From: Mobula hypostoma
Taxonomy: Eukaryota
DNA length: 64,000 nt
Assembly (NCBI RefSeq): GCF_963921235.1
Contig: NC_086097.1
Span: 3,906,001-3,970,000, forward strand
Direction of reading: 5' to 3'
Under the pieces are notes generated by a model that saw only the letters and a program-made list of their open reading frames with translations, did no database searches and was not told the DNA's origin. A program made the position numbers and the translations under genes. The first letter of the stretch is position 1. Each line of letters starts with the position of its first letter. Positions 1-64,000 of this stretch are shown piece by piece.

Positions 1-1864
1 ATTAATATTTCAGTTATATTTGAGTATTCTTATGTATATATATTGGTTGATTTAGTATTCTTGTCCTTTAAATAATTAATAACAGACTCTATGTAAAAAT
101 ATGTTAGTTGCATATGTCATCATGCTATTATGTGATACATGTGTGTTTCACTTAAAGTAAACACAAAGTTCCTGGACTCCTGTATATTCCTTGAATTAAT
201 TTAATGTTTTAAAGTTACAAACCATAACATTGGTGATGAGGTATTTTCAAAATGAACCTGAGAGGGCTTCCAAGCCACTGAAGCAGAGCAAGATGTTCAA
301 AATTAAGAAAGAGCTGCGAGAGCACCAGCAAGTAAAAAAGACACCCCAGCATGTGCAAAGGTGGTCTTCAGAAGAGAGGACATGATTGACTTTTTTTTAA
401 GTCAATAAAAAAACAGAAGAATTCGTGGGTTCATAAATAGTGAGTTCTGGGTGATAATAATCATTTTTTTTAATCCAAAATAGCTGAATGCATTGGAAAG
501 ATTGATGAGTTTGATTACACAATGTGTAATTGGCTCATGTATACTGAATTATTGGAACCGTATTTTGAAGCAAATGAAATAGTCAGGGAGAAGCAAGTTC
601 CAATTTTGCTGAGTGCATTAAGTTTAAAGGCATACAGCTTACCTCGAAGTTTGACTTCTCCAGCCAAACCAACAGAAACTAGCTTTGCGACTATTGTGAA
701 AGTGATGCAGAAACACTTAGAACCAAAGCCATTGTTAATTGAAGAATGCTTTAGGTTTCATTAGCGTAATCAAAAAGAAAGGGAGTTCATTTCAGCATAC
801 ATTGGCTGAACTGAAGCGATTGTATAAATATTGTTGGTTCAGTAATTGTCTTAATGATACACTAAGAGATTGTTTAGTTTGTGGAATCTTAAAAGAATGC
901 ATTCAAAAATAGCTCCTAACTGAAGCACAACTTACATGCAAAAGAGCAGTGGAAATCACTGTTTCAATGGAAACTGCAGACAGAGATGCAATTGAGTTGC
1001 GTTCAGAAATTAAAGTGAGTGTGAATAAAATTGTAGAGTCTAAACAGAAATCGGCCTGGTCTAACAAATTGTGTTACAGTAGTGGCAGGAGTTCACATTC
1101 TCCAAACAAATGCAGCTCTAAAGGAGAAGCTTACAGAAAGTAAGCAACAAAGTAGATCATATGCAAAGAGCATGTTGGGCAGACAAACATAAGTTGTCTA
1201 TGCAGGGAAGAAGAAAAAGGAAGGAAGAGATGAGAGAAAGGATGTGATGAGAAAGAGAGAAGGAATGTGAGAAAGAAAAAGAAAAGGAGAAGAGTAAACC
1301 CAGTGAGAGAAAGGGAGAAGAAAGGTGTCCAGAGCTGTCAGAAACACTTCCTGCAACCTCAGAGTCAACTCCTACAACCACCATGGACTTGAGATTATTT
1401 CACAGCCGCAAGTCACACTGGCCAAGCAGAGTGATCTCGCTTGTCAGGAAATACATTATCGCACAAAAGAAAGAAATCCTTAACAACAATTAAGTCTTTC
1501 TGCCTGAATAGGACAATTCAAAATTTACTGTGCTGTGCATGTCTGTGTATAGTAGTTGTATTATATAGAATCCTGTGTTCTCTATTGTGTTGGAGTTTAT
1601 CGCTAAGCAGGGAGGATTGTTGTGTATTTAATATTTCAATAATTGTTAAGTAAGTATATATATATATAGTTTGATTAAGCATTCTTGTTCTTTAAATAAT
1701 TAATTACTGATTATATGTATCAACACATTAATTGCATACATCATCACACTACCATGTGATGTACATGTGCCTTGTTTAAAGCTAGCTGGAAGTTGCACCT
1801 GTATTCCCAGACCCCTGTGCTTTTTTTGAACTAATTTAATGTTTTGTAATTTCAAAGCATAACA
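1..1864 (+). mobile_element. Internally deleted Gypsy-type LTR retrotransposon remnant (5' LTR <1-229, degenerate gag, 3' LTR 1618-1864)
   Basis: Two similar AT-rich LTRs ending ATAACA; PBS-like TGGTGATGAG at 231; purine tract AGCAGGGAGGA before TG at 1618; broken gag (LL.E.FRFH, decayed zinc knuckle near 1070-1180); pol almost absent. Confidence 0.8.
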
Positions 1865-2335
1865 AGGCCATAAGATATACGATCAGAATTTAGTCAGAGG
1901 GTGGTGAATCTATGGAATTTGTTGCCACGGGCAGCAGTGGAGACCAAGTCATTGGGTGTAGTTAAGGCAGAGATTGATAGGTATCTGAGTAGCCAGGGCA
2001 TCAAAGGTTATGGTGAGAAGGCGGCGGAGTGGGACTAAATGGGAGAATGGATCAGCTCATGATAAAATGGCGGAGCAGACTCGATGGGCCGAGTGGCCGA
2101 CTTCTGCTCCTTTGTCTGATGGTCTTCTGGTCTTATGGTCTTATGGTCTAATTTGGTCATTTGGCTGATTCATTTCCCTCTCAACCCCATTCTTTTGTCT
2201 TCTCTCCCTAACTCTTCATGCTTTGATCAATCAAGAACCTAGCAATCTCTGTCTTAAATTTACCCAATGAGCCTGTGGCAACAAATTCCACACATTCACC
2301 ACTCTCTGGCTAAGGCAATTCCTCCCACCTCTGCC
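1865..2335. mobile_element. CR1 LINE 3'-end fragments in both orientations
   Basis: FSQRVVNLWNLLP-type tail and (ggtcttat)n terminal microsatellite on +, inside an inverted tail copy. Confidence 0.7.
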
Positions 2336-3014
2336 TCTCTAATTGCTTGATGCTCCTGATGAGATAACGTTAAAGGTGTTTCAGCGGGGTCAAAGTCAAA
2401 AGAAAAATGTCTAGAGAATCCCATATTAGCAAGGAAAGCATCTAGGATATCTCAGTGTGGTAACTTAATGGGTTGAATTAAAATTAACAATTATTTTCTT
2501 TTTGAAACACCATTGGAAATAGGAAGCAGTTTTTAGGATGATTCAATCTCAATTCATTTCTTAGTTCTATTTAATCTGATAAAATTAGTTTTATTACTCA
2601 AAAATTATTGTTCACTGACAATCACTCGTACTGAGTCCACTGCCAATTGTAGTGTCACATTTTGCAATTACGGTTGCCCCACTTATAGTACTAGCTAGAA
2701 GCCCCAGGACATTTATCTGAGTCTATTTCAACTGACCTTGGACATGACCCAGACAATGGTGTGTTGAACATGTGGGAAGCAGATCTGAAGCAAACGATGA
2801 TTTTGAATGGCAGAGCAGCTTGAAGAGTCAACCGCTGCTTTTGCTTAAACACGTTTTATCTTGACAATCAGGTCAACATCAAGATTCAAGATTGTTTAAT
2901 GTCATTTAAGCACATCTATATGGAGTGCTCTCACAGGACATGCTGTCTTCTCACTGTTGCTATCAGAAAGAAGGTTCAGGAGCCTCAGGACACCACTAAG
3001 TTTAGGAACAGTTA

Positions 3015-4892
3015 CAGTACCCATAAAAAGTATTCATACCCCTTGGAAGTTTTACAACATTGAATCACAGTGGATTTAATTTGGCTTTTTTGGCACTGAT
3101 CAACAAAAAAGACACTTTTGTGTCAAAATGAAAACAGATTGCTACAAAGTGATTTATAAATTAATTACAAATATAAAACAAAAAATAATTGATTGCATAA
3201 ATATCCACCCCCTTCAAGTCAGTATTTAGTAGATGCACCTTTGGCAGCAATTCAGCCTTGAGTCTGTGTGGATAGGTCTCTGTCAGCTTTGTACATCTGG
3301 ACACTGCAATTCTTCCCCATTCTTCTTTACGAAACTGTTCAAGCTCTGTCATATTGCATGGGGATCATGAGCCAGCCACAACTTCTCAATTGGGTTGAGG
3401 TCTGGACTCCGACTTGGTCACTCCAGGATACTAACTTTGTTGTTTCCTGTGTAACTTTGGCTTTATGCTTTGGTCATTCTCTTGCTGGAAAACAAATCTT
3501 CTCCAAGTCGCAGTTCTCTTGCAGACAGCACCAGGTTTTCCTCCAGGAATTCCCTGTATTTTGCTGCACTCAATTTACTATCTATATTCACAAGCATTCC
3601 AGGGCCTGCTGCAGTGAAGCATCCCCACAGCACAAACAGCCACCACCATGCTTCATGGTAGGGATGCTGTGTTTTTGATGATGTGTGGTGTTTGGCTTAC
3701 GCCAAACATAGCATTTAGTCTGATGGCCAAAAAGCTCAATTTTGCTTTCATCAGACCATAGAATCTACTTCCAGCTGACTACAGGGTCTCCCACATGCCT
3801 TCTGGCAAACTCTAGCTGAGATTTCATGTGAGTTTTCTGCAACAGTAGATTTCTCCTTGCCAATCTTCCATAAAGCTGCGACTGGTGAAGCACCCGGGCT
3901 ACAGTTGTATGCACAGTGTCTCCGATCTCAGCCACTGAAGCTTCTAACTTCTCCAGCGTTGTCATAGGGCTCTTGGTGGCCTCCCTCACTGGTCCCTTTC
4001 TTGCACGGTCACTCAGTTTTTGAGGACGGCCTGCTCTAAGCAGATTTACAGCTGTGCCACATTCTTTCCATTTCTTGATGATTAACCTAACGGTACTCCA
4101 AGGGATATTCGGTGACTTGGAAATTTTCTTGTATCCATCTCCTGACCTGTGCTTTCAATAATCTTTTTGTGGAGTTGCTTGGAGTGTTCTTTTGTCTTCA
4201 TGGTGTAACTTTTGCCAGTATACTGACTCACCAGCAGTTGGACCTTCCAGATACAGGTATATTTTTACTATAATCAACTGAAACACCTTGACTGCACACA
4301 GGTCTCCAAAAATAGATCTCCATTTAACTAATTATGTTATTTCTAAAACCAACTGGCTGCACCAGAGATGATTTAGTGTGTCATTTTAAAGGGAAGGGGT
4401 GAATACTTATACAATCAATTATTTTGTGTTTTATATTTGTAATTAATTTAGATCACTTTGTAGAGATCTGTTTTCACTTTGACATGAGTCTTTTTAGACC
4501 ATAAGACATAGGAGCAGAATTAGGCCATTTGGCCCATCGAGTCTGTTCCACCATTCAGCCATTGCTGAATTCTTTTCTCCGCTCCTCGCCCCACTCCCTG
4601 GCCTTCTCCCCTGTAACCTTCGACGCTGTGTCTAATCAAGAACCTTTCAATCTCTGCTGTAAAGACACCTAACAACCCGGCCTCCACAGCTGCCTGTGGT
4701 AATAAATTCCTCAAATTCACCACGCTCTGGCTAAAGAAATTTATCCGCACCTCTGTTTTAAATGGATGCCCCTCTATCCTTTTCTGTTGATCAGTGTCAA
4801 AAAAAACAAATTAAATCCACTGTGATTCAATGTTGTAAAACAATAAAAACATGAAAACTTCCAAGGGTCGTGAATACTTTTTATAGGCACTG
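3015..4892 (-). mobile_element. Tc1/mariner DNA transposon with long TIRs and a decayed transposase (about 3219-4201, -)
   Basis: TA|CAGT...ACTG|TA termini with matching inverted repeats. Minus-strand peptides MKTKEHSKQL..., TVARVLHQSQLYGR, LEQF.KEEW..I...C.KL.ETYP.RL. A CR1 tail is inserted at about 4495-4780. Confidence 0.9.
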
Positions 4893-5166
4893 TATTACCC
4901 CTCAACCATCAAGCTCTTGAACCAGAGGGGTTAACTTCACTCAACTCCACTCACACCATCACTGAACTGCTCCCATAACGTATGGTTTCACTTTCAAGAA
5001 CTCTTCATCTCACATTCTTGATATTTATTGTTTATTTATCTGTTGTTATTACTTCTTTCTATTTGTTTTTGTACAGTTTGTTATCTCTTGCACACTGGCT
5101 GAACACCCAAGTTGGTGTGGGTTTCATTGTTTCTGTTATGGTTATTACTCTATGCATTTATTGAGT

Positions 5167-5785
5167 ATTAGATTATGAAGACACGCAGTCCTCTTTTATT
5201 GTCATTTAGTAATGCATGCATTAAGAAATGATACAATATTTCCTCCGGTGTGATATCACAAAACACAGGACAGACCAAGACTGAAAAAACTGACAAAACC
5301 ACATAATTATAACATATAGTTACAAACAGTGTAACAACTTGATGAAGAAGTCCATGAGCACAGTAAAGTTCAAAGTCTCTCAAATGTCCCACATCTCATG
5401 CAGATGGGAAAAGGAAGAAAAACTCTCCCTGCCATACCCGACTACGGTCCGACTCTGAGTCATCCGAAAACTTCGAGCCTCCGAATCAGCTCTCCGACAC
5501 CGAGTACTGAGCGCCATCTCTGTCCGAATGATTCGACCTCAATCTCGGTCACCAACTGCAGGCAAAGCCGGGGATTTTGAGGCCTACCCTCTGGAAGATT
5601 CCCGACCGTGCAGTAACGACAGCAGCGAACGGGTGTTTCAGAAATTTCTCCAGATGTTCCTCTGTGCTTTCACGTCCCTCTCCATCAAATCAGAATTGTC
5701 CACGGCTCCTATTTAACAGATACGATACCATTTTTTACTGGAGGGCTGCGCACGCACAGCGTGCTGCTCTCTCTCCTCCCGCCGT
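5167..5785 (-). mobile_element. Non-autonomous LINE-derived element inserted into a Rex/Babar-type tail
   Basis: It interrupts the tail sequence ttattgagta|cccacaagaaaa, which is seen uninterrupted near 30705. It has a LINE-like 3' end and a CpG-retaining 5' part. Confidence 0.5.
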
Positions 5786-5954
5786 CCCACAAGAAAAGGA
5801 AAATCAGGATTGTATATGATGACATATATGTACTCAGATAATTAATCTACTTTGAACTTTGAACAAGGATAAAGAACAAAATAATTGCTACTCCACCTCC
5901 GGTGCATACAAAAAGCCCACAATAATAATTTAAAAACACAATAAAATATAAATG

Positions 5955-8627
5955 AAAAACAAGGGAAAATCTGCAGATGCTGGAAATCCAAGCAACACAC
6001 ACAAAATGCTGGAGGAACTCAGCAGGCCAGGCAGCATCTAGGAAAAGAGCACAGTTTTCAGCAGGATTGGAGAAAAAAAAGATGAGGAGCAGAGTTAAAA
6101 AGTGGGGGGAGGGGGGAGAGAGAAACGCCAACTGATAGGTGAAACCAGGAGAGGGAGGGGTGAAGTAAAGAGCTGGGAGATTGATTGGTGAAAGAGATAG
6201 AGGGCTGGAGAAGGGGGAATCTGATAGGAGAGGACAGAGGAGCATGGAAGAAAGAAAGTGGGGTGGTGCACCAGAGGGAGGAGATAAGGTGAAAGAGGAA
6301 AAAGGGGATGGGGAATGGGGAAGGGCAGGTGGGGGCCTTTACTGGAATGTTGAGATATTGATGTTTTTGTCATCAGGTTGGAAGCTAACCAAACAGAATA
6401 TTATGTGTTGTTCTTCCAACCTGAGTGTGGCCTCATTGCAACAGTCAAGGATGCCGTGGATGGACATGTTGGAATAGGAATGGGAAGTGGAATTAAAATG
6501 GATGGTCACTGGGAGATCCCACTTTTCCTGGCAGATGGAGCATAGGTGCTCGGCGAAGTGGTCTCCCAATCCACGTGGGTCTCACCTAGATATAGGAGGC
6601 CACATCGGGAGCACTGGACACACTAGATGACCCCAACAGACTCACAGGTGAAGTGTTGCCTCACTTGGAAAGACTGTTTGGGCCCTGAATGGTAGTGAAG
6701 GTGTAGGTGTAGGGGCACTTGTTCCACTTGCAAGGATAAATGCCAGGAGGGAGATCAGTCGGGAAGGATGAATGGACAAGGGAGTCGTGTAAGGAATGAT
6801 TCCTGCGGAAAGCAGAAAGCGGGAGGGAGAGAAAGATCTGCTTGGTGATGGGATCCCGTTGGAGATAGTGGAAGTTGGGGAGAATTATGTGCTGGACGCT
6901 GGAGCTGGTTGGGTGGTACGATGATGGGGTGAGAGCAGACATGCATGAAATGGAAGAGGGCAACGTTGATGGTAGAGGAAGGGAAGCCCCTTTCTTTGAG
7001 GAAGGAGAACATCTCCTTCATTCTGGAATGAAAAGCCTCATCCTCAGAATGAATACTTTTACAAGTAAAAGGAAGAGAAGAGGTATAGTCCAGGTAGCTA
7101 AGAGAATCAGTAGATTTATAATAGACATCAGTAGATAAGCAGTCTCCAGAGAGAGAGAGAGAGAGAGAGACAGAGATCGAGAAAGGGGAGGGAGATGTCG
7201 GAAATAGACCAGGTAAATTTGAGGGCAGGGTGGAAGCTGGAGGCAAAGTGGATGAAATTGACGAGTTCCGCCTGGGTGCAGGATGCAGCACCGATGCAAT
7301 TGTCAATGTAGCTTAGGAAAAGTGCGGGATGGCCACCATTGTAGGCTTGGAACATGGACTGTTCTACGTAGCCAACAAACATGTGGGTGCCCGTAGTTAC
7401 ACCTTTTTTTTGAAGGAAGTGGGAGAAGCCAAAGGAGAAATTATTAAGATGAGGACAAGTTCTACTATGTGGAGGAGAGTGGTGGTGAGGGGAACTGGTT
7501 GGGTCCGGTGTCCAGAAAAAAACGGAGAGCTTTGAGGCCTTCCTGGGTGGGGGGGGGGCGGTGGAGGTATATAGGGACTGGACATTCATAGTGAAAATAA
7601 GATGGGGCTGGCCAAGGAAATTGAAATTATTGAAAAGATCAAGAGCGTGTGAAGTGTCACGGATATGGGTAGGAAGGGACTGAACAGCTTCTTCCCCTCT
7701 GCCATCCCATTCCTAAATGGACATTGAAGCTTTGGACACTACCTCACTTTTTTTAATATACAGTATTTCTGTTTTTGCACATTTTAAAAATCTATTCAAA
7801 ATACGTAATTCCATTTACTTGTTTATTTATTTTGTTTTATTTTATTTATTATTATGTTTTTCTCTCTCTCTGCTAGATTATGTATTGCATTGAACTGCTG
7901 CTGCTAAGTTAACAAATTTCACGTCACATGCCGGTGATAATAAACCTGATTCTGATTCGGATTCTGGTTCTGAACTAGTGGGGATAAAACAGAGTCGAGG
8001 TGTGCAGATACGAGTTCAGTGACGCAGGAACAAGCTGAAACAATAGATCTACCTGGACAAGCAGGTTTGTGGATCTTGGGGAGGAGGTAGAACTGGAAGG
8101 TGCGGGGTGCAGGAACTTTGAGGTTAGTGGCAGTGAATGGGAGATGCCCAGATCTAATAAGGTCGGTGATGTTGTGGGAGTCAATGGCCTGGTGGTCCTT
8201 GGTGGGGTCCTGTTCGAGGGGTAAGTAAGAGGAGGTGTCTAAGTGTTGTCGCTGGGCCTCTGCAAGATAGAGGTCAGTATGTCAGACTGCTACAGCACCC
8301 CCCTATCTGCGGGTTTCACGGTGAGGTTAAGATTAGTGCAGAGAGAGAATGGAGAGCAGAGCATTCGGAAGGAGCGAGGTTGGAATAGGAGAGAGGAGTG
8401 TTGAAGTCAAGACAGTTGACGTTCAGAGGGAGTGAGGTTGGAACTCCCCCATCTGGTTTCACCTATCTCTTTGTGCTTTCCCCTCCTCTTCCCCCACCCT
8501 TTAACTCTACTCTTCATCTCTTACTCTCCAGCCCTGCGAAAGGGTCTTGACACAAAACGTCGACTGTACACATTTCCATAGATGCTGCCTGGCCTGCTGA
8601 GTTCCTCCAGCATATTGTATGTGTTGC
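5955..8627 (-). mobile_element. Penelope-like retroelement remnant (RT + GIY-YIG endonuclease) with an inverted partial pLTR at 8444-8627
   Basis: Minus-strand peptides HFLQKKGV..GT, LFLSYIDNCIG, FHPALKFTWSIS..SLPFLDL (PLE RT) and FAEHL...DLPV..HFNS..HS...LEEQH.IF.L...QP (PLE GIY-YIG C-terminus). The 3' terminal repeat recurs inverted at the other end. A Rex-type tail is inserted at about 7686-7969 with a CTGAAC duplication. Confidence 0.85.
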
Positions 8628-8754
8628 ATTAATATAAATACATATGACAGCTTACACACATAGATTGATTGTATGTCCATAAAGTGACACTAGGCACAGG
8701 AGTGTGTGTACATAAGGTGACTGACAGGAAATGATAAATTTTTAATGGTTGGGG

Positions 8755-9500
8755 ATGTGGAGGGATGGACTAGTGGGTGGATATATAGAGTACACATATG
8801 GATTGTGGAGGGGTGGGTTAGTGGGTGGATATGTATGGAATGTGGAGGGGTGGGTTAGTGGGTGGATATATATGGATTGTGGAGGGGTGGGTTAGTGGGT
8901 GGATATAGAGTGTGGAGGGGTGGGTTAGTGGGTGGATATATATGGATTGTGGAGGGGTGGGTTAGTGGGTGGATATGTATGGAGTGTGGAGGGGTGGGTT
9001 AGTGGGTGGATATAGAGTGTGGAGGGGTGGGTTAGTGGGTGGATATATATGGAGTGTGGAGGGTGGGTTAGTGGGTGGTTATGTATGGAGTGTGGAGGGG
9101 TGGGTTAGTGGATATGTATGGCGTGTGGAGGGTGGGTTAGTAGGTGAATACATATAGGATACATATAGATTGTGGAGGGGTGGGTTAGTGGGTGGATATA
9201 TATGGATTGTGGAGGGGTAGGTTCGTGGGTGGATATGTATAGAGTGTGGAGGGGTGGGTTAGTGGGTGGATATAGAGTGTGGAGGGGTGGGTTAGTGGGT
9301 GGATATATATGGATTGTGGAGGGGTGGGTTAGTGGGTGGATATGTATGGAGTGTGGAGGGGTGGGTTAGTGGGTGGATACATATAGGATACATACGGATT
9401 GTGGAGGGGTGGGTTAGTGGGTGGATATATATGGAGTGTGGAGGGGTGGGTTAGTGAGTGGATATGTATAGGATACATATGTATTGTGGAGGGGTGAGTT
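8755..9500 (+). repeat. G-rich minisatellite, about 20 units, mostly 33-37 bp (TGTGGAGGGGTGGGTTAGTGGGTGGATATATATGGAT)
   Basis: Directly visible tandem array with variable AT-rich spacers. Confidence 0.95.
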
Positions 9501-10165
9501 AGATACATGAAGCTGCATACTTGTAATGTAATTCCACTTGATCGAAGGGAAAACAAGCTGGATCAGGACAACCTGCCATCAATTCTACGGTCATGCCATT
9601 CTCTGACTTGGGCGGTGATACTTTTTTTCTTTGTGATAGTTTTCTGATACTGTAACCATTTGTGCTATTTGGGCTGTGTGCCGTTGGTAATGTTTTTTGT
9701 ACCGTGTTCCAGGAGAAACACTGTTTTGTTTGGTTGTATTCATGTATGGTTGATTGACCATTCATCTTCATCTGCCTTTATACAGCAGAACCTCCAAAGA
9801 GCTTAGGGGTTTGAATAAGAGCATTGAACCTTCCTCTGAATATTTTGACACCATTTAAATTTAGAACATGCCTAAGGTTGATTTCCATTGAATTTAATGT
9901 TGCTGATCATGAATAACTTGCCCTTCGCCTCTGTCGTTAATAAACAGAGAGATGTTCCTTTATAATTGGAGTTCAGCTTATTTCAAAGCTGAAATTTAAA
10001 AAAAACACAGAAAATGCTGGAAACGCTCAGCAGGACAGGCAGTGAAATAGGGTTACAGTTCCAGATCTTATAATTAGGTCACAATGTCTTTATTTGCCAC
10101 TTATTTGTCTTTGATTCATTCCTTTCAACCTGATTCCTACCGAGGCCTATTCTCCATGTATGCAG

Positions 10166-10410
10166 TCGTGTGTTTAATATTTCAACAATATATGAGTAAT
10201 ATTGTAAATATGTTGTTTGATTAAGTATGCTTTCTTGTTTATATGATTCATTATAATTTTATGCACAAAGTATGTGAATGGCATACATCATCACGCTACC
10301 ATGTGATACATACACGCCTCGCTTAAAGTAAAAACTTAGTTAGACACACATTCTGGAGTGATACCGTTTTCCTTCCAATTAGTTTTCTGTTTTGTAGTTA
10401 CAAAACATAT
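10166..10410 (+). mobile_element. Solo LTR of the same Gypsy family
   Basis: Shares tttaatatttca...gtttgattaag...catcatcac.ctaccatgtgat...cttaaagtaaa...ttacaaaacat with the LTRs at 1-229 and 1618-1864. Confidence 0.7.
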
Positions 10411-10654
10411 GTTCTTCTACTTCTTTCTTACTCACATTCCGGGTACCATGGCAACGATGGTTTTAGTGAGCCATAATTTTTTCCCTTTGAGAAGAAATTA
10501 TGTAAATAGACATTAATAGATGATATGATCATGTGTGTGTTGCTAACTACACAAAACCTGTATCAGTGACTGCATGAGATGCTGTAGATTAAGAGTGTTA
10601 TAAAAAAACTGAATAAATATCACTGACAGATCGCTATTCTCCCATAATCATGTT

Positions 10655-11025
10655 AACTGTTGTGTTGTTCTTACGTCCCATCACCCCTGCAGGGGAATAG
10701 GCTGCTGAGAGCAGTTCACCAGAGTGCTCTGTCCTGGGCCAGTTTTTCAAGTTGTCCCCAGGTGTAGCCCATCTCCTTCAAGATCGCATCACCAGGTGCT
10801 CTTTGGCTTGCTTCATTTAGAAGGATGATCGGTCCCATGGCTTCCTCTGACTTGCAACTTTCATCACCTGAATTCATACGTCTTTCAGGCAAAGATTCTT
10901 CCTCTCCCAGGGATAAGGATCTTGGAGCTTCTGTAGCTCTGAGATTTTACAGGACGATGTTGCTAGCCCCATGGCCAACCCTCATCCTTTAGCAGCCGGC
11001 CCTGGGACCATCCATAGTGGAGTTA
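10655..11025 (-). mobile_element. RTE-derived non-autonomous fragment
   Basis: (caa)n-type tail on - and RTE-like 3' end (cccatcacccctgcaggggaatagg). Confidence 0.45.
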
Positions 11026-14000
11026 GTTTTAGGTCAAACTAATGCTCGAAGTTCAATGGAACAAAAACATTTTAAAGATGGTTCTCATGCTCTGAAGGTA
11101 GAAGAAATGGATTCCTGCTGAAATCCAAAGCTGTCACAAGAACATGGGCTCCTGCTTAGCAAAACTATGGTACCAACAAGAGTACATACAAGTGATTACA
11201 GCTCTGTGTTTTTCTAAATTAAAGTGACATCAACTAAATTAAGTTGTGAATATTAGATGCAAAAGAGCTATTATGCAAAGTACTGCAAATAAACCTCTGT
11301 TCCCTGTGCTGCATTATGTTTCCAAGTGTTTACAGCTGTTGATACTGGTTGTTAAATAGTTTACCCTTCAGCCATCAGGCTCTTGAACCCGTGGGCATAA
11401 CTTAACTCACCCCGCCACTGAACTCTTCCAACAACCTTTGGACTCACTCTGAATGACTCTTCATCTCATGTCCTCGATATTTATTAATTGTTTATTTTTA
11501 TTATTTTGTTTTCAGTTTCTTGACTTGCACAGATTCACCACTCTCTGGCAAAAGAAATTCCTCCTCATCTCTGTTCTGAAAGGACACGCATCTATTCTGG
11601 GCCTCTGTCCTCTGGTCTCAGACCCTCCTACCATACGAAACATCCTCTCTACATCCATCCTATCGAGGTCTTTCACCATTCGATAGGTTTCAATGAGGTC
11701 ACCCCTCATTCTTCTGAACAGAGAATACAGATCCAGAGCCATCAAACACTCTTCATATGACAAGTCATTCAATCATGCAGTCATTTCTGTGAACCTCCTT
11801 CAAACTCTCTCCAGTTTCAGCACATCCTTTCTAAGATAAGGGGCCGAAAACTGGTCGCAATACTCCAGGTGAGGCCTCACCATTGAGTTATAAGGATTCA
11901 ATATTACATCCTTGCTTTTATATTCTAGACCTCTTGAAATGAATGCTAACATTGCATTTGCCTTCCTCACCACTGACTCAATCTGCAAACTTTAGGAATC
12001 CTGCACAAGGACTCCCTCATCCCTTTGCACCTCAGATTTTTTGTATTTTCTCTCCATTTAGAAAATAGTCACCCCTTTTATTCCTTCTACCAAAGTGCAT
12101 GACCATACACTTCCAACACTGTATTACATCTGCCATTTCTTTGCCCATATTCTTAATCTGTCTAAGGTCTTCTGTAGCCTCTCTACTTACTCAAAACTGC
12201 CTGCTCCTCCACCTGTTTTCATTCCGTCTGCAAATCTTGCAAGCAACCCATCAATTCCATCATCCAAATCATTGACATATAATCTAAAAAGAATCGGTCT
12301 CAACACAAACCCCTGTGGAACACAACTAGTCACCAGCAGTCAGCCAGAAAAGGCTCCCTTTATTCCCACTCTTTGCCTCCTGCCATTCAGCCACTGCTTT
12401 ATCTGTGATAGAATCTTTGCCGTAATTCCATGAGCTCGTAGCTTGTTAACCAGCCTCTTGTCTGGTACCTTGTCAAAAGCCTTCTGAAAATCCAAATACA
12501 CAACATCAACCAATTCTCCTTTGTCCATCCTGCTTGCTATTTCTTCAAAAATTCCAATAGATTTGTCAGGCGAGAATTTCCCTTGAGGAAACTATGCTGC
12601 CTACAGCCTATCTTATCATGTACCTCCAAGCACCCTAAGACCTCATCCTCGATAATCAACTTCAACATCTTCCCAACCACTGAGGTCAGATTAACTGGCC
12701 TATAGTTTCCTTTATTCTGCCTCTCTCCTTTCTTGAAGCATGGAGCAACATTTGCTATTTTCCAGTCTTCCAGAACCACACCAGAATCTAGTGATTCTTG
12801 ATTACAAGTGATTAGTGATTACTAATGCCTCCACAATCTCTTCAGCCACCTCTTTCAGAACTCTAGTGTAAACACCACCTGATCCAGGTGGCTTATCTGC
12901 CTTCAGACCTTTCTGTTTTCCAAGAACCTTCTCTCCAATTGCAGAACATAGAAATCTACCGTACATTACAGGCCCTTCGACCCACAATGTTGTGCTGACC
13001 ATGTAACCTACTCTAGAAACTGCCTAGAATTTCCCTACTGCATAGCTCTCTATTTTTCTAAGCTTCATGTACTGTACCTATCGAACAGTTTCTTAAAAGA
13101 CCCTATTGTATCTGCCTCCACCACCTTTGCTGGCAGTGCATTCCACGCATCCACCACTCTCTGTGTGAAAAATTTACCCCTGACATCCCCCTTGTACCTA
13201 TTTCCAAGTATGCCCCCTCATGTTAGCCATTTCGGCCCTGGGGAAAAAAAACATCTGCCCAGCCACATGATCAATGCTTCTCATCCTCTTATAAAAACAT
13301 AAGACATAGGAGCAGAATTACGCCATTTGGCCTATTGAGTCTGCTCCACCGTTCAATCATGTCTGGTCCTTTTTTCCCCTCCTCAACCCAGTTCCCAGCC
13401 TGCTCCCCGTAACCTCTGATGCCATGTCCAATCAGGAACCTATCAATCCCTTCCTTAAATGCACCCAACGACCTGGCCTCCATAGCTGCATGTGGCAACA
13501 AATTCCACAAGTTCACCACCCTCTGGCTAAAGAATTTTTTCTGCATCTCTGTTTTGAAAGGATGCCCCTCTATCCTGAGCTGTGTCCTCTTGTTCTAGAC
13601 TCTTCCACTACTCTCTCACCCATTCTTTCCACATCTACTCTGTTTAGGCCTTTCAACATTCGAAAGGTTTCAATGAGATCCCTCCACAGCTGCCTGTGGT
13701 AATAAATTCCACAAATTAACTATACTCTGGTGAAAGAAATTTCTCCACACCTCTGTTTTAAATGGACAACCCTCTAATCTGAGGCTGTGCCCTCTTGCCC
13801 TAGGCTCCCCCACCCTGGGAAACATCCTATCATGCGAGGTTTCAATGAGATCCCCCCTCATACTTCTAAATTCCAGCCAGTACAGACCCTTTCATTCCTG
13901 GAATGATCCATGTGAACCTCCTCTGGACCCTCTCCAATGCCAGCACATCTCTTCTAAGATGAGGAGCCAAAACCGTACACAATACTCAAGGTGAGGCCTC

Positions 14001-16090
14001 ACCAGTGCCTTATAAAGCCTCAGCATCACATCCCTGCTCTTGTATTCTAGACCTCTTGAAATGAATGCTAACATTGCATTTGCCTTCCTCACCACCGACT
14101 CAACCTGCAAGTTAACCATTAGGGTGTTCTGCACAAGGACTCCCAATTCCCTTTGCATCTCAGATTTATATAGCATAAAAAGAAGTGGTCCCAAAACAGA
14201 CTCCTGTGGAACACCATTAGTCACTGGCAGCCAACCAGACAAGAATCCTTTTATTCCCACTCACTGCCTTCTTCCAATCAGCCAATGCTCTAACCATGTT
14301 AGTAACTGTCCTGTAATACCACAGGCTCTTAACTTGGTAAGCAGTATCATGTGTGGCACCTTGTCAAAGGCCTTCAGAAAGTCCAAATACACATCCCCTT
14401 TATCTATCCCACTTGTAATCTCCTCAAAGAATTCCAGCAGGTTCGTCAGACAGGATTTTCCCTGAACAAAACCATGCTGACTTTGTCCTATCTTGTCCTG
14501 TGTCACCAAGTACTCCATCACCTCATCCTTAACAATTGACTCTAACATCTTCCTAACCATCGGGGTTAGGCTAACTGGTCTGTAAGTTCCTTTCTGCTGC
14601 CTTCCTCCTATCTTAAAGAGTAGAATGGCATTTGCAATTTTCCAGTCCTCTGGCAACATGTCACCATGCCAGAGTCCAATGATCTTTGAAAGTTCATTTT
14701 TAATGCCGCCACAATCTCTACAGCTACCTCTTTCAGGACCCTTGTGTACAGTTCATTTGGTCTGGGTGACTTATGTACCTTTAAGTCTTTCAACCTTTTG
14801 AGCACCTTCTCCCTTGTAATAGTAACTGCACCCACTTTTACAACCGTGGCTGACAAGGGAAGTCAAAGCTAATATAAAATCAAAAGAGAAGGCATACAAC
14901 AAAGCAAAAATTATTGGGAATATAGAGGATTGGGAAGTTTTTAAAAACCTACAGACAGCAACTAAAACAATCAATAGAAGGGAAGAGATGAAGTATGAAA
15001 GCAAGCTAGCAAATAATATCAAAGTGGATAGATGCAACTATGTCTCATCACCAGCCTGCCATTCCTGAGTCTGACTGCATGCTATCTTTACTTTTTTACT
15101 ATCCATCCTATCCTGAGTCCTATCAGTTCGGTTTCCAACCCCCCTGACAAATTAGTTTAAACCCTTCCCAACAGGTCAAACAAACCTGCCTGCGAGAATA
15201 TTCGTCTCCCTTGGGTTCAGGTACAACCCATCACTTTTGAACAGGTCTATGGACAAGGGCCCCGAGATCTTGCTGATCCTCCGCACTGCCAAGAGTCTTA
15301 CCATTAATATTATATTCTGTCTTCAAATTTGACTGAGCAAAATGAACCACTTCACATTTATCTGGGTTGAACACCATCTGCCACTTCTCAGCCCAGTTCT
15401 GCATCCTATCAATGTCTTGCTGTAACCTCTGGGAATCCTCCAGACTATCCACACACCCCCAACCTTTGTGTCATCAACAAACTTACTAACCCACTCTTCT
15501 AGTTCTTCATCCAGGTCATTTATAAAAATCACAAAGAGGAGGGTTCCCAGAGCAGATCCCTGCGGAACACCACTGGTGATTGACCTCCATGCAGAATATG
15601 AACCATCTACAACCACAATTTGCCTTCTGTAGACAAGCCAATTTTAGATCCACAGAGCAAGGTCTCCTTGGATGCCAAGCTCCTTCCTTTCTGAATGAGC
15701 CTTGCATGGGGAATCTTATCAAGGGCCTTAATAAAATCCATATACACTATATCCACAGCTCTACCTTTATCAATGTGTTTTGTTACATCCTCAAATAATT
15801 TTTACATCCTCAAAGAATTTGTTACATCCTCAAAGAATGGTAACTTCACACACTTCATAAGACCTGACACCTGGAACTTCCACCATGCTGCCAGTGTCTT
15901 CCGCAGTGAATACCGATGTAAAATACTTACTCAGTTTGTCTGCCATTTTCTTGTCCCCCACTAGCACCTCTCCAGCATCATTTTCCAGTGAACCAATATG
16001 CACCCTCATCTCTCTTTTACACTTAAAATATCTGAAGAAACTTTTGGAATTCTCTTTAATATTATTGGCTTGCTTACTTCGGTATTCCAC

Positions 16091-16933
16091 CTTGGCAGAT
16101 GCAATTTAATGTGGATAAATGTGAAGTTATCCACTTTGGTGGCAAAAACAGGAAAACAGATTATTATCTGAATGGTGGCCGATTAGGAAAAGGGGAGGTG
16201 CAACGAGACCTGGGTGTCATTATACACCAGTCATTGAAAGTGGGCATGCAGGTACAGCAGGCGGTGAAAAAGGCGAATGGTATGCTGGCATTTATAGCGA
16301 GAGGATTCGAGTACAGGAGCAGGGAGGTACTACTGCAGTTGTACAAGGCCTTGGTGAGACCACACCTGGAGTATTGTGTGCAGTTTTGGTCCCCTAATCT
16401 GAGGAAAGACATCTTTGCCATAGAGGGAGTACAAAGAAGGTTCACCAGATTGATTCCTGGGATGGCAGGACTTTCATATGAAGAAAGACTGGATGAACTG
16501 GGCTTGTACTCGTTGGAATTTAGAAGATTGAGGGGGGATCTGATTGAAACGTATAAGATCCTAAAGGGATTGGACAGGCTAGATGCAGGAAGATTGTTCC
16601 CGATGTTGGGGAAGTCCAGAACGAGGGGTCACAGTTTGAGGATAGAGGGGAAGCCTTTTAGGACCGAGATTAGGAAAAACTTCTTCACACAGAGAGTGGT
16701 AAATCTGTGGAATTCTCTGCCACAGGAAACTGTTGAGGCCAGTTCATTGGCTATATTTAAGAGGGAGTTAGATATGGCTCTTGTGGCTACGGGGGTCAGG
16801 GGGTATGGAGGGAAGGCTGGGGCGGGGTTCTGAGTTGGATGATCAGCCATGATCATAATAAATGGCGGTGTAGGCTCGAAGGGCTGAATGGCCTACTCCT
16901 GCACCTATTTTCTATGTTTCTATTTTCTATGTT
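16091..16933 (+). mobile_element. Young 5'-truncated CR1 with an uninterrupted ORF2 C-terminus (244 aa)
   Basis: ORF 16099-16833 has no stops; (tctatgtt)n tail; closely similar to the copy at 32899-33699. Confidence 0.9.
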
Positions 16934-17530
16934 TACCTTCTTAATGACTTTTTTAGTCGCCTTCTGTTGGTTTTTAAAAGCTTCCCAATCCTCGAACTTC
17001 CCAATAATTTTTGCTCTATTAAATGCCCTCTCTTTGGCTTTTATGATGACTTTGACTTTTCTTGTTTGCCATGGTTGGGTCATCTTTCCTTCAGAGCACT
17101 TCCTCTTTTTGATTTATATGTCCTCTGTCTTCCGAATTGCTTCCAGAAATTTCAGACATTGCTGCTCTGCCATCGTCCTTGCCGGTGTCCTTTTCCTATC
17201 AATCCTGGCCAACTACTCTCTTAAGCCAATGTAATTTCCACTGTAATACGGATACCTGGCCCTAGGGTCCTTTTACCTTAAGGTCTCTAATGAATTCTGG
17301 TTCATTGCACAACACCCAATCCAGAATAGCTGATTCCCTAGTGAGCTCAACCATGAGCCGCTCTAAAAAGCCATCTCATATGCACTCTCAAAATTCCCCC
17401 TCCTGGAATCCAGCTCCAACCTGATTTCCCCAATCTACCTTCATATTGAAATCCCCCATAACTATTGTAACATTGCCCTTTTGACATGCATTTTCTATCT
17501 CCCATTGTAATTTGTAGACCACATCCTTAC

Positions 17531-18215
17531 ACCAAGGAATCAGTCCAGCAACAAAACTGAAGTTCTACAGAGCCGTGGTACTCACTACCCTCCCGTATGC
17601 CTGTGAAACGTGGACTGTGTATCGAAGGCATGCAAGACAGCTCAACCATTTCCACATGACTTGTCTTCGCAGAGTATTAGGCATCAGATGGCTGATAAAG
17701 TACCAGACACTGAAGTTCTCTCTAGAGCAAGTCTACCATCAGTCCACACACTGCTGATGAGAGCACAGACCCGGTGGGCAGGTCATGTCATCCGCATTCT
17801 GGACAAGCGCATACTCAAGCAGCTCCTTTTTGGGGAACTCTCTGCTGGAAGACGCTTGCATGGAGGGCAGAAGAAACGTTACAAAGACACACAAAAGGCC
17901 TCCCTGAAGTCATTTGACATAGACACAACCTCCTGGGAAATGCTGGCACAAAACCGCCCTACCTGGCACGGCCTCATCCACAAGGGCTGTCAAGCTTACG
18001 AAGCAAGGCGCATTGCTGAAGCACAACATAAGCGCGAGCTGCACAAGTCCAGAGCCACCAGTGCAACAACTGCAGTGCCTACACGTCTGCCCAACATGTG
18101 CCAGGATATTCCGTGCCTGAATTGGCCTGACCAGTCATCTTCGGACACACCGCATCCAGTCTCAAAGTGACTAATGGTGTCGAGGTCTTCATCGACGACG
18201 ATGGACGAACAACAA
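17531..18215 (+). mobile_element. RTE-clade LINE 3' end with a decayed C-terminal C2H2 zinc finger
   Basis: VLTTLPYACETWTVYRRH, DKVPDTEVL, RWAGHVIR, KQLLFGEL..G.R..GGQKKRYKD. Confidence 0.8.
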
Positions 18216-18570
18216 TTGTTTGGCGGTAAGCAGTCAAGAAATCCAACAAAGAATCGCCCGTGAAGTATTTAGAGAAAATCCTCAGGATCAGAAATCTATC
18301 TCTACATACAAAGATTTGACTTGTGCAGGCGATGGTGTTCTCAACAACATTATATGGACGTGAAAGTTGGACAGTAAAGAAGAAAGATAGAAAGTGTATC
18401 AATGCCTTTGAACTGTGGTGCTGTAGCAAATTACTACGCATCTTGTGGACTTCTCACAGAACAAACAAGTCAATCATCAAAGAGATCGAACCAAGGCTCT
18501 CTCTTCGGAGGCTCAAATGACAAAACACCACCTACCGTACTACGACTCTGTGGCACTTAACAACAACAAT
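18216..18570 (+). mobile_element. BovB-like RTE RT C-terminal fragment
   Basis: QAMVFSTTLYG.ESWTVKKKDRKCINAFELWC...LRI.WT..RTNKSI.KEI. Confidence 0.75.
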
Positions 18571-19866
18571 GTAAACAACCCAAGAGCGTCTTTTCACCCT
18601 TGCAGTTCCTTAGCTCTATCCACAACGATACAACACCTTCCAACCCTATGTCATTTCTTTCTGATGATTTGATTTCATTTTTTACCAACAAGCAACGCCA
18701 CCCCGTCTGCCATCCTGCTTGTCCTTTCCATAAAATGTGTATCCTTGGACATTAAACTCCCAGCTATAAACTTCTTTCAACCATAATTCAGAGGTTTACA
18801 ACATCCACCGGCTAATCTGTAACTGTGCTGCAAGTTTATCTGCCTTTTTCCATATACTGCATGCAATCAAATATAACACCTTCTTCTGTATTCACCCTTT
18901 TCAATTTTGTTCGTCTTTTTCATTGCAACTCATCCTGTTGACTACAAGTTCAGAATGAGAATGAGAATCAGAATCAGGTTTACTATCACCAGCATGTGCC
19001 GTGAAATTTGTCAACTTAGCAGCAGCAGTTCAATGTAGTACATAATATAGAAGATAATAAAAAAATAAATAAATAACAGTATGTATAGAAACCATAGAAA
19101 CTACAGCACAGAAACAGGCCTTTTGGCCCTTCTTGGCTGTGCCGAACCATTTTCTGCCTAGTTCCACTGACCTGCACACGGACCATATCCCTCCATACAC
19201 CTCCCATCCATGTATCTGTCCAATTTATTCTTAAATGTTAAAAAAGAACCCCCATTTACCACCTCGTCTGGCAGCTCATTCCATACTCCCACCACTCTCT
19301 GTGTGAAGAAGCCCCCCCTAATGTTCGCTTTAAAGTTTTCCCCCCTCTTTAAGTATATATATTGAATAGATTAAAAAATCGTGCAAAAACAGAAATAAAA
19401 TATGTTAAAGAAGTGGGTAGTGTTCAGGGGTTCAATGTCCATTTAGGAATTAGATGGCAGAGAGGAAGAAGCTGTTCCTGAATCACTGAGTGTGCGCCTT
19501 CAGGCTTCTGTATCTCCTACCTGGGTAACAGTGAGAAAAGGGCATGTCCTGGGTGCTGGAGGCACTTAATAATGGACGCTGCCTTTCTGAGGCACTGCTC
19601 CTTGAAGATATCCTGGGTACTTTGTGGGTTAGTACCCCAGATGGAGCTGACTAAATTTACGAACCTTTGCAGCTTCTTTCGATCCTGTGCAGTAGCCCGC
19701 GCCCCCCCCCCATACCAGACAGTGATGGAGCCTGGCAGAATGCTCTCCATGCTACATCTATATAAGTTTTTAAGTGCTTTTGTTGACATACCAAATCTCT
19801 TCAAGTTCTTATGAAGTATGGTGGCTGTCTTGCCTTCTTTATAATTGCATTGAGGGTTACGGTCAG

Positions 19867-20887
19867 TTTTAGATTCGATAATTAACCTCAATCCATGTCA
19901 GAAAGGTGCATCGGCTATGATTTATAATATTATTATGAAACTTAGGAAAGCTCCATTTGATAACATTAGGGTAGATTGGGAACAGGAATTGGGGCTTACC
20001 ATTTCTGTGGATGATTGGGGGCAGATTTTACAATTAGTTAATACTTCCTCTATTTGTGCTAAACATTCCCTAATTCAATTTAAAGTGGTTCATAGAGCAC
20101 ATATGTCCAAAGATAAGTTAGCGCGTTTTTACTCGCATATTAATCCTTTTTGTGATAGATGTTCGGGGCAGATAGCCTCTTTAACTCATATGTTTTGGTC
20201 TTGCCCTACTTTGGAAACTTTTTGGAGAGATATTTTTAATATTATTTCTAAGGTATTAAATATAGATATCTCTCCTCACCCTATTACTGCTATCTTTGGA
20301 CTACCTAAAATTTCTAGTAATCTTTCCCCTTCAGCCCGTAGAATGATTGCATTTCTTACTTTAATGGCGAAAAGATGTATTTTACAACATTGGAAAGAGC
20401 TTAATGCTCCAACTACCTTTTTTTGGTTCTCTCAGACGATTTTATGTTTGAATCTGGAGAAAATTAGAAGTAACCTTTATGATTCTTCATTTAAATTTGA
20501 ACAGATTTGGGGACCTTTTATTCGATATTTTCATTTAATGTAATATATACCCTTCTTGTTTTTTTTTCACTGTTTTTAATGGAGGTCGGGATTGAGGACG
20601 TGATTTTAAGTTTAACTCTGTTTGGTTTCAAGTTAGCCCATTGCTTTGCTTTGCTTTTAGTTAGTTGCACGGTGGGTTTTTTTTGGGGTTTTTTTTTCTT
20701 TTTTTCCATTGATATATATAAAATTTAGTATACTATTATGTTATCTTGGTTTCTTATGTTTAAATTACATTGTTTGTAGTATTTTTTTTTGGTATTGATA
20801 CCTTCTGGAATTTTATTATACTTTAACATTGTATTAATGTTTATATGGCTTACCTTTTTGTATACTTATTCAATAAAAAGATTTAAA
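19867..20887 (+). mobile_element. L1/Tx1-clade LINE 3' end with TSD
   Basis: Open 208-aa ORF with a CDRC...LTHMFWSC zinc motif, T-rich 3'UTR and AATAAA. 15-bp TSD GAGGGTTA(C/T)GGTCAG at 19852-19866 and 20888-20902. Confidence 0.88.
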
Positions 20888-20949
20888 GAGGGTTATGGTC
20901 AGAGATCTTGACACCCAGGAGCTTGAATCTGCTCTCTCTCTCCACTTTT

Positions 20950-21710
20950 GCGCACTCTCCGCTGAACATCCTGGTCCCTCAACACCAGCTCCATAGCCAA
21001 GAAAGCCCAGCAGCGTCTCTACTTTCTGCAAGGCTGAGAAAAGTCCATCTCCCACCCCCCACCCTCACCACATTCTACAGAGGATGTATCGAGAGCATCC
21101 TGAGCAGCTGCATCACTGCCTGGTTCGGAAATTGCACCATCTCGGATCGCAAGACCCTGCACTGGATAGTGAGGTCAGCTGTGAAGATCATTGGGGTCTC
21201 TCTTCCCGCCAACGCAGACATTTACACCACATGCTGCACCCATAAAGCCAACAGTATTGTGAAGGACGCCACACACCCCTCATACAAACTCTTCTCCCTC
21301 CTGCCATCTGACAAAAGGTACCAAAACATTCAGGCTCTCACGACCAGACTGTGCAACAGTTTCTTCCCCCAAGCCATCAGACTCCTCAATACTCAGAGTC
21401 TAGACTGACATCTACATCGTTTATTATTATATAGTAATTTGTCCTCTACTGTGCCTATTGTCTTGTTTATTAATTATTGTACTGCCCTGCACTGCTTTGT
21501 GCACTTTATGTAGTCCTGTGCAGGTCTGTAGTCTAGTGTAGTTTTTATGTTGTCTTACGTAGTCTAGTGTAGCCTTGTGCTGTCTCACATAGTCTAGTGT
21601 AGTTTTGTGTTGTTTTGTGTAGCACCAGGGTCCTGGTGGAACGTTATTTCATTTTTACTGTGTACTGTACCAGCAGCTTATGGTCGAAATGACAATAAAC
21701 TTGACTTGAC
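20950..21710 (+). mobile_element. Rex/Babar LINE 3' end inserted in the older Rex element
   Basis: FYRGCIESILSSCITAWFGNC ... NSFFPQAIRLLN; (acttg)n tail. Confidence 0.85.
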
Positions 21711-21889
21711 TTCTGATCCCTCTATGAGAATTGGTATGTGTTCCTTCATCTTACCCTTCCTGAAGTCCACAATCAGCTCTTTCGCCTTACTGACGTTGAA
21801 TACAAGTTTGTTGCTGTGACACCACTCCACTAGTTGGCATATCTCACTCCTGTACGCCCTCTCATCTCCATCTGAGATTCTACCAACAA

Positions 21890-22031
21890 CGTCCTGACGA
21901 AGGGTCTCGGCCTGAAACGTTGACTGCGCCTCTTCCTAGAGATGCTGCCTGGCCTGCTGCGTTCACCAGCAACTTTGATGTGTGTTGCTTGAATTTCCAG
22001 CATCTGCAGAATTCCTGTTGTTTGCGTTTAA
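21890..22031 (+). mobile_element. Mini-Penelope pLTR insertion starting at the hammerhead motif (21891-21925), 13-bp TSD
   Basis: TSD ATTCTACCAACAA at 21877-21889 and 22032-22044; GUC CUGACGA...GAAAC GUU GACU. Confidence 0.8.
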
Positions 22032-24894
22032 ATTCTACCAACAATGGTTATATCATCAGCAAATTCATAGATGGTATTTGAGCTATGCCTAGACACACAG
22101 TCGTGCGTATATAGAGAGTAGAGCAGTGAGCTAAGTACACACCCCTGAGGTGCACCAGTGTTGATTATCAGCAAGGAGGAGATATTATCACCAATCCACA
22201 CAGACTGTGGTCTTCTGGTTAGGAAGTCACGGATCCAATTGCAGAGAAAGGTACAGAGGCCCAGATTTTGAAACTTATCAGTCGGGATTGTGGGAATGAT
22301 GGTGTAAATGCTGAGCTATGGTCCATGAACAGCAATCTGATATAGGTGCTCGTATTGTCCAGGTGGTCTCAGGCCATGGGAAAAGCCATTGAGATTGCAT
22401 CTACCGTTGACCTATTGTGACGATAGGCAGATTGCAGTGGGTCCAGGTCCTTGCTGAGGAAGCAGTTCAATCTAGTCGTGATCAACCTCTCAAAGCATTT
22501 CATCACTGTAGATGTTAGTGCTACTGGATGATAGTCATTAAGGCAGCTCACATTATTCTTCTTAATCACTGGTATAATTGTTGCCGTTTTAAAGCAAGTG
22601 GGAACTTCCATCCGTAGCAGTGAGAGGTTGAAAATGTCCTTGAATACTCCCGCCAGTTAGTTAGCACAAGTTTTCAGAGCCTTACCAGGTACTCCATCGG
22701 GACCTTCTGCCTTGTGAGGGTTCACCCTCTTTAAAGGCAGCCTAACACTGGCCTTCGAGACAGAGATCACAGGGTCACTGGGTGCAGCAGGGATCTTCAC
22801 AGCTGTAGTTATATTCTCCCTTTCAAAGCAGGCATGGAAGGCATTGAGTTCATCTGGTAGTGAAGCATTGCTGCCATTCATGCTACTGGGTTTCGCTTTG
22901 TCGGAAGTAATGACTTGCAAACCCTGCCAGAGTTGTCGTACATCTGATGTCACCTCCAACCTCATTCAAAATTGTCTCTTCACCCTTGAAATAGCCCTCC
23001 GCAAGTCATACCTGGTTTTCTGGTAGAGACTTGGGTCACCAGACTTCAATGCCACAGATCTAGCCTTTAGCAGACGACATAGCTCTTGGTTCATCCACAG
23101 TTATTGGTTTGGGAATGTACAGTAAGTCTTTGTAGGCACACACTCATCCACACAGGTTGTAATGAAGTCAGTAACAACTGCAGCACACACATCCAAATTT
23201 GAAGATGAATCTCTGAATAGTCCAGTCCACCAATTCAAAGCAGTCCTGCAGGCACTCCTGTGCTTCCCTTGTCCATACCTTCTTGGTCCTCACTACTGGT
23301 GCTGCAGTCTTCAGTCTCTGCCTATACTCAGGATGTAGAAGTACAGCCAGGTGATCAGACTTCCCGAAGTGAGGGCGTGGAATAGTACAGTAGGTGTTTT
23401 TGATGGTGGTATAACAATGGTCCGGTGTGTTGTTTCCTCTGGTATTGCAAGTGATCTGTTGATGGTAATTGTTTAATGATTTTTTTCAGACTGGCCTGGT
23501 TAAAATCTGCCAAAACGATGGTGAAGGCGTTAGGATGCGCTGTTTCGTGCATGTTGATCCCATTGCTCAGATCATCTAAAGCCTGATTGACTTTGGCCTG
23601 AGGTGGAATGTATACCGCTTCCAAAATAATCACAGAAATCTCCCATGGTAGGTAAAATGGATGGCACTTAACTGCTAGATATTCCAGGTCTAGTGAGCAG
23701 AATTGGGACAGCACTGATATATTCGTGCACCAAGAGGAGTTGATCATGAGGCAAACTCCTCCACCTCTGCTTTTGAGAGACTCTATAGATATATCCTGAC
23801 AGTGTATAGTAAATCTGTCGATCTGAATTGCTGCATCCGGTATGGAAGGGGTTAACCAGGATTCCCTAAAATAAAGGACACTTGCGGTCCTTTGCCCTTT
23901 CAACAGCTTCTCCTCACTACACATTGCCTCTTTTTGTAAACCAGCTACCTCATCTTCAACACTATCATCTGCCTTTCCTGCAATACTTCTTGCATTGAAA
24001 TATAAGCAGCTCAGGACGCTGGTTGAACCATGCTCAATCTTTTGATTCCTAAACAGCAGGAATTCTGCAGATGCTGGAAGTTCAAGCAACGCACATCAAA
24101 GTTGCTGGTGAACGCAGCAGGCCAGGCAGCATCTCTAGGAAGAGGTACAGTCGACATTTCAGGCCGAGACCCTTCGACGTTTCAGGCCTAACTTTGTCTG
24201 AGGTCTTACCAACATCTGTCTCCACAACCTCTCCACTTACTGTTCTGCCACTCTGGTTCCCATTGCTCGTTCGTCCTGGGTGAGTCTAGGACCAGAAAGC
24301 ACTACCTCAGAATAGAGGGACATCCCTTTTGAAGAGAGATGAGGAGGAACTCGCACAAAATGCTGGAGGAACTCAACAAACCAGGCAGCATCTATGGAAA
24401 AGAGTACAGTCAACATTTTAGGCCAGGACCCTTCAGCAGGACTGGAGAGTAAAATATGAGGAGTAGAGTTAGAAGGTGAGAGAAGGGAAGAAGAAACACA
24501 AGGTGATAAGTGAAATAGGGAGCGGGAGGGGTGAAGTAAAGAGTTGGGAAGTTGATTAGTGAAAGAAATACAGGGCTGGAGAAGGGGGAATCTAATAGGA
24601 GAGGACAGAAGGCCATGGAAGAAGGAAAAGGGGAGGACCTCCAGAGGGAGGTGATGGGCAGGCAAGGAGATAAGGTGAGAGAGAGAGAGAGATAAGGGAA
24701 TGGGGGGGGGGGAGGCATTACCAGAAGTTGAGTTCCTCAGGCATTTTGTATGTATTGTCTGAAAAGAACAGTTAATGAAGATCAGTACTGATGGTTGGAT
24801 CTCAAAATGTAGGTATAATGATGGTGCGAAATAAGTGTTTCATGAAGTTAGATTTTCCACATGCACATACCTAATTGTATTCAATTTCAATAGT

Positions 24895-26250
24895 GCAGGT
24901 TTGCATGAAGTAGTGCATACTTGTCCCTGTATCTAAAAAGACCAAGGTAACATGTCTGAACGACTGGCGTCCTGTCACTCTCACCTCAATAATAAGCAAA
25001 TGCTTTGAGAGGCTGGTCAAAGATTACATCTGCAGCTTGCTATCATCCACACTACAATTTGTCTCCCAACACAACCGATCAACAGATGATGCAATAGCCA
25101 CAGATCCACACACCGTCCTTACATGTCTGGAGAAGAAGGATGCTCATGTGAGAATGCTGTTCTTGGACAGCATTCAACACCACAATTCCCTCCAAGTTTG
25201 ACAAGAAACTTAGAGACCTCGGCTTTCACCCTGCCTTGTGCAGCTGGATCCTGGACTTCCTGTCAGATCGCCAGCAGGTGGTAAGAGTGGGCTGCCTCAT
25301 CTCTGACTCTCAATACAGGAACCTCTCAAGGCTGTGTACGAAGCCCCCTCCTTTACTCCCTGTATACCCATGACTGTGTCATCACCCACAGTTCCAATTT
25401 GTGAATTAAATTTGCCGAAGACGTTACACTGATTGGCCTAATCTCAAATAATAATGAGGCAGCCTACAGAGAAGTCATCACCCTGACACAGTGGTGTCAA
25501 GAAAACGACCTCTCCCTCAATGTTGCAAAAACAAAGGAGCTAGTTGTGGACTACAGGAGGAATGGAGACAGGCTAGCCCCTATTGCCATCAATAGATCTG
25601 GGGTTGAGTGGGTGAACAGCTTCAAATTCCTCTGCATAAACATCACTGAGGATCTCATGTCGTCTGTACACACCAGCTGTGTGGTGAAAAAGTCACGACA
25701 ACACCTCTTTCACCTCAGTTGAAGAACTTTGGTATGGGACCCCAAATCCTAAGAACTGTCTATAGGGGCACAATTGAGAGCATCCTGACTGGCTGCATCA
25801 CTGCCTGGTATGGGAACTGCACTTCCCTCAATCGCAGGACTCTGCAGAGAGTGGTGCAGACAACTCAGCGCATCTGTAGATGTGAACTCCCCACTATTCA
25901 GGAGATCTACAGACACAGGTGTGTAAAAAGGGCCTGAAGGATCATTGGGGACCCAAGTCACCCCAGCCATAAACTGTTCCAGCTGCTACCATCCTGGAAA
26001 CGGTACCTCAGCGCAAAAGCCAGGACCAACAGGCTCCAGGACAGCTTCTTCCACCAGGCCATCAGACTGATTAATTCATGCTGTTACAACTGTATTTCTA
26101 TGTTATATTGACTGTCCTGTTGTACATAGTATTTATTATATATCACTATAAATTGCACATTGCACATTTAGATGGAGACATAATGTGAAGATTTTTACTC
26201 CTCATGTATATGAAGGATGTAGGTAATAAAGTCAATTCAATTCAATATTA
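24895..26250 (+). mobile_element. Rex/Babar LINE RT + 3' end (decayed)
   Basis: CLNDWRPV.LTS..SKCFERL, GTIESILTGCITAWYGNC, (ttcaa)n tail. A related copy lies at 55030-55895. Confidence 0.85.
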
Positions 26251-26544
26251 ATACTGTTTGAGAAATTTTCCATAGATGCTGCCTGGCCTGCTGAGTTCCT
26301 CCAGCATTTTGTGTGTGTGTTGCTCTGGATTTCCAGCATCTGCAGATTTTCTCTTGTTGGAGATGAAGAGGAATTTCTTTTGCCAAAGGGTGGTGCATCT
26401 CATTGCCACAGATGGCTGTGGAGTCTAAGTTATTTGAAGCAGAGGCTGATAGGTTCTTGCTAGTAAGGGAGGAGACTGGGGTTGGCAGGGAAAATGGATC
26501 CTCCATGATCCTTTGGTGGGACAGACTGGATGGGCCAAATGGCC

Positions 26545-26860
26545 AAACGTTAAGAGGCGGGACCTCCAGCAGCTCCGCCTGATTGACTGGTGGACGGTCA
26601 CCTGACGCTTGAGTGACGGCACCGCTTGCCCCATTGTTCCGACGCGACGCCGGCCGCGGTGGCGGGAGTGTCACGTGAGGCTGTGCGGAGCGGCGGGCGA
26701 GAGTGTCACGTGAGGCTGTGCGGAGCGGCGGCGGGGGTGTCACGTGAGGCGGAGCGGCGGGGCGGCGGGCGATGTGTCAGTGGCGGGGTGTGCGCCGCCT
26801 GTCAGCCCAGACTGGGAGCCGGCCGGCTGGGGGCGCCTCGCAATGGATGGTGCAGTAAGT
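26545..26860 (+). promoter_or_regulatory. CpG-island promoter / 5'UTR of OTUB2 with GC box and tandem E-boxes
   Basis: The most GC- and CpG-rich stretch in the window. It holds a GAGGCGGGA GC box near 26554, GTCACCTGAC at 26597-26606, and TCACGTGA at 26671, 26706 and 26740. Confidence 0.8.
26843..26854 (+). CDS. OTUB2: OTUB2 coding exon 1 (MDGA)
   Basis: gcaATGG Kozak context at the 3' edge of the CpG island, followed by ATG GAT GGT GCA|gtaagt. This consensus phase-0 donor matches phase 0 of the next exon. Confidence 0.72.
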
Positions 26861-27391
26861 CAGAGTTTGTCTTTGCTCCCCATGCAGTGTCTTGGGGGAA
26901 TGAAATACAGTGGCAATAGCTGCTGGTGTTCAGGGAGGGTTTGTATCCAGAGAGCCGGTGCCAGTGCATGATTGCAATCACCAGCATTCATTCACCAATG
27001 AATGTAATGCAGAGAATTAGCAGGTCAGCTTTTCTGAACTACGTTCCTAAACTGTGCAACTCAATATCTAAAACTATACGGGATGCAGACTCAGTTGATA
27101 CCTTTAAACGCCCTCTCAAAGCCTAATTATTTAACCTTGCTTTTAATTAACATCTCTTTGCCTTTATTTTCCTGTTTGCACTTTATTCCATTGTAAAGCA
27201 CTTTGATCGTATGTACAAAAAGTGCTCAATAAATAAGTTGTTATTAGTGAGTTAGGCATCATTGACATTGTTACACACAGCTGACGTGTAGCGGACATAA
27301 TGTAGCTTATTGGCAAATTTAAGTATTGTATGTTCAGTCAGCTGCCAGGGATGATAATCCAAGTCCTTCATTCCAAACAGGAAGTTTAGGG

Positions 27392-27489
27392 TGTCCTGAC
27401 GAAGGGTCCCGGCCCAAAACGTCGATTGTACCTCTTCCTATAGATGCTGCCTGGTCTGCTGCGTTCACCAGCATTTTTTGTGTGTGTTG
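27392..27489 (+). mobile_element. Mini-Penelope pLTR insertion with a mutated hammerhead, 14-bp TSD
   Basis: TSD CAGGAAGTTTAGGG at 27378-27391 and 27490-27503; the GAAA box is changed to AAAA. Confidence 0.8.
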
Positions 27490-27624
27490 CAGGAAGTTTA
27501 GGGCGTGTCTGAAAGTCTTCATGGTGGAGTGGTTTTTTTTGCTGTATCAAGGGAAGAAATATTAGACTGTCAGTTCACGAATAATGATGGTAGCCCAAAA
27601 TAGTATTGCAGTTGTTTCAGTATC

Positions 27625-28320
27625 ACTGGCAAATGTTGTGAGATGTGTTGTTGTACAGCTGCAGTACAAATGCATTACGTAATAATAAAATACATTAAGA
27701 ATATATACATCGTGCAAAAAGAGAGCAGAAAACAAAAAAAATAGTGAGGTAGTCTACATGGGTTCATTGTCCATTCAGAAATCTGTTGGTGGAGGGGAAG
27801 AAGCTGTTCCTGTGACTTCAGGCTCCTGTACCACATCCTTGATAGTAGCAATGAGAAGAGGGCATGTCCTGGGTGATGGGATCCTTAATAATGGATACCA
27901 TCTTTTTGAGGTATCACTTTTTGAAAGCCTCCTCAATGCTGGGAGGCTAGTGTCCACGATGGAGCTGGCTGACTTTACAACTTACGCAACTTTTTCTGAT
28001 CCTGTGTAGTGCCTCCTCTGTACCAGGTGGTAATGCAGCCAGTTAGAATGCTCTCTACGGTATATCTGTAGAAATTTGCTAGAGTCCTGAGTGAAATACC
28101 AAATCTTCTCAAACTCCTAATGAAATATAGCCGCCTTTGTAACTGCATCGATATGTTGGGCCCAGGATAGAGCCTCACAGATGTTGACACCCAGGGACTT
28201 GAAGCTGCTCACCCCTTTCCACTGCTGATCCCTCGGTGAGGACTGTTGCATGTTCTCTCAACTTCCCCTTCTTGAAGTCCACAGTCAGTTCCTTGGTCTT
28301 ACTGAGCGGGAGGTTGTTGC
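27625..28320 (-). mobile_element. Rex/Babar LINE 3' fragment
   Basis: RLYFIRSLRRFG...FYRYTVESILTGCITTWY. Confidence 0.75.
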
Positions 28321-31300
28321 GTGTGGGAGAAGATGTCCACTCTCAAAGAGGAGATGTGGAGAGAAATAGAGAAAAAATATGAGAATGAAGTGAGCATCAC
28401 TGAGTCATGGCTGAAAGAAGGTCTTAGTTGGGAATAGCGTCCAAGGATCTACTTTGTTTCAAAAGGACAGGCTGGAAGCCATAGGCGGTAGTGTGGCTAT
28501 AGGCTAATGGGTGTATGGGATTGAGGGGGATCTAGGATCAGCCATGATGGAATGGTGGAGCAGACTCTGGGCTGAATGGCCTAATTCTGCTTCTATGTCT
28601 TTGCCCTCTTCATCATCAAGGATACCTTTAAAAGGTGGTGACTTCTATCATTAAAGACCCTCACCGTCCAGGACATGCCCTCTTATTGCTAACAGTTTCA
28701 ATTCGTGGGGAAAAAGTGAACTGTTTCATTTGACAAGTTTCACTTCAGACCTAGGCCTCAGCAAGGGCCCATTGTAACCCCTTGAACTAAGTAGCTAGGG
28801 GGAAGTCCTGGTAAGGTAAAGAGAAAGGAATAAGCAATGGTGCTGAATATTTAAATGGGTTGTAATGACCACAATCTGTCAGGAATAGACAATGCAAACA
28901 AATGCACAGGATCAGGAAATACTGCAAACTCAGTCAGCTCCATCATGGGTACGAGCCTCCACAGCACCTTCAAAAAGCAATGCCTCAAAAAGGCAGCATC
29001 CATTATTGAGGTCTCTCATCACCCAGGACATGCCCTCTTGTCATTGCTACCATCAAGGAGGAGGTACAGGAGCCTGAAAGACACACACTCAATGTTTTAG
29101 GAAGAGCTTCTTCCCCTCCACCATCACATTTCTGAATGCACAATGAACCTCTTTTTGAACTATGTGTTTAATTTATGATATATGTGTATATGTAACATAA
29201 ATTTTATATATAATTGTAATTTATAACTATTATTACTGCTGCCATTAAAACAACAAATTTCATGACATATGCCAGTGATATTAAGCCTGATTCTGGAATG
29301 TCTCCAGTTAAAAGTCAGAACCGGGAATAATGTCACAAGTAAATGTGTGTTTGCACATTACACAGTTCATTTACATTAATACCAGTGAATCCTCCATTTT
29401 AAAAGTTTGGATTATGTTTGTTTCTATGCCACTTCAGTTAACCTCATTTCATCATGAAAACTATATCTTGTTATATTTTCAGAATTAAGTTAGCAGGAAA
29501 TATGATGCGTTCCCCAAATGCAAGTAGCATTCATAGCAGGAATTTAAATATGATTATCCACTTTGGATGGAAAAATATAAGGGAGGAATATTTCTTTTTA
29601 TTTGACAAAAGAATGAAATGAGCTGATGTTCAAAGGAACATCCTTGCACACGAGCACATGTTCAAAGGATATCCTTGCACATGAGGTCATAGAAGGTTAA
29701 AGTACACTTGGTGCGAGTGATAAGAAAACAGGACATTGAAACAGGAGATTCTGCAGATGCTGAAAATCCAGAGCAACACTCACAAACTGAGGGAGGAACC
29801 AGCAGGTCAGACAGCATGTATGGAAATGAATAAACAGTCGATGCTTCAGGCTGAGGGCTGACTCTTCATCAGCAAGTAATAAAGCCCAGGGAATATAAGT
29901 AATAAGTCAAAATCTAAAGGGTGGAAATTAATTTTATTCAATGCTTTGTGTTCAGATTCTGTGGTATGGAAACACCAGTGTCTTTGAAAGGAAAATCCTA
30001 CAAAAAGTAGTGGATTTGGCCCAGTATATCAGGGGCAACCCCCTTCCAACCATTAAGCACATCTACATGAAATACTGTCGTAGAAAAGCAGCATCCATCA
30101 TCAGAGATGCCTCCCCCCCACTCTTCTTTCACTGCTGCCTCAGGAGCGAGAGTACATGCCTCAGGACTGTCACCACCAGGTTCAAGAACAGTTACCCATC
30201 AGGCTCTTGAAGAAAGGGCCTGATATCAACACTATCTCTGAGCCCTTTGTCTCTTCCACCAATCAACTTCCCAGCTCTTTACTTCACCTCTCTTCCTCTC
30301 CCGGTTTCACCTCTCACCTACCACCTTGTACTTCTTCCTCCCCTTGCCCCACCTTCGTACTCTGACTTCTCAGTCCCGAAGAAGGGTCTCATCCCGAAAC
30401 ATCGACTGTTTACTCTTTTCCATAGATGCTGCCTGGCCTGCTGAGTTCCTCCGGCATTCTGTGTGTGTTATTTGGATTTCCAGCATCTGCAGATTTTCTC
30501 GTGTTTGGCATAACTACACTCACTTGCCCATCCATTGAGATGTTCCCACAACCAATGATTCACTTTAAGGGCTCTTTATCTTGTAATCTCATGCTCTTGT
30601 TATTTATAACTATTTATTTATACATGCATTTGCACAGTTTGTTGTCTTCTGCACTCTGGTTGACCTTTCGTCGATCCTGTTTACAGTTACCATTCTATAG
30701 ATTTGCTGAGTATGCCCGCAGGAAAATGAATCTCAGGGTTGCATATGGTGACAAGTAAGTACTTTGATAATAAGTTTACTTTAAATTTTGAAAACGTATG
30801 CAAAATGCATTCAGAGGTACGCCAGTTAACATTGTTCATGCCACAAGCTTTATGGCAATATGGGGATTTGCACCCTAACTTGTTCTACTCTTCCATTGGT
30901 TGTGACCCAATTTATGTCGGATCTCACCAATGTACAGAATGGTATATCAGCATTTATTGTGAGAACACTGCCATACAGATGACTCCTGTATTATGGCAAA
31001 CTTCAAAGTAAATTTATTATCAACACACGACTATGTCACCTGAGATTCAATTTCTTGTGGGCATATTCAGTAAATCTGTAGAATAATAACCATAACGAAA
31101 TCAATGAAAGACCGCCAAACTTTAGTGTTCAACCAGAATGCAGATGACAGCAAACAGTGCAGATATAAAAAGAAAGAAAGAATAATAAACAAGCAATAAA
31201 TAGAGAACATGAGATGAAGACTCTTTGGAAGTGAGTCCATAGGTTGAGGTAATAGTTCAGTGATGGGGTGAGTGAAGTTATCCCCATTGGTTGTGAGTTG

Positions 31301-31789
31301 TGAGGCTCCTGTACCACTGTCCTGATGGCAGCAGCAAGAAGAGTGCTGGTCCTCAGTGGTGGGTGTTCTTAATATTGAATGATGGATGCTGTTTTCCTGC
31401 AGTTCACCCTCACAGAAATCACAGGTCACTACCAAAAAAAACACCTGTGATACAGAATAAAACTTCTCTTATGAAACTTAAATGAAAATTAGGAAATAAA
31501 TTAACAAAGTTTACGCTGTCTTCAGCTCACATTTCTTGATGCACATTGAGATGACGCAGCGTCGCCTTATTGAATATTGGTACATGGACCATTTTCTAGG
31601 AATGCAACTACCTTCTCCAATACTCCCATACCCAACCCTCCTCAACAGGGAGATCACCAGCATCAGACTAGGGTTATCTAATTTCAGTTAAAGAGAGCCC
31701 TGATGTGACACATCTGGAACATGGTGAACAGGTCTTGATTCTCGATCAATGGAAGGAAACACTTGCAATATAGCAAGTGTAACGACTGA

Positions 31790-32190
31790 TCTCTCAAGGT
31801 TGTCATTGCTGGGGATGAGCTCCCACGACCTATTAAATGCTCTGTTTCTACTGAAAGGAGAAAAGGCAAAGGTGGGTTACTGGCGCCTTAAAACTAGTTG
31901 CTACGGGCAGATGGGGTTCGTCAGCTATGGTTGGCAGCTCATCTAGAAAGAAAACTTTGATCTCAAACCTGTGTTGCCTTACGGCTATCCCACTCATGGA
32001 GAATGCTTCGATTGTAAACCACAAGGGACAAATTCAGAGCTGGAGTCCCTAAGGGAGTTCTACGTTGAGTTCAACACTGACTGGCAACTCCTGTGTTGCC
32101 ACTGGTGCCAAACAGTATTGGTCTCTGCCATTCCTTTGGATTCATCAGCTGCATGGAGGGGGTGCCTGCTACATGGGTAATAGTTTGCTT
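31790..32190 (+). mobile_element. Dispersed repeat (RTE 5'-region-like); homologous inverted copy at about 49140-49670, downstream of the OTUB2 stop
   Basis: ccttaaaac.agt.gct....gcagat..gg.tc.tcagctatggttgg is shared in opposite orientations. Confidence 0.55.
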
Positions 32191-32199
32191 GCCAAAGAC

Positions 32200-32410
32200 C
32201 TGGGGGAATTCAGCAGGTCAGGCAGCATCTATGGAAAGAATTAAACTGTTGATGTTTTGGGCTGAGATCTCTTACCGGTCCTGATGAAGGATCTCAGACT
32301 GAAACATTGACTGTTTATTTCTTTCCATAGATACATCCTGACCTGTTGAGTGCCTTCAGTATTTTGTGTGTGTTGCTTTGGATTTCCAACATCTGCAGAA
32401 TCTCTCGTGT
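32200..32410. mobile_element. Older palindromic mini-Penelope; hammerhead-like motif at 32277-32312
   Basis: An inverted arm at 32200-32273 faces CUGAUGA...GAAACAUUGACU. Confidence 0.7.
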
Positions 32411-32419
32411 TTATTATTA

Positions 32420-34200
32420 AGAGGATATTAGAGAAGAGTATGAACTCCATCATATTATGATCACTGTCTCCTGAGAGTTCCTTTACATTAAGCTCCCTAA
32501 TAAGATCTGGTAATGAAACAACACCCAATCTAAGATAGTTTTCCCTGAGTAGGCTCAAGCACAAGCTGCTCTAAAAAGCCATCTCATAGGCATTCAACAA
32601 TTCCCTCTCTTGCGATCTAACAACAACCTGATTTTCCCAATCACCTTGCATACTGAAATCCCCAATTACAATTGTGTTGTTACCCTTAATACATATCTTT
32701 TCCAGCTCCCTTTGCGGTCTCAACCCCACATCTTAGCTACTGTTTGGAGGCCTATATATGATTCCCATAATGGCTTTTTCACCCTTGCAATTTCTTAACT
32801 CTACCCATAAAGATTCGACATTTTCTGACCCTATGTCACCTCTTTCTAAAGATGTAATTCCATCTCTTAGCAACAGAGCCACACTACCGCCTATGCCTTC
32901 ATAGAAACATAGAAAATAGGTGTAAGAGTAGGCCATTCGGCCCATCGAGCCTGCACCGCCATTCAGTATGATCATGGCTGATCATCCAACTCAGAACCCT
33001 GTACCTGCCTTCTCTCTATACCCCCCTGATCCCTTTAGCCACAAGGGCCATATCTAACTCCCTCTTAAATATAGCCAATGAACTGGCCTCAACTGTTTCC
33101 TGTGGCAGAGAATTCCACAGATTCACCACTCTCTGTGTGAAGAGGTTTTCCTCATCTCGGTCCTAAAAGGCTTCCCCTTTATCCTCAAACTGTGACCCCT
33201 CGTTCTGGACTTCCCCAACATCGGGAACAATCTTCCTGCATCTAGCCTGTCCAATCCTTTTAGAATTTTATACGTTTCAATCAGATCCCCCCCCTCAATC
33301 TTCTAAATTCCAGAGAGTATAAGCCTAGTCGATCCAGTCTTTCATCATATGAAAGTCCTGCCATCCCAGGAATCAATCTGGTGAACCTTCTTTGTACTCC
33401 CTCTATGGCAAGAATGTCTTTCCTCAGATTAGGGGACCAAAACTGCACACAATACTCCAGGTGTGGTCTCACCAAGGCCTTGTACAACTGCAGTAGTACC
33501 TCCCTGCTCCTGTACTCGAATCCTCTCGCTATGAATGCCAGCATACCATTCGCCTTTTTCACCGCCTGCTGTACCTGCATGCCCACTTTCAATGACTGGT
33601 GTACAATGACACCCAGGTCTCGTTGCACCTCCCCTTTTCTTAATCGGCCACCATTCAGATAATAATCTGTTTTCCTGTTCTTGCCACCAAAGTGGATAAC
33701 CTGCCTGTCCTTTCGATACAAAGTATGCCCTTTGACGTTAAGTTCCCAACTATGGCCTTCTTTCAGCCACGACTCAGTGATACCCACAACATCATACCGA
33801 CTAATTGCGCTTAGTGTTCATCCACCTTGTTCTGAATGCTATGCGCATTTAAATACAGCACCTTCAGTCCTGTATTCTTTGCCCTTTTGAATTTTGCGTC
33901 TGTGGTACAATTTAACACTTTGCTCTGTCTGCATTTGTACCCAATCATTGGCTTGTCCTTCCTCACATTCATGTTACACTCATCCTCGACTTGTAAACCT
34001 GCTGGCTCATCCTCAGCTCTATCATACTGGTTCCCATTTCCCTGCCATATTAGCTTAAACCACTCTCAACAGCTGTAGTAAACCTGCCCGCAAGAATTTT
34101 GGTCCCCCTTGGATTCAAGTGCAAGCTGTCCCTTTTGTACAGGTCCCACCTGCTCCAGAAGAGGTCCCAATTATCCAGGAATGTGAATCCCTGCCTCCTG
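32420..34200 (-). mobile_element. CR1 5' portion (ORF1 esterase end + APE) hosting a young CR1 3' end at 32899-33699
   Basis: FLDNWDLFW.R.DLYKRD.LHLNPRGT.ILAGRF (ORF1 SGNH/esterase-like), GITESWL, ESLWVELRN.KG...GIIYRPPNS. Confidence 0.85.
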
Positions 34201-36012
34201 CTACACAGACACAGTGGGGTTGAGAGGGAAAACAAATCAGGCATGATGGGATGGTGGAGCAGAAAGGCCTCACACTGCTGCTATGTCTATCATCTTCCGG
34301 TCTTTAGCTACTGTTACCTTCGTGCCTTTTCACTGCCTCATTTTCAATGGTCCCAGTATCATGGCCCAGTGGTGAAATTACTCACCCACTTTGCAGTCTT
34401 TGCTCATCTAGCTGTGCTAGCAGTACCCTGTACCTGCTAGAAGAGTCCGAAGCCAAGACTACCAGTGCTGCCTCCATGAATCCCCATTCCTGCCTCAGTA
34501 TTTACTCTATAAATGAAAATCTAAATAGACAACTTTTCTCTTTGGATCAAAGGAGTATGAGAGGCCACTTGTTAGCGGTGGACAAGGTGACAGAGTCATA
34601 GATAGAGTGGACGGCCAGAGACCTTTGCCCGGGGTGATACTGAATGGCATAATTTTAAGGTGATTGGGAGGAAACCTACAGCACAATACAGGCCCTTCGG
34701 CTCACAAAGCTGTGCCAAACATGCCCCTACATGTAGGGGAGATATTCTTTACACAGAGTGGTGGGTACATGGAATGCTCTGAGTGGTAGGGACTTTTAAG
34801 AAACTGAGAACCTAGCCTGGCATCCACAGGCACTTTGCTTAATGGTGCTGGCTCGTGGCATAAAAAAGTTGGGAAGCCCTGTCTTAGATAGGTACATGAA
34901 TGATGGAAGAATGGAGGTCTATGTAGGAGGGAAGGGTTGGATTGATCTTAGAATGGGTTAAGAGGTCAGCAGAACATTGTGGGTTGAAGGCCCTGTACTG
35001 ATCTGAAAGCTGTATTTGAAGACACCAGATAAGGTGAGGGAACACCTGTAGGATAATAAGAAACATTAGAGAATTTGTTCCTTTGTGTCATTAAATAATT
35101 TTAATTAATTTTACTTAGAGATACAGCGTGGAACAGGCCCAACAAGCTGCACCCCCCCACCCCCCACCCAATCAAAGGCAATTTACCATGACTAATAAAC
35201 CTACTATCCAGAATGTCTTTGGAAACCAGAGCACCCGGAGGATACCCATCCATTCCACAGGAAAGACGTACAAACTCCTTACAGACAGCTGATCTCTAAT
35301 GCCCCAATTGTTGTGCTAACCGCTACGCTGCCGTGGTGCCCCTATTTCGTGTCTGCATAACGCTAAAGTAGCTTGTGTGGATAAGAGGGTCTTTGTTTTA
35401 ATAACTGAGAACTAGAACTGTAAAGCCACAGCAATATTTCACCGCATTCCTGGAAGGATATGATTGCATTGATATGGAATGAAGGACATTTATGGAAATG
35501 CTTGCAGGTCTGATTAATTTTAGCTTTGTGGGGATAAAAACTGGATATCGTGATTGTTTTCTTTGGAGCAGAGTGGAGATTTAATTGAAGTGTGTAAAAT
35601 TATTATAGTCCTACCCTAGAGCAATTAAGAAGAAATACTTATGATATTGATAGAAAACTTAAAGTTGAATTAAGAATTTTATTTATGCAGAGTATGTTTT
35701 GTGTTTGTGCATGGAGAGGGCCATTGAAAAGGTGGAAGGAACAGGAGCCTTCATTAAATCTTTAAAAAGTTTTGGTGCCTTTTACCAAAAGGTTCTTAAC
35801 CTTTTAATCCAAGGGTGTTTTTTTGGAAGTCAGTAAAGAGGCACAAAACTTGTTACTTCACGATTGTTTTATTAAGAGTTGATAGAACAGAGGAAAGTTG
35901 AACACAGAAAGCTAAGATTAAAGATAGTGCTGCTTTTTGTTTGGGTATTATACACCCAAAATAAGGAGATTCCTTTCAAATCCATAGATAAGAATTAACC
36001 AATTAGAAAGTA

Positions 36013-36243
36013 TTGGACAATGGGATGACCCATTGGGCACCCTTTGAGAGAAGGGTAGTGCAGTCTGATGTGACCAGAATGAACATTAAATTTTCCTGAA
36101 TGCTATTGGTATCACTTTGCTTTGGAAACTGAAGTAGAAAACCTCAGTTATTAAAGAAGAACGACATGTAGCAAAGCAAATATAGCTCCTCCTCATTTAA
36201 CGAAGGACACTTTTGATGGCATCCTTTCTGGTTTATCTGCCAC
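36013..36243 (-). mobile_element. Helitron 3'-end fragment, same family as 60285-61501
   Basis: Closely matches 60285-60503, including the terminal hairpin. Confidence 0.75.
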
Positions 36244-36750
36244 ATGCAGGTTGGAGGAACAACACCTTATATTCCATCTCGGTAGCCTCCAACCTGGTGG
36301 CATGAACATTGACTTCTCTAACTTCCGTTAATGCCCCTCTTCCCCTTCTTGCCCTATCCCTTATTTACTTATTCCTTTTTTTCCTCTCTCTCTGTCCCTC
36401 TCACTATAACTCCTTGCCTGCTCTCCATCTTCCTCTGGGCTCCCCTCCCCCTTTCTCTCTCTCTAGGCCTCCCGTCCCATCATCCTCTCATATCCCTTTT
36501 GCCAATCACCTGTCCAGCTCTTAGCTCTATCCCTCCCCCTCCCGTCTTCTCCTATCATTTCAGACCTCCCCCTCCCACTTTCAAATCTCTTACCATCTCT
36601 TCTTTCAGTTAGTCCTGACGAAGGGTCTCGGCTCGAAACTTCGACTGTGCTTCTTCCTGTGGATGCTGTCTGGCCTGCTGTGTTCCACCAGCATTTTGTG
36701 TGTGTTGCTTGAATTTCCAGCATCTGCAGATTTCCTCGTGTTTGCGTTTT
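36244..36750 (+). mobile_element. Penelope-like 3' fragment (GIY-YIG end + pLTR with hammerhead motif at 36611-36646)
   Basis: RLEEQHLIFHLGSLQPGGMNIDFSNFR*, then a pyrimidine-rich UTR and the shared terminal repeat. Confidence 0.8.
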
Positions 36751-37350
36751 TATTGTCAAAGTATGCATGTATAATACAACTTTGATATTTGTCTTATCCA
36801 GATAACCATTAAATACAGAAAGACCATGGGTGTTGATGAAAGAAAAGGCATCAACTCCCCCCATCCCTGACTGGAAGGAAAAAGAAAAGAAACAAAACTC
36901 GCAGGCCCCCAAAACACTTAAACTTTTTTAATTGTTCACCCTGTACAAGCTTCATACTTGGCAGGCATGACATTGAAACTTTCAACAATTGACACTGCAA
37001 GAAGGGAGAGTAATAGTATTTCTACCCATCAGCTCCAACCTTCTTTCTTCATTCCCCTCCTTCCTCCCCCCCCCACCCTATTCTGGGGTCTTCCCCCATC
37101 CTGTGGAGTCCTGAAGAAGGGTCTCGGCCTGAAACATCGACTGTTTATTCACTTCCATGGATGCTGCCTGACCTGCTGAGTTCCTCCAGCATTTTGTGCG
37201 TGTGAGCAATAGTATGTTATATTTTTGTTGAATTATCAGAATCAGCTGTATGCTGTGAAATTTGTTATTTTGAGAGCAATACGGTGCAATAGATAACCCG
37301 TACTGTAGGTTACAAGAAGAAATACATTAAAAAACAAGTAGTGCGAAAAC

Positions 37351-37616
37351 CTGTGGTGCAGAGGTTAGCATGACACTATTAAAGCTCAAGAGTTCAGAGT
37401 TCAGTTTTGGCACCCTTCTTTAAGAAGTCTTTGTATGTCGTCCCAGTAGAATATGTGGGTTCTCCCCAGGTGCCCCAGTTTCCTCCTACAGTCCAAAGAG
37501 ATGTTTGTTAGGTTAATTGGTTATTGTAAATTGTCCTGTCAGGGTTCATCTCGTTTGTAGGGTTGCTGGGCTGACAGGGCTCGAAGGGCCTATTCCGTGC
37601 CGTATTGCTAATAAAG
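37351..37616 (+). mobile_element. tRNA-derived V-SINE (HE1-like). Other copies: about 42405-42660 (+), 49983-50235 (+), 51354-51620 (+), 35105-35341 (-), 38850-39036 (-), 42910-43238 (-)
   Basis: A-box-like gtagcggttagc, B-box-like gagttcaattcc, and V-domain-like gtgggttt.cc.caggtgc.cc.gtttcctccc.cagtccaaaga. Confidence 0.7.
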
Positions 37617-37753
37617 TAAACATATTAAAATCAGAGAGATCAAAATGGTGAAAAAAATCAGCAGTAAGTTTGGATTTTGCTGAGATGTTTTTATCCTTTC
37701 AGTACCGAATTTGCTATTGAGGTGGGTGTTATTTTTCTGTTTTATGTACATAG

Positions 37754-37846
37754 TGTGGACCTGTGTCTATAGTCTCTGATCGAAGTGAAATACAAGCTCT
37801 TGGAGATGAACATCCTGAAGACAGAATTTATCAACAAAAAGTACAG
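37754..37846 (+). CDS. OTUB2: OTUB2 coding exon 2 (CGPVSIVSDRSEIQALGDEHPEDRIYQQKVQ)
   Basis: catag|TGT ... CAG|gtatga. The peptide resembles the OTUB2 N-terminal HPENRIYRRKI segment. 93 nt; not in the supplied ORF track. Confidence 0.88.
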
Positions 37847-38243
37847 GTATGATTTTATTTTTAAATTATGTGAAGGAAAGTATTGCTGTTTTTCATCATG
37901 TGTACTATGGTAACACGAATTAAATTGTACAGTAAGTCACTATCTGTGTCAATCAGAATCGGGTTTAATATCACTGGAATATGTCATGAAACTTATTTTG
38001 TGGCAGCAGTACATTTTAATACATAATTAAAAACTAAACTACAATGAGAAAAAATGTTTGCACAAGTTATGTGTATATAATGCAAACAGAACATGTCTCT
38101 CTATGGTAATCTTCGGGAGAGTCTAGATTTACTGCAACTTGTGGATTGCATGCACATGGGACAGAGAATACAGTCACATCTTTTTTAAAAAAAAACTTTG
38201 CCTGGATTTGCATTTTTGCCAGAGTTTTAAGTGAATAGTTTAG

Positions 38244-38640
38244 AAACACACACAAAATGCTGGAGGAACTCGGCAGGTCAGGCAGTATCAATGGAAATGA
38301 ATAAACAATCGATGTTTCGGGCTGAGACTCTTCTTCAGGACTGGAAAGGAGGGGGGAAGATTCGGGAATAAAAAGGTGAGGGGAGGGGAAGGAGGGCAGT
38401 TAGAAGGTGATGGGTGAAGCCAGGTGGGCTGGAGGGGACCCAAGGGAGGTGATAGGTGAGGAGCAGAGGCAAGAGGCCAGAGTGGGGAACAGAAGAAAAG
38501 GAAGGGGAAAAATATTACCAGAAGGAGAAATCTATATTCAGGCCGTCAGGTTGAAGGCAACACAGACAGAATATGAGATTGGCCTCATCATGGCCAAAGA
38601 GGAGACCATGGATTGACATGTTGAACGGGAATGGGAAGCC
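38244..38640 (-). mobile_element. Penelope-like 3' fragment (hammerhead-like motif 38307-38342)
   Basis: Homologous to 5995-6490; a similar minus copy lies at about 24352-24730. Confidence 0.7.
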
Positions 38641-38709
38641 CATAATACACTGTATATCCCTTTCATGTCTGCCTGCAAATGTGTAGTCATCTTTTTCTTT
38701 TTCCTTCAG

Positions 38710-38828
38710 GATATCAGTAAAAAGTATGCTTTCTTCAGAAGAACACTTGGTGATGGAAACTGCTTTTATCGGGCACTCAGCTTTGCTTATCTGGAGTCAA
38801 TGCTTGGAAACAACAAGGGAATCAAAAA
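38710..38828 (+). CDS. OTUB2: OTUB2 coding exon 3, catalytic Cys box (RRTLGDGNCFYRALSFAYLE)
   Basis: ttccttcag|GAT ... AA|gttcgt. The OTU catalytic cysteine codon is at 38761-38763. Confidence 0.95.
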
Positions 38829-40282
38829 GTTCGTTGTTTTATTTTAAATTTTTTATTCAGAGATACAGCGTGGAACAGATCCTTCCAGCCATTTAAGCTA
38901 TACCACCCAGCAATCCCTGATTTTACCCTATCCTAATCACAGGACTGTTTACAATGACCAATTAGCTTTCTACTCAGTACGTCTTTGGACTGTGGGAAGA
39001 AATCAGGGCACGCGGAGGAAACTCACACATTCCACGGGCTTTTTCTTGGGCGTTAACCAATGCTAACTTTGTGAAAGTTATTGATGAGAAGGTTGACGCA
39101 CATATAAATATGAACATAAGGTTAATGCCTGCGAGCAGAATTATGCAATTCAGCCCATTTAGACTGCTCTGCTATTTCATTGTGGCTGATCCATTTTCCC
39201 CTCAACTCCTTTCTGATGCCTTCTCCCCATAACCTTTGACTCCCTGATTAATAGAGTCATAAAAAAGTACAGCACTGAAACAGGCACTTCTGCCCATCTA
39301 GTCTGTGCTGAACCTTTTAAACTGCTTACTCCCATTGGCCTGCAACTAGGACATAGCCTTCCATACCCCTACCATCCATGTACCTATCCAAACTTCTCTT
39401 AAATGTTGAAGTGAGGCCTACATGCGCCACTGTGCTGGCTGGTTAGATAGATCAGCAACCTATTAACCTCCACTTTAAATGTACCCAATGACTTGGCCTC
39501 TACTGGTGTCTAATTGCTAAGGCTAGGTGCTGTTTTGATCTTTGTTAAAGGGCAGGATTTTCACTCTTATTGCAGTTAAAACAGACATATCCAAGGATGT
39601 GAGATGAGAGGAAGGCTCAAAGGCTTTGTGCTTTTTTTGTCATAGCTGTTTTGCCATCAGTGCTTGAGTACAAAGCATGATAGCAGAAAACAATAGTCAC
39701 AACAAATATTATATAGCCCAAGTCCCTGAGTGGCATGGCCTGTAGATTGATTTTGTATGGGATGTCCTGCAGCCATGTTTCTGCCAGAACAAGCGCACAG
39801 CAGTTTTTCTTTTTGTGCTGGTGAATGGAGATGAGAAGGAACTTCTTTAGCCAGAGGGTGGTGAATCTGTGGTATTCGTTGCCATGGGAGGCTGTGGAGG
39901 TCACATCATTGAGTATATTTAAAGCAGAGGTCAATAGGTTCTTAGTTAGGCAGGGTGTCAAAGGGTACAGAGAGAAGGCAGGAGAAAGGGGTTGAGATAG
40001 ATAATAAATAAGCCATGATAGAATGGCAGATCTGACATGGGCTAAGTGGCCCATTTCTGTTCCGATATCTTGTGGTCTTACGGCCAGTGCAGCTGCAGGC
40101 GAATGCAATCTGGCTTGTCTTCCATTGAGCGAACACTGGAGGGCAGCACTGATGGGATGGGCCGGCCAGACCCCAACCCAGTCAGAGCTGTTAGTGAACA
40201 GATGTTAAAATCCTGGCTTTGCCAAGTATGGTGCTCATGTAATAATACCATAACCTATCTAATATGAATTGTTTTTATTCAG

Positions 40283-40367
40283 ACTTCGACAAAATTTAAT
40301 ACAGAGTAGAGAAGACCTTCTGGCTGCTGGATTTGCTGAAAAAACATTTGAAAATTCTTTCAGCACT
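40283..40367 (+). CDS. OTUB2: OTUB2 coding exon 4 (LRQNLIQSREDLLAAGFAEKTFENSFST)
   Basis: tttttattcag|A ... ACT|gtaagt. 85 nt, phase 2 to 0; DLLAAGF motif as in OTUB2. Confidence 0.92.
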
Positions 40368-41489
40368 GTAAGTATTTCATTTCTGAAACGTGGTAAATTT
40401 AAGATTTTATTAGTCTTCTGTCTCAACTACTCAAAATGTCACATTTGATAATGTAATGGGATTTGACCCTGTAATCATCTGCAGTAGTGATTTCAACTGG
40501 AGGTCTGCTTGGCTAAAAAATGATCTGTCCAGGCAAATCTAAAGCCAACCCAGAATGAACCTAAAAGGGCATACAGTTACCGTTCTTGATGCTTATCGAA
40601 CATGATTAGGTCCTGTTGGGTTCAAGTCAGGTTGCCAACCTCTACTGAACCAGGGTGCATTTAAGACCATAAGCTATACGAGCAGAATTAGGCCATTTGG
40701 CCCATCGAGTCTGTTCTTCCATTTCAGCATGGCTGATCTATTTCCCTCTTGGCCCCAAATCTCCCCGTATCCCTTCATGCCCTGACCAATCAAGAATCTA
40801 TGAGCCTCTACCTTAAATATACATAAAGGCTTGGCCTCCATAGCCGCCTGTGGCAATGAATTCCACAGATTCACCACACATGCGCGTGTACCTACAGCTC
40901 AGAGACTGCAGCGGTTCAAGAACGCAGCTCAATGCCAGCTTCTCAAGGATAACTAGGGATGGGCAATAAATGCTGACTTGATGGCAATGCCCACATCCTG
41001 TAAATGAATAAAAATGTTTAAAAATGTGAAGAAATTCCTCCTCGTCTCCTCGTATCCATTCTAGACTTGCATTGAGCTAGCTGCTATCTGGTTTGAAGGA
41101 CTGATGAAGGGTCTTGGTCTGAAATGTTGACTGTACGCTTTCTCCTTGGATGCTGCCTGGCCTGCTGAGTTCCTCGTATGCTTATTTTCTAGCCCACCAG
41201 CCTCTACATTCAGTGTCATTTCTGTCACCTTCAGCAGGATTCTATCACCAGTTGTGCCTTTTCTTCCCTTCCCCTTTCAGTTATTGTGGAGGGAATAGAC
41301 CCTTTGAGATTCACTGGTCCAACCTTCCATCTCCGTCCGCGTTCTTTTTATGTAGGAGATGTAACATCTGTCCTTTTTTGTCACTCCTTCCAAGCATTCG
41401 GGGACCCAAAATTTCCTTCCAGGAGAAGCAATGGTTCACTTGGACTTCCACCACTTTAATATACTGGGTGCGCACAATATGGTGTCCTA

Positions 41490-42045
41490 GAGTCACAGAA
41501 CACTACAGCACAGAAATAGGCCCTTCGGCCTTTCTAGTCTCTGCCGATCTTTTAATCTGCCTTATCCCATCATCGTACACCTGGACCATAGCCCTTCATA
41601 CCCCTCCACCCATGTACTTAAGTTAAATATTGAAATCAAACCGGCATCCATCACTTGCGCCAGCAGCTCGTTCCACTATCTCACTACCGTCTGAGTGAAG
41701 AAGTTCCCCCTCATGTTCTCCTTAAATATTTCATCTTTCACCCTTAACCCATGACCTCTGGTTTTTTTTTCTCCCCTTGCCTCAGTGGAAAAAACCTACT
41801 TGCATTCACTCTATACCCCTCATAATTTTGTATATCTCTATCAAATCTCCCCTCATTCTTCTACGCTCTAGAGAATAAAGTCCTAACTCTTTCACCCTTT
41901 CCCTATAGCCCAGGTCCTCATGTCCCAACAACAGCCTTGTAAATTTTCTTTGCACTCTTTCAATCTTACATCTTTTCTTGGGTATGTGACCAAAACCGTA
42001 CACAATACTCCAAATTTGGCCTCACCAACTTCAATGTAACATCCC
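41490..42045 (-). mobile_element. CR1 3' end
   Basis: IERVQRKFTRLL.G...L.Y.ER...LGLYSLERRRMRGDLIEIYKIM. Confidence 0.8.
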
Positions 42046-43260
42046 ACTCTGAGTAATTCAGATGAAGATTGGGTGAAAGTTTTTCATTCGGTCCACAAGT
42101 TTAGTTCTCCATCCTACTCCTACTCTGATTTCAGTCCTGTACCTCCAATGATTCTCCTGAAATGCCTGAACTCAGCTTAAGGAACAGTTCTTCATCTCAC
42201 ATCAGAGCAGTTAAATTGAATTTGATGCTGAATTTAAGTTTCTTTTTCTGTAAGCTTATCTCAGTTTTAGTTTCCTCTCCAACTCTGTTAAATTATTTCC
42301 TTGAAAATTATGATCTGAAACTTATCATAGATGGTATGTTTTTTTTCCGCTACACTCTCCAACTTACAATACCATTTCTCTCACTTTTCAAGGTCAGATC
42401 AAAGTGTAGCGGTTAGCGTGACGCTATTACAGCTCAACTCCAGTGTTCTGTACAAGAGCATTGGTACGTCCCTTCCTGTGAGCACATGTCTTTCCTCCAG
42501 GTGCTCCAGTTTCCTACCACAGTCTAAAGACATAACTGTAGGTAGGCTAATTGGTCATTGTAAATTGTCCTGTGATTAGTCTAGGGTTAAATCAGTGGAT
42601 GGCTGGATGGTGTGGCTCATTGGGCTGGAAGGGCTTATTCCGCACTGTATCTTTAAACAGAAAAATAAAATAGACATTGCTTCTATTTTCTCCACCGCAC
42701 TGTCCAACTTGAATAATATTTATCTCGCTTTTCAAATTCTGATCAAGAAACATTTGACCTAAAAGGGAAAGTTTCTTTCCTGCAGATGCTGCTTTACTTC
42801 CAGCATTTTGCATTTTTGTTTTGGATTTACAGCATCTGCAGCTTCCCCCCGCCCCCCTCAATGGAAATCTTTTCTTTCTGGTGCTTTTGATAGTATGCAA
42901 TCCTAGACAATTTAAAGATACAGTGCAGTTAGTGACCCTCTCAGCATAACAAGCCTGTGTCACCCAATTACACCCACATGACTAACTTACAAACCCGTAT
43001 GTCTTTAGGGAAATGGGAGAAAACCGAAGCACCCAGAGGAGACCCACATGGTCATGGGTGAATGTAAAAACTTTTACTTAAAATACTACCACACTCATCT
43101 ATTGAGATGTTCCCCCAACTAATGATCTCACTTTAAGGACTCTTTATCGTGCTACTTCATTCTGGACAGTGGTTGCAATTGAACCAGGGTCACCACCACG
43201 GCTGTAAAGCATTAAGCAAACCGCTACGCTACTGTGCCATCCTAATATCTAACATACCTT

Positions 43261-43480
43261 AACAACAGGAATTCTGCAGATGCTGGAAATTCAAACAACA
43301 CACATCAAAGTTGCTGGTGAACGCAGCAGGCCAGGCAGCATCTCTAGGAAGAGGTACAGTCGACGTTTCAGGCCGAGACCCTTCGTCAGGACTAAGGTCT
43401 CGGCCTGAAACGTCGATTGTACCTCTTCCTAGAGATGCTGCCTGGCCTGCTGTGTTCACCAGCAACTTTGATGTGTGTTG
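43261..43480. mobile_element. Palindromic mini-Penelope (head-to-head pLTR fragments) with a 14-bp TSD
   Basis: Inverted arms at about 43296-43380 and 43396-43480; TSD ATCTAACATACCTT at 43247-43260 and 43481-43494. Confidence 0.85.
43358..43393 (-). ncRNA. Minimal type I hammerhead ribozyme motif (intact core)
   Basis: The reverse complement reads AGUC CUGACGA AGGGUCUCGGCCU GAAAC GUC GACU. Confidence 0.72.
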
Positions 43481-43611
43481 ATCTAACATACCTTGATGAG
43501 TAAAGATCAAAATGAGCTACGGCAATTGTTGTAAATGGAATCTGACGTTTCCTTTTTCTGAAATAAAAAGTGGATTGATACAGATGTTACTGTTAGGTTC
43601 TCTGGTTCCAG

Positions 43612-43806
43612 TTTCTGGATGTGATTGACCTGGTAGAAACGGACGGTTCGGTCTCCAAGCTACTTGCTGTTTTCAATGATCGTGGTGCTTCAGATCATTT
43701 AGTGCAATATCTTCGACTACTAACATCCGCATACTTGCAGAAGCAGTCCAGCTTCTTTGAATTTTTCCTCGAGGGAGGCATAAGTATTAAAGACTTCTGT
43801 GCTCAG
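43612..43806 (+). CDS. OTUB2: OTUB2 coding exon 5 (FLDVIDLVETDGSVSKLL...SDHLVQYLRLLTSA...IKDFCAQ)
   Basis: ttccag|TTT ... CAG|gtcagt. 195 nt of otubain core. Confidence 0.95.
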
Positions 43807-44369
43807 GTCAGTTTTAGAATTGGTTATGTTGACTGGCTTTATTTATTGATGATGGAGCCTACCTTCAAATTTTGGAAACAATTCTTTTTGGTAAATATTA
43901 ATAGACAATATGGCTAATTATGGATAAAGTACGAAGTAAAATGTATTATCAGAGTACATGCATGTCACCACATACAACCCTGAAATTCATTTTCCTGCAG
44001 GCATACTCAGCAAACCTACAGAACAGTAACTGTAAACAGGATCAATGAAAGAGCAAAGATAATAAACTGTGCAAATATATATATAAATAAATAGCAATAA
44101 ATAACAGGAGCATGAAATAACAAGATAGAGTCGTTAAAGTGAGATCATTGGTTGGAGGAACATCTCATTAAATGAGTCTGGTAGTATTTTAAGTAAAAGA
44201 TCCTGAATGTAAGCTGACCTATCATTACAATGCCACTAATGTCATCATTGTGATACTAGACTGTGGTCTGATTCATTGATTCAGTTGTTGCAGTCATCAT
44301 TAGGTTGAAGACCATAAGATATAGGAGCAGTATTAGGCCATTAGGCCCATTGAATCTGCCCTGCCATTT

Positions 44370-47300
44370 CATAGAAAAACATAGAAAACTGACAGCACAA
44401 TACAGGCCCTTCAGCCCACAAAGTTGTGCTGAACATGTCCCTACCTTAGAAAATACTAGGCTTACATATAGCCCTCTATTTTTCTAAGCTCCATGTACCT
44501 ATCCAAAAGTCTCTTAAAAGACCCTATCGTATCCGCCTCCACCACCTTTGCCGGCAGCCCATTCCATGCACTCACCACTCTCTGAGTAAAAAAACTTACC
44601 CCGACATCTCCTCTGTACCTACTCCCCAGCACCTTAAACCTGTGTCCTCTTGTGGCAAGCATTTCAGCCCTGGGAAAAAGCCTCTGACTATCCATATGAT
44701 CAATGCCTCTCATCTTATACACCTCTATCAGGTCACCTCTCATCCTCTGTTGCTCCAGGGAGAAAAGGCCAAGTTCACTCAACCTGTTCTCATAAGGCAT
44801 GCTCCCCAATCCAGGCAACATCCTTGTAAGTCTCCTCTGCACCGTTTCTATGGCTTCCACATCCTTCCTGTAGTGAGGCGACTAGAATTGAGCACAGTAC
44901 TCCAAGTGGGGTCTGACCAGGGTCCTATATACCTGCAACATTACCTCTCGGCACCTGAATTCAATTCCACGATTGATGAAGGCCAATACACCGTACACCT
45001 TCTTAACCAGAGAGTCAACCTGCACAGCTGCTTTGAGTGTCCTATGGACTCGGACCCCAAGATCCCTCTGATCCTCCATACTGCCAAGAGTCTTACCATT
45101 AATACTATATTCTGCCATCATATTTGACCTACCAAAATGAACCACTTCACACTTATCTGGGTTGAACACTATCTGCCACTTCTCAGCCCAGTTTTGCATC
45201 CTATCAATGTCCTGCTGTAACCTCTGACAGCCCTCCACACTATCCACAACACTCCCAACCTTTGTGTCATCAGCAAATTTACTAACCCAACCCTCCACTT
45301 CCTCATCCAGGTCATTTTTAAAAATCACCCAGTCTTGCTGAAATCCATATACACTACATCTACGGCTCTACCTTCATCAATGTGTTTAGTCACATCCTCA
45401 AAAAATTCAATCAGGCTCGTAAGGCACGACCTGCCCTTGACAAAGCCATGCTGACTATTCCTAATCATATTATACCTCTCCAAATGTTCATAAATCCTGC
45501 CTCTTCAGGGTCTTCTCCATCAACTTACCAACCACTGAGGTAAGACTCACTGGTCTATAATTTCCTGGACTATCTCTACTCCCTTTCTTGAATAAACGAA
45601 CAACATCTGCAACCCTCCAATCCTCCGGAACCTCTCCCATCCCCATTGATGACGTAAAGATCATCGCCAGAGGCTCAGAAACCTCCTCCCTCGTCTCCCA
45701 CGGTAGCCTGGGGTACATCTCATCTGGTCCCGGTGACTTATCCAACTTGATGCTTTCCAAAAGCTCCAGCACATTCTCTTTCTTAATATCTACATGCTCA
45801 AGCTTTTCAGTCCGCTGCAAATCATCACTACAGTCACCAAGATCCTTTTCCATAGTGAATACTGAAGTATTCATTAAGTACCTCTGCTGTTTCCTCCGGT
45901 TCCATACACACTTTTCCATAGGTCCTATTCTTTCATGTCTTATCCTCTTGCTCTTCACATACTTGTAGAATGCCTTGGGGTTTTCCTTAATCCTGCCCGC
46001 CAAGGCCTTCTCATGGCCCCTTCTGGCTCTCCTAATTTCCTTCTTAAGCTCCTTCCTATTAGCCTTATAATCTTCTAGGTCTGCTTATATGGTTATCTCT
46101 AACATTATCCAGCTCTGTGAACCTTTTGTAAGCTTCTCTTTTCTTCTTGACTCGATTTATTACAGTCTTTGTACACCACGGTTCCTGTACCCTACCATAA
46201 CTTCCCTGTCTCATTGGAACATACCTCTGCAGAACTCCACACAAATATTCCCGAACATTTGCCACATTTCTTCCATACTTTTCCCCGAGAATGTTTCCAA
46301 TTTAAGCTTCCAATTTCCTGTCTGATGGCCTCATAATTCCCCTTACTCCAATTAAACGCTTTTCTAACTTGTCTGTTCCTATCTCTGTCCAATGCTATTG
46401 TAAAGGAGATAGAATTATGATCACTATCTCCAAAGTGCTCTCCCACTGAGAGATCTGACACCTGACTAGGTTCATTTCCCAATACCAAATCAAGTACAGC
46501 CCTTCTTCTTGTAGGCTTATCTACATATTGTGTCAAGAAACCTTCCTGAACACACCTAACTAAGTCCACCCCATCTAATCCCCCTGCTCTAGGGAGATGC
46601 CAATTGATATTTGGGAAATTAAAATCTCCCATCACGACATTCTGTTATTATTACACCTTTCCAGGATCTGTTTCCCTATCTGCTCCTCGATAACCCTGTT
46701 ACTATTGGGTGGCCTATAAAAAACACCCAGTAAAGTTATTGACCCCTTCCTGTCCCTAACCTCCACCCACAGAGACTCCGTAGACAATCCCTCCATGGCG
46801 TCCACCTTTTCTGCAGCCATGACACTATCTCTGATCAATAGTGCTATGCCCCCACCTCTTTTGCCTCCCTCCCTGTCCTTTCTGAAACATCTAAAACCCG
46901 GCACTTGAAGTAACCATTCCTGTCCCTGAGCTATCCAAGTCTCTGTAATGGCCACCACATCATAGCTGCAAGTACTGATCCACGCTATAAGCTCATCCGC
47001 TTTGTTCACAACACTCCTTGCGTTAAAATAGACACGTCTCAAACCTTCAGTCTGAGCACGTCCCTTCTCTATCACCTGCCTATCCTCCCTCTCGCACTGT
47101 CTACAAGCTTTTTCAATTTGTGAGCCAACCTCCTCTTCCCCAGTCTCTTCAGTACAGTTCCCACCCCCTAACAATTCCAGTTTAAACTCTCCCCAGTAGC
47201 CTTAGCAAACTTCCCCGCCAGGATATTGGTACCCCTGGGATTCAAGTGCAACCCGTCCCTTTTGTACAGGTCACACCTGCCCCGAAAGAGGTCCCGATGA

Positions 47301-47566
47301 TCCAGAAATCTGAATCCCTGCCCCCTGCTCCAATCCCTCAGCCACGCATTTATCCTCCACCTCATTCTATTCCTATACTCACTGTCGCGTGGCACAGGCA
47401 GTAAGCCCGAGATTACTACCTTTGCGGTCCTGCTTCTCAACTTCCTTCCTAACTCCCGGTACTCTTTTTTTCCATGACCTCTTCCCTTTTCCTACCTATG
47501 TCACTGGTACCTATATGTACCACGACCTCTGGCTGTTCTCCCTCCCACTGCAGGATGTCTTGGACA
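44370..47566 (-). mobile_element. Long CR1 LINE (ORF1 esterase end, ORF2 APE + RT with frameshifts and a deletion) in OTUB2 intron 5
   Basis: ORFs 47168-47440 (SGNH-like), 46632-47174 (YFNARS, VAITETW, FYRPPNS), 46192-46635 (MGDFNFP, SDHN), 45488-46003, 44882-45328 (KFADDTK) and 44462-44860. Confidence 0.92.
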
Positions 47567-48222
47567 GGATATCATCAAGGCTGATCCATTCTTCTCTCAG
47601 CCCCAATCTTCTGCCTTCTCCCCATTTCCCCTAATGCCCTGACCAATCAAAAATCTATCAACCTCTGCCTTAAATATACCCAATGACTTGGCCTCCACAG
47701 CTGCCTGTGGCAATGAATTCCAGATTCACCACTGTCTGGCCAAAAAGCTTGAAAGATGAAATACCTTTTAGGACATAATCATAATTTTGATCTTCACTTA
47801 ATTGTTCTTCCCTGAGGGACATTTAAGATGCTCACCACCCCATTTTGGAGTACACAAAGTATATCAAAACACTGTATGGAGTTCATTATAGTTTGAGGAA
47901 GGAATCCCTGAGAAATAACTTTATTTTACTTTAGAAAGACTGACTAGTGGTTTTCTATATTGATAGAATTTATTTTTCCTATTTTTGCTTTGGTAAAAGT
48001 CTCATATCCTTCTGAAACAGATCTCAGATTTAAAACTGAAATTTCTGTTCAAAAATATTTAGGTGATTTATTTTGGCACATCCATTAATGTAAAATAGGT
48101 TTGCTATTATAGGATAATTTCTGATAAATTGGTTTGCCGGCTGGGATCATTTTTCTGGGGCCTTGCTGTTTATAGAGCTGGTTTTTATACATATATAGTA
48201 ATACCTAGTTTCTCTCCCTTAG

Positions 48223-48432
48223 GAAGTGGAGCCAATGGCCGTGGAAAGTGACCATATTCATATCACTGCACTGACCCAAGCCCTGGATATATCAATCCAA
48301 GTGGAATATATGGACAAAACAGACTCGGAAGTCAACCACCACATCTTTCCAGAGGGATCTAAACCTTTGGTTTACCTACTTTACAAACCAGGACATTATG
48401 ATATACTTTACAAAGCAAGCAATACCAAATAG
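48223..48432 (+). CDS. OTUB2: OTUB2 last coding exon (EVEPMAVESDHIHITAL...YKPGHYDILYKASNTK*)
   Basis: ctcccttag|GAA. Contains the catalytic His box; stop TAG at 48430-48432. Confidence 0.95.
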   Translation, partial: EVEPMAVESDHIHITALTQALDISIQVEYMDKTDSEVNHHIFPEGSKPLVYLLYKPGHYDILYKASNTK

Positions 48433-49982
48433 TCTTCATTTCACCTTGCAGTTATAAGTCTTCATGCTGTGGGCCATGATTGTTTGGGGAGTGTTCCTTT
48501 GGGGGTGGGGTAAGTAAAATAATCAATGTGAGCAGAATCTTTTGCCATTTCTGACATTCCAAATTAATGTATATTCCCAACCACTGAGTGCATTTATATT
48601 TTTCTTCGATATTAGTGTACAGTCATGTTAATTTAATACACCCTTGCAAAAAAGACTTTCAATCATGCTCTAAATTGAGTTATAAAGTCTTCACCTATTA
48701 GTCTAACATCTTTTTTCTTTTTAAAAGGAACAGGATTGAATTGTTTTTTTTTGTTTATGCAGGGTTTGTGGATTGAGACTCCTCCCTTGTGCCTCCTCAA
48801 ATCAATAGAGAACATTTCTGCTCGGACTTAGTTGTAATTATAAACTCCACAGTGAATTTGTTGTATGCAGCCATGCTGTTGACAATTCATTGTTTCTTTG
48901 CACAACATTGATGCCACCTGCTGGAGGACTTTACACAGTAAATCCAGTTTATAAAACTGGTCATTAATTCAGTTTCACATTCTGCTGCTAACTCTGATTG
49001 TAATCCTATCAATGCAAATGTAAAGAATTTAAATTAGGCTCTGATTTAAAAGTGACTAAACTGATATGCAAACTGATTCTTTGTAGCACATATAAATTGT
49101 GCAAAGTCATTTTAAATGAAATCATTGCTGAGAGAGGCCCTCTGCTGGGGTCAGCCATGGATGTTGCTACCTAGCTGTTAAAAGCAAGCTAAGGGAGTAC
49201 AAAATATGGAGAGCAAGCTGTTGCCCATACAGCAGGCTCCCCCTCTCCAAGCAGCTGATGAATCCAAAGGAATGGCAGAGACCGAATTTGGCACCAGCAG
49301 CATTACTGGAGTTGCCAGTCAGTACTGAACTCAGCATAGGGACTGCCTTCAGGACTGCAGTGCGGTTTTTCCTTGAGGTTTATCCCTGAAGCTTTCCCCA
49401 TGGGTAGGTATAGCCCAAAACAGTGAAAGTTTGAGATTAGCATTTTCCAACCATAGCTGATGAGCCTTATCTGCTTGGAGCGACTGGTTTTAAGGTGCCT
49501 GTTACCTGGCTTTGTCCCTTCTGTCAGTAGAAACGGTTCTACCGGACTCGGTAACTAAGCCACACATGAAGGCCATGAGCTGGACTTGGTTGTCAGAGGT
49601 TATTTGAGACTCACGCCATCGGGAGCATTTAATAGGTAGTGGGAACTTGTCCCTTCTTCCACCTCTGGCTTAAGGAATCATTGTTTACAAGCAAACTATT
49701 GCACAAGTATGTAGCTACTTTGCACCATCCTCCCAGTCTGTCTATATAAGGAGCAGTATGACCTAATTCTTGTCAACTACCTACTTTAATAGCATCTACA
49801 TTGTTCTGTTAGACTTTTAGTATTTTTGTTTACGAGAGTGATCTGGTTGCAAGATATAAAACATTTCATCTTGAAGAAAATACCATCTAATTGAGCACTA
49901 TTCCTATAGTATAAACCTGTTAGTCATTCTTAATAATCGCTAAGAAGTACAATTTTCTAAAACGCTTTAAGAAACTGGGGTG

Positions 49983-50235
49983 CCAGGGTAGCATAGCAAT
50001 TAGCGCGATTTGGAGTTCAATTCCAGCATCCTCTGTAGGCAAGTTTGTACGTTCCTTTCCGTGAGTGCATGTGTTTCCTCCCACAGTCCAAAGACATACT
50101 GGTTAGTAGATTAATTGTACATTGTAAATTGTCCTGTGATTAGGCTAGGGTTAAATCAGTGAATTTCTGGGTGGTGCGGTGCAGTGGGCCAGAAGAGCCT
50201 GTTCTGCGCTGTATCTCTAAATAAAATAAATAAAA
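49983..50235 (+). mobile_element. V-SINE between the OTUB2 and DDX24 stop codons, with an (AATAA)n tail
   Basis: Same SINE core; tail ctaaataaaataaataaaa at 50217-50235. Confidence 0.7.
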
Positions 50236-50320
50236 TGTGCATCCTCTTATTGAGGATATGAAGAGGTTGTCCTAATCTTCATATTGAAGATGACAGTATT
50301 GCACAAGTTCTGATTTTTTT

Positions 50321-50329
50321 TTTATTAAA
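50321..50329. terminator. Candidate polyadenylation signal: AATAAA on - (DDX24), overlapping ATTAAA on +
   Basis: TTTATTAAA, about 118 nt downstream of the DDX24 stop codon. Confidence 0.55.
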
Positions 50330-50443
50330 TGCAATGAATGGTGTACAGCCACTGAATGTGTTACAACTAGCTATTGGCAACATGTTATGTAGTATCAGTT
50401 GGTTAAACAGCACTTCTTTCAAGATACTTGTTCACACAGCCTC

Positions 50444-50661
50444 TCACTTTTTTTTCTGTCTATGCTTTTGAATTGTAGTTAAAGCAGTTTCTTGGCTCGC
50501 CACTGGTAGAGCAGGCAATGCTAGTCCACCAAATAGTGTTGGGTATTTTGTCTTCATGTAGTTCTTGAACACTGGCTGCGAAAGCAGATGTTTTAGTTCT
50601 TTCTTCATTCCTTTCAGCATTCTTTGTCTTTGGTTTTCTTCACCGGCATTATACCCTTCAC
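50444..50661 (-). CDS. DDX24: DDX24 last coding exon (GEGYNAGEENQRQRMLKGMKKELKHLLSQPVF...KTKYPT...QKKK*)
   Basis: Minus strand: ttattttcag|GT GAA ..., phase 1; stop TGA at 50446-50444. Confidence 0.9.
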
Positions 50662-51641
50662 CTGAAAATAAAACTTTATGTTCAGCTTACTTTTCATAGA
50701 ACTTCAGATTTCAATTCAGTTTAGATAACACTTTTCTCCTGAAAATAAACTTATTTGTGGTTGCAATATGATTAACATTGAAAGATGATGGACCACACTT
50801 GGATAAGCAGGTGATAAGAGATTCAGGCATCCATTTTACACCAACCCTACCCTAACCCATTCTATTCTCCAACATCAGCTCTCCGCAGAATCTATAACCC
50901 ACTGCGCAATTTACAGGTTATAAACACACGATTCTACAGATGCTGGAGAAACTCAGCAGCCCAGGCAGCACCTATCAAAATGAATAAACAGTCAATGTTT
51001 TGGGCCCAGATAGATGCTGCCTGACCTACTGAATTCCCCTAGTATTTTTTGTGTTCCAAGTGATAAGAGAATAATGGTTAAATATTAAGAAATAAACTTT
51101 AACATTTTAAGTACTATATTTCAGCTTCATGTGTATCAATGGTTATTTCACATTGTATGTTCAATGTTAAATATTAACTGTACAACTTTTTCCTCACTTT
51201 GAGCGAGAATCATGGATGGAACTAGTGTGCTTGATAACATTGTCAGCAGAGAACTTCTCAAACAGGAATGTCTGGATTTGTCTACAAGTATGAACATCCC
51301 AGCGCGTTTAGCAACCTGTTATTTATAAAATGCTGACACAGTAGCCACAATACTGTAGCGGTTAGCACAATGCTATTACAGCTTGTGGTGGTGGAATTTG
51401 GTGTTCAATTCCGGTGCCGGCTGTATGTTCTCCCTATGAACCCTGTGGGTTTTCGCCAGGTGCTCTGGTTTCATCCCACATTCCAAAGACCTACCGGGGG
51501 GTAGGTTAATTGGTCATTGCAAACTGCCCTGTGATTAGGGTAGTGTTAGTTAGGTTGGTTGCTGGTGGTGCGACTCATTTGGCTGGACGGGCCTGTTCAA
51601 TGCTATATCTCTATATAAACAAATACAAAATTATTACTTAC

Positions 51642-51771
51642 CCATTAGGACATTATCCTCCAAATCCACATCCAGTGCTTCGGCAGCTTGCTGAAACCAG
51701 CTGTTATGTTGTTGTGCTTTATTGTGCTGATATTCCATCTTCTCTATCCTTCTAGCTATGTTAACACGTAC
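51642..51771 (-). CDS. DDX24: DDX24 penultimate exon (VRVNIARRIEKMEY...NSWFQQAAEALDVDLEDNVLM)
   Basis: Minus strand: cctttccag|GTA ... ATG G|gtaagt; 130 nt. Confidence 0.92.
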
Positions 51772-51934
51772 CTGGAAAGGACAAAGCAGATACACATTGG
51801 CCATATCCTATTTAAATGTCTACTAAGCATTTTAAAGTTCAAAAATTGAATACTAAAAACAGAGGTACACTGAAAAAGCATAAGTTGTTTAACTCCTCCA
51901 TTATTCATAGAGATTACGGCTGATCACTTCCAAA

Positions 51935-52470
51935 ATGCACATTACAGGCCCTTCAGACCACAATGTTGTACCGACCATGTAACCTACTCTAGAAACTGCC
52001 TAGAATTTCCCTAGCGCATAGCCATCTATTTTTCTAAGCTCCATGTACCTATCTAAGACTCTGTTGGATCTGCTGCCAGCAGTGCAGCCGCCACTCTCTG
52101 TGTGGGGAAAAACTGGCTCTTGACATGCCCTCGGTACCCATTTCCAAGCACCTTAAAACTATGCCCCCTTGTGTTAGCCATTTCAGCCTTGGGGAAAAGC
52201 CTCTGGCTATCCACATGAACCATGCCTCTCATCATCTTATACACCTCTATCAGGTCACCTCTCATTCTCCATCACTTCAAGGAGAAAAAGCTAAGTACAC
52301 TCAACCTATTCTCATAAGGTACACCTTCCAACCCAGGCAACATCATTGTTAATCTCCTGTGCACTCTATAGTATCCACATCCTTCCTGTGGTGAGGTGAC
52401 CAGAACTGAGCACAGTATTCCAACTGTGGGATTGAGTTCAAGAGCCATGAGGTAATGTTACAGATATACA
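51935..52470 (-). mobile_element. CR1 3' end
   Basis: MRGDLIEVYKMMRG...RLFP.AE...TRGH. Confidence 0.75.
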
Positions 52471-52474
52471 AGCC

Positions 52475-52992
52475 ACACTCAGGTTGGAGGAACAACACCT
52501 TATATTCCATCTGGGTAGCCTCCAACCTGATGGCATGAACACTGATTTCTCTAACTTCTGTTAATGCCCCTCCTCCCCTTCTTACCTCATCCCATATTTA
52601 TTTATTTTTACCCCCCCCCCTTCTCCTCTCTCTGCCCCTCTCACAATCACTGCTTGTCTGCTCTCCATGTTCTTCTGGGCTCCCCTCCCCCTTTCTTTCT
52701 CCCTAGGCCTCCCGTCCCATGATCCTCCCCTTCTCCAGTCTTGTATCCCTTTTGCCAATCAACTTTCCAGCTCTTAGCTCCATCCCTCCCCCCCGATCAT
52801 TTCTGATCTCCCCCTCCCCCTCCCACTTTCAAATCTCTTACTACCTCTTCTTTCAGTTAGTCCTGACGAAGGGTCTCAGCCTGAAACGTCGACTGTACCT
52901 CTTCCTATAGATGCTGCCTGGCCTGCTGCGTTCCACCAGCATTTTGTGTGTGTTGCTTGAATTTCCAGCATCTGCAGATTTCCTCATGTTTG
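52475..52992 (+). mobile_element. Penelope-like 3' fragment (GIY-YIG end + pLTR)
   Basis: Same structure as 36244-36750. Confidence 0.8.
52859..52894 (+). ncRNA. Minimal type I hammerhead ribozyme motif (intact core)
   Basis: AGUC CUGACGA AGGGUCUCAGCCU GAAAC GUC GACU: stem I AGUC/GACU, conserved CUGANGA and GAAA boxes, GUC cleavage triplet, ACGU palindrome in place of stem III. Confidence 0.72.
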
Positions 52993-55029
52993 TATCTAAC
53001 TGAAGATTCACTGTTATGGTGAAGAAACCTCAACAATCTGTTCACTAAGTAAACCTGACTAGAGCTGTTCCATCCTCCTACATCATCATCTTGAATGCTG
53101 TGGAGATTGTTTAATAAGCCATTAGAAGCATAGACCAGGATAATTAAAATTGTTTACAATATCTTTACCCAGTTCCATTTGTTTCTTTTGGAATTACTGC
53201 TTTTTCATGTACTATTCGAGGACGTGGGTAGGAGTTACTGAACCACAGCTGCTTTAGATGCAACAGCCCTCATAATATCCAATTCAATTCTTCCACTTTA
53301 ACCATTCTCAAATTATACAAATTGCTTTCAAACAGCTTGTATTTTCAAAGGTGAGTCTCAAATTATTTACAGAGAGCTAACATATTAATGAAAAGTTAGA
53401 AACTGTAGTGGCATTGCTTCATCCTCTCAAGAAGAACTCCTGTTCTTGCTATTTGATTGTTTGGACATTTACAATACGGGGTGGGGACCAGAATCAGGTC
53501 TAATATCAATGGCATATGTTATGAAATTGCTGTTTTGCAGTACAACAGTATAATTTAAAAAAACTATACATTACAATAAGAAATATACATATTTGAAGAT
53601 TAAATAAGTTGTACAAAAGGGAGCAAAAATAGTAAGGCAGTGTAAATGTGTTTGTTGTCCATTCAGAAATCTGATTGTGGAGTGGAAGAAGCTGTTCCTA
53701 AACTTTTGAGTGTGTGTCTTCAGGCTCCTGTACCTCCTCCCTGATGGTAGTAATGAGAAGAGGGTATGCCCTAGCTGATGGGAGTCCTTAATGACAGATG
53801 CTGCCTTGTTGAGGCACAGTTGGTACGTGGGTACATGTTCGTAGCACCCTGAAGATAGTGACACAGGTGAATGGGATATTGAGAAGGGCATTTGTTACAC
53901 TTGCCTTCATAGGCTGAAGCGCTGAGTATCAGTCAGGATGTCAGGACGAAGTTGTACAAAGCACTGGTTGTTGGGTCACACATGGAATAATTCTGGTCAC
54001 CACCACACGAGATGGATGTGGTAGCGAGAGAAAGAATGCATAAGAGATTCACCAGGTTTTCGTGATACATCAAGGGCTTTACTTGTAAGGAAAGATTGGA
54101 TTTAGAATGTACGAAACTCAGTGGCAAATTTAAAGAATTCTATAAGATAGAATAGAATAGGCAGCCACGAAACAAGGAAACACCATGAATGGAACCCATT
54201 CAAGAAAACATCAAATACCCAATGTACAAAAAAACCAAATCGCACGAACGGCAAAAAATGAGAGGGAGAGAGACTTCAATTTAAAGATCTGAGGAGCAAG
54301 TTTTTCCATACGTGGTACAGATGTGGAATGAGCTGCCAGAGGAAATGGGTAGACGTAGACCTGTAACAGTTAAGAGGAAATTGGACAGGGTAAGGATTAT
54401 AGGAGGGCAAGCCTAATGAGATTAGTATACATAGGCACAACGGGCGAGTTGGGCCCACGGTCCAGTTTCTGATTCTTTCATTAAATTTGCTGTCACATTC
54501 CACCATGTCCTCTCTAAAGCCACAGCTTCCCACCATTGTGTTAAGAATTCCTTCTCTCAGCCTGCTTTCCATTGTTACTCTGACACTGTTAGATCCGTTG
54601 TGATCAATTATAACTTTACACACCAATGCCACGTCAATGTCTTTCCAGTACCATTGAAAGGGCTTTCAATTATACAATTTTTTTCATTTGCTGTCATCTT
54701 ATTTTCCTCCCCTTAACCTGTAAATTTCCTTGTAAAATCCATCACCTTTGTAATTTTTCCCAACTTCATGTGGTCATCAACAGGCACATCTTCCCACTCC
54801 TCCTGTGAGCACTGTACAAGGAGTGAAGTTCCCTCCACGGCTCCCTGGTTCACCCTCCATATACACCACCCAATCACTCCCCATGCTAAACAAGAGTTGG
54901 AACACTGTGGCCTCCACCTAATCAGAGACTGTTCCTCTCTCTTTATACTTAGTATTTTTATTACTATTGTGTTCCTTAATTGTTTTTTTTGTGCTGGATC
55001 ACTTTCTGGAGTAACAATTATTCCTGACA

Positions 55030-55895
55030 GGTCACCAGCAGGTGGAAGACTGGGCTCCCTCACCTCTGCCCCTCAGGGTTGTGTCCTAAGCCCTCTCCTT
55101 TACTCTCTGTATACCATGACTGTGTCGCCACCCACAGCTCCAATCTGCTAATTAAATTTGCAGATGATACACTGGCCTGTTCTCAATAACGAGGCAGCCT
55201 ACAGAGAAGAAGTCATCACCCTGACACAGTGGTGTCAAGAAAACAACCTCTCTTGTCGCATAAACAAAGGAGCTGGTTGTGGAGACAGGCTAACCCCTAT
55301 GGACATCAATGGATCTGGGGTTGAGAGGGTGAACAGCTTTAAGTTCCTCGGCATAAAGATCACTGAGAATCTCACATGGTCTGTAAACACCAGCTGTGTG
55401 GTGAAAAAGCACAACAGCGCCTCTTTCACCTCAGATAGTTGAGGAAGTTTGGTATGAGCCCATAAATCCTACTGACTTTCTACAGGGGCACAATTGAGAA
55501 CATCCTGACTGGCTGCATCACTGCCTGGTATGGGAAATGTACCTCACTTAATCGCAGGATTCTGCAGAGTGGTGTGGACAGCCCAGCGGATCTGTAGATG
55601 AACTTCCCACTATTCAGGACATTTACAGAGACAGGTGTGTAAAAACTGTTCCAGCTGCTACCATCCAGGAAACGTTACCACAGCATTAAAGCCGGTACCA
55701 ACAGGCACCAGGCCATCAGACTGATTAGTTCACGCTGATACAATTGTATTTCTGTTATATTGACTGTCCCGTTGTACATACTATTTATTATAAATTACTA
55801 CAAATTGCACATTGTACATTCGGATGGAGATGTAACAAAGATTTTTACTCTTTGTGTGTGTGAAGGATGTAAGAAATAAAGTCAATTCAATTCAA
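55030..55895 (+). mobile_element. Rex/Babar LINE RT + 3' end
   Basis: PQGCVLSPLLYSLYT, LIKFADD, FKFLGI.I...LTW, (ttcaa)n tail. Confidence 0.85.
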
Positions 55896-55984
55896 TTATT
55901 TCTCCTTTACACTTGTGTACCGGAAATGACATTAAACAATCTTGAATCTTCACAACATTTTCCTTTACCACAATTCATGGATAT

Positions 55985-58512
55985 CCATAAGACCATTAGA
56001 CATGGGAACAGAATTAGGCCATTCAGCCCGAGTGTCCTCTGTCATTCTATCATTGCTGATCCTGGATCCCAGTCAACCACATACAACTGCCTTCTTGCCA
56101 TATCCTTTGATGCCCTGACAGATCAGGGAATAATCAACTTCCGCCTTACATATATGGACGGATTTGGCCTCCAGTGCAGTCTGCAGCAGAACATTCCATA
56201 ATTAGTACCCTCTGGCTAAAAAAAAATTCATCCTTACCTCCGTTCTAAAAGGTTGCCCCTCAATTTTAAGGCTGTGCCCTCTAGTTCTGAATACCCCCAC
56301 CATAGAATTAGTCCTCCCCATATCCAACCTATCTAGTCCTTTCAACATTCGGCAGGTTTCAATGAGATTCTCCCCCACCAGCAGCCAAGCAGCAAAGGCC
56401 ACTTTTATTCCCACTCGCTGGCTCCTGCCTCAGCCATTCCGCTATCCATGCCAGTATCTTTCCTGCAATGCTATATGATTTTATCTTGTTAAGTAGCCTC
56501 ATGTGTGGCACCTGATCAAACCTCTTCTGAAAATCCAAGTAAATGACATCCATTGCATCTCCCTTGTCCACCCTGCTTGTTACTTCCTCGAAATAACAGA
56601 TTTGGCAGCCAAGATTTCCCTTTACAGAAACCATGCTGACTTTGACTTATTTTATCATTAGTCTAAAGTACCCCAAAACCTCATCCTTGATAAAAGACTC
56701 CAACACTTTCCCAACCATGTTTAGGCTAACTTGGCCTATAACTTCCTTTGTTTTGCCTTCCTCGTATCTTAAAGAGTGGAGTGACATTTGCAAACTTCCA
56801 GTCCTCCAGGACCATGTCAGAATCAAATGATTCCTGAAAGATCATGACCAATGTATCCATTATCTTTTCAGCAACCTCTCTCAGGACTCTGGGATGTAGT
56901 CCATCTGGCCCAGCTGACTTAACCATCTTTAGACCTTTGAGTTTGCCTAGCACTTTTTCCTTTGTAATAGCAACAGCACTCACTCCTGCTCTCTGACACT
57001 CACAGACCTCTGGCACACTGCTAGTGTCTTCCACAGTGAAGATAGATGCACAGTACCCATTAAGTTCATCTGCCATTTTTTACTACCCATTACTACCTCA
57101 GCAACATCATTTTCCAGTAGTCCAATGTCAACTCTCAACTCCCTTTTACTCTTTATATAACCGAAAAAATTTTTGGTATCCTGTTTTATATTATATGCTA
57201 GTCTGCCCTCATATTTCACATTTTCCTTTCTTAAAGATTTTTTAGTTGCCTTTTGCTGGATATTAAAAGCTTCCCAAGCATCCAGTACAGTTCTGGTCAT
57301 CGAATTATAGGAAAGATGTCAACAAAATTGAGAGAGTACAGAGAAGATGTTACCTGGGTTTCATAGAAACATAGAAAATAGGTGCAGGAGTAGGCCATTC
57401 GGCCCTTCGAGCCTGCACCACCATTTATTATGATCATGGCTGAAAGGTTGAACAAGTTGGGTCTTTATTCTTTGGAGTGTAGAAGGTTGAGGGGGGACTT
57501 GATAGAGGTATTTAAAATTATGAGGGGGATAGACAGAGTTGACGTGGATAGGCTTTTTCCATTGAGCGTGGAAGAGATTCAAACAAGAGGACATGAGTTG
57601 AGAGTTAAAGGGCAAAAGTTTAAGGGTAACATGAGGGGGAACTTCTTTACTCGGAGAGTGGTAGCTGTGTGGAACGAGCTTCCAGCAGAAGTGGTTGAGG
57701 CAGGTTCGATGTTGTCATTTAAAGTTAAATTGGATAGCTATATGGACAGGAAAGGAATGGAGGGTTATGGGCTGAGTGCAGGTCGGTGGGACTAGGATAG
57801 GGTAAGAGTTCGGCAAGGACTAGAAGGGCCGAGATGGTCTGTTTCCGTGCTGTAATTGTTATATGGTTATATCCACCTTCCCACTCATTTTTGCTATCTT
57901 ATATCCCCTTTCCTTGGCATTTATAACCACATAACCATGTAACAATTGCATTTTGGTAAAAGGAACAATAGTGTGGACTACTATCTAAATAGAAGAAGGT
58001 TCAAACATCAGAGGTGCAGAGGGACTCATGCAAGACTCCCAGAAGGTTAATTTACAGATTGAGTCTGTGGTAAAGAAGGCAAATACAATGTTGGTATTTA
58101 TTTCAAGGGGAATAGAATACAAAAGAAAGGAGTCAGGCTGCACTTGATGAGTGAACTAGATAGGGTGGACGTGGATAGGATGTTTCCTATGGTGGGGATA
58201 CCCAAAACTGGAGGGCATAACCTCACAATTGAAGGGCAACCTTTTAAAACACAGGTAAGGAGGAATTTTTTTAGCCAGTGAGTAGTGAATCTGTGGAATG
58301 CTCTGCCACAGACTGTGGTGAAGGCCAAGCCTGTGGAAATAGTTAAGGCGGAAGTTGATTATTTCCTGATTGGTCAGGGCATCAAAGTATACGGTGAGAA
58401 GGCAGGTGTATGGTATTCAGTGGGATCCGGGATCAGCCATGATGGAATGGTGGAGCAGACTCGATGGGCTGAATGGCCTAATTCTGCTCCCATGTCTTAT
58501 TGTCTTATGGTA
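55985..58512. mobile_element. Nest of CR1 fragments in both orientations
   Basis: YLDFQK.FD.VPH and GPDGLHPRVL (-); LGLYSLECRRLRGDLIE (+); several CR1 tails. Confidence 0.85.
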
Positions 58513-58887
58513 CAGGCAATCCTATCCCTGGCATAACTTTATGGACATGCAATCAATGTATAGAAGCTGTCTTATATTTTTATAGTTATTATGCCTTATT
58601 TTATTATTCTGTTTTTCATCTTATTGTGATTTTCTGTGCTACATCTGATCGAGAGTAACTATTTTGTTCTGCTTTACACTTGTGTACTGGAAATGACATT
58701 AAAAAATCTGAAGTCACATTCTGGCATGAGTAAAGAATCTGAAGGTTAGAAAGTGAATATTAACCAGCCTCTTTCGTTAGCCTCAAAGAAATACTGCAAA
58801 GATCATAAATTAAAGGAAATCTTTGTAGAATTCAGACAATACGCATGATATTCTTAAAAATGCAGTAGACCATTTGGTTACACTAAT

Positions 58888-59107
58888 AACAACAGGAATT
58901 CTGCAGATGTTGGAAATTCAAGCAACACACATCAAAGTTGCTGGTGAACGCAGCAGGCCAAGCAGCATCTGTAGGAAGAGGTGCAGTGGACGTTTCAGGC
59001 CGAGACCCTTCGTTAGTCCTGACGAAGGGTCTCGGCCTGAAACGTCCACTGCACCTCTTCCTACAGATGCTGCTTGGCCTGCTGCGTTCACCAGCAACTT
59101 TGATTTG
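58888..59107. mobile_element. Palindromic mini-Penelope with a 14-bp TSD; hammerhead motif at 59015-59050 (+)
   Basis: Inverted arms; TSD TTGGTTACACTAAT at 58874-58887 and 59108-59121. Confidence 0.85.
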
Positions 59108-59964
59108 TTGGTTACACTAATGTCATGATGTAATTTGCTCAATTCAAATCTCAACGCAGAAAGTTGTGAAACTGCTTTCAATAAATCAGCTAAATGGTGG
59201 GGTTGCAGAAAGGAGAGCAATCATGGAAGCCACAGTGTTATGGCAGAAGTTCAGAAAGGGGCAGACATGTGGCTTTTATATTAACATACAATATATAGTA
59301 CTGAAGGAAGTACTTATTTTAGGCATTTAATAATGAAGTTCTACTGTTAACCAAGCAAGTTCTGTTTTGTTTGGTTGTATTCTTGTACGCTTGAATGATA
59401 ACTAAACTTGAACTTGAGGATCTTTTACTGAGTTTTGAAATTAATGCACAGTATTCCTCAGTATGCTTTTCACCCTGATATTTTTTGAGAAAATTTACAA
59501 GGATGCTGCCAGGACTTGAGGACCTGAGTTATAGGTAAAGACTTTCATTCCACAGAAAGAAGAAAAATGAGAGGAGATTTTACGGATGTATACAAAAGTA
59601 TGAGGAGTGTAGTAATTGCAAGCTGTCTTTTTCCACTTAGTCTGGGTGAGACTAGGACTAGAGGTCATGGGTTAGGGATAAAATGGGAAACATTTAAGGG
59701 GAAAATGAGGTGGTGAGAATGTGGAACAAGCTGCTAGTTTAAGTAGTAGATGCAACTTCGAGTTCAACATTTAAAAGAAATTTGGATAGGTACATGGATG
59801 GGAGTGGTATGGAGGGCTATGGTCTGGGTGAAGGTTGATAGGACATGGCCAATTAATAGTTTGGCATGGACTAGATGGGCTGAGATGCCTGTTCCTGTGC
59901 TATAATGTTTTACAACTCTTTGACGTGGTGCAAAAGCTGGTAAGTGAAAATTTATGATATTTAC

Positions 59965-60153
59965 CTGAATTGCAGACATACATTTAGCTTGCACTGGAAA
60001 CAGTGGGACATTTTCATCTTTGCCCAAAGCTTTGCATATCTTCTTAAAATGAACCATGTCCCCTGGCCCAACCAACATCAAAGCAAGGCCTGCTTTTGTG
60101 GCTCGAGCTGTTCTGCCACTCCTGTGAACGTAGATCTCAGTGGTGCGTGGCAT
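59965..60153 (-). CDS. DDX24: DDX24 exon, motif VI (MPRTTEIYVHRSGRTARA...LFPVQAKCMSAIQ)
   Basis: Minus strand: ccctacag|ATG ... CAG|gtaaat; 189 nt, phase 0/0. Confidence 0.95.
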
Positions 60154-60284
60154 CTGTAGGGAAACCACACAAACGTTAATGAAGTTTAACTGAATGTAGG
60201 TAGTGTCAAGCTTATAGAAAAGACAAATCGGAAAACTGGATTGATAATATTAAAATGAATGATTAAAGATTAAAATTTAGAGAG

Positions 60285-61501
60285 CTAGACAACGGGATGA
60301 CCCATTGGGGCACCCTTTGAGAGAAAGGTGATGTGACCAGAATCAATATTCAATTTTCCTGAATGCTATTGGCATCACTTTGCTTTGGAAACTGAAGTAG
60401 AAAACCTCAGTTTATTAAAGAAGAACGACGCGTAGCAAAGCAAATATAGCTGCTCATTTAATGAAGGACACCTTTGATGGCATCATTTCTGGTTTATCTG
60501 CCACCCTTGTGCCTCTCGTTGTCATTCTGGAGACGTGCAGTCCTTTCATTCCCCATCTCTTCATCTTTTCTGCTGTGTGTTCTTTGTCTCTGATCCTGGA
60601 GAGGTGAATTTCTCAGCTCCTTTGTCTCTTCCTCTCTGCTCCTCCTGTGCCTGTTCTTGTCATGCTGGAGATGTGCAGCCCTTTCATCCCCCGTCTCTTC
60701 AGCTCTTCTGCTGTTTGTTGTTTGTCTCTGATCCTGGAGACGTGCATGCCTCTCCTCCTCTGTCTCTTCTTCTCTCATCTTTTTTTGTCCTGACTCTTTG
60801 ATCCTGGAGTCTTGCGGCCCTGGCTTCATCCGATTCTTGTTCTCTCCCTCTCCTTGCCGCTTCCCAACAATATTTGGCGTCATCTCTTGACCATAATGTC
60901 CCCCTTCCCTTTCCACGCGGCATAATTAGGCTAACCATTTTTTTTTACCCTAATGCTGGGTAGGAGATACGAAGCACTAACACCAAAGGATGCTGATTAT
61001 TCTTGATGATGTGGTTGGCGCTCTCCTAAATGGACGTGATATAGTCACCGCTGTCCTTTGACTGCTGCAAAGGGTTTGATGGGTGTCTCGAAGTACGTCA
61101 TTACAATAAGATTTAATTATCTGTTATTGACGGGTGGCAGTTAGATCTGTCCCAATCCTGCACATGCTGATGGTGATCAGCAGAGTGTGACCCCTCGAAA
61201 TAGAGCTGTCCTGCCCTTTTGCTCCGGTAGGTGTTGCTGCTGAGGCTGGCCGTGCGCATGCGTCGGGCTGTCACGGTCCTGATTTCCATGATGGCAGATC
61301 GGCTCTCGGGTCAAAGCGAGCTTGTTGATTTTGGTGAATGAGCAATTTTATACGAATATATAACCCTGAACTTTGTCTGCATTCTGTAAGTTAGCGCATT
61401 ATAATTTGATTTAGCCAAAAAAAAGTGCCACTGTAATGCACCGTTTGCGCTAATTGAAGGTCACAAACAGACAGAGCATGAGAGTTTTAGTAGTATATAG
61501 A
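60285..61501 (-). mobile_element. Non-autonomous Helitron (about 1.2 kb) with an STPR-like repeat ORF
   Basis: The minus strand begins a|TCTATATACTACTAAAA followed by a ctgtctgtttgt microsatellite, and ends with hairpin CAATGGG-tcat-CCCGTTG then CTAG. No TSD. Confidence 0.78.
60494..60923 (-). pseudogene. Helitron N-terminal ORF, about 142 aa, five 23-aa STPR-like repeats, one frameshift in an A7 run
   Basis: MPRGKGRG...ESDEARAARLQDQRVRTKK / ETEEERHARLQDQRQTTNSRRAE / ETGDERAAHLQHDKNRHRRSREE / ETKELRNSPLQDQRQRTHSRKDE / EMGNERTARLQNDNERHK; the frame changes at 60780-60786. Confidence 0.7.
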
Positions 61502-62481
61502 TATAAATGTGTAAAAACAGTGATATTTAATCTGTTTTGACAAAGATAATTTGAGCCTTAGTCTTACAGAAAGTGCCACCAAGAATTAATAATGGAAAAC
61601 AAGCATTTTGCATCAATCCAGTCTATTGAAGATACAAACAACAGCCCAGAAATAGCTGTAAACCAGGAACTGAAAGAAAGCAAAGAACTGCCAAGATAAA
61701 ATGACAAGAAATTTGGATTAGTACATGGATGACAGGGGAATGGAGGGCTATGGTCCAGGTGCAGGTCGATGGGACTAGACAGAATAATAGTTCAGCAAGT
61801 ACTAGATGGGCCAAAAAGCCTATTTCTGTACTGTAGTGTTGAATAACTCTAACTTTGGAGAATAGGAAACTGGTATAGTGCAATGCCGTGATTGTTCTTG
61901 CAAGTAAGGAATTCAAACATACATTGTTTGCCAAATGGTTAATATCCATAATTGGTGAGACGATTCTGTATAAAATGGCATTTCTCTGTCCAGACTTCAG
62001 AATAATGTGTGACAGGGCCATGGTGTTCTCCTTATGCACAAGTAAAATAAGGTGTGGTTAAGTCATAAGAGTGCATTCGTTCTGGGTGGTTATTTTATTT
62101 TACTTTTATTATCGACGACAAGGGGTCATAATAAGATGGATAAGGAGAGATTATTTTCGCTTGTGGGAAAATCTAGAAATGAGGGTAGGGTCACTGTTAT
62201 AAATGAGAATTGTTCTTTCAAAAAAACAGATTGTGATTTTTTTTCTTCTACAAGTTCCAAGTACTTAGAGCACTCTTCTTTATATGGAAGCAAAGTTTTC
62301 AAATACTTTTATGGCAGTGGTAAACAAACCTATAATGTTTATTCCTTTTGCTAATTTGTACATGAAATGCTGAAAGGAGTTTGCACAAGAATTGAGTCTA
62401 TTCTCTGATGTGCTAGGGTTTTTCTTAGGGAGATTTTAAAAGGACACATCACCAGGTTCAGATTTTACTATTGAAACCTAC

Positions 62482-62557
62482 CTGATAATGAATAACATGC
62501 TGTACATTTGGAATGTCCAGACCTCGAGCTGCAACGTCAGTGGTCAATAAAACACAG
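62482..62557 (-). CDS. DDX24: DDX24 exon, motif V (CVLLTTDVAARGLDIPNVQHVIHYQ)
   Basis: Minus strand: gtatttcag|C TGT ... CAG|gtaggt; 76 nt. Confidence 0.93.
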
Positions 62558-62679
62558 CTGAAATACAATGAGACAAATATACATTGAGTGGTCAGTAATG
62601 AAAATAATGAGCAGGCAGCTTCAAGTTCCTAGGTCAACATCCCACAGGATCTGCCCTGGGCCCAAAACTCCAATGCAAT

Positions 62680-63155
62680 CATGAGGAAGGCATTCCAGAG
62701 GCTCTACTCATTAGGAGTTTGAGGAGGTTTGGAATGTTAACAAAGACTTACAAACTTTTATATATGTACAGTAGAGAGCATTTTGACTGCTTGTTATAGA
62801 GCCTACAACGCATGAGATGGCAAGAAGCTGCAGACTGTTATGGAGTCAGCCAGCTCCATCATAAGCACAACCCTCCACAACATCAAGGACATATTCAAGA
62901 GGTGGTTACTCAAGAAAGTAGCATCCATCATTAAATACCCTCACCATTTGGAACATGCCCTCTTCATTTTACTATCATGAGGGAGGAGGTACAGGAGCCC
63001 GAAGACCCACACAATAATTTAGAAACAACTTTTTCCCTTACCCCATCAGATTTCTGAGTGGTCCACGAACACCCATTATTCCTTTTTTGTATGATTTATA
63101 TTTTGCAATTTATATATTTTTATTAGATGTCGCCCAACCTTTGCTGCTGTTGTAC
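62680..63155 (+). mobile_element. Decayed Rex/Babar 3' end
   Basis: RRFGM...L..FY.CTVESILT, KVASIIK.PHH..HALF.LL. Confidence 0.65.
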
Positions 63156-63339
63156 AAAGACAATCCTCCACCAAAGCTTGGAATCCATCCCCCTGCTGCC
63201 GGAGACTTCAGTGATTTTAGGTGACATCACCACCATTGGTCTGGTTATTTCTCTGGCGTCAAACTTTCGCCATTGACTGAGCTCCTTCAGCGAGACAGGG
63301 CTCACCCGGACCTAAGCCTTACATGAAGGCGGAGTTGTC

Positions 63340-64000
63340 TTGGGAGGGAGAAGCTATATAATTGCTATTGGCATTTCCTGATATTTAGTCAGGACACCAC
63401 CCCATACACCAGTAGAGGTCAAATGCTCTAGTTAGATGAGTACTGTGGCAACAGAAGGCAATGGCAAACCACTGCTGAAATTTCTGCCTAGTCAATCATG
63501 GAAAGAAACAAAAGAAGGAAACCAGACAACAGCGTGAATGGGGTTGATTCTAATCAACAGAACAACACCTCGCTCAGTAGGGGTAGTCATGTGCTGCAGC
63601 TAACACCAGACCGTCATCCAGAGACTGTAAGCAATAGGGAAAGGCTAAAGGTAGCAACATGGAACATCCGTACACTTCACCAGAAAGGAAAGTTGGACAA
63701 CACATTAAATGAAATGAAAAGGTTGGAAATTGATATCTGTCAGAAATTAGATGGACCGACTAAGAATAGTTCTCTGATAATGTATTCTGGAGGTCAACTA
63801 CATATGTATGGAGTTGGAATTATTTTAAACAAACAAGTATCAAAATGTCTTATGGGATTCTGGGCGATATCCGATCGGCTGCTTTTAGTTAGATTAAGGG
63901 GTAACCCTTTTAACATTAGCATAATCCAAGCCTACGCGCCAACAAATGATGCGGATGAAGAGGATATCAACAAGTTTTATGAAGATCTCGGCAGTGCTTA
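63340..64000 (+). mobile_element. RTE/BovB-like LINE 5' end (APE domain start), running off the window
   Basis: RLKVATWNIRTL...EMKRLEIDI..EIRW, YGVGIIL, AISDRLLLVRL.G.PFNISIIQAYAPT; Bov-A-like motif at 63453-63502. Confidence 0.8.

What the first reader, a model, noticed from the sequence alone, without database searches (positions are those of the whole stretch)
52859..52894. A dispersed family of minimal hammerhead ribozymes carried by Penelope-derived mini-elements
Seen: a 36-nt motif AGUC-CUGANGA-AGGGUCUCRGCCU-GAAAC-GUC-GACU recurs about 15 times. It is intact at 52859-52894 (+) and 43358-43393 (-), and near-intact at 21891 and 59015. Mutated or partial copies lie near 8532, 24149, 24408, 27393, 29837, 30372, 32277, 36611, 37107, 38307 and 41101. 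It always sits in the terminal repeat that follows the Penelope GIY-YIG ORF. Known: CUGANGA, GAAA and a UH triplet form the hammerhead core, and Penelope-like elements carry minimal type I hammerheads whose stem III is reduced to a short palindrome and which cleave as dimers. Here stem III is just ACGU with no loop, so it can form only between two copies. Inference: an abundant SINE-like repeat of this genome is a ribozyme-bearing pLTR mobilised by the Penelope RT.
Basis: partly seen in the sequence, partly recalled or inferred. Interest (0 to 1): 0.72.

Follow-up and report, generated by a model that had tools for sequence, protein, structure and literature searches.

The report
Penelope-element minimal hammerheads in ray DNA
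The repeated 36-letter motif is a real small self-cutting RNA motif of a kind already known from Penelope-type jumping genes, carried here by many dead, shortened copies of such an element in a ray-like fish, so it is ordinary in kind.

Summary
The motif is real: all 15 named positions hold a copy, but only 3 of 19 insertion events have a fully canonical hammerhead. It is the minimal type I hammerhead of the pseudo-LTR of a Neptune-type Penelope-like element (decayed RT + GIY-YIG copy at 5957-8423), as described in 2014. Distant relatives carry the same motif behind the endonuclease with fully compensated stem I. 'Always follows the ORF' is wrong (4 of 19 events), and no independent SINE is shown: these are 5'-truncated or solo pLTRs with 13-14-bp target duplications, two 3' ends (tail) and fold-back pairs. 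Five of 24 arms start at the 5' edge of stem I and none at the cut site, so the copied RNA was uncut, in line with a 2024 in vitro study. Cleavage is untested. The scan has reported this family repeatedly in this genome and in sharks (e.g. e1-7807631, e1-7809226, e1-7858714). Low interest.

The parts
52472..52564 (+). Last ~30 codons and stop of the GIY-YIG endonuclease of a 5'-truncated Penelope-like copy
   Evidence: Translation ATLRLEEQHLIFHLGSLQPDGMNTDFSNFC* matches the C-terminus of the decayed ORF at 6342-6575; contigs from public runs continue upstream of 52470-52472 into further coding sequence (table 7)
52565..52858 (+). Pyrimidine-rich spacer of the pLTR, ending in a polypyrimidine tract and CAG/TAG (3' splice-site-like; also initiator-like TTAGTCC)
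   Evidence: Sequence; shared with copies at 36239, 5957, 24345, 30241, 38242; splice-site and initiator consensus are recalled, function untested
52859..52894 (+). Minimal type I hammerhead: stem I AGUC/GACU, core CUGACGA, A9.1, stem II GGGU/GCCU with 4-nt loop, GAA, palindrome ACGU, C17; predicted cut between 52890 and 52891
52895..52958 (+). pLTR downstream of the hammerhead, up to the first 3' end (tail-less copies end here)
   Evidence: 10 of 24 arms end at +88 to +106; loose ends at 52955-52959
52959..52992 (+). About 35-nt optional tail, ending at the second 3' end
   Evidence: 11 of 24 arms end at +132 to +134; loose ends at 52989-52992
5957..8423 (-). Decayed 5'-truncated Penelope-like element: RT, Cys linker remnant, GIY-YIG, pLTR with a partly deleted hammerhead and tail; interrupted by another repeat at about 7686-7972
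   Evidence: tblastn with P0005, P0014, P0016, P0017, E down to 1e-60; homologues carry RVT_1 and GIY-YIG
8444..8633 (+). Inverted, tail-less pLTR abutting the 5' end of the 5957-8423 element; hammerhead damaged (C at core position 6)
   Evidence: flanks share AATATAAAT
21890..22031 (+). Solo short copy with tail, canonical hammerhead (U17, 3-bp stem I), starting at +1/+2; 13-bp target duplication
27392..27489 (+). Solo short copy without tail, starting at +1 to +3; 14-bp target duplication; G12 changed to A
43261..43480 (.). Fold-back insertion: minus arm starts at +1 with intact hammerhead (43358-43393) and tail, plus arm starts at +14 without tail; 14-bp target duplication
58888..59108 (.). 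Fold-back insertion: plus arm starts at +1 without tail, minus arm starts at +8 with tail; both arms share G1.1 to C; 14-bp target duplication
32200..32412 (.). Older fold-back insertion: plus arm from about +2 with tail, minus arm from +11 without
24051..24193 (-). Short copy starting at +9 behind a 13-nt internal duplication; tail present
24345..24749 (-). 5'-truncated copy starting near the ORF stop; CUGC core and G12 changed; no tail
36239..36744 (+). 5'-truncated copy with GIY-YIG end, hammerhead with ACUU at stem III, tail
38242..38638 (-). 5'-truncated copy with GIY-YIG end, ACAU at stem III, no tail
30241..30507 (+). 5'-truncated copy, U4 changed and ACAU at stem III, tail
37019..37203 (+). 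5'-truncated copy, intact core, ACAU at stem III, no tail
29739..29872 (-). Older short copy starting at about +5, damaged motif, tail
41101..41442 (+). Copy starting at about +5 that jumps after +76 into the RT-EN linker region of the ORF (motif CRRCNIC)
   Evidence: 63% identity over 227 nt to the 5957-8423 element, E 8e-10; translation
50940..51054 (.). Old small fold-back remnant (arms start at +16 and +49)
26266..26358 (+). Short copy that starts at +44, downstream of the hammerhead; tail

Best explanation
The motif is the minimal type I hammerhead that belongs to the pseudo-LTR of a very abundant Neptune-type Penelope-like retroelement of a ray. In an active tandem element one transcript carries two copies of the motif, which can swap strands to form a double hammerhead (stem III from the two ACGU palindromes) and cut after C17, probably weakly and with help from the element's protein (inferred from published relatives, not tested). 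The dispersed copies are dead by-products of ordinary Penelope insertion: the endonuclease makes a staggered cut about 14 bp apart, reverse transcription starts inside the RNA at one of two sites about 100 and 134 nt behind the start of the motif (the ends without and with tail), and stops early. Priming on both target strands gives fold-back pairs. The shortest copies run back through the cut site to the 5' edge of stem I, so their templates were uncut. Shown: sequence anatomy, link to RT/GIY-YIG, covariation, target duplications, two 3' ends, clustering of 5' ends. Inferred: dimer cleavage, the priming steps, the cause of the 5' edge.
For: Decayed RT + GIY-YIG ORF directly upstream of the same repeat, with an inverted pLTR at its 5' end. 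Relatives at roughly 30-65% protein identity: of 23 endonuclease ends with at least 300 nt downstream, 15 show a clear core within about 80-250 nt, found without asking for stem I, and 13 of these 15 pair at the first three stem I positions with different letters. In 10 family representatives, A9.1 is 10 of 10, stem II positions 1-3 pair in 30 of 30, ACGU in 8 of 10. In contigs of four public runs (9,868 to 104,304 laid per run), only 2 of the 40 listed variant rows lie in the motif: a loop II change and G.U to G-C at 10.1-11.1 (52 rows not shown). Target duplications of 13-14 bp at 4 short insertions. One arm with and one without tail in 4 of 5 two-armed events. All of these features are described for PLEs (PMC4209133, PMC3846280, PMC8557442, PMC11167929).
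Against: No cleavage or expression data. Folding predicts that the monomer locks its core (GACG pairs with CGUC, probability about 0.93) and that the double-hammerhead form (-11.5 kcal/mol, no tertiary terms) is far less stable than inactive dimers (-25.2). The monomer fold is not more stable than shuffles (z -1.5). Only 3 of 19 events have a canonical motif. No full-length intact element lies in the window, so the tandem transcript is assumed. The stem I count of 30 of 30 was partly built into the descriptor; the unbiased count is the 13 of 15. Clade assignment rests on the linker motif, not on a tree.
Confidence: 0.85

Rival explanations
1. The ~95-135-nt copies are an independent non-autonomous (SINE-like) element: short copies are themselves transcribed and re-mobilised in trans by the Penelope protein.
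For: The youngest subfamily (21890, 24149, 43358, 58985; 92-97% identical) is short in 4 of 4 events. Both arms of the 58888-59108 insertion share four differences from the 43358 copy (three not seen in any other copy of that subfamily), including G1.1 to C, so the template was probably an already diverged copy. pLTRs are reported to act in cis for mobilisation in trans (PMC3846280), and retrozymes are proposed as non-autonomous PLE derivatives (10.64898/2026.07.22.740005).
Against: 7 of the other 15 events extend upstream into spacer or ORF; 0 of 4 versus 7 of 15 is not significant (about p 0.13, by hand). No B box or tRNA head, no poly(A) tail, no tandem arrays of the unit in the window. Contigs of the family continue into coding sequence in all four runs. 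Shared arm differences could also come from conversion between arms.
Confidence: 0.25
2. The motif is kept as a structural or protein-binding signal (or marks a promoter or splice boundary), and self-cleavage is negligible or dispensable in vivo.
For: 0 of 24 arms start at the cleavage product (+33), 5 start at +1/+2. Two independent events share a CUGC core (24408; 5957/8530), a change reported to cut Mg2+ activity strongly (PMC7151607), and 6 of 6 events of the TGTTTA-type subfamily have non-palindromic ACAU. In the anole element, catalytic mutants did not affect insertion in vitro and no reads began or ended at the cut site (PMC11167929); 8 of 9 Xenopus dimers did not cleave (10.64898/2026.07.22.740005).
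Against: The exact catalytic consensus (CUGANGA, GAAA, UH) and stem pairing are kept across distant families, which is hard to explain without catalysis. ACAU can arise by CpG decay after insertion. An earlier scan note (e1-7790562, unchecked) reports one insertion that starts at the cut site.
Confidence: 0.3
3. The sharp 5' edge at stem I is not the RNA's 5' end but a road block: reverse transcriptase falls off where splicing factors bind the polypyrimidine tract and AG just upstream, or where the two cDNA arms anneal through the motif's own inverted repeats.
For: A polypyrimidine tract plus YAG lies at -1 to +2 in most long copies; in D. virilis Penelope the intron's 3' end maps to the 5' end of helix I and the start site lies 46 nt upstream of that intron (PMC4209133, PMC2377424). 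Fold-back junctions show short microhomologies.
Against: Two solo copies with target duplications (21890, 27392) have the same edge without a second arm. No spliced copy is seen in the window and no matching joint is among the 15 listed (190 not shown). The copy at 41101 starts near the edge and continues into ORF sequence, as a transcript that begins there would.
Confidence: 0.35
4. Chance resemblance of one repeat family to a hammerhead, multiplied by copy number.
For: All window copies descend from one family, so they are not independent; no Rfam hit.
Against: The same core with different, compensated stems at the same place in unrelated-sequence pLTRs.
Confidence: 0.02

Closest known systems
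Minimal hammerheads (min-HHR) in the pLTRs of metazoan PLEs (Cervera and De la Pena 2014, PMC4209133; parts 1-2 of 4 read, figures and supplements not seen)
   Same: Type I, 4-5-bp helix I, extra nucleotide between 9 and 10.1, palindromic 15.2-16.2 with no loop 3, location in pLTR, thousands of dispersed single copies 'probably related to truncated PLEs', pairs on opposite strands; reported for Xena, Poseidon and Neptune elements of fishes.
   Different: Cartilaginous fish are not named in that paper's main text. The young subfamily here has G10.1.U11.1 in place of the usual G-C, and a 4-bp stem II.
Poseidon element of Anolis carolinensis, PAc (Frangieh et al. 2024, PMC11167929; parts 1-2 of 4 read)
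   Same: Two internal RT start sites that bound the tail, both target strands cut and extended, AT-rich targets, uncut RNA as the main template, protein-assisted hammerhead.
   Different: PAc is Poseidon clade and its ORF starts in stem II; this element has the Neptune/Nematis-type Cys linker and no start codon in stem II. Here the evidence is genomic only.
Tandem/inverted PLE insertions with optional 30-40-bp tail (Arkhipova et al. 2013, PMC3846280, parts 1-2 of 5; Craig et al. 2021, PMC8557442, passages)
   Same: 5'-truncation, adjacent inverted pLTR, tail on one of the inverted pLTRs, short target duplications, solo pLTRs.
   Different: Target duplications here are 13-14 bp (8-10 bp in the rotifer examples); many insertions are reduced to the pLTR tip.
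Non-LTR retrozymes (Li et al. 2026 preprint 10.64898/2026.07.22.740005; parts 1-3 of 5 read)
   Same: Type I hammerhead, pLTR origin, monomeric dispersed copies; one chondrichthyan was in their sample.
   Different: Retrozymes are defined by head-to-tail tandem units; none is in this window, the copies are solo or head-to-head.

Membership tests
PLE minimal type I hammerhead | Core CUGANGA ... GAAA ... UH | tested here: met
   52863-52890; intact in 3 of 19 events together with all stems
PLE minimal type I hammerhead | Helix I of 4-5 bp at the open end, helix II, with covariation | tested here: met
   13 of 15 relatives found without a stem I demand pair at three positions with different letters; stem II 30 of 30 in 10 representatives
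PLE minimal type I hammerhead | Extra nucleotide 9.1 and G10.1-C11.1 | tested here: met
   A9.1 in 10 of 10; G-C in 8 of 10 and G.U in 2, among them this copy; C11.1 is a major variant in public contigs
PLE minimal type I hammerhead | Palindromic 15.2-16.2 with no loop 3 | tested here: met
   ACGU at 52886-52889; 8 of 10 families; decayed in 10 of 20 arms that cover it or deleted
PLE minimal type I hammerhead | Self-cleavage as a dimer, none as a monomer | not testable with these tools
   Only folding energies, which do not favour the active dimer
Endonuclease-positive Penelope-like element | RT followed by C-terminal GIY-YIG endonuclease | tested here: met
   5957-8423 (-) aligns with RT and GIY-YIG of P0016/P0017; the window fragments alone gave no Pfam hit
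Endonuclease-positive Penelope-like element | pLTR, adjacent inverted 5'-truncated copy, optional 30-40-bp tail, target duplication | tested here: met
Endonuclease-positive Penelope-like element | Full-length copy in partial tandem | tested here: inconclusive
   None in the window; no genome held; one tandem-type joint 52958 to 52502 in contigs
Neptune clade | CX2-5CxxC motif in the RT-EN linker (shared with Nematis) | tested here: met
   CRRCNIC in the 41101 copy, decayed CKWNKCPY in the 5957 copy, CNHHLCHTC in P0016; motif as given in PMC8557442
Neptune clade | RT phylogeny with reference Neptune and Nematis elements | not tested
   No named reference sequences were at hand
SINE | Pol III promoter (A and B box) or RNA-gene-derived head | tested here: not met
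   No B box at one mismatch with a recalled consensus, only loose A-box matches; no tRNA
SINE | Lineage independent of the autonomous element | tested here: inconclusive
   4 of 4 young events short, 7 of 15 others long
Non-LTR retrozyme | Head-to-tail tandem units each with a hammerhead | tested here: not met
   No such array among 20 TRF rows; a few unit-to-unit joints in public contigs (52950 to 52859) suggest they exist elsewhere

The most novel reading that the evidence does not exclude
The Penelope transcript begins at the first base of the hammerhead, so the ribozyme is the very 5' module of the RNA, and the abundant 95-135-nt repeats are run-off cDNAs primed at the two internal start sites of uncut RNA, one site per target strand. 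Whole subfamilies with disabled cores (CUGC) or without the palindrome (ACAU) would then have amplified, making the ray genome a natural mutagenesis experiment that shows cleavage to be dispensable for Penelope mobility.
Probability: 0.3. Interest if true: 0.45.

Novelty: new member of a known kind. Interest (0 to 1): 0.16.

Why it matters
The kind is known since 2014, so the finding itself adds a host lineage and little else. What could be useful is the scale: the role of the PLE hammerhead is still open, and a genome with very many dated copies allows a purely computational test of where reverse transcription stops and whether subfamilies with broken cores kept spreading.

Tried and rejected
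Whole-genome search: no genome held, so no genome-wide count or tree. Rfam: no hit at gathering score in the window and only one chance hit at E 0.12 around the motif. Exact-pattern scans for more copies: 0 in viral contigs and 0 in metagenome contigs. Pfam on five decayed window fragments: 0 families. Sequencing runs: no RNA holder listed, and all four runs laid were contigs, which cannot show starts, ends or expression; this is no evidence either way. Core-versus-flank conservation inside the window: 13 shared differences in the 36-nt motif (mostly CpG decay) against 21 in the next 36 nt, too few copies for a test. One search had off-by-one registers in 4 rows and was replaced. The 13-nt duplication at 24149 ends exactly at C17, but a CGA microhomology explains it without cleavage. 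A spliced form joining the ORF stop region to the motif was looked for in the window and in the listed joints and not seen. Sequence look-up among earlier findings gave nothing. Paper searches and the texts read did not show a description of 5' ends clustering at stem I or of this family in rays; supplements of these papers were not seen and may list it.

Full report
Observation. The 36-nt motif stands at 52859-52894 (+) as written. An ungapped scan at up to 13 mismatches gave 16 matches, which cover 14 of the 15 named positions; the copy at 29837 needs gaps. With partial copies I count 24 arms in 19 insertion events (the arms were chosen by me from the BLAST lists). The loose core pattern occurs 9 times against 1.02 expected, and a descriptor with 4-bp stems gives 4 hits against 0 in 100 shuffles. 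Rfam reports nothing. By my reading only three copies (52859, 43358, 21890) have core, palindrome and stem I all intact.

Anatomy. Taking 52859 as +1: stem I AGUC (+1 to +4) pairs with GACU (+33 to +36); the core CUGACGA is followed by an unpaired A, stem II GGGU/GCCU with a 4-nt loop, GAA, ACGU and C17 at 52890. Stem III has no loop, so A15.1-U16.1 and C15.2-G16.2 can only form between two copies. As a monomer the RNA is predicted to keep stems I and II and to lock the core by pairing GACG with CGUC (probability about 0.93). The double-hammerhead form scores -11.5 kcal/mol against -25.2 for the best inactive dimer (tertiary contacts are not modelled). This fits the low or protein-assisted activity published for such motifs, and is no proof of activity.

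The host element. Upstream of the motif lie about 290 nt of pyrimidine-rich spacer and the last 30 codons of an ORF. The same repeat closes a decayed element at 5957-8423 (-), which aligns with RT and GIY-YIG proteins at E down to 1e-60; an inverted pLTR abuts its 5' end at 8444-8633. The best protein relatives come from rays and sharks, the top one from Mobula hypostoma at 58%. A CX2CxxC linker motif places it with Neptune or Nematis by the criterion of PMC8557442; no tree was built.

Covariation. A protein alignment fetched 80 metagenome loci of related elements (83 confirmed, 80 kept). A descriptor scan found the motif in 13 of the 80 loci, plus one dubious match. In ten family representatives, the window's included, A9.1 is invariant, the first three pairs of stem II hold in 30 of 30 cells, ACGU is present in 8 of 10, and stem I differs between families (AGUC/GACU, ACA/UGU, CGA/UCG, UUCAA/UUGAA, UCC/GGA, ACC/GGU) while pairing in 30 of 30 cells against 15.6 for permuted strands. 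As the descriptor asked for three stem I pairs, I repeated the search without that demand: of 25 endonuclease ends, 23 had at least 300 nt downstream, 16 showed a core, one of them dubious and dropped, and 13 of the remaining 15 paired at all three positions. In contigs of four public runs (92,991, 104,304, 9,868 and 15,256 laid), 2 of the 40 listed variant rows fall in the motif, a loop change at 52878 and G.U to G-C at 52882, against four positions in the 36 nt before and six in the 36 nt after; 52 rows were not shown.

How the copies were made. Four short insertions have 13-14-bp target duplications. The 3' ends are two: 11 of 24 arms end at +132 to +134, 10 at +88 to +106, 3 elsewhere, and public contigs break off at 52955-52959 and 52989-52992 into AT-rich flanks. 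In 4 of 5 two-armed events one arm has the tail and the other lacks it. This is the genomic signature that PMC11167929 traces to two internal RT start sites and extension on both target strands, and that PMC3846280 and PMC8557442 describe as the optional tail on inverted pLTRs.

The 5' ends. Five of 24 arms begin at +1 or +2, two at +5, eight lie upstream in spacer or ORF, nine between +8 and +66, and none at +33, where a cleaved RNA would begin. Four of the five are bounded by a target duplication or a fold-back junction. A rough binomial test gives p about 0.002 for the 16 ends between +1 and +70 (ends typed in, arms not fully independent). One metagenome locus (L063, about 6640-6820) shows the same fold-back with its turn at the 5' edge of the motif. 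The templates were therefore uncut. Whether +1 is the transcription start (TTAGTCC fits a recalled initiator consensus; the 41101 copy starts near there and runs on into ORF sequence) or a road block at a splice-acceptor-like site (the D. virilis intron ends at helix I, PMC4209133; start site 46 nt before that intron, PMC2377424) cannot be told here. I noted this clustering before consulting earlier findings; a note on a shark-like genome says the same (e1-7858714), while another reports a single insertion that starts at the cut site (e1-7790562).

Signs that cleavage may be dispensable. Both arms of 58888-59108 share G1.1 to C; two events share a CUGC core, a change that strongly lowers Mg2+ activity in other hammerheads (PMC7151607); 6 of 6 events of one subfamily have ACAU in place of ACGU while decayed copies of the others show AUGU in 3 cases and ACUU in 1. 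These are small numbers and CpG decay confounds them.

Comparison with what is known. The motif meets every sequence feature of the min-HHR of PMC4209133; only cleavage is untested. It is not shown to be a SINE (no B box, no tRNA; independence inconclusive) nor a tandem retrozyme. Papers seen: PMC4209133 parts 1-2 of 4 and a word search; PMC11167929 parts 1-2 of 4; 10.64898/2026.07.22.740005 parts 1-3 of 5; PMC3846280 parts 1-2 of 5; passages of PMC8557442, PMC7151607 and PMC2377424. No figures or supplements were seen; they may list chondrichthyan motifs. Hammerhead numbering, splice-site and initiator consensus are recalled.

Verdict. A correct catch of a known kind of element, already reported several times by this scan in the same genome. 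New member of a known kind, interest 0.16.

Noticed in passing
window 41101-41442 (+): A pLTR copy jumps after +76 into the RT-EN linker of the ORF, apparently through a short shared word: an internally deleted element or a template switch.
   Followed up: partly
window 29837, 30372, 32277, 37107, 38307, 51008: All six events of the TGTTTA-type subfamily read ACAU at stem III, never AUGU; may be a subfamily trait and not CpG decay.
   Followed up: partly
window 24408 (-), 6053-6065 (-), 8530 (+): Core begins CUGC instead of CUGA in two independent events.
   Followed up: partly
window 24711, 38520, 6339, 52560 (ORF stop region): A GT precedes or overlaps the stop codon in the long copies (GGTAAT, CAGTAAAG, GTTAAT), and the spacer ends in a polypyrimidine tract and AG: the spacer could be an intron. 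No spliced copy seen.
   Followed up: partly
window 16126-16923 and 32901-33700: An 800-bp repeat pair at 94.8% identity in opposite orientation, part of another abundant dispersed family.
   Followed up: no
window 8797-9469: Minisatellite of 37-nt period, about 18 copies, strongly strand-skewed.
   Followed up: no
L008 1005-1133 and 3536-3663; L063 about 6640-6820: [quoted passage not shown]
   Followed up: partly
proteins P0004, P0009, P0010: Database gene models of rays named as host enzymes (for example nicotinamide riboside kinase 1 isoform X1) contain pieces of this element's RT; either annotation artefacts or exonised copies.
   Followed up: no
window 51937-52470: The 52472 copy is joined at its 5' end to remnants of other repeat families, without a target duplication.
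   Followed up: no
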